Below, in pieces: positions 1 to 10,204 of a DNA stretch of 10,204 nucleotides. The notes beneath the pieces were generated by a model. It did no database searches and was not told where the DNA came from. It was given only the letters and a program-made list of their open reading frames with translations. How positions within the stretch are numbered: the first letter of the stretch is position 1; each line of letters starts with the position of its first letter. Both the position numbers and the translations under genes were made by a program. The stretch comes from a virus. The stretch lies in UHGV virus genome UHGV-1667404; one strand, given 5' to 3'.

Positions 1-434
1 TGGTTATCTGCATCATCGTCTGCCTGTCATGGGCTGTTAATCATTACCGTGATAACGCCATCGCCTACAAAGAACAGCGCGACAAAAATGCCAGAGAACT
101 GAAGCTGGCGAACGCGGCAATTACTGACATGCAGATGCGTCAGCGTGATGTTGCTGCGCTCGATGCAAAATACACGAAGGAGTTAGCTGATGCGAAAGCT
201 GAAAATGATGTTCTGCGTGATGATGTTGCCGCTGGTCGTCGTCGGTTGCACATCAAAGCAGTCTGTCAGTCAGTGCGTGAAGCCACCACCGCCTCCGGCG
301 TGGATAATGCAGCCTCCCCCCGACTGGCAGACACCGCTGAACGGGATTATTTCACCCTCCGGGAACGACTGGTAATGATGCAGGCCCAACTTGAAGGTGC
401 TCAGCAATACATAACCGAGCAGTGTTTAAAGTAA
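1..434 (+). CDS. Rz: Rz i-spanin (inner-membrane spanin subunit of the lysis cassette), 5'-truncated at the window edge
   Basis: The frame is open from base 3 and reads [91 protein letters not shown]...QYITEQCLK, stop 432-434. This matches the lambda Rz sequence as I recall it, including the TM segment and coiled-coil periplasmic domain. The ORF-track start at 129 is an internal Met; the true start lies upstream of the window. Equivalent to rzpR in Rac-type prophages. Confidence 0.9.
190..375 (+). CDS. Rz1: Rz1 o-spanin (outer-membrane lipoprotein), entirely embedded in the +1 frame of Rz
   Basis: 61-aa product [24 protein letters not shown]...[21 protein letters not shown] has a lipoprotein signal peptide with lipobox LVVVG|C followed by a proline-rich mature part, typical of lambda Rz1. 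AAGGAG at 176-181 sits 8 nt upstream of ATG 190. Equivalent to rzoR in Rac-type prophages. Confidence 0.88.
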
Positions 435-514
435 AATCTTAACTACAATATGATTCATTTTGATGATTGTTTCATAAGGAACAGTGAAGTAAGATCTAAG
501 AGGAGTTAAATTTT

Positions 515-560
515 ATACAGTATAATCATAATATTGCAGTAAGGTGGTTATAATTGAAAG
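515..560 (+). promoter_or_regulatory. Candidate sigma70 -10 elements upstream of trkG (TATAAT at 521-526 and 549-554); no convincing -35
   Basis: Two perfect TATAAT hexamers lie in the AT-rich 435-571 intergenic region. AT-rich DNA yields such hexamers by chance and no good TTGACA is found at 17 +/- 1 bp, so this is only a weak prediction. Confidence 0.2.
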
Positions 561-571
561 AATATTTAGAT

Positions 572-2029
572 ATGAATACATCTCATGTAAGAGTTGTTAC
601 TCATATGTGTGGGTTCCTGGTTTGGCTCTATAGTCTTTCAATGTTGCCACCAATGGTTGTAGCATTGTTTTATAAAGAAAAAAGCCTGTTCGTTTTCTTT
701 ATAACTTTCGTTATATTTTTTTGCATTGGTGGCGGAGCGTGGTATACAACTAAGAAATCTGGCATTCAATTACGTACCCGTGATGGGTTTATTATAATTG
801 TAATGTTTTGGATTTTGTTTTCTGTTATTAGTGCATTCCCTTTATGGATTGACTCAGAACTTAATTTAACGTTCATTGATGCTCTGTTTGAAGGGGTTTC
901 TGGAATAACAACAACAGGAGCAACTGTAATTGATGATGTTAGTTCATTACCTCGGGCATATTTGTACTATCGGTCACAGTTAAATTTTATAGGTGGTTTA
1001 GGAGTTATTGTTCTGGCGGTTGCTGTATTGCCATTATTGGGTATTGGTGGTGCAAAGCTTTATCAGTCAGAAATGCCGGGGCCATTTAAGGATGACAAAC
1101 TCACTCCCCGCCTGGCCGATACGTCACGGACACTGTGGATAACTTATTCTTTATTAGGTATTGCTTGTATTGTCTGTTATAGACTTGCAGGAATGCCTTT
1201 GTTTGATGCTATTTGTCACGGGATTTCCACAGTTTCGCTTGGTGGTTTCTCAACTCATAGCGAGAGTATCGGATATTTTAATAACTATTTGGTTGAGCTG
1301 GTGGCTGGTTCTTTTTCCCTGCTATCGGCTTTCAACTTCACTCTTTGGTATATTGTTATTAGCAGGAAAACGATAGAACCTTTAATCAGAGATATTGAAC
1401 TTCGTTTCTTTCTGTTAATAGCCTTAGGGGTGATCATTGTTACCTCTTTCCAGGTCTGGCATATAGGTATGTATGACTTGCATGGAAGTTTTATTCATTC
1501 GTTTTTTCTTGCCAGCTCCATGCTCACTGATAATGGTTTAGCTACGCAGGATTATGCAAGTTGGCCCACGCACACGATAGTGTTTTTGCTGTTGTCAAGT
1601 TTCTTTGGGGGATGTATAGGTTCAACTTGTGGTGGAATTAAGTCACTTCGATTTCTTATACTTTTCAAACAAAGCAAACACGAGATAAATCAGCTTTCTC
1701 ATCCCAGAGCGTTGTTGAGTGTAAATGTAGGAGGGAAGATAGTTACAGATCGTGTAATGAGGTCTGTATGGAGTTTCTTTTTTCTTTATACTCTCTTCAC
1801 GGTGTTTTTTATACTGGTGTTAAATGGTATGGGATATGATTTTCTTACATCATTTGCAACAGTGGCTGCATGTATTAATAATATGGGATTAGGTTTTGGG
1901 GCTACTGCATCGTCATTCGGAGTGCTTAATGACATTGCAAAATGTTTAATGTGCATAGCTATGATTCTTGGTCGCCTTGAAATTTATCCTGTTATTATAT
2001 TGTTTTCAGGTTTTTTTTGGCGCTCCTAA
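572..2029 (+). CDS. trkG: TrkG/TrkH-family potassium uptake membrane protein (cargo gene)
   Basis: 485-aa polytopic membrane protein from ATG 572 (MNTSHVRVVTHMCGFLVWLYSL...). It shows four pore-loop-like glycine motifs typical of the Trk/Ktr/HKT superfamily (SGITTTGATV, SLGGFSTHS, MLTDNGLATQ, NNMGLGFGATAS). From memory the sequence matches E. coli TrkG, which is encoded in the Rac prophage. An in-frame TTG at 554 with GGTGG at 543-547 is an alternative start. The gene is visibly much more AT-rich than its flanks. Confidence 0.92.
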   Translation: MNTSHVRVVTHMCGFLVWLYSLSMLPPMVVALFYKEKSLFVFFITFVIFFCIGGGAWYTTKKSGIQLRTRDGFIIIVMFWILFSVISAFPLWIDSELNLTFIDALFEGVSGITTTGATVIDDVSSLPRAYLYYRSQLNFIGGLGVIVLAVAVLPLLGIGGAKLYQSEMPGPFKDDKLTPRLADTSRTLWITYSLLGIACIVCYRLAGMPLFDAICHGISTVSLGGFSTHSESIGYFNNYLVELVAGSFSLLSAFNFTLWYIVISRKTIEPLIRDIELRFFLLIALGVIIVTSFQVWHIGMYDLHGSFIHSFFLASSMLTDNGLATQDYASWPTHTIVFLLLSSFFGGCIGSTCGGIKSLRFLILFKQSKHEINQLSHPRALLSVNVGGKIVTDRVMRSVWSFFFLYTLFTVFFILVLNGMGYDFLTSFATVAACINNMGLGFGATASSFGVLNDIAKCLMCIAMILGRLEIYPVIILFSGFFWRS

Positions 2030-2115
2030 TATATGGCTGATTTATAATTGTGAGTTTAATATTATGTTGACTCACTCATTGATCCAATACCTAACTTTAC
2101 CAGCAACCCCTCCGT

Positions 2116-2150
2116 CCCCAGTAGCACTGGCTGCTGGGGTGCGTTTTATT
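2116..2150 (+). terminator. Possible weak intrinsic terminator or hairpin downstream of trkG
   Basis: Inverted repeat CCCCAG (2116-2121) / CTGGGG (2134-2139) with nested CCAGT/ACTGG, followed by TGCGTTTTATT. The T-tract is short and offset from the stem, so confidence is low. Confidence 0.25.
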
Positions 2151-2166
2151 CATAAAGCAAGGCTGT

Positions 2167-2958
2167 ATGAGCGAGAAATTAAAGATAGTCTATCGCCCAT
2201 TACAAGAATTGTCACCGTATGCGCACAACGCCAGGACGCACAGCCCTGAGCAGGTGGCACAACTGGTAGAAAGTATTAAGCAATTCGGCTGGACTAATCC
2301 GGTGCTGATTGACGAAAAGGGCGAAATTATTGCGGGTCACGGTCGTGTTATGGCGGCTGAAATGCTCAAAATGGATTCTGTTCCGGTCATTGTTCTGTCT
2401 GGCCTGACGGATGAGCAGAAAAAGGCGTACCGCCTGGCAGATAATCGCCTGCCGATGAATGCTGGCTGGGATGAAGATCTGTTGCGGATGGAGCTGTCGG
2501 ACCTAATCAATGCTGATTTTGATGTCTCCCTGACAGGCTTCATCCCGACAGAAATTGATGAACTGTTGACGGATGTTTTGCCCGGTACAGGAAATGAGGA
2601 GGAGCCGTATACGACGAAAATTGATACGCCTGTTTATGAGCCGTCGGGCGGTAAACCGGATATCAGTGAACTGTACGACGATACGAAAACTCAGGAGCTG
2701 ATCAGCCGGATACGTTCGGCGTCCCTTGAGCCTGATATTGAGAAATTCCTCCTGTGTGCGGCAGAACGTCACACGGTGTTTAATTTCAGCAGAATTGCGG
2801 ACTATTACGCTCACGCCCCCTCTGAAATTCAGTGTTTTTTCGAGGAGTCGGCGCTGGTGATCATTGATTATCAGCAGGCTATTGAAAATGGATTTGTCCG
2901 GATGACGCAGCGCATGGTGGAGATCATGCATGGTGGTGAGGAGGAGGAATATGCGTGA
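2167..2958 (+). CDS. ParB/Srx-like nuclease-domain protein (ParB N-terminal domain), phage accessory protein
   Basis: The N-terminus KIVYRPLQELSPYAHNARTHSPEQVAQLVESIKQFGWTNPVLIDEKGEIIAGHGRVMAAEMLKMDSVPVIVL follows the ParB N-terminal pattern (beta strand, NARxH-type box, G-rich helix, GxxR box in place of GERR). The C-terminal half is acidic with no motif I recognise. AAGG sits 5 nt upstream of ATG 2167. From memory the corresponding Rac gene in K-12 is the short remnant ynaK. Confidence 0.8.
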   Translation: MSEKLKIVYRPLQELSPYAHNARTHSPEQVAQLVESIKQFGWTNPVLIDEKGEIIAGHGRVMAAEMLKMDSVPVIVLSGLTDEQKKAYRLADNRLPMNAGWDEDLLRMELSDLINADFDVSLTGFIPTEIDELLTDVLPGTGNEEEPYTTKIDTPVYEPSGGKPDISELYDDTKTQELISRIRSASLEPDIEKFLLCAAERHTVFNFSRIADYYAHAPSEIQCFFEESALVIIDYQQAIENGFVRMTQRMVEIMHGGEEEEYA

Positions 2959-3883
2959 TGATTTTTGCGCCTTTATTCTGACTCACGGGCGACCGGACAA
3001 AGTTCTGACTTACCGGACGTTGCGTCGTGCTGGCTATACCGGGAAAATTTTTATCGTTGTTGATGATGAAGATAAGACACGGAATCAGTACATGGCTGAA
3101 TTTGGTGAACAGGTGCTGGTGTTTTCCAAAGCCGATATCGCCAGTCGTTTTGACGAAGCCGATAATTTCTGTGACCGCCGCTCAATTTTTTACGCCCGTA
3201 ATGCCTGTTTCGACCTGGCAAAACTGGTCGGGTGTAAATACTTCATTCAGCTCGATGATGATTATCACGAGTTCCAGTTTCGGGTGGATCGCAACTATGA
3301 CCAGGCCTATTTTCCGATAAGGAAACTGGATGCGATCCTTTCTGAAATGCTGGCGTACTACGAATCAATACCTGCTCTTTCCATCGCTATGTCGCAGGGC
3401 GGGGATTTTCTTGGTGACAATGGCGGCCATGCTTCGTGGGTGAAACGCAAGGCAATGAACAGCTTTATCTGTTCGGTTGATCGACCGTTCTCATTCATGG
3501 GGCGCATTAACGAGGATGTGAATACGTACACGAATCTCGGTCGCTGTGGTGAATTGTTTATGACGATCGGTGCTGTCCAGTTAGGGCAGAAACAGACGCA
3601 GAAAAACAGCGGCGGAATGACCGAGCTGTATCTGGATTCCGGAACCTACGTTAAAAGTTTTTACTCCGTCATGTATGCGCCGTCGTGCGTAAAAATCTCA
3701 CTGATGGGTGCCAGCCATAAACGCATTCACCATCAGGTCACCTGGAACAACGCTGCAGTAAAAATCCTTCACGAAAAATACAGGAAGAAGACACCCTGCA
3801 TATCAATGGGGGTGACAAATGATTCCGTATTCGAAAGTCGAGTCTCTGGCAGCGTGCCGGATGACTGCACAACAAATCGCTGA
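2951..3883 (+). CDS. Hypothetical protein with GT-A-like (nucleotide-diphospho-sugar transferase) N-terminal motifs; function unknown
   Basis: Strong RBS GAGGAGGAGG (2938-2947) directly upstream of ATG 2951; the start overlaps the ParB-like stop (ATGCGTGA), indicating translational coupling. N-terminus MRDDFCAFILTHGRPD...GKIFIVVDDEDK...KYFIQLDDDYHEF has the spacing of GT-A strand1 / DD / DxD motifs. No SAM-binding (FxGxG, DPPY) or P-loop motif, and no obvious TM segments. The family assignment is inference from motif spacing only. Confidence 0.6.
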   Translation: MRDDFCAFILTHGRPDKVLTYRTLRRAGYTGKIFIVVDDEDKTRNQYMAEFGEQVLVFSKADIASRFDEADNFCDRRSIFYARNACFDLAKLVGCKYFIQLDDDYHEFQFRVDRNYDQAYFPIRKLDAILSEMLAYYESIPALSIAMSQGGDFLGDNGGHASWVKRKAMNSFICSVDRPFSFMGRINEDVNTYTNLGRCGELFMTIGAVQLGQKQTQKNSGGMTELYLDSGTYVKSFYSVMYAPSCVKISLMGASHKRIHHQVTWNNAAVKILHEKYRKKTPCISMGVTNDSVFESRVSGSVPDDCTTNR

Positions 3884-4070
3884 CGTTCTGGATGTTGATC
3901 TGAACCGACTGAAAGAAAATCGGGAAGCAATGACAGATTTTTATGCGGCCATCCGTAAGGGCAGAGCGAAAGGTGAAGCCGAGTTACGAGCGGCATTGTT
4001 TAAGCTTGCCAGAAAAGGGGATGCCTTTGCTCTGCGCGAACTACTCAGGGTGGATAAAAATCAGGACTAA
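3819..4070 (+). CDS. Small HTH-containing protein (83 aa), possibly a packaging-associated DNA-binding protein
   Basis: ATG 3819 preceded by GGGGTGA. The product contains an HTH-like segment (MTAQQIADVLDVDLNRL) and a basic helical tail. It overlaps the 3' end of the upstream gene by 65 nt in another frame, and its stop at 4068-4070 lies 3 nt before the terS ATG. An internal ATG at 3861 is an alternative start. The overlap lowers confidence. Confidence 0.5.
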   Translation: MIPYSKVESLAACRMTAQQIADVLDVDLNRLKENREAMTDFYAAIRKGRAKGEAELRAALFKLARKGDAFALRELLRVDKNQD

Positions 4071-4073
4071 CTG

Positions 4074-5168
4074 ATGAGCAGACCGGACTGGGGGGCGTTG
4101 CAGCAGGAGTATATTGCTGAATACACCCGCTCCGGTATATCTCCGGTGGCATGGTGTGAAGCAAGGGGACTGAATTACGCAACAGCCCGTCGTTACATCA
4201 AAAAAACTCCGAAAAATGCGCAGACAGAAATGTGCAAAACTGCGCAAAAAAGTGCGCAGAAAAAATCTGCGCAGACTGCACAAAAGCGGAACGAAAAATC
4301 TCAGGAAAAAAAGCCAGTATTCGATGCGGGCCTGAATGAGGGCGACGCGGAGGAATTTTCGTTCTGTCCCGATGAATTCGGCATTTCTGACCAGCAGGCT
4401 AAGTTTGCGATGCTTGTTGCTCAGGGTAAAAAGCCGACAGAGGCGTACCGACTAGCCGGTTATGAGGGGCAAGGTGCGACAGCTAACAGCAACGCCAGTC
4501 GTATGCTTAGAAATGCCAGGGTTTTTCGCGCTATCAGCTACTTCCGCAATCAGTACCAGAAACGCTATACCGCAGACCTGGATTTACTAGTGAGTCAGTT
4601 GATGGCTATTGTCCTGGCCGACCCCAATCAGCTTGCACAATTTCGCCGTGTTAACTGCCGTTATTGCTGGGGCGAGAATCATCTCTACCAGTGGCGCGAT
4701 ATAGCAGAATTCGACAAGGCAGCGGCGCAGGCTTCCAGAGATGGCAAACCCGAACCGGAATATGGAGGCCTCGGCTTTGTTGATAACGCCATACCCAATC
4801 CGGACTGCCCGAAGTGCTGCGGTGAGGGAACGGGACAGCTTTATATGGCTGATACCACTCTGCTTGATGGGGATGCGCGGCAATTATATGCAGGGGCAAA
4901 ATTCGGAAAATTCGGCGTTGAGATCCTGCTGGAGGATAAGGCTGCCGCCCGGCGTGAATTGTTGCGTTTGTTTTCTGCTGGCGGGGCTTTATGTGCAGAT
5001 AAACGGCTACAGGAACTGGAAATTGAACGGCGCAGAATGGAAAACCAGAAGCTGCGCAAAGAGATCGAAACGGTGGAAGATAATGAACATCCCCAGCCTG
5101 TGGCGATCAATATTAATGTGGTTGATGCCAGAGTAAGGAGTGATGAAGATGATCTCTCCGACGCTTAA
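4074..5168 (+). CDS. terS: Terminase small subunit (P27/Terminase_2-like core) with N-terminal HTH, low-complexity linker and C-terminal Cys-rich extension
   Basis: AGGA at 4063-4066 sits 7 nt before ATG 4074. Residues ~105-160 (QQAKFAMLVAQGKKPTEAYRLAGYEGQGATANSNASRMLRNARVFRAISYFRNQ) match the P27-family TerS signature (F...G...eAy..AGY....A...asrLL.n..V...I). N-terminal HTH-like GISPVAWCEARGLNYATARRYIKK. C-terminal CRYC...CPKCC motif and a coiled-coil tail. Lies immediately upstream of, and overlaps, the large terminase gene. Confidence 0.8.
   Translation: MSRPDWGALQQEYIAEYTRSGISPVAWCEARGLNYATARRYIKKTPKNAQTEMCKTAQKSAQKKSAQTAQKRNEKSQEKKPVFDAGLNEGDAEEFSFCPDEFGISDQQAKFAMLVAQGKKPTEAYRLAGYEGQGATANSNASRMLRNARVFRAISYFRNQYQKRYTADLDLLVSQLMAIVLADPNQLAQFRRVNCRYCWGENHLYQWRDIAEFDKAAAQASRDGKPEPEYGGLGFVDNAIPNPDCPKCCGEGTGQLYMADTTLLDGDARQLYAGAKFGKFGVEILLEDKAAARRELLRLFSAGGALCADKRLQELEIERRRMENQKLRKEIETVEDNEHPQPVAININVVDARVRSDEDDLSDA
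4217..4282 (+). repeat. Array of six palindromic TGCGCA-type hexamers (TGCGCA x4, TGTGCA, TGCACA), each followed by an A-rich tract, spaced 9-15 bp; candidate pac / TerS-binding site inside terS
   Basis: Hexamers start at 4217, 4231, 4241, 4253, 4268 and 4277. The region encodes the low-complexity linker KNAQTEMCKTAQKSAQKKSAQTAQK, suggesting DNA-level constraint. Pac sites of P22- and SPP1-type phages lie in or next to terS. The repeat is seen directly; the function is inferred. Confidence 0.5.
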
Positions 5169-6450
5169 TGTGCCTCAGGCGCGATTTCTTTCAATGCCCC
5201 ATAAATTTAAAGCCTATATTGCTGGTTTTGGCTCGGGCAAAATATGGGTTGGGTGTGGCGGCATATGCAAGGGGATTTGGGAGCATCCAGGTATAAATCA
5301 GGGATATTTTGCGCCAACGTATCCCCAAATTCGCGATATTTTTTACCCTACAGTAGAAGAAGTTGCTGCTGACTGGGGATTGAACGTAAAAATTAATGAG
5401 GGAAATAAAGAGGTTCACTTTTATTACGGACGCCAGTATCGGGGAACCACTATCTGCAGATCGATGGAGAAGCCACAAACGATCGTCGGTTTCAAAATTG
5501 GTAATGCGTTGGTGGATGAACTGGACATTTTGCCGAAGGAAAAAGCCAGAACGGCGTGGCGCAAGATAATTGCACGTATGCGTTATAAGATTGATGGACT
5601 TCGCAACGGTATTGACGTTACAACCACGCCGGAAGGATTCAAATTTGTCTACGAGCAGTTTGTTAAAGCCGTGCGTGAAAAAACAGAGCTGGCCTCACTG
5701 TATGGTCTGGTGCAGGCATCTACTTTCGATAATGAAAAGAACCTGCCAGCAGATTACATTCCTTCGCTTCTTGAATCATACCCTCCAGAGCTGATTAAAG
5801 CCTATCTTCGAGGACAGTTTACTAACCTGACAAGTGGTACTGTTTACCATCAGTTTGACCGGAAACTGAATAATTGCGAAGAAGTGGAGCAGCCAGGGGA
5901 GCCGATTTATATTGGGATGGATTTTAACGTTGGAAAGATGGCGGGAATCGTCCATGTGCTGCGTTTGGGGCTTCCATGTGCGGTAACTGAAATCATCAAT
6001 GCCTACGATACGCCGGATATGATCCGCATCATTAAAGAACGCTTCTGGCTGTATGATGGGAATGATTACCGGAAAGTGAGGGAAATTTATATTTATCCAG
6101 ATGCTTCCGGGGATTCCAGAAAATCAAGTAACGCAAGTACGACGGATATAGCCCAGCTTAAGCAGGCTGGTTTTAACGTTGTGGTGAACAGCTCGAACCC
6201 GCCAGTAAAAGATCGCGTTAACTCAATGAATGCAATGTTCTGCAATGCCAATGGTGAGCGTCGCTATAAAGTTAATGTGAAGCGTTGCCCGTTATATGCC
6301 GAATCTCTGGAGCAACAGGTCTGGGATGAGAAGGGGGAGCCTGATAAAAAATCTGGCAATGATCACCCGAATGATGCCGGAGGTTATTTCATCGTTAAGC
6401 AATTCCCTATTGTCAAACCGACCGGAAGAGTCACATCACTTCGGATTTAA
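5143..6450 (+). CDS. terL: Terminase large subunit (ATPase + nuclease)
   Basis: N-terminal deviant Walker A YIAGFGSGKIWVGCGG, mid-protein LVDELDIL (Walker B-like), and a C-terminal RNaseH-like nuclease region (IYIGMDFNVGK ... IYPDASGD ... DHPNDAGGY). AGGAG at 5135-5139; possible starts are GTG 5140 (ORF track), ATG 5143 or ATG 5149. Overlaps the terS 3' end. Confidence 0.87.
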   Translation: MKMISPTLNVPQARFLSMPHKFKAYIAGFGSGKIWVGCGGICKGIWEHPGINQGYFAPTYPQIRDIFYPTVEEVAADWGLNVKINEGNKEVHFYYGRQYRGTTICRSMEKPQTIVGFKIGNALVDELDILPKEKARTAWRKIIARMRYKIDGLRNGIDVTTTPEGFKFVYEQFVKAVREKTELASLYGLVQASTFDNEKNLPADYIPSLLESYPPELIKAYLRGQFTNLTSGTVYHQFDRKLNNCEEVEQPGEPIYIGMDFNVGKMAGIVHVLRLGLPCAVTEIINAYDTPDMIRIIKERFWLYDGNDYRKVREIYIYPDASGDSRKSSNASTTDIAQLKQAGFNVVVNSSNPPVKDRVNSMNAMFCNANGERRYKVNVKRCPLYAESLEQQVWDEKGEPDKKSGNDHPNDAGGYFIVKQFPIVKPTGRVTSLRI

Positions 6451-6452
6451 TT

Positions 6453-7859
6453 ATGGCTGATATATCAACACCCAACCTCGACTATAACGATATGCTGGAG
6501 GCGTGGGATATTAACGACGCACTGATGGGCGGTACGCTTGAAATGCGCAGGCAGGGGGAAAATTATCTCCCAAAATGGCCTAACGAAGATGAAGACGCTT
6601 ATAAAAAACGCCTGTCTGTGGCTACGCTACTTCCTGTGTATGAAGAAAGCATCAAGCAAAATATTGGGCGCATATTTGCAGAGCCGACAGTATTGAGTGA
6701 GGAAACGCCGGCAAAAATCAGGGAATATGCAGAAAATATCGACATGGAGGGGAGCCGACTGGATGTGTGGGCGCAGCAATTTTTCAGCCTCGCATTTCAG
6801 TATGGTGTGGCACATGCGCTGGTGGACTATCCACGAACGGATATGAAAGAGATTCGTACAAAAGCCGATGAAAACGCGACCGGTGGTCGTCCGTACGTTA
6901 CGATGCTGAATCCACGCCAGGTTATTGGATGGAAATCGAAAGTTGAAAAAGGGAAAGTTGTTCTCACTGATTTGCGTATAAAAGAGGTCATCATTATTGA
7001 TGGTGATGATTTCGGGCAGAAGAAGGTGGAGCAGATCCGCCATATTATGCCCCGTCGAGTTGAAATTTATCGACGTAGCGAAGGCACTAATGGCGAATCT
7101 GTCTGGACGCTTCATGAGTCATGGAATACCAGCCGTGATGATATTCCTCTGGTAACACTGTACACGAAGAAAACAGGATTTATGCGTGGTACACCGCCAT
7201 TGCTTAATCTTGGCTTGCTGAATATCAAGCACTGGCAAAGCCAGAGCGAGCAGGACAATATTCTTCATGTTGCCCGCGTTCCATTGCTGGTGGCCTACGG
7301 GCTGGACAGGAATGAAGAACTGACGGTTGGTGCATCCACCGCTACGATTTTTGAGGACAGAACAAAAAATGGCCTCGAATATGTTGAACATAGTGGCGCA
7401 GCGATAGAATCTGGCGAAACATCACTTGAGAAGCTGGAAAATCAGATGCGTCATGCCGGCGCTAAACTTCTGCGTGCTGAAAATACATCCACCAAATCTG
7501 TTGATCAGACTAATGAAGAGCGAATGCAGGAAAACTCGCCGCTTTATACAATGGCGAACTCCCTCGAAGATGCCCTCGATAATATTCTCCAGATAATGGC
7601 GGAATGGATCGGAGAGAGTTGCGGTGGCAATGTGGATGTGCGCACTGAACTGGATGTATCTGCCCAGGTGTTTGACTCATCCTCCGCGCTGGCTGTTCAG
7701 TCATTGCGTCAGGGCGGTGATATACGTCAGATTGATGCGGTTCGGGTGTTGCAGGCGTTGAAATTTATCGATCAGGATTCCCGTCCAGAGGAAGTGATCG
7801 ATGAATTAAAAAATCAGAGTGTAATGCTGATGGAAATCAATGATGCAAACCGTGAATGA
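6453..7859 (+). CDS. Portal protein (probable; DUF4055-like family from memory)
   Basis: 468-aa ORF starting 2 nt after the terL stop and followed by a Mu-F-like gene, which is the canonical position of the portal gene. The size fits. No specific motif was verified, so the call rests on synteny and general character. Confidence 0.7.
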   Translation: MADISTPNLDYNDMLEAWDINDALMGGTLEMRRQGENYLPKWPNEDEDAYKKRLSVATLLPVYEESIKQNIGRIFAEPTVLSEETPAKIREYAENIDMEGSRLDVWAQQFFSLAFQYGVAHALVDYPRTDMKEIRTKADENATGGRPYVTMLNPRQVIGWKSKVEKGKVVLTDLRIKEVIIIDGDDFGQKKVEQIRHIMPRRVEIYRRSEGTNGESVWTLHESWNTSRDDIPLVTLYTKKTGFMRGTPPLLNLGLLNIKHWQSQSEQDNILHVARVPLLVAYGLDRNEELTVGASTATIFEDRTKNGLEYVEHSGAAIESGETSLEKLENQMRHAGAKLLRAENTSTKSVDQTNEERMQENSPLYTMANSLEDALDNILQIMAEWIGESCGGNVDVRTELDVSAQVFDSSSALAVQSLRQGGDIRQIDAVRVLQALKFIDQDSRPEEVIDELKNQSVMLMEINDANRE

Positions 7860-8955
7860 ACGGCTGCGTGATGAATCAATTGCTCATGCAGTCTGGATAT
7901 CCCGCTATAGCACTGGCGTGGCTGCCAGAATGGTGAAAATACTGAATGACAGCGATGCGGAACTTACTGCTCGCCTGCTGATAGCACTGGACAGCCTCGA
8001 TCCAGGTAATTTTACCGTTAAGCGCCTGGAGTCACTTCTGGCGAGCGTCAGAAAGGTTAACCGCACTGCTATTAACAGCATGTTTACCAGTCTCTCCGGA
8101 GAGCTGAACGAGCTGGCAATTTATGAGGCTGGTTATCAGTTAAGTCTGTTTGATTCTATGCTACCTGATTTTGTTGCTGATGTTCACCCTCTGGTTGGTA
8201 TCTCTCCTGATGCACTTTATGCCGCTGCAATGGCGCGACCATTCCAGGGACGACTGCTCAGTGAGTGGGCCTCAGATCTTGAGGCGGATCGGCTCAGACG
8301 CATAACAAATACAGTGCGTCAGGGTTTTTTGCTGGGGGATACCAATGAGCAGATCGCAAGAAAAATTCGGGGACATGTCAGTAAGGGATTTCAGGATGGT
8401 GCATTGCAGATGAGCCGGGCTAATGCGGCCAGCATTGCAAAAACAGCGGTTGGACATCTTGCTGCTACTGCCCGTGAGAGTTTTGCCAGCGCGAATAATG
8501 ATTTGATTAAGGGTAAGCAATGGTTATCAACGCTTGATAATCGTACTACGCCACAATGTCGAATCAGGGATCGCCTCAAATATACGCTGAATAATAAACC
8601 TGTAGGTCACAGCGTGCCTTATTTGCAGGGGCCGGGAAAAATTCATTTCTGCTGCCGCTCAACGGAAACGTTCATTCTGAAATCAGCGAAGGAACTGGGT
8701 ATTGATGTTCGCGATATTTCCCCGGCTGAGCGGGCCAGCATGGATGGCGTGGTGGCCGGAGATACAACCTACAGGGAATGGTTTTTGCGTCAGCCTTACA
8801 CCAGACAAAAACAGATTGTGGGGGAAACCCGAGCAAAGCTGATTCGGGATGGTGGTATGTCGCCAGATGAATTTTACACCGATAAAGGCGAATGGCTGAC
8901 GCTGAAGCAGCTCCGTGAGCGTGATGCACAGGTATTCAGAAAAGCAGGGATTTAA
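7840..8955 (+). CDS. Head morphogenesis protein, Phage Mu F / SPP1 gp7 family (minor head protein)
   Basis: Contains the characteristic Mu-F-like motif LSTLDNRTTPQCRIRDRL plus a downstream HFCCRS. Its start overlaps the portal stop by 20 nt. Position after the portal gene is typical. Confidence 0.82.
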   Translation: MMQTVNERLRDESIAHAVWISRYSTGVAARMVKILNDSDAELTARLLIALDSLDPGNFTVKRLESLLASVRKVNRTAINSMFTSLSGELNELAIYEAGYQLSLFDSMLPDFVADVHPLVGISPDALYAAAMARPFQGRLLSEWASDLEADRLRRITNTVRQGFLLGDTNEQIARKIRGHVSKGFQDGALQMSRANAASIAKTAVGHLAATARESFASANNDLIKGKQWLSTLDNRTTPQCRIRDRLKYTLNNKPVGHSVPYLQGPGKIHFCCRSTETFILKSAKELGIDVRDISPAERASMDGVVAGDTTYREWFLRQPYTRQKQIVGETRAKLIRDGGMSPDEFYTDKGEWLTLKQLRERDAQVFRKAGI

Positions 8956-8974
8956 ATAAATCATTTATTACAAC

Positions 8975-9000
8975 AGGCTACCTTCGGGTGGCCTTTTTTA
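8975..9000 (+). terminator. Rho-independent terminator (8-bp stem with one G.U pair, UUCG tetraloop, 6-T run)
   Basis: AGGCTACC (8975-8982), loop TTCG (8983-8986), GGTGGCCT (8987-8994), then T-run to 8999 and A at 9000. It lies 20 nt downstream of the head-morphogenesis stop codon at 8953-8955. Confidence 0.6.
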
Positions 9001-9060
9001 TTGCTGCGATCCGGATGGTGAGCAGCGTAACTGTCGGAAGACTTAAACCAGGTACTAATA

Positions 9061-9824
9061 TGAAACTGAAAACGGTCGAGATTAACGGAAAACAATACGC
9101 AGAAATTGATACTGCTGGCCTGCCAGTTTATGTGCACGACGATGGTAAAGAAATTGGCTTCGATGCACCGCTGGCGACAAAAAAAATTACAGAGCTTAAT
9201 GGCGAGGCAAAAAATCATCGCCTGGCTAAAGAAGCTGCAGAGGAAAAACTGGCTAAGTTTGCCGCTATCGAAGACCCGAAGAAGGCGATCGAGGCACTGG
9301 AAATGCTGTCAAAAATTGACCAGAAAAAGCTGCTCGATGCGGGACAGGTTGACCAGGTTAAGGCAGAAATTACGAAAAATTTTCAGCAGCAATTAGATGA
9401 AGAAAAGCAACGCTCTCAGATGCTGGAGAAGCAGCTTTACGATTCTATGATTGGCGGTAGTTTTGCGGGTTCAAAATATATTGCCGATAAAATTGCGATC
9501 CCGGCAGATTTATTACAAGCCCGCTTCGGGCAGGCATTCAAAGTGGAAGAAGGGAGGATCGTTGCTTATGACGCTTCCGGCAACAAAATTTATTCCCGCG
9601 CGAAGCCTGGCGAACTGGCGCAGTTTGATGAGGCGCTGGAGTTCCTTGTCGAAAATTACCCTCAGAAAGACTACATCCTGAAAGCCAGTGGCAACAATGG
9701 CGGCGGCTCCCGTCCGACACAGCATGATATTGGTCAGAAAACGATGAAACGCTCTGCTTTTGATGCACTGGATGTTGCAGGTAAGCAAAACGCATTGAAA
9801 GACGGTATCACAATCGTTGATTAA
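9061..9824 (+). CDS. Putative scaffolding-like or head-assembly protein (hypothetical)
   Basis: 254 aa from ATG 9061 (MKLKTVEINGKQYAEIDTAG...). The middle is charged, helical and coiled-coil-like (AKEAAEEKLAKFAAIEDPKKAIEALEMLSKIDQKK...QQQLDEEKQRSQMLEKQ). It sits between the Mu-F-like gene and the presumed capsid region. The ORF-track start at GTG 8988 lies inside the terminator hairpin and was not used. The RBS is weak. Confidence 0.55.
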
Positions 9825-9922
9825 CACATTTGTCAGCTTCCGGATGGGAGCTGGTGTCAGGGCTGGATAGCTCATTACTCCATCTATTCACAATTACGCA
9901 AATTTTTAAGGAATATTTAATT

Positions 9923-10177
9923 ATGGCTGGAAATACCCTGACCGGGTTGATCCCGACTATTTATACCGCCCTGGATGTTGTATCCCGTGAGCAGGTAGGT
10001 TTTATCCCTGCGGTAGCAAAAAACGCAAAAGCTGACGCCGCAGCAAAAGATCAGACGGTAACCGCGCCAGTTGCGCCTGAGGCGAAAACCGAAGATATCG
10101 TACCGGGGCCGTCAGCTCCGAATACCGGTGATCAAAATATTGGCACTGTTGGTGATGATGCCAACTTACTGATTTAG
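9923..10177 (+). CDS. Small hypothetical protein (84 aa), possibly a head decoration or structural protein, or the 5' part of an interrupted capsid gene
   Basis: AGGA at 9909-9912 precedes ATG 9923 by 10 nt. Product MAGNTLTGLIPTIYTALDVVSREQVGFIPAV... followed by an Ala/Pro-rich tail, ending at TAG 10175-10177. A new ATG ATG at 10181 is in the same frame right after the TAG. The ORF-track start at 9830 has no RBS and is not preferred. Confidence 0.4.
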   Translation: MAGNTLTGLIPTIYTALDVVSREQVGFIPAVAKNAKADAAAKDQTVTAPVAPEAKTEDIVPGPSAPNTGDQNIGTVGDDANLLI

Positions 10178-10204
10178 TGTATGATGGTGTTTTTGAGGTG
10201 CTCC

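Follow-up and report, generated by a model that had tools for sequence, protein, structure and literature searches.

A translationally coupled ParB/Srx-fold protein and TAGT-family glycosyltransferase encoded beside the terminase genes of a Rac-like prophage

The locus

The window, i.e. the whole 10,204-nucleotide stretch that was analysed (UHGV virus genome UHGV-1667404), is E. coli Rac-like lambdoid prophage DNA. Its ORF listing contains an ORF at 2167–2958 and, downstream, a second one ending at 3883, and the gene pair that they constitute is carried by 889 of 5426 complete E. coli genomes. Upstream of the pair are Rz (129–434) and trkG (554–2029), the trkG insert being closed just 5′ of the pair by a terminator-like hairpin (2116–2149, plus strand) with a 10-bp stem and a T tract. 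The GC content of trkG is 32–40% in contrast to the 45–51% of the pair, whose composition is that of the phage core and unlike that of the insert. Directly 3′ of the pair is a packaging block (3861–5168, plus strand) matched by PHROG 309, PHROG 51 and Pfam Terminase_2. Here a small plus-strand ORF, starting at either 3819 or 3861 and ending at 4070, resembles part of a terminase small subunit, and the gene for the small subunit proper occupies 4074–5168 (plus strand). The genes for the terminase large subunit (5140–6450, plus strand; Pfam Terminase_6N and Terminase_6C) and the portal protein (6453–7859; DUF4055 in the PGAP annotation) come next. An earlier sequence-only reading of this DNA had placed the pair just 5′ of the terminase genes, and rightly; the order, pair and then packaging genes, repeats in related loci.

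The gene junction

Where does gene 2 start? Its longest reading begins at ATG 2930; in an alignment with 14 homologues the start that is conserved, MRDDFCAF, coincides with ATG 2951, in agreement with what had been proposed earlier. Gene 2 so defined (2951–3883, plus strand) encodes 310 amino acids, and its first 8 nt, ATGCGTGA (2951–2958), overlap the end of gene 1 (2167–2958, plus strand), which has an ATG start, a TGA stop at 2956–2958 and a 263-amino acid product. The translational-coupling junction (2938–2958, plus strand) includes, besides this overlap, the Shine-Dalgarno sequence GAGGAGGAGG (2938–2947), which ends 3 nt 5′ of the gene 2 ATG, and the GAG-rich codons for the acidic tail of the gene 1 product serve also as the ribosome-binding site of gene 2. 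Both the overlap and a strong ribosome-binding site inside the end of gene 1 had been pointed out in the earlier reading, and both are confirmed. Could such an arrangement be fortuitous? Among 87 distinct partner/glycosyltransferase junctions from unrelated hosts, the overlap is 8 nt in 47 and 11 nt in 27 (74 together), and in 83 the stop of the partner and the start of the glycosyltransferase overlap or are no more than 1 nt apart. Purine-rich junctions are also found in homologous pairs. The overlap is not due to chance.

Gene 2 encodes a TAGT-family glycosyltransferase

The product of gene 2 matches Pfam TAGT (PF20691) at 121.1 bits (7.6e-35), far above the curated gathering cut-off of 27.5 bits and over positions 4–205 of the 205 in the profile, and PHROG 842 at 1.1e-103. 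It belongs to TAGT and, as had been supposed from its motif spacing, is a GT-A transferase: the AF2 model (pTM 0.78) has a GT-A fold, for which Foldseek retrieves viral TAGT models from BFVD (E 1e-27, TM 0.78–0.86). In the PDB it retrieves GalNAc-T, GnT-I and SpsA at E about 1e-5, neighbours that are generic GT-A fold matches (TM 0.3–0.45), and a sequence search of the PDB with the protein gave no match. The catalytic signature consists of R14 (nt 2990–2992), D102–D104 (3254–3262) and E188–D189 (3512–3517), all on the plus strand. In 74 homologues R14, D102–D104 and D189 are invariant and E188 is present in at least 90%; the third position of the ED(Y/F) element is V190, not Y or F. Also in invariant columns are D38 and D41 of IVVDDEDK. 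The three motifs quoted in the sequence-only reading, FILTHGRPD with R14, IVVDDEDK, and LDDDY with D102–D104, are real. The final 25 or so amino acids are lineage-specific and disordered. Overall conservation is unusually high, with about 52% identity between distant hosts, which fits a substrate that is universal. Solubility, which had been claimed for this protein, extends to both: there is no hydrophobic segment in either, with Kyte-Doolittle values over 19 residues peaking at 1.25 and 1.08 as against 2.62 for TrkG.

Gene 1, ynaK, encodes a ParB/Srx-fold protein

In RefSeq/PGAP gene 1 is named ynaK and is annotated as a 258-nt ‘pseudogene’ fragment despite its intact 263-amino acid ORF, with the consequence that the pair has been hidden from gene-based surveys. 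In the literature ynaK was found to have incidental mentions only.

The encoded protein has, in order, a ParB/Srx N-domain, a conserved linker motif, a helical C-terminal module and an acidic tail (2167–2958 overall, plus strand). Its AF2 model is ordered for residues 1–134, disordered for 136–155 and helical for 160–243. The ordered N-terminal part (2167–2568, plus strand) is a putative nucleotide-binding domain of the ParB-CTPase fold with a helical extension. Profile match and fold agree in placing it in the ParB/Srx superfamily, as had been suggested earlier, with 28.9 bits for Pfam ParB_N (PF02195), and PHROG 620 is matched over the full length of the protein at 8.5e-91. Also as foreseen, the N-terminal module matches the ParB module of prophage DNA-methyltransferase fusions (PHROG 498 at 1e-50; PADLOC MTase_II at 2e-38). 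The motifs for nucleotide binding, Box I (S...G), Box II (GxxR) and Box III ((D/E)N), are present, and among 123 homologues there is no variation at six of their residues, S36, G41, G57, R60, D92 and N93; the predicted phosphate- and base-binding positions R23, S36, G41, R60 and N93 are retained. The hydrolysis or catalytic positions differ between lineages, being GHGR (here at nt 2335–2346, exactly where the earlier reading had it, as was the case for the DDD codons of gene 2), GERR, GNMR or GNQR. Profile searching, in which ParB_N alone was found, and the AF2 model revealed neither a helix-turn-helix or other DNA-binding domain nor a nuclease motif.

The linker motif, Y-T-x-K-I-x-x-P-x-Y-E (residues 148–158; 2608–2640, plus strand), is in the predicted disordered linker, and its pLDDT in the model is below 50. 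Y148 and Y157 are invariant across phyla and K151 and P155 are nearly so; stand-alone C-module proteins, too, carry the motif at their N-terminus. The helical C-terminal module itself (residues 160–243; 2644–2895, plus strand) matches no family in Pfam, NCBIfam or PADLOC, and no TAGT fusion is present among the top 150 C-module proteins. The disordered tail (residues 244–263; 2896–2955, plus strand) has the acidic end GGEEEEYA, and D/E-rich tails also terminate YnaK homologues.

Pairing across hosts, and what accompanies it

In a collection with one genome per species the TAGT gene is directly 3′ of a ynaK homologue in all 60 informative loci, and a ynaK homologue is directly upstream of the TAGT gene in all 32 of the viral loci examined; look-ups in the reverse direction, from YnaK homologues, again find TAGT adjoining. 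The hosts are from many bacterial phyla, both Gram-negative and Gram-positive, and from the archaea, with Lactobacillus phages c5 and phi jlb1 and the haloarchaeal virus HHTV-2 as examples. The pairing is not lineage-specific, and the possibility, allowed for in the sequence-only reading, that the two genes are never linked outside this prophage lineage is thereby disposed of. While the pair is just 5′ of terminase in most loci, and in c5 adjoins the cos site, the terminases concerned are of at least four unrelated families.

Which part of YnaK is the constant companion? The divergence of TAGT runs parallel to that of the C-module (r 0.915 overall, 0.44 among distant pairs), but not to that of the ParB domain (r −0.03 among distant pairs). 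In some lineages the ParB domain is absent and the C-module/TAGT pair is kept. The universal partner of TAGT is the C-terminal module. The ParB-less pairs are between genes for PolA, primase-helicase or 5′–3′ exonuclease, and in three loci a DnaN-type beta sliding clamp gene follows. In some loci there is additionally a second TAGT, a GT2, or a UDP-glucose dehydrogenase together with an epimerase/dehydratase.

No TET/JBP, thymidylate-synthase-like or other hydroxymethyl precursor enzyme is encoded in the window or the whole prophage, or in the complete genomes of c5 (31.8 kb) and phi jlb1 (38.3 kb), the unassigned ORFs of which are short. The 25 commonest flanking families shown include neither TET/JBP nor ThyA-like ones, the flank scan covering in most loci three ORFs of at least 100 amino acids per side. 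The prophage has no alpha- or beta-glucosyltransferase that would supply glucosyl-hmC, and parA is present neither in it nor among the families flanking the pair. In the genomes and flanks so covered neither a hydroxymethylase nor a dioxygenase goes with the pair, and for that reason its acceptor would not be 5hmC or 5hmU of phage origin.

Function of the pair

The reading to which we incline, with slightly more belief than doubt, is that the pair is expressed late and glycosylates DNA, the ParB-like protein serving the enzyme as activator or tether, in analogy with the ParB-dependent thymine dioxygenases considered below. The two genes would specify a single two-protein enzyme, made late alongside the packaging machinery. 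The gene 2 product would act as a Leloir-type GT-A enzyme of the TAGT/JGT lineage, characterised phage and kinetoplastid members of which transfer sugars onto DNA; D102–D104 would bind UDP-sugar and a divalent metal, with R14 and E188–D189 also being used. The C-terminal module of YnaK, comprising Tyr-rich linker motif and helical domain, would hold the transferase in a physical complex, and the ParB-CTPase-fold N-domain could be an NTP-binding activator, or a tether to DNA, through which the transferase becomes able to act on duplex phage DNA. This proposed role of the N-domain is modelled on the action of ParB176 for its thymine dioxygenase, and the same domain presumably has a like role in the prophage methyltransferase fusions. 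What results would be phage DNA bearing sugars, added before packaging or in the course of it and probably by a route independent of any known hydroxymethyl-base precursor, and this DNA would escape restriction or other nucleic-acid-targeting defences. Of the three functions offered in the sequence-only reading, DNA modification, anti-restriction and defence, we infer one or other of the first two. The third was not sustained: PADLOC has no match for TAGT or the C-module, and its match for YnaK is just to the ParB-like N-terminus of a methyltransferase model.

In favour of DNA glycosylation are the family, fold and signature of TAGT, the strict pairing with its overlapping junction, the co-divergence with the C-module, the N-domain shared with methyltransferase fusions, the likeness in architecture to validated activators of phage DNA dioxygenases, the siting of ParB-less pairs in replication modules, the additional TAGT, GT2 or UDP-glucose dehydrogenase genes of some loci, the high conservation of TAGT and the phage-core composition of the pair. 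There are considerations on the other side. In canonical DNA a hydroxyl acceptor is wanting, and all the TAGT/JGT relatives that we know to be characterised depend on 5hmC, 5hmU or sugar that these already bear. Taken with the lack of a precursor enzyme in the genomes and flanks surveyed, this counts against DNA glycosylation. Further, with a pI of 4.5 YnaK is acidic over its whole length, and no DNA-binding domain is predicted in it, so that any contact with DNA must come from TAGT (pI 8.0). The authors of a 2023 preprint regarded glycosyltransferase contigs without dioxygenase- or ThyS-type neighbours as less obviously DNA-modifying (bioRxiv 10.1101/2023.12.21.572611). A bolder form of the proposal, which we put forward tentatively and doubt more than we believe, is that the ParB-partnered TAGT clade puts sugar straight onto canonical, non-hydroxymethylated DNA, with the backbone, or a nitrogen or carbon of the base, as the site of attachment. 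The enzyme would be delivered by an NTP switch or clamp of ParB type, for which the replicative beta clamp would stand in where a lineage has no ParB domain. We know of no description of such chemistry.

Might the acceptor instead be protein, either the Tyr, Thr or Lys of YnaK's own YTxKIxxPxYEP or a packaging or virion protein from the late operon? That would circumvent the want of an acceptor hydroxyl in canonical DNA, the invariant Y148 and Y157 are in a segment predicted to be disordered, and the terminase and portal genes adjoin the pair. However, the terminases downstream are of unrelated families, which makes a conserved packaging-protein target unlikely, and the ParB-less variants are among genes for DNA polymerase, helicase and sliding clamp, not structural genes. 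The GT-A structural neighbours include glycogenin, which glucosylates itself, and the peptide GalNAc-transferases, but at the low TM values given above these are generic; GREB1, which is of the TAGT family, is a protein O-GlcNAc transferase. With the N-domain of YnaK being the module that is fused to DNA methyltransferases, a protein acceptor seems to us unlikely, though it is the best of the alternatives.

A less probable candidate for the acceptor is RNA, a nucleotide or a nucleotide-derived immune signal, glycosylated as counter-defence. The ParB/Srx domain would then be an NTP-binding or phosphotransfer module, as in the serine kinase SerK and sulfiredoxin, and not a tether. The acidity of YnaK would suit this, as any universal substrate would suit the high conservation of TAGT, and the second-best PDB neighbour of TAGT is AvpGT, a transferase crystallised with the nucleoside Ara-A. 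Yet the TAGT family provides no precedent, the genomic context is DNA replication and packaging, an essential catalytic step is hard to reconcile with a ParB domain that is dispensable in some lineages, and the hydrolysis or catalytic positions of that domain vary from lineage to lineage.

Is it conceivable that an ordinary ParB/5mYOX/glycosyltransferase pathway operates, with 5hmU or 5hmC coming from an oxygenase, of phage or host, so divergent that the first enzyme was missed? Glycosyltransferase, ParB and terminase are the domains most frequently found with phage 5mYOX genes, and thousands of 5mYOX-like contigs have no TET/JBP Pfam match (PMC13229309). The short reach of the flank scan in most loci also leaves room for it. 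Against this, no candidate is present in the complete c5 and phi jlb1 genomes or in the Rac-like prophage, the families expected are not among the commonest flanking ones shown, and the published ParB-dependent dioxygenases go with kinases and amino-acid transferases rather than glycosyltransferases. We think it improbable. Least credible of all is that YnaK is a pac- or cos-site or terminase helper, a nuclease or DNA-organising factor, with the glycosyltransferase as an unrelated passenger: the location 5′ of terminase and beside cos in c5, the frequent ParB-like ‘nuclease’ annotations at that position and the proof from trkG that the slot takes inserted genes are outweighed by strict pairing, overlap across phyla and co-divergence, which exclude a passenger relationship, by the diversity of the terminases and the occurrences in replication modules away from them, and by the lack in YnaK of a nuclease motif or DNA-binding domain.

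Several other candidates were rejected. Simple TET/JBP-linked glycosylation of hmC or hmU would require enzymes (dioxygenase, thymidylate-synthase-like enzyme, alpha- or beta-glucosyltransferase) of which the window, prophage, complete carrier genomes and flanks have none. Plasmid-type partition (ParABS) lacks parA, a helix-turn-helix domain and a parS context, and a defence system has no PADLOC support. Sugar-capping of terminase-made DNA ends does not accord with the presence of the pair in cos phages that must ligate those ends (c5 and loci with GpA-type terminase) and in replication modules, nor does TarP- or Gtr-like modification of cell-surface glycan accord with two proteins that have no membrane segments and with hosts that are Gram-negative, Gram-positive and archaeal.

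Significance

Of 753 glycosyltransferase-encoding phage genomes, 288 carry a ‘solitary’ TAGT of undefined function (PMC13216743), and about 65% of roughly 25,000 glycosyltransferase contigs have no 5mYOX or ThyS neighbour (bioRxiv 10.1101/2023.12.21.572611). Part of this unexplained set now gains a defined shape, a TAGT clade each member of which here has a YnaK-type partner, and the clade is placed in a tractable host, as an inducible E. coli prophage. ParB-like activation of phage DNA-modifying enzymes may thereby be extended from dioxygenases to a second enzyme class, with the suggestion of a modular logic in which ParB domain and beta clamp are alternative DNA tethers. Should DNA be the substrate, the absent precursor step implies new DNA chemistry, which would matter for restriction evasion, for artefacts in the sequencing of prophage-derived DNA and for tools for enzymatic DNA labelling. 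If, further, sugar were put directly on canonical DNA, there would be a hidden two-gene hypermodification in about one-sixth of complete E. coli genomes and in viruses of many phyla and of haloarchaea. Were the substrate protein, glycosylation of the GREB1 type would for the first time have a counterpart in a prokaryotic virus.

Comparison with known systems

Human GREB1 (PMC7968844) shares its glycosyltransferase domain family with gene 2, and close homologues of the latter are called ‘GREB1-related protein’ in UniRef. However, GREB1 is eukaryotic, is a multidomain protein of 1949 amino acids, has the oestrogen receptor ER-alpha as its target and is without a ParB partner. Equally, YnaK differs from the canonical ParB, KorB and PadC clamps. 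It has no helix-turn-helix, no parA and no recognisable canonical dimerisation domain, its hydrolysis residues are replaced (Q by N21 and E by H58), it is acidic, and its score against TIGR00180, 38.5, is below the cut-off of 58.45.

The TAGT family includes the T2/T6 beta-glucosyl-HMC-alpha-glucosyltransferase, and the base-J glucosyltransferase JGT is related; gene 2 has in common with them the Pfam family, the GT-A fold and R...DDD...ED. The T-even enzymes add to a glucose that 5hmC already bears, and the phages concerned synthesise hmdCTP and encode an alpha- or beta-glucosyltransferase. In contrast, the gene 2 clade has neither hmdCTP synthesis nor an alpha- or beta-glucosyltransferase and always has a YnaK-type partner. 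It is also far from T2/T6: tblastn with gene 2 gave no match in a T2/T6-type phage at E≤0.01, and the best T4-like matches, in Aeromonas phages, have only about 23% identity. For these reasons the PHROG 842 label, ‘beta-glucosyl-HMC-alpha-glucosyltransferase’, over-specifies function. The R...DDD...ED signature has been given for JGT-like phage DNA glycosyltransferases (bioRxiv 10.1101/2023.12.21.572611). A different parallel is with the T4 alpha-glucosyltransferase, which works with the replisome (PMC13216743). Its coupling to DNA-tracking machinery resembles the siting of ParB-less pairs beside PolA and the beta sliding clamp, though it is of GT-B fold and uses 5hmC, and the clamp link of the pair is a gene-neighbourhood inference from three loci.

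Closer to YnaK are the ParB_N-DNA methyltransferase fusions (PHROG 498, PADLOC MTase_II), with the same N-terminal ParB module. There it is covalently joined to the methyltransferase, whereas in YnaK an adaptor module takes the place of the enzyme, and the latter, of another class, is a separate, translationally coupled protein.

Closest are the ParB-dependent phage thymine dioxygenases, 5mYOX176/ParB176, of O'Toole et al. (PNAS 2026; PMC13229309), in which phage ParB-like proteins without a DNA-binding domain were validated experimentally as activators of DNA dioxygenases. According to the same paper, Iyer et al. (2013) had found ParB homologues in hypermodification-related gene clusters. Mutation of the NTP-binding residues of ParB176 did not do away with activation (PMC13229309), and a clamp mechanism is therefore unproven even in this closest precedent. 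The partner of YnaK is a glycosyltransferase and not an Fe/2OG dioxygenase, of which there is none here. While the earlier reading held that neither protein could be assigned to a characterised system, gene 2 is now assigned to TAGT, and YnaK, by its architecture, may be placed in the class of DNA-binding-domain-less ParB-like activators of phage DNA-modifying enzymes (PMC13229309). ParB176 works with a cognate DNA-modifying enzyme; YnaK and TAGT are adjacent, coupled and co-divergent, and TAGT would, by analogy, depend on YnaK. Terminase and glycosyltransferase genes often adjoin ParB176-type systems, as they do the YnaK pair. In both ParB176 and YnaK a disordered linker connects the nucleotide-binding domain to a C-terminal domain. 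Both are without a DNA-binding domain and are encoded beside the partner enzyme, and their N-x-R...S...R patterns are similar, with N14, R16, S29 and R56 of ParB176 having as counterparts N21, R23, S36 and R60 of YnaK.

The pair and its surroundings

The window, 10.2 kb long, is from an Escherichia coli Rac-like lambdoid prophage and represents its late region. Many E. coli chromosomes carry the interval of interest at 100% identity; a match is present in 1580 of 5426 complete E. coli genomes, and in 889 of the 5426 at least 80% of it is matched. Gene order is Rz (129-434), trkG (554-2029), the two genes considered here, a small ORF (3819 or 3861 to 4070), the genes for the terminase small subunit, TerS (4074-5168), and large subunit (5140-6450), portal (6453-7859) and then head genes. 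A 61-aa Rz1-like ORF (190-375) is embedded out of frame in Rz, as is usual for an Rz/Rz1 pair, and its N-terminus resembles a lipoprotein signal. The gene trkG (region 554-2149), for a TrkH-family potassium transporter, separates the lysis genes from ynaK; it is a low-GC insert (32-40%, versus 45-51% for the pair and ~48% around the insert) closed by a strong terminator-like hairpin with a 10-bp stem (2116-2139), and looks like a classic host-benefit gene inserted into the late operon. The base composition of the pair is that of the phage core and, as a search directly 5′ of it also gave no promoter-like site, the pair can be considered part of the late transcript; Q-type antitermination reads through such terminators in lambdoid phages. 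The small ORF before TerS is conserved in every enterobacterial locus, and what it matches is no more than an interior stretch (positions 145-218) of a small-terminase PHROG, phrog_309. TerS of this phage is itself unusually long (364 aa); phages of this group may have a split or two-part small terminase.

The first gene, ynaK, runs from ATG 2167 to TGA 2956-2958, as the sequence-only reading had it, and encodes 263 aa. In RefSeq/PGAP only 258 nt of it are annotated, as a pseudogene fragment (‘missing C-terminus’; 20001-20258 of surveyed locus L001), with some 525 nt left unannotated. Since the ORF is intact, with full-length homologues across phyla, we infer that the pseudogene call probably arose artefactually from the K-12 reference gene, which is truncated; the fragment annotation conceals the pair from gene-based surveys. 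A mechanical ORF call starts the second gene at 2930, and the conserved start is the ATG at 2951 originally proposed, from which (MRDDFCAF) 14 homologues align. The 8-nt overlap with ynaK, ATGCGTGA, and the ribosome-binding tract within the end of ynaK, GAGGAGGAGG at 2938-2947, can both be read directly. At its other end the E. coli-lineage protein, of 310 aa, exceeds its homologues (284-298 aa) by some 20-25 aa. This additional C-terminal tail (within 3790-3883) shows no conservation, is disordered in the model and shares 23-65 nt with the next ORF (3819-4070); a change at the gene boundary, specific to the lineage, may have created it by read-through.

A glycosyltransferase and its partner

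The suspicion that the second product is a GT-A-like transferase is borne out by profile and structure alike. Its score against Pfam TAGT (TET-associated glycosyltransferase, PF20691) is 121 bits, the cut-off being 27.5, and it matches PHROG 842 at 1e-103. Its AlphaFold model, built with 74 homologues, has GT-A topology (pTM 0.78). The PDB structural neighbours of the model are GT-A enzymes, among them GalNAc-transferases, GnT-I, SpsA and AvpGT, the crystal structure of the last containing the nucleoside Ara-A. From viruses, its neighbours are proteins annotated as TAGT (TM at most 0.86) and, at a greater distance, the ‘beta-glucosyl-HMC-alpha-glucosyltransferase’ of a T4-like phage. R14, D102-D104 and D189 are invariant and E188 is present in at least 90%, so giving the same R...DDD...ED signature as in phage DNA glycosyltransferases resembling JGT, the base-J glucosyltransferase (bioRxiv 10.1101/2023.12.21.572611). 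The DDD codons (3254-3262), and the GHGR codons of ynaK (2335-2346), both singled out earlier for mutation, fall on invariant columns, and the predicted solubility agrees with the lack of a membrane-like segment in either protein. Searched by tblastn against 50,697 phage genomes, TAGT gave no T2/T6-type match at E≤0.01, and identity to T4-like Aeromonas phages was only ~23%; its clade is remote from the characterised T2/T6 enzyme.

The AF2 model of YnaK shows an ordered N-domain extended by helices (aa 1-134), a linker (136-155) and a tail that are both disordered, and between them a helical C-terminal domain (160-243); the tail ends in acidic residues, and there is no helix-turn-helix domain. 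Over residues 1-144 YnaK has a very strong match to the N-terminal part of ParB-methyltransferase fusions from prophages (PHROG 498 at 1e-50; PADLOC MTase_II at 2e-38). Canonical ParB phosphate- and base-binding residues are kept, S36, G41, R60 and N93 being invariant and R23 present in at least 90%, whereas the hydrolysis positions are replaced (Q by N21, E by H58). The universally conserved part of TAGT partners is what is here called the C-module: a linear motif, YTxKIxxPxYEP, in which Y148 and Y157 are invariant, and a helical domain with invariant L195, R201, A211, Y214, E226, I232, D234 and A238. A search of 1.84 billion clustered proteins gave 1193 representatives; in nearly all of the 150 matches listed the module is C-terminal, most of these proteins being ~250-300 aa, and Pfam, NCBIfam and PADLOC hold no family for it. 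Pairwise identities of TAGT correlate with those of the C-module at r = 0.915 (0.44 for pairs below 70% TAGT identity) and with those of the ParB domain at r = 0.77 (-0.03 for such pairs). As the C-module tracks TAGT divergence and, among distant pairs, the ParB domain does not, the C-module is likely a TAGT-binding adaptor, to which the ParB domain is, to judge from these comparisons, a more freely exchanged add-on.

Pairing across hosts and its variants

Is the linkage peculiar to this prophage lineage? A TAGT profile search of a one-genome-per-species collection yielded 62 loci, from Proteobacteria, Bacteroidota, Clostridia, Veillonella, Bacillota plasmids, Planctomycetota, Acidobacteriota, Saccharibacteria, Kiritimatiellae and one archaeal MAG, with TAGT identities of 39-59% for those that are non-enterobacterial. 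A YnaK homologue is directly upstream in 60, and the remaining two contigs start inside the TAGT gene. The same holds for all 32 loci examined in viral contigs, and in the reciprocal search from YnaK homologues the next gene was again TAGT. Among cultured viruses the pair is in the Lactobacillus delbrueckii phages c5, LL-Ku, phiLdb, PMBT4 and Ld17, L. gasseri phage phi jlb1, Nocardia phage NTR1, 191-196-kb Vibrio phages, Porphyromonas phages and the haloarchaeal virus HHTV-2. The partner stop and TAGT start overlap or are at most 1 nt apart in 83 of 87 distinct junctions (by 8 nt in 47 and by 11 nt in 27), the purine-rich TAGT ribosome-binding site doubling as coding sequence for the D/E-rich tail of the partner.

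Terminase and portal genes are 3′ of the pair in most loci that retain the ParB domain, and replication and recombination genes are upstream. The terminases are of unrelated families: Terminase_6N (16 ORFs), Terminase_3 (10), GpA-type (4), TerL_ATPase (2) and T7-type RNaseH-like (7, possibly overlapping the other counts). In cos-type c5 the genome opens with the pair as its first two genes (within 1-1713 of L146). The ParB-like gene begins 79 nt past the annotated cos site, so that the pair adjoins the packaging initiation site as in pac-type phages; in phi jlb1 it comes after the late activator. Seven loci encode the C-module alone (~133 aa), and in the five with informative flanks the pair is inside replication modules. 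The order in L105 is PolA, a second TAGT, C-module, TAGT and beta sliding clamp (5114-6193); in L108, PolA, C-module, TAGT and clamp (6871-7959); in L136, a truncated full-length-type YnaK, second TAGT, C-module, TAGT, two small ORFs and clamp (3860-4951); in L102, primase-helicase, C-module, TAGT and SNF2 helicase; and in L140, 5′-3′ exonuclease, C-module, TAGT, UDP-glucose dehydrogenase and epimerase/dehydratase. All three DnaN-type clamps in the survey are thus in loci whose TAGT-adjacent partner lacks a ParB domain, and these three suggest that ParB domain and clamp may be alternative DNA tethers.

Several loci have extra sugar-pathway or transferase genes (L140 6844-9101; L147 6288-7343; L105 2970-3842; L136 571-2001; L143 5178-6008), the kinds being UDP-glucose dehydrogenase with NAD-dependent epimerase/dehydratase, a GT2-family transferase and a second divergent TAGT paralogue, which hints at tailored sugar donors or multi-sugar glycans. 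Immediately 3′ of TAGT and ahead of the terminase genes in two Firmicutes loci is a 319-aa ORF (L135 6840-7796; L143 6860-7816), that of L135 matching Radical_SAM, of which the survey has two members; its product could modify the sugar or prepare the acceptor. On a Mu-like phage contig a divergent ArdC-like antirestriction gene (ArdcN plus PolyVal metallopeptidase domain; L149 6949-7842, L150 386-1279) is immediately 5′ of the pair.

What is glycosylated?

The observation behind the sequence-only reading is confirmed, and its interpretation as a DNA-modification or anti-restriction cassette is supported in kind. The most economical reading, to which we incline by a little over even chances, is a late-expressed two-subunit glycosyltransferase of DNA. 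TAGT would be the catalytic subunit and the C-module the adaptor, with the NTP-binding ParB domain activating or tethering TAGT on duplex DNA. DNA as substrate is argued for by the known chemistry of the TAGT family, the sharing of its ParB module with methyltransferase fusions, the published precedent of ParB with a dioxygenase, the ParB-less variants among replication genes and clamps, and the unusual conservation of TAGT across hosts. Against it are the lack of an available acceptor hydroxyl, the acidity of YnaK (pI 4.5) with no DNA-binding domain, and the activity retained by nucleotide-binding mutants of ParB176, the activator in that precedent (PMC13229309). A further contrary point is that the TAGT-family member GREB1 glycosylates a protein. 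Protein glycosylation, possibly on the partner’s own invariant tyrosines, has a minor share of the probability; the replication-module and clamp settings argue instead for DNA. An RNA, nucleotide or small-molecule target is improbable given the same settings. Classical glycosylation of hydroxymethylated bases with a hidden precursor enzyme we consider slightly less probable again: no TET/JBP dioxygenase, thymidylate-synthase-type hydroxymethylase or alpha/beta-GT was found in the window, the 41-kb prophage region, the complete c5 and phi jlb1 genomes or the 25 commonest flanking families listed, so that the usual acceptors of TAGT enzymes are not supplied. A packaging accessory with a passenger gene, though it would suit the terminase neighbours, is very improbable beside so constant a pairing.

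Relation to known systems

One subclass of the thymine dioxygenases of phages depends on a cognate ParB-like protein, specifically on double-stranded DNA (O’Toole et al., PNAS 2026, PMC13229309), and that protein has the same architecture as YnaK. Its authors propose, by analogy with KorB-KorA, that ParB stabilises the dioxygenase on DNA, report ParB, GT and terminase as the commonest domains beside phage 5mYOX genes, and trace to Iyer et al. (2013) the hypothesis of ParB homologues steering modification machinery to particular loci (PMC13229309). ParB-like proteins and terminases were also among the neighbours in a 2023 preprint on phage glycosyltransferases, which left aside those GT contigs (~65%) that have neither 5mYOX nor ThyS as a neighbour (bioRxiv 10.1101/2023.12.21.572611), and solitary TAGT homologues of undefined function were reported in 288 of 753 phage genomes (2026 NAR paper, PMC13216743). 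A 2025 survey of the ParB-CTPase fold mentions neither glycosyltransferases nor YnaK, and our literature search found no paper characterising a ParB-TAGT pair. The obligate pairing of ParB-C-module protein and TAGT, its breadth across bacteria and archaeal viruses, and its independence from any hydroxymethyl-base pathway are undescribed in the literature searched. Already known are the two protein families and the principle that ParB can assist DNA modification, under which the pair would fall.

Follow-up and report, generated by a model that had tools for sequence, protein, structure and literature searches.

What might be the purpose of a dense cluster of short palindromes lying within the coding sequence of a gene for a small terminase subunit? 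The question is raised by terS in the late region of a Rac-like lambdoid prophage of Escherichia coli, which makes up the stretch of 10,204 nucleotides analysed here in its entirety (hereafter the window), and in which an initial annotation had pointed to six hexamers of the TGCGCA type as a candidate pac site. A function of this kind would have to be reflected in the DNA itself, in the protein that might read it, and in the way both are distributed among related phages, and these three aspects are considered in turn.

Genomic setting and domain architecture of TerS

The packaging genes of the window follow one another in the order terS, terL, portal and a gene for a head protein resembling Mu F and SPP1 gp7 (Table 1). 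The relatives of TerL are found in siphoviruses of the K1ind1 and Jersey-like groups, and the core of TerS resembles that of F116; the K1ind1-like and Jersey-like relatives as well as F116 are generally regarded as headful packagers. Upstream, the order of the Rz, trkG-like and ParB-like genes resembles that of the Rac prophage of strain K-12, in which trkG is placed alike, and the position of the TrkG-like gene suggests that the window belongs to an intact Rac-like phage. The ParB_N gene overlaps the glycosyltransferase gene (2167-3883, plus strand) directly upstream of the terminase genes, and this pair may represent a DNA-modification module; within the window, no TET or methyltransferase gene could be found. 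The 83-aa ORF that follows matches the middle of a different TerS family (phrog_309, positions 145-218 of 319, E 8e-23) and looks like what remains of an earlier terS from before the present cassette was acquired. Ten deposited prophage-derived records from E. coli and Salmonella match the terS region at 99.6-99.8% identity. Of 5426 complete E. coli genomes, 914 contain the first 327 bases of this region, and in E. coli 7/2 (NZ_CP023820) the 5' region of the gene is 100% identical to that of the window; the 5' region is also found in prophages of many Enterobacterales.

TerS itself matches phrog_51 over its full length (E 1.7e-75), and the Pfam domain Terminase_2 (PF03592) is found at aa 122-321 (E 3.7e-8, 34.5 bits as compared to a gathering cut-off of 26.1). 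The AF2 model of the protein is based on a shallow alignment of sequences with at least 81% identity, because of which the core is unreliable and only aa 1-44 and aa 95-160 are modelled well enough to be used. For the former, three helices are predicted (pLDDT 71-79), and for the latter short helices (pLDDT 72-90) that form a second HTH-type DNA-binding region, to which a match with the TerS proteins of phrog_641 (aa 105-162) also extends. The stretch in between had been described as a linker between the HTH of TerS and its oligomerisation core. It is indeed a linker and is predicted to be disordered, but what it joins is an extra N-terminal HTH to a Terminase_2 domain with an HTH of its own. 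Both its length and its sequence differ among homologues, and, being of low confidence in the model and variable, it can tolerate residues imposed by the DNA. Further downstream, the Terminase_2 part contains an insertion in which two CxxC pairs (C195/C198 and C245/C248) are invariant; both are kept in homologues at 39-46% identity, and they give this part of a small terminase a zinc-ribbon-like look.

No family or solved structure could be assigned to the N-terminal domain by sequence searches of Pfam, NCBIfam and the PDB. In a profile comparison with hhalign, residues 6-43 of TerS align with residues 3-40 of PacA of phage P1 (N-termini of P1 and JK004; probability 93.4%, E 2.4e-7, 38 columns), and the PHROG profiles phrog_1711, which represents PacA, and phrog_370 hit each other in both directions. 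As judged from these profile matches, the N-terminal HTH of TerS is homologous to the N-terminus of PacA. The pairwise BLASTP match between the two proteins is weak (E 0.045), and phrog_1711 covers only aa 6-80 of the window protein (E 3.8e-5), the full-length match being the one to phrog_51.

Table 1. Features of the window, with positions counted from its first nucleotide
Feature	Position	Strand	Description and basis
Rz lysis protein	129-434		
TrkH/TrkG-like potassium transporter	554-2029	+	between lysis and packaging genes
ParB_N protein	2167-2958	+	phrog_620
TET-associated-type glycosyltransferase	2930-3883	+	PF20691; phrog_842, annotated glucosyl-HMC glucosyltransferase
Small ORF	3819-4070	+	83 aa
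terS, small terminase subunit	4074-5168	+	364 aa; ORF; Pfam Terminase_2; phrog_51; RefSeq name 'terminase small subunit'
Extra N-terminal PacA-like HTH	4074-4205	+	aa 1-44; hhalign, PHROG cross-hits, AF2; Arg39 codon at 4188-4190
Variable linker	4206-4352	+	aa 45-93; predicted disordered, hosts the array; AF2 pLDDT <50, variation among homologues
Hexamer array	4217-4282	.	six TGCGCA-type hexamers; encodes aa 48-70; proposed TerS recognition part of pac
Hexamer 1	4217-4222	.	TGCGCA; aaT GCG CAg, N-A-Q
Hexamer 2	4231-4236	.	TGTGCA; aTG TGC Aaa, M-C-K; decayed copy, different reading frame
Hexamer 3	4241-4246	.	TGCGCA; T-A-Q
Hexamer 4	4253-4258	.	TGCGCA; S-A-Q
Hexamer 5	4268-4273	.	TGCGCA; S-A-Q
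Hexamer 6	4277-4282	.	TGCACA; T-A-Q, Ala encoded by GCA; decayed copy
Second HTH-type DNA-binding region	4356-4553	+	aa 95-160; start of the Terminase_2 part; AF2, phrog_641, Pfam
CxxC pairs	4656-4667, 4806-4817	+	C195/C198 and C245/C248
terL, large terminase	5140-6450	+	Pfam Terminase_6N and Terminase_6C
Portal	6453-7859		
Mu F-like head protein	7840-8955		
Scaffold-like protein	8988-9824		

Conservation of the hexamers as DNA

With respect to the array itself, the six TGCGCA-like palindromes within 66 bp, four of them exact, can be read directly from the sequence, and their clustering lies beyond anything obtained by shuffling. Counted over the whole window, there are eight exact copies of TGCGCA, and four of these are packed into 57 bp; four copies per 66 bp were reached in none of 3000 dinucleotide-preserving shuffles of the window, nor were four copies reached in any of 20000 local shuffles of positions 4200-4320. 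If one mismatch is allowed, the 100-bp bin 4201-4300 contains six sites and every other bin of the window at most two. Even when the peptide aa 43-73 was kept fixed and only synonymous codons were resampled, at least four copies arose in no more than 33 of 100000 trials (p ~3e-4 for the window alone). The two imperfect hexamers, 2 and 6, are decayed members of the array and not chance look-alikes, since close E. coli alleles carry an exact TGCGCA at all six array positions, with hexamer 2 encoded there as M-R-K or V-R-K. Relative to these alleles the window allele has undergone two single-base decays, one of which replaced Arg54 by Cys.

Of the finer structure initially ascribed to the array, less could be retained. 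An A-tract (at least four A directly after the hexamer) is present for four of the six copies but not for the remaining two, and the supposed helical spacing is absent: the hexamers follow one another at 14, 10, 12, 15 and 9 bp, and their mean spacing of 12 bp is out of phase with the 10.5-bp helix. Nor does the family as a whole show such phasing, the 1192 within-array distances having no peak at 10-11 bp but only the 3-bp period of coding sequence (vector strength 0.14 at 10.5 bp versus 0.33 at 3 bp).

A search with the N-terminal 44-46 residues against one genome per species and viral contigs yielded 165 non-identical loci, which belong to Enterobacterales, Aeromonas, Vibrio and Pasteurella and have 3-10 hexamers at the same position of terS. 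The TerS proteins of Klebsiella phages and of E. coli phage PHB10 are only 39-46% identical to the window protein, and their genes contain three to six exact TGCGCA in the same place. The alignment of homologous terS genes, which had been put forward as a check on the initial proposal, thus shows the hexamers to be kept while the encoded amino acids, the reading frame and the spacing differ. The same holds for the enrichment of TGCGCA relative to its surroundings, as 115 non-identical Arg39 loci have on average 5.6 copies in the first 240 bases behind the HTH, a density of 23 per kb, whereas the density in the flanks is 0.48 per kb and thus approximately 50-fold lower. In 87 non-redundant loci of this Arg class from many genera, the median is six hexamers at the same terS position.

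All three reading frames are used by the hexamers, which are translated as X-Ala-Gln/His (412 cases), Val/Leu/Met-Arg-X (120) or Cys-Ala (26). The Ala codon in Ala-Gln/His is GCG in 93% of cases, in contrast to 46% elsewhere in the same loci, and the wobble base of the codon before the hexamer is T in 95%, as compared to a background of 25%. In the Pasteurella phage Pmp11, a second hexamer, TGCGAA, is encoded alternately as Cys-Glu and Ala-Asn. The frames, the wobble bases and the fixed-peptide resampling therefore bear out that a repeat of this kind is unlikely to have been selected for protein function alone, and in about 160 related phages the array is under selection as DNA, not as protein.

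It might still be argued that the array is a functionless by-product of protein evolution, namely of a Lys/Ala/Gln low-complexity linker that expanded recently as a unit of 12 or 36 bp was duplicated in tandem. Tandem Repeats Finder indeed reports a 36-bp unit (2.1 copies, 80% matches) as well as a 12-bp unit on this stretch, the region encodes a disordered linker, and most copies read Ala-Gln. However, the hexamers persist at 39-46% protein identity although spacers, copy number and frame differ, synonymous positions are almost fixed, and one and the same hexamer is encoded as Ala-Gln, Leu-Arg-Thr or Cys-Ala and the other as Cys-Glu or Ala-Asn. As, in addition, the divergence of the loci rules out that they are recent copies of one another, and as the window alone already exceeds what synonymous resampling would yield, a by-product of protein evolution is extremely unlikely.

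Scarcely any more credible is the assumption that the self-complementary hexamers form hairpins in RNA or in a single strand, through which translation or the stability of the mRNA would be controlled. Folding of the window array is far better than that of its shuffles (z -4.9), and on the minus strand two terminator-like hairpins are predicted at 4253-4284, but the strong fold is a consequence of TGCGCA being identical to its reverse complement. The direct TGCGAA repeats of the Lys class described below are equally conserved and show no excess folding (z +0.36), and compensatory changes keeping the pairing but not the sequence were not seen across the homologues. The terminator-like hairpins are made of hexamers and A-runs and are probably artefacts of the array, and since no promoter-like site was found near it either, a role as promoter or terminator was rejected.

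Some loci depart from the common arrangement. In Proteus and Providencia prophages (L061:1638-1792, L043:1638-1792), 9-11 TGCGCA are distributed over approximately 155 bp, the pac site of P1 comprising 161 bp. In the terS genes of the Klebsiella type and the PHB10 type (L002:1859-1880, L003:1858-1879), two further TGCGCA are found approximately 170 bp past the main array, inside a conserved 'VAQAIAQQQ' motif; the window is without such a pair, which might correspond to HEX3 of P1 as a second element of pac or else be mere conserved coding sequence. In a viral contig of E. coli (L114:1627-1728), an extra A before the array shifts the frame and leaves an ORF of 88 aa while five TGCGCA are kept, and either a pseudogene or a sequencing error in the A-run might account for this.

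Covariation with HTH residue 39 and the proposed reader

If the array is selected as DNA, the protein domain encoded next to it is a candidate for its reader, and the comparison of the 165 loci points to a single residue in that domain. Arg39 occurs together with TGCGCA in 102 loci and Lys39 together with TGCGAA/TTCGCA in 61, the remaining two being one exception and one truncated locus without array. Amongst the 44 positions of the HTH, position 39 is the most informative, accounting for 0.907 of 0.952 bits about the hexamer class. The Lys39 loci ('TAKRYIK') carry TGCGAA at the same density, often with inverted TTCGCA copies, and almost no TGCGCA. Phages with Lys39 include Klebsiella phage RothC and the Yersinia phage vB_YenM_29.18. 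The exception, L212:1381-1487, has Lys39 ('TAKRHIKG') in an otherwise divergent HTH, and its array consists of four TGCGCA and one TGCGAA.

Both the Arg and the Lys class are each joined to several unrelated TerS cores (core types being set by motifs, BLAST single-linkage clustering having merged everything), which shows that HTH and array move as one cassette. The hybrid locus L236 combines a Lys-class HTH and proximal TGCGAA copies with leftover TGCGCA at the distal end. As the HTH adjoins the array, the two are inherited together, and their correlation is thus not fully independent evidence of contact; part of it could be due to common descent of two lineages rather than to direct contact. 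In the reverse direction, 120 stretches of viral contigs in which three TGCGCA lie close together were examined; 73 of them adjoin the HTH motif, and the remaining ones are mostly simple GC-rich tandem repeats together with a few arrays beside other HTH types. One of the latter, L253:1949-2581, has a different N-terminal HTH ('SNRQIAKKHGVAESTLRKRI') in a 211-aa ORF and then a TGCGCA array, so that the design may extend beyond the HTH family studied here.

Taken as a whole, the array is probably the recognition part of the pac site of this prophage, laid out on the plan of phage P1 and read by the extra N-terminal HTH of TerS. This is the best reading of the comparative data because the proven pac site of P1 has the same design, with hexamers inside pacA after the same HTH. 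The extra HTH would target TGCGCA, six copies of which are encoded in the DNA for the flexible linker right behind it. Late in infection, oligomeric TerS would set several of its tethered HTH domains on neighbouring hexamers of the concatemer, and since the hexamers are out of helical phase, binding probably wraps or bends the A-rich DNA. Bound TerS would mark the DNA as that of the phage and position TerL, the nuclease and ATPase, for a first cut near the array, from which headful packaging would proceed, in a direction that we likewise infer. The proposed specificity residue of the HTH, Arg39, probably contacts position 5 of the hexamer, Lys39 relatives using TGCGAA. With the site located inside the gene segment that adjoins its reader domain, both would be passed on as a single unit of specificity and, through recombination, be joined to different TerS cores. 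It is a real, if somewhat doubtful, possibility that the HTH and its own array form a portable cassette for packaging specificity, that its code comes close to one residue for one base, with C recognised by Arg39 and A by Lys39 at position 5 of the hexamer, and that in Enterobacterales, Aeromonas, Vibrio and Pasteurella the cassette has been exchanged between TerS cores of at least five types.

Against a pac site read by the extra HTH it may be held that the usual Terminase_2 HTH of TerS could be the pac reader. If this second, canonical HTH recognised a pac site elsewhere, the array might be bound by the N-terminal HTH for a regulatory purpose instead, i.e. in autoregulation of terS and terL or as a roadblock to late transcription or translation, and not as the start of packaging. 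The array does sit inside the gene to be regulated, and all comparative evidence for the pairing of HTH and hexamer fits any cis-acting site equally well. On the other hand, in P1 the homologous HTH of PacA together with its hexamers belongs to a proven pac site, no promoter-like site lies nearby, and the cassette is always fused to a TerS that is followed by terL, for which reasons a regulatory site is regarded as unlikely.

Alternatively, the array might be the target of another factor, such as a protein of the host or the phage, or a system of methylation or restriction directed at TGCGCA or GCGC, with the nearby ParB-like and glycosyltransferase genes as candidates. The hexamer contains GCGC, genes of a DNA-modification type are located just upstream, and pac of P1 is under control by methylation of its hexamers (PMC10028697). 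However, TGCGAA of the Lys class is neither palindromic nor does it contain GCGC, and it is the HTH and its residue 39 that the array follows from locus to locus and not the upstream genes, which differ; this renders another factor very unlikely.

Should such a cassette with its code exist, this family would constitute a natural, simple and reprogrammable system of TerS-pac recognition. It offers a short repeated target, a small separable HTH and a natural switch of specificity between Arg with TGCGCA and Lys with TGCGAA. Given the occurrence of the terS 5' region in E. coli genomes and in prophages of many Enterobacterales, the array would indicate where headful packaging starts, and with it the lateral transduction of host genes nearby, in approximately one of every six complete E. 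coli genomes. Phagemid delivery might likewise make use of the 66-bp signal as a transferable packaging tag, a purpose for which P1 pac has already been employed (PMC10028697).

Comparison with P1 and other pac systems

As in P22 and Sf6, the putative packaging signal is embedded in terS and packaging would be of the headful type. However, pac of P22 is a single asymmetric sequence of 22 bp (PMC9611059) and not a repeat array, and the TerS proteins of the P22/Sf6 type are unrelated and small, e.g. 140 aa in prophage Gally of strain LF82. The principle of a pac site within terS has been confirmed for a P22-like prophage of E. coli by a coverage peak within terS; belonging to this unrelated 140-aa TerS, the Gally peak was not accepted as direct support for the array. 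Specific binding of TerS to pac has been hard to show for P22, Sf6 and SPP1, and recognition is still described as unclear (PMC9611059). In the searchable literature, no description of TGCGCA/TGCGAA arrays or of the N-terminal domain was found, nor were packaging-end, binding or genetic data for any family member, the publications on the most closely related deposited phages included.

The TerS proteins of SPP1 and SF6 belong to the Terminase_2 family, and at pacL/pacR of SPP1, as well as at the R-sites of lambda cosB, several HTH domains of TerS occupy multiple sites on bent, A-rich DNA beside the cut made by TerL. In contrast to the array, the sites of SPP1 and lambda are longer and fewer, they lie mostly outside coding sequence or at its edge, and an extra PacA-like domain is lacking.

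The closest parallel is provided by P1, whose pac site comprises 161 bp with seven TGATCA/G repeats bound by the pacase, and in which synonymous recoding of the repeats reduced the titre of wild-type P1 approximately nine-fold (PMC10028697; primary work by Sternberg and Coulby 1987 and Skorupski et al. 1994, as summarised there). In pacA of P1, four TGATCA hexamers are found at bases 193-236 and three at bases 323-365, all downstream of the part coding for the HTH, and the annotated cleavage points lie 275-285 bases into the gene. PacA of Cronobacter phage JK004 is 70% identical to that of P1, and its gene has kept the hexamers although the encoded linker residues have diverged. The array shares with P1 the presence of several palindromic hexamers of the form TGNNCA inside the gene of the recognition subunit, shortly after the part coding for the homologous HTH, and with both P1 and JK004 the use of different reading frames by hexamers that outlast changes in the encoded residues.

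Unlike TGATCA/G in P1, the hexamer is TGCGCA or TGCGAA and contains no GATC, and accordingly Dam sites are absent, as presumably is a methylation switch. Whereas in P1 four and three hexamers flank an IHF site and the central cut region, the array forms a single cluster of approximately 66 bp; no second hexamer cluster was found within 400 bp on either side of it, and no match to the IHF consensus WATCAANNNNTTR in 3900-4700. These departures from P1 in cluster number, IHF consensus and GATC, together with the two decayed copies among the six of the window and the exception L212, count against the proposed pac function. Furthermore, homology to PacA is limited to the first approximately 40 residues, beyond which the protein is a TerS of the Terminase_2 type, accompanied by a TerL of the Terminase_6 type. 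With its single cluster, its lack of an IHF consensus and of GATC and its approximately 40 PacA-like residues, the system would thus represent a variant of the P1-type design and not a member of the PacA family, and the sequence comparisons are best read as pointing to hexamer specificities, TGCGCA and TGCGAA, that are new relative to P1-type pac sites.

What the first reader, a model, noticed from the sequence alone, without database searches (positions are those of the whole stretch)
4074..5168. Unusually long multi-domain small terminase with a Cys4-like cluster
The Terminase_2-like core occupies only about 60 residues of a 364-aa protein. It is preceded by an HTH and the repeat-encoded linker, and followed by about 200 residues containing CRYC (codons at about 4656-4667) and CPKCC (codons at about 4806-4820), a possible zinc ribbon, plus a coiled-coil tail. 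Typical P27-family TerS proteins are roughly half this size. The extra domains could be a fused accessory (DNA-binding or regulatory) module. With the small HTH ORF immediately upstream, the packaging-recognition apparatus here looks atypical.
Basis: inference. Interest (0 to 1): 0.45.

Follow-up and report, generated by a model that had tools for sequence, protein, structure and literature searches.

The report
Zinc-knuckle small terminase with extra HTH
This is the DNA-recognition (small terminase) subunit of a common Rac-like E. coli prophage. It is twice the usual size because it carries an invariant four-cysteine, probably zinc-binding, module inside its ring-forming core and an extra DNA-binding head. 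That design is normal for a large but structurally unstudied family.

Summary
The 364-aa ORF (4074-5168, +) and its CRYC/CPKCC motifs are real and sit at the stated coordinates. The "extra 200 C-terminal residues" reading is wrong. Pfam Terminase_2 spans aa 122-321 and is split by an insert of about 80-90 aa. This insert replaces a 13-residue connection in the solved SF6 G1P small terminase.

In 121 representatives sharing at most ~50% identity, C195, C198, G200, C245, C248, G250 and G252 are invariant (CxxCxG...CPxCxGxG). AlphaFold models the module at pLDDT ~95. No solved structure resembles it. It is acidic, so a structural or protein-contact role is likelier than DNA binding.

The subfamily has at least 1,200 50%-identity clusters and includes the TerS of phages F116 and Bcep22. 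Members always lie directly upstream of terL.

The N-terminal HTH plus linker is an add-on, present in 25 of 121 representatives and in most enterobacterial relatives. No gene-fusion artefact was found.

The linker-coding DNA carries 4-6 short repeats (TGCGCA here, kept in two reading frames in relatives). The repeat motif changes with the N-terminal HTH type, which makes it a candidate pac site. The upstream 83-aa ORF is a conserved partner gene.

Verdict: an ordinary TerS function, in an undescribed structural variant.

The parts
4074..5168 (+). terS: 364-aa small terminase subunit (Terminase_2 family, Cys4-insert subfamily, long form)
   Evidence: ORF. Pfam PF03592 scores 34.5 bits against a cut-off of 26.1. 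phrog_51 matches over the full length, E 1.7e-75. RefSeq WP_000089447.1 is named 'terminase small subunit'. The gene is found in 907 of 5426 complete E. coli genomes.
4074..4208 (+). Accessory N-terminal HTH (aa 1-45), not part of Terminase_2
   Evidence: AF2 helices 6-20, 24-31 and 35-38 with pLDDT 88-95. It matches the N-termini of other TerS PHROGs (370, 2606, 1711) and, below threshold, the IS66 TnpA HTH. No Pfam model matches. An N-terminal extension of at least 60 aa is present in 25 of 121 representatives.
4209..4367 (+). Flexible K/Q/A-rich linker (aa 46-98)
   Evidence: pLDDT <50 for aa 62-88. Its length and sequence vary among alleles, and some assemblies read it in other frames.
4217..4282 (.). 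DNA repeat array: 4 x TGCGCA (4217, 4241, 4253, 4268) plus TGTGCA (4231) and TGCACA (4277). It includes the 21-bp palindrome TGCGCAGA-N5-TCTGCGCA at 4253-4273. Candidate pac / TerS-binding site.
   Evidence: There are 4 copies in 57 bp against 4 copies in the other 10,147 bp (Poisson 1e-8). Homologous arrays occur in L005, L009 and L010 in two reading frames.
4368..4568 (+). Terminase_2 HTH DNA-binding domain (aa ~99-165), net charge +6
   Evidence: The family profile aligns to the SF6 G1P DBD (3zqp, 4zc3, 2cmp) and to Pam5 TerS. pLDDT is 95-98. Charge.
4569..4652 (+). First long helix of the oligomerisation core (aa 148-181) and strand beta1 (aa 188-193)
   Evidence: AF2 secondary structure. 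Aligns to SF6 G1P chain residues up to 103.
4653..4829 (+). Cys4 insert (aa 194-252): C195-x2-C198-x-G200, helix 210-222, GGxGF loop 231-235, C245-P-x-C248-x-G250-x-G252. Predicted zinc-knuckle pair.
   Evidence: C195, C198, G200, C245, C248, G250 and G252 are invariant in 121 sequences. pLDDT is 97-98. 8 of 121 homologues hit Pfam DnaJ_CXXCXGXG, best E 1.8e-5. Net charge is -4 here and the family median is -3.
4830..4973 (+). Strands 253-258, 272-278 and 281-286 and the start of the second core helix (canonical Terminase_2 C-terminal part)
   Evidence: AF2. Aligns to SF6 G1P chain 117-153.
4974..5165 (+). Long helix to aa 336 (coiled-coil-like) and acidic tail (aa 337-364, net -5). Presumed TerL-binding end.
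   Evidence: AF2 helix 289-336. phrog_29114 matches aa 258-364. The tails differ between homologues paired with different TerL families. The TerL-binding role is inferred, not tested.
3819..4070 (+). 83-aa HTH-like ORF (RefSeq calls a 69-aa version from 3861). Conserved small partner gene upstream of long Cys4 TerS genes.
   Evidence: phrog_309 'terminase small subunit', E 8e-23. 35% identity to aa 11-81 of the 129-aa TerS of Pasteurella phage Pmp13. 123 clusters of 81-93 aa across Enterobacterales. Adjacent to terS in L014-L017.
5149..6450 (+). terL (Terminase_6N + Terminase_6C). Overlaps the 3' end of terS by 20 nt.

Best explanation
The ORF is the functional small terminase (TerS) of a Rac-like lambdoid prophage that packages DNA by the pac/headful route. 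It belongs to a large, uncharacterised subfamily of Terminase_2.

In this subfamily the short connection (beta-hairpin 'cap') between the two helices of the ring-forming core has been replaced by a subdomain of about 90 aa. The base of that subdomain is clamped by two invariant knuckles (CxxCxG and CPxCxGxG). These most likely bind one structural Zn2+.

The module is acidic and rich in invariant Gly, Pro and aromatic residues. Its likeliest job is to build and stabilise an enlarged cap at one end of the TerS ring, possibly as a docking surface for TerL or another protein. Reading DNA is less likely.

DNA recognition is assigned to the basic Terminase_2 HTH. In the long form, a second, exchangeable N-terminal HTH is tethered by a flexible basic linker.

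The DNA that encodes this linker carries an array of short palindromic repeats (TGCGCA here). I propose that this array is the pac site bound by the N-terminal HTH.

The divergent C-terminal helix and acidic tail would engage the TerL encoded immediately downstream.

Shown here: family membership, the insertion topology, Cys invariance, the confident fold, synteny, and the repeat arrays. Inferred: Zn binding, the cap position in the ring, the role in assembly or TerL contact, and pac function.
For: TerS identity:
- Pfam Terminase_2 scores above its cut-off, and phrog_51 matches over the full length.
- terS overlaps terL and is followed by portal and MuF genes.
- Every homologue inspected lies directly upstream of a terL and a portal gene.

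Insertion topology:
- The Pfam envelope is aa 122-321 against 110 profile positions.
- The profile aligns to SF6 G1P chain 21-103 and 117-153, with about 94 profile positions in between.
- The review PMC9611059 describes a variable inserted beta-hairpin that caps one end of the channel at this place.

Cys4 module:
- C195, C198, G200, C245, C248, G250 and G252 are invariant. R196, Q206, E212, G231, G232, G234, P241 and P246 are at least 90% conserved in 121 sequences sharing at most ~50% identity.
- pLDDT is 95-98, and the knuckles flank strands 188-193 and 253-258.
- 8 of 121 homologues hit DnaJ_CXXCXGXG.
- The insert has a median net charge of -3 and is negative in 97 of 121, whereas the HTH median is +4.

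Family size and members:
- 1,648 representatives at E<=1e-3 and 1,208 at E<=1e-10.
- Cultured phages F116, phiC725A, Bcep22, BcepIL02, DC1, PEp14 and others carry it.
- phiC725A read coverage rises from about position 23,500, which lies inside its terS, and its packaging is headful (PMC5217972; coordinates).

Repeat arrays.
Against: - Zn binding is not demonstrated.
- The window protein itself does not hit any zinc-finger Pfam model.
- The position of the module in the oligomer is inferred from a monomer model and from a sequence alignment to SF6 G1P.
- Nothing tests a TerL contact.
- Many copies of this prophage are defective, with IS insertions in or near the cassette. Function in this particular copy is therefore not guaranteed.
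Confidence: 0.7

Rival explanations
1. One reading: the long protein is a fusion, by gene fusion or frameshift, of a short TerS with a separate C-terminal accessory DNA-binding or regulatory zinc-ribbon module.
For: The protein is twice the usual TerS size. Rare fused or rearranged variants exist. Rac-SA53 is annotated 'gpOterS; fusion of two genes by deletion'. There are also 565-aa TAGT+Terminase_2 and 616-aa tail-fibre chimeras.
Against: The Cys module lies inside the Terminase_2 envelope, with canonical Terminase_2 sequence on both sides. All 126 full-length representatives carry both CxxC motifs in one ORF. No split homologue appeared in the searches. The N-terminal 100 aa were not found upstream of the two short-form genes checked. 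The chimeras are singletons.
Confidence: 0.03
2. The Cys4 module is a nucleic-acid-binding zinc ribbon that contributes directly to pac recognition, analogous to the zinc fingers of herpesvirus pUL56/pUL28.
For: Zinc ribbons often bind nucleic acids (general knowledge). Herpesvirus TerS-like subunits use zinc fingers (PMC9611059). R191, R192 and R196 next to the first knuckle are conserved in 78-98% of sequences.
Against: The insert is net negative in 97 of 121 homologues, median -3. Its invariant residues are Gly, Pro, Cys and aromatics, which is typical of a structural scaffold. Two basic HTH domains are already present. There is no structural match to known zinc ribbons.
Confidence: 0.15
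3. The four cysteines do not bind zinc. They bind iron in a rubredoxin-like centre or form reversible disulfides, which would make packaging initiation redox-sensitive.
For: The CxxC...CPxC spacing is also typical of rubredoxin-type knuckles (general knowledge). Nothing in the data distinguishes between metals.
Against: A cytoplasmic structural Cys4 site with CxxCxGxG knuckles is the DnaJ-type Zn pattern, and 8 of 121 homologues hit that Pfam model. There is no redox partner in the neighbourhood.
Confidence: 0.07
4. The repeat-encoded linker is only a low-complexity spacer produced by slippage. The TGCGCA array has no DNA-level function, and pac lies elsewhere.
For: The region is A-rich with homopolymer runs. 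Alleles differ by unit number and by apparent frameshifts. No packaging data exist for this prophage.
Against: TGCGCA is kept in two reading frames in relatives that share ~40% TerS identity. GCGCA is preceded by T in 21 of 23 linker cases against 19 of 78 outside the linker (Fisher 7.7e-9). All nine long-form genes examined have an array of 3-6 repeats (4-6 in eight of the nine), and the motif changes with the N-terminal HTH type.
Confidence: 0.35

Closest known systems
SF6/SPP1 G1P small terminase (Pfam Terminase_2; PDB 3zqp, 3zqq, 4zc3, 2cmp)
   Same: Both have an HTH DNA-binding domain, a long core helix and a strand-helix C-terminal part that align by profile (E 1.1e-16). In both, the gene lies directly upstream of terL, and a pac/headful lifestyle is expected.
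   Different: G1P is 164 aa with a 13-residue connection where this protein has about 92 aa, including the Cys4 module. G1P has no second N-terminal HTH or linker and no long C-terminal coiled coil.
TerS of Pseudomonas phage F116/phiC725A and Burkholderia phages Bcep22/BcepIL02/DC1 (annotated only)
   Same: They carry the same Cys4 insert, at 35-47% identity over aa 184-290, and lie directly upstream of terL. F116-like phages are generalized transducers with headful packaging that starts near terS (PMC5217972).
   Different: They are short forms (F116 TerS is 271 aa) without the N-terminal HTH, linker or repeat array. None has been studied biochemically, as far as I could find.
DnaJ-type CxxCxGxG zinc centre (Pfam PF00684)
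   Same: The second knuckle, CPKCCGEG, fits CxxCxGxG exactly, and the first, CRYCWG, fits CxxCxG. 8 of 121 homologues reach E<=0.01 against PF00684.
   Different: There is one pair of knuckles rather than four. The roughly 46 aa between them contain a helix and a GGxGF loop. The window protein itself does not hit the model. No structural match was found.
pac sites inside terS or pacA genes: P22 (22 bp in gene 3), SPP1 (multiple contact boxes), P1 (hexamer arrays within pacA)
   Same: The candidate recognition repeats lie inside the gene for the recognition subunit, as for P22 (PMC9611059). Arrays of short hexamers are the P1 pattern (my own knowledge, not checked here).
   Different: pac function is untested here. 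The array sits in DNA that encodes a disordered linker next to a dedicated extra HTH, and its motif changes with that HTH type.
Herpesvirus terminase subunits pUL28/pUL56 with zinc fingers
   Same: The packaging-recognition subunit contains Cys-based metal sites (PMC9611059).
   Different: The fold and size are unrelated (an ~85 kDa helical solenoid). No homology was detected.

Membership tests
Terminase_2 small terminase (PF03592) | Match to the family HMM above the curated threshold | tested here: met
   34.5 bits against a cut-off of 26.1, aa 122-321. 120 of 121 homologues also match.
Terminase_2 small terminase (PF03592) | N-terminal HTH DNA-binding domain homologous to SF6/SPP1 G1P | tested here: met
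   The profile aligns to 3zqp chain 21-103, 4zc3 and 2cmp (E 1e-16 to 4e-9). AF2 helices 106-146 have pLDDT >95.
Terminase_2 small terminase (PF03592) | Gene immediately upstream of, and co-oriented with, terL and portal | tested here: met
   terS ends at 5168 and terL starts at 5149. The same arrangement is seen in all 13 related loci inspected.
Terminase_2 small terminase (PF03592) | Ring oligomer (8-11 subunits) built from a helical-hairpin core | not testable with these tools
   Only monomer models could be made. Two long helices (148-181 and 289-336) are compatible with this.
Terminase_2 small terminase (PF03592) | Binds pac DNA and recruits or regulates TerL | not testable with these tools
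   Needs biochemistry or genetics.
   No such NCBIfam hit at E<=1. Pfam gives only Terminase_2.
Zinc ribbon / zinc-knuckle Cys4 domain | Four conserved Cys in two CxxC knuckles, each followed by Gly | tested here: met
   C195, C198, G200, C245, C248, G250 and G252 are invariant in 121 sequences.
Zinc ribbon / zinc-knuckle Cys4 domain | The knuckles are brought together in space with tetrahedral geometry | tested here: inconclusive
   AF2 is confident (pLDDT 97-98) and places the knuckles next to strands 188-193 and 253-258.
Zinc ribbon / zinc-knuckle Cys4 domain | Structural or profile similarity to a known zinc-ribbon or zinc-finger family | tested here: inconclusive
Zinc ribbon / zinc-knuckle Cys4 domain | Stoichiometric Zn2+ binding | not testable with these tools
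   Needs metal analysis.

The most novel reading that the evidence does not exclude
Long-form Cys4 small terminases carry a self-contained, exchangeable pac-recognition cassette. This consists of an N-terminal HTH and, in the DNA encoding the adjoining linker, the array of short repeats that this HTH binds. The arrays are TGCGCA, TGCGAATTCGCA, GGGGCA or GGTACGC, according to the HTH type. Recognition domain and site would therefore move together between phages. The conserved ~85-aa HTH protein encoded just upstream, together with the zinc-clamped cap of the ring, would complete a two-protein initiation complex of a kind not described for any model phage.
Probability: 0.3. Interest if true: 0.65.

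Novelty: new variant of a known kind. Interest (0 to 1): 0.42.

Why it matters
How small terminases recognise pac DNA is still described as 'elusive and controversial' (PMC9611059). All solved phage TerS proteins are small (15-21 kDa) and bind DNA weakly in vitro.

This family offers a different and abundant design. It is present in about 17% of complete E. coli genomes and in transducing phages such as F116. It has a probable metal-clamped cap, a second tethered HTH, a defined repeat array inside its own gene, and a conserved small partner protein.

If the array is pac, it gives an easily testable system for specific TerS-DNA recognition, with natural specificity variants. It would also help predict packaging start sites and lateral or generalized transduction from these widespread prophages.

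If not, the result is still a useful annotation. The Cys4 module is a conserved insertion in Terminase_2, not a fusion artefact.

Tried and rejected
- PDB sequence search with the single protein gave only a weak HTH hit to Pam5 TerS.
- Foldseek of the full model against the PDB gave weak TerS hits only (PaP3, NV1, 2ao9), all with E>0.1.
- Pfam and NCBIfam scans of the isolated N-terminal domain, the Cys module and the small ORF found nothing meaningful.
- Literature searches for zinc, CXXC or zinc ribbon in phage small terminases found nothing relevant. Searches for TAGT + ParB + terminase found nothing, and 'Rac prophage + terminase + trkG' gave nothing useful.
- Split-gene hypothesis: tblastn of the N-terminal 100 aa against the DNA upstream of the two short-form terS genes checked gave no hit.
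- The 80-aa and 302-aa ORFs upstream of the Pantoea-type terS (L005) are not homologous to the 83-aa ORF or to TAGT here.
- The TerL of Pasteurella phage Pmp13 is not similar to this TerL, so the small ORF is not simply the native TerS of this TerL type.
- Rfam found no RNA family in the window.
- There is no sigma-70-like promoter in 3600-5400. The terminator-like hits on the minus strand are the TGCGCA palindromes themselves.
- Model coordinates are not exposed, so the Cys-Cys distances could not be measured.
Full report
**1. What is there**

The window is part of a Rac-like lambdoid prophage of E. coli. The gene order is Rz/Rz1, trkG, a ParB-like gene, a TAGT-family glycosyltransferase, an 83-aa ORF, the ORF in question, terL (Terminase_6N/6C), portal (DUF4055), a MuF-like minor head protein and DUF6651.

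The segment 3700-5400 is 100% identical to several E. coli chromosomes. It is found in 907 of 5426 complete genomes, and RefSeq names the ORF 'terminase small subunit' (WP_000089447.1).

The ORF 4074-5168 encodes 364 aa (40.9 kDa).

**2. Anatomy**

Pfam finds one domain, Terminase_2. Its envelope is aa 122-321 against only 110 profile positions.

A profile of 121 homologues aligns to the solved SF6 G1P small terminase in two blocks: chain 21-103 (HTH plus first core helix) and chain 117-153 (strand plus second helix). About 94 family-specific positions lie between them. The Cys cluster is therefore an insertion into the oligomerisation core, not a C-terminal appendage.

The review PMC9611059 states that this is the place where some TerS proteins carry a beta-hairpin capping one end of the channel.

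AlphaFold2, run with the 121-sequence alignment, gives a mean pLDDT of 85.5, with 95-98 for aa 100-300. The elements are:
- HTH1: helices 6-20, 24-31 and 35-38.
- A disordered linker: pLDDT <50 for aa 62-88.
- The Terminase_2 HTH: aa 106-146.
- Helix 148-181.
- Strand 188-193, then C195/C198.
- Helix 210-222.
- C245/C248, then strand 253-258.
- Helix 266-271.
- Strands 272-278 and 281-286.
- Helix 289-336.
- An acidic tail.

The isolated region 184-290 is modelled at pLDDT 94.7.

**3. Are the cysteines conserved?**

An exhaustive HMMER search with aa 95-330 found 1,648 50%-identity cluster representatives at E<=1e-3, of which 1,208 have E<=1e-10. Essentially every full-length representative has CR[YH]C, then about 50 aa, then CPxC.

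In the 121-sequence alignment, C195, C198, G200, C245, C248, G250 and G252 are invariant. R196, Q206, E212, G231, G232, G234, P241, P246 and D260 are at least 90% conserved. C249 is not conserved.

The second knuckle fits the DnaJ CxxCxGxG pattern, and 8 of 121 homologues reach significance against Pfam DnaJ_CXXCXGXG, while 120 of 121 match Terminase_2.

No solved structure resembles the module. No paper in the searchable library mentions a metal site in a phage TerS.

The insert is acidic: net -4 here, family median -3, negative in 97 of 121. The Terminase_2 HTH is basic: +6 here, median +4. I therefore favour a structural zinc clamp that builds an enlarged cap, perhaps a protein-docking surface, over a DNA-reading zinc finger.

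**4. Is the length unusual?**

Relative to solved TerS proteins (15-21 kDa), yes. Relative to its own family, no.

Cys4-bearing members have a median length of 259 aa. 84 of 121 have at most 25 aa before the Terminase_2 HTH, and 25 of 121 have an N-terminal extension of at least 60 aa like this one.

Among Enterobacterales, the long form of 313-380 aa dominates.

Cultured phages with the module include F116, phiC725A, Bcep22, BcepIL02, BcepMigl, DC1, BcepB1A, BcepC6B, PEp14, SopranoGao, Parlo and Yersinia vB_YenM phages. Where the matching gene is annotated in these records, it is annotated as TerS.

F116's gene is 271 aa and lies directly before terL. In phiC725A, virion read coverage rises from about position 23,500. 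That position lies inside its terS, and packaging there is headful (PMC5217972; coordinates).

All related loci examined have the gene directly upstream of terL and portal, but the TerL families differ and so do the TerS C-terminal tails.

No split homologues or frameshift signatures were found. The few chimeric proteins (Rac-SA53 'gpOterS', the TAGT-TerS fusion, the tail-fibre fusion) are rare rearrangements.

**5. The linker and its DNA**

The linker-coding DNA holds TGCGCA at 4217, 4241, 4253 and 4268, with variants at 4231 and 4277. It includes a 21-bp palindrome at 4253-4273. That is four copies in 57 bp against four in the remaining 10,147 bp (Poisson 1e-8).

Three relatives with about 40% TerS identity (L005, L009, L010) have 5-6 copies at the same place. 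In them, some copies are read as xxT-GCG-CAx (Ala-Gln/His) and others as xTG-CGC-Axx (Leu/Val-Arg).

Within these four linkers, GCGCA is preceded by T in 21 of 23 cases, against 19 of 78 elsewhere in the same loci (Fisher 7.7e-9). The hexamer is therefore maintained at the DNA level.

Other clades carry other arrays:
- The Salmonella/Klebsiella clade, whose HTH1 reads AKRYIK instead of ARRYIKK, has TGCGAA/TTCGCA five or six times, partly as TGCGAATTCGCA.
- Relatives with a different HTH1 type have GGGGCA arrays (Erwinia, Serratia) or GGTACGC arrays (Yersinia), separated by A-runs.

The P values for these last motifs are post hoc. Phylogeny confounds the co-variation.

Some assemblies read the linker in other frames and still give K/R-rich peptides. 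This fits a peptide under weak constraint, but sequencing errors cannot be excluded.

I read the array as a candidate pac/TerS-binding site, coupled to its recognition domain. This is inference only.

**6. The upstream ORF**

The 83-aa ORF matches phrog_309 ('terminase small subunit'). It is 35% identical to aa 11-81 of the 129-aa TerS of Pasteurella phage Pmp13, which lies between a ParB-like gene and terL.

It is not a relic. It forms a family of 81-93-aa proteins across Enterobacterales, with 123 clusters and identity down to about 51%.

In Erwinia, Yersinia and Serratia prophages it abuts a long Cys4 terS, preceded by ParB + TAGT or by a ParB-methyltransferase fusion, whatever the TerL type. 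The ORF's function is unknown.

**7. Verdict**

The fusion or accessory interpretation is rejected.

The protein is an ordinary TerS by function and annotation. It represents a large, structurally uncharacterised Terminase_2 variant with three features: a probable zinc-clamped cap, a second HTH, and an intragenic repeat array.

Confidence levels:
- TerS identity: about 0.95.
- Zn binding: about 0.8.
- Structural or cap role: about 0.5.
- Array = pac: about 0.35-0.4.

Noticed in passing
window 4217-4282; L005 4138-4238; L009 3138-3214; L010 3138-3247; L003 4132-4188; L011 3147-3191; L014 3926-3987; L015 3881-3989; L016 3905-3957: Every long-form terS examined has an array of 3-6 short repeats (4-6 in eight of nine loci) in the DNA that encodes the disordered linker. 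The motif is TGCGCA here, kept in two reading frames in relatives; elsewhere it is TGCGAA/TTCGCA, GGGGCA or GGTACGC. The motif changes with the N-terminal HTH type. This is a candidate pac site travelling with its recognition domain.
   Followed up: partly
window 3819-4070 (+): The 83-aa HTH-like ORF belongs to a conserved 81-93-aa family (123 clusters, no Pfam) that abuts long Cys4 terS genes in Erwinia, Yersinia and Serratia prophages. It resembles the N-terminal two thirds of the 129-aa TerS of Pasteurella phage Pmp13.
   Followed up: partly
window 2167-3883 (+); L014 2005-3553; L015 1782-3516; L016 1783-3210: A ParB/Srx-like protein plus a TET-associated glycosyltransferase (TAGT, also called 'GREB1-related') sits directly upstream of the packaging genes. 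In Serratia it is a ParB-N6/N4 methyltransferase fusion instead. This is a conserved DNA-modification module linked to this TerS type, and no TET/JBP gene is present in the window.
   Followed up: no
window 129-2029: Rz with an embedded Rz1 lipoprotein gene is followed by trkG (potassium transporter), the Rac-type cargo inserted between the lysis and packaging genes.
   Followed up: no
proteins P0010, P0016, P0021, P0023, P0028-P0031, P0035, P0036, P0042 (alleles of window 4200-4300): Several database alleles read the linker in the other two frames (for example KKLRKMRRQKCAKLRKK or KCADRNAQNCAKKCAEK) and return to frame downstream. These are either real compensated frameshifts in A-runs or homopolymer sequencing errors.
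   Followed up: no
one search hits H22, H23; L001 11361-12638: In some E. coli strains IS3 elements interrupt the terS region, and in strain H7 an IS1 truncates the DUF6651 head gene. Many copies of this prophage are therefore decaying.
   Followed up: no
proteins P0006, P0025, P0033; L002 2912-3940: Rare chimeric ORFs join this TerS to a tail-fibre protein (616 aa) or to TAGT (565 aa). In phage Rac-SA53 a deletion fuses gpO to TerS, removing HTH1 but keeping the linker and core.
   Followed up: partly
L011 4061-5506; L014 4722-6107; L005 5262-6878; L016 4758-6029: The same TerS family is paired with unrelated TerL families (Terminase_6N, Terminase_3, and 423-543-aa proteins with no Pfam hit). 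The TerS C-terminal tails differ accordingly, which points to modular exchange at the terS/terL junction.
   Followed up: partly
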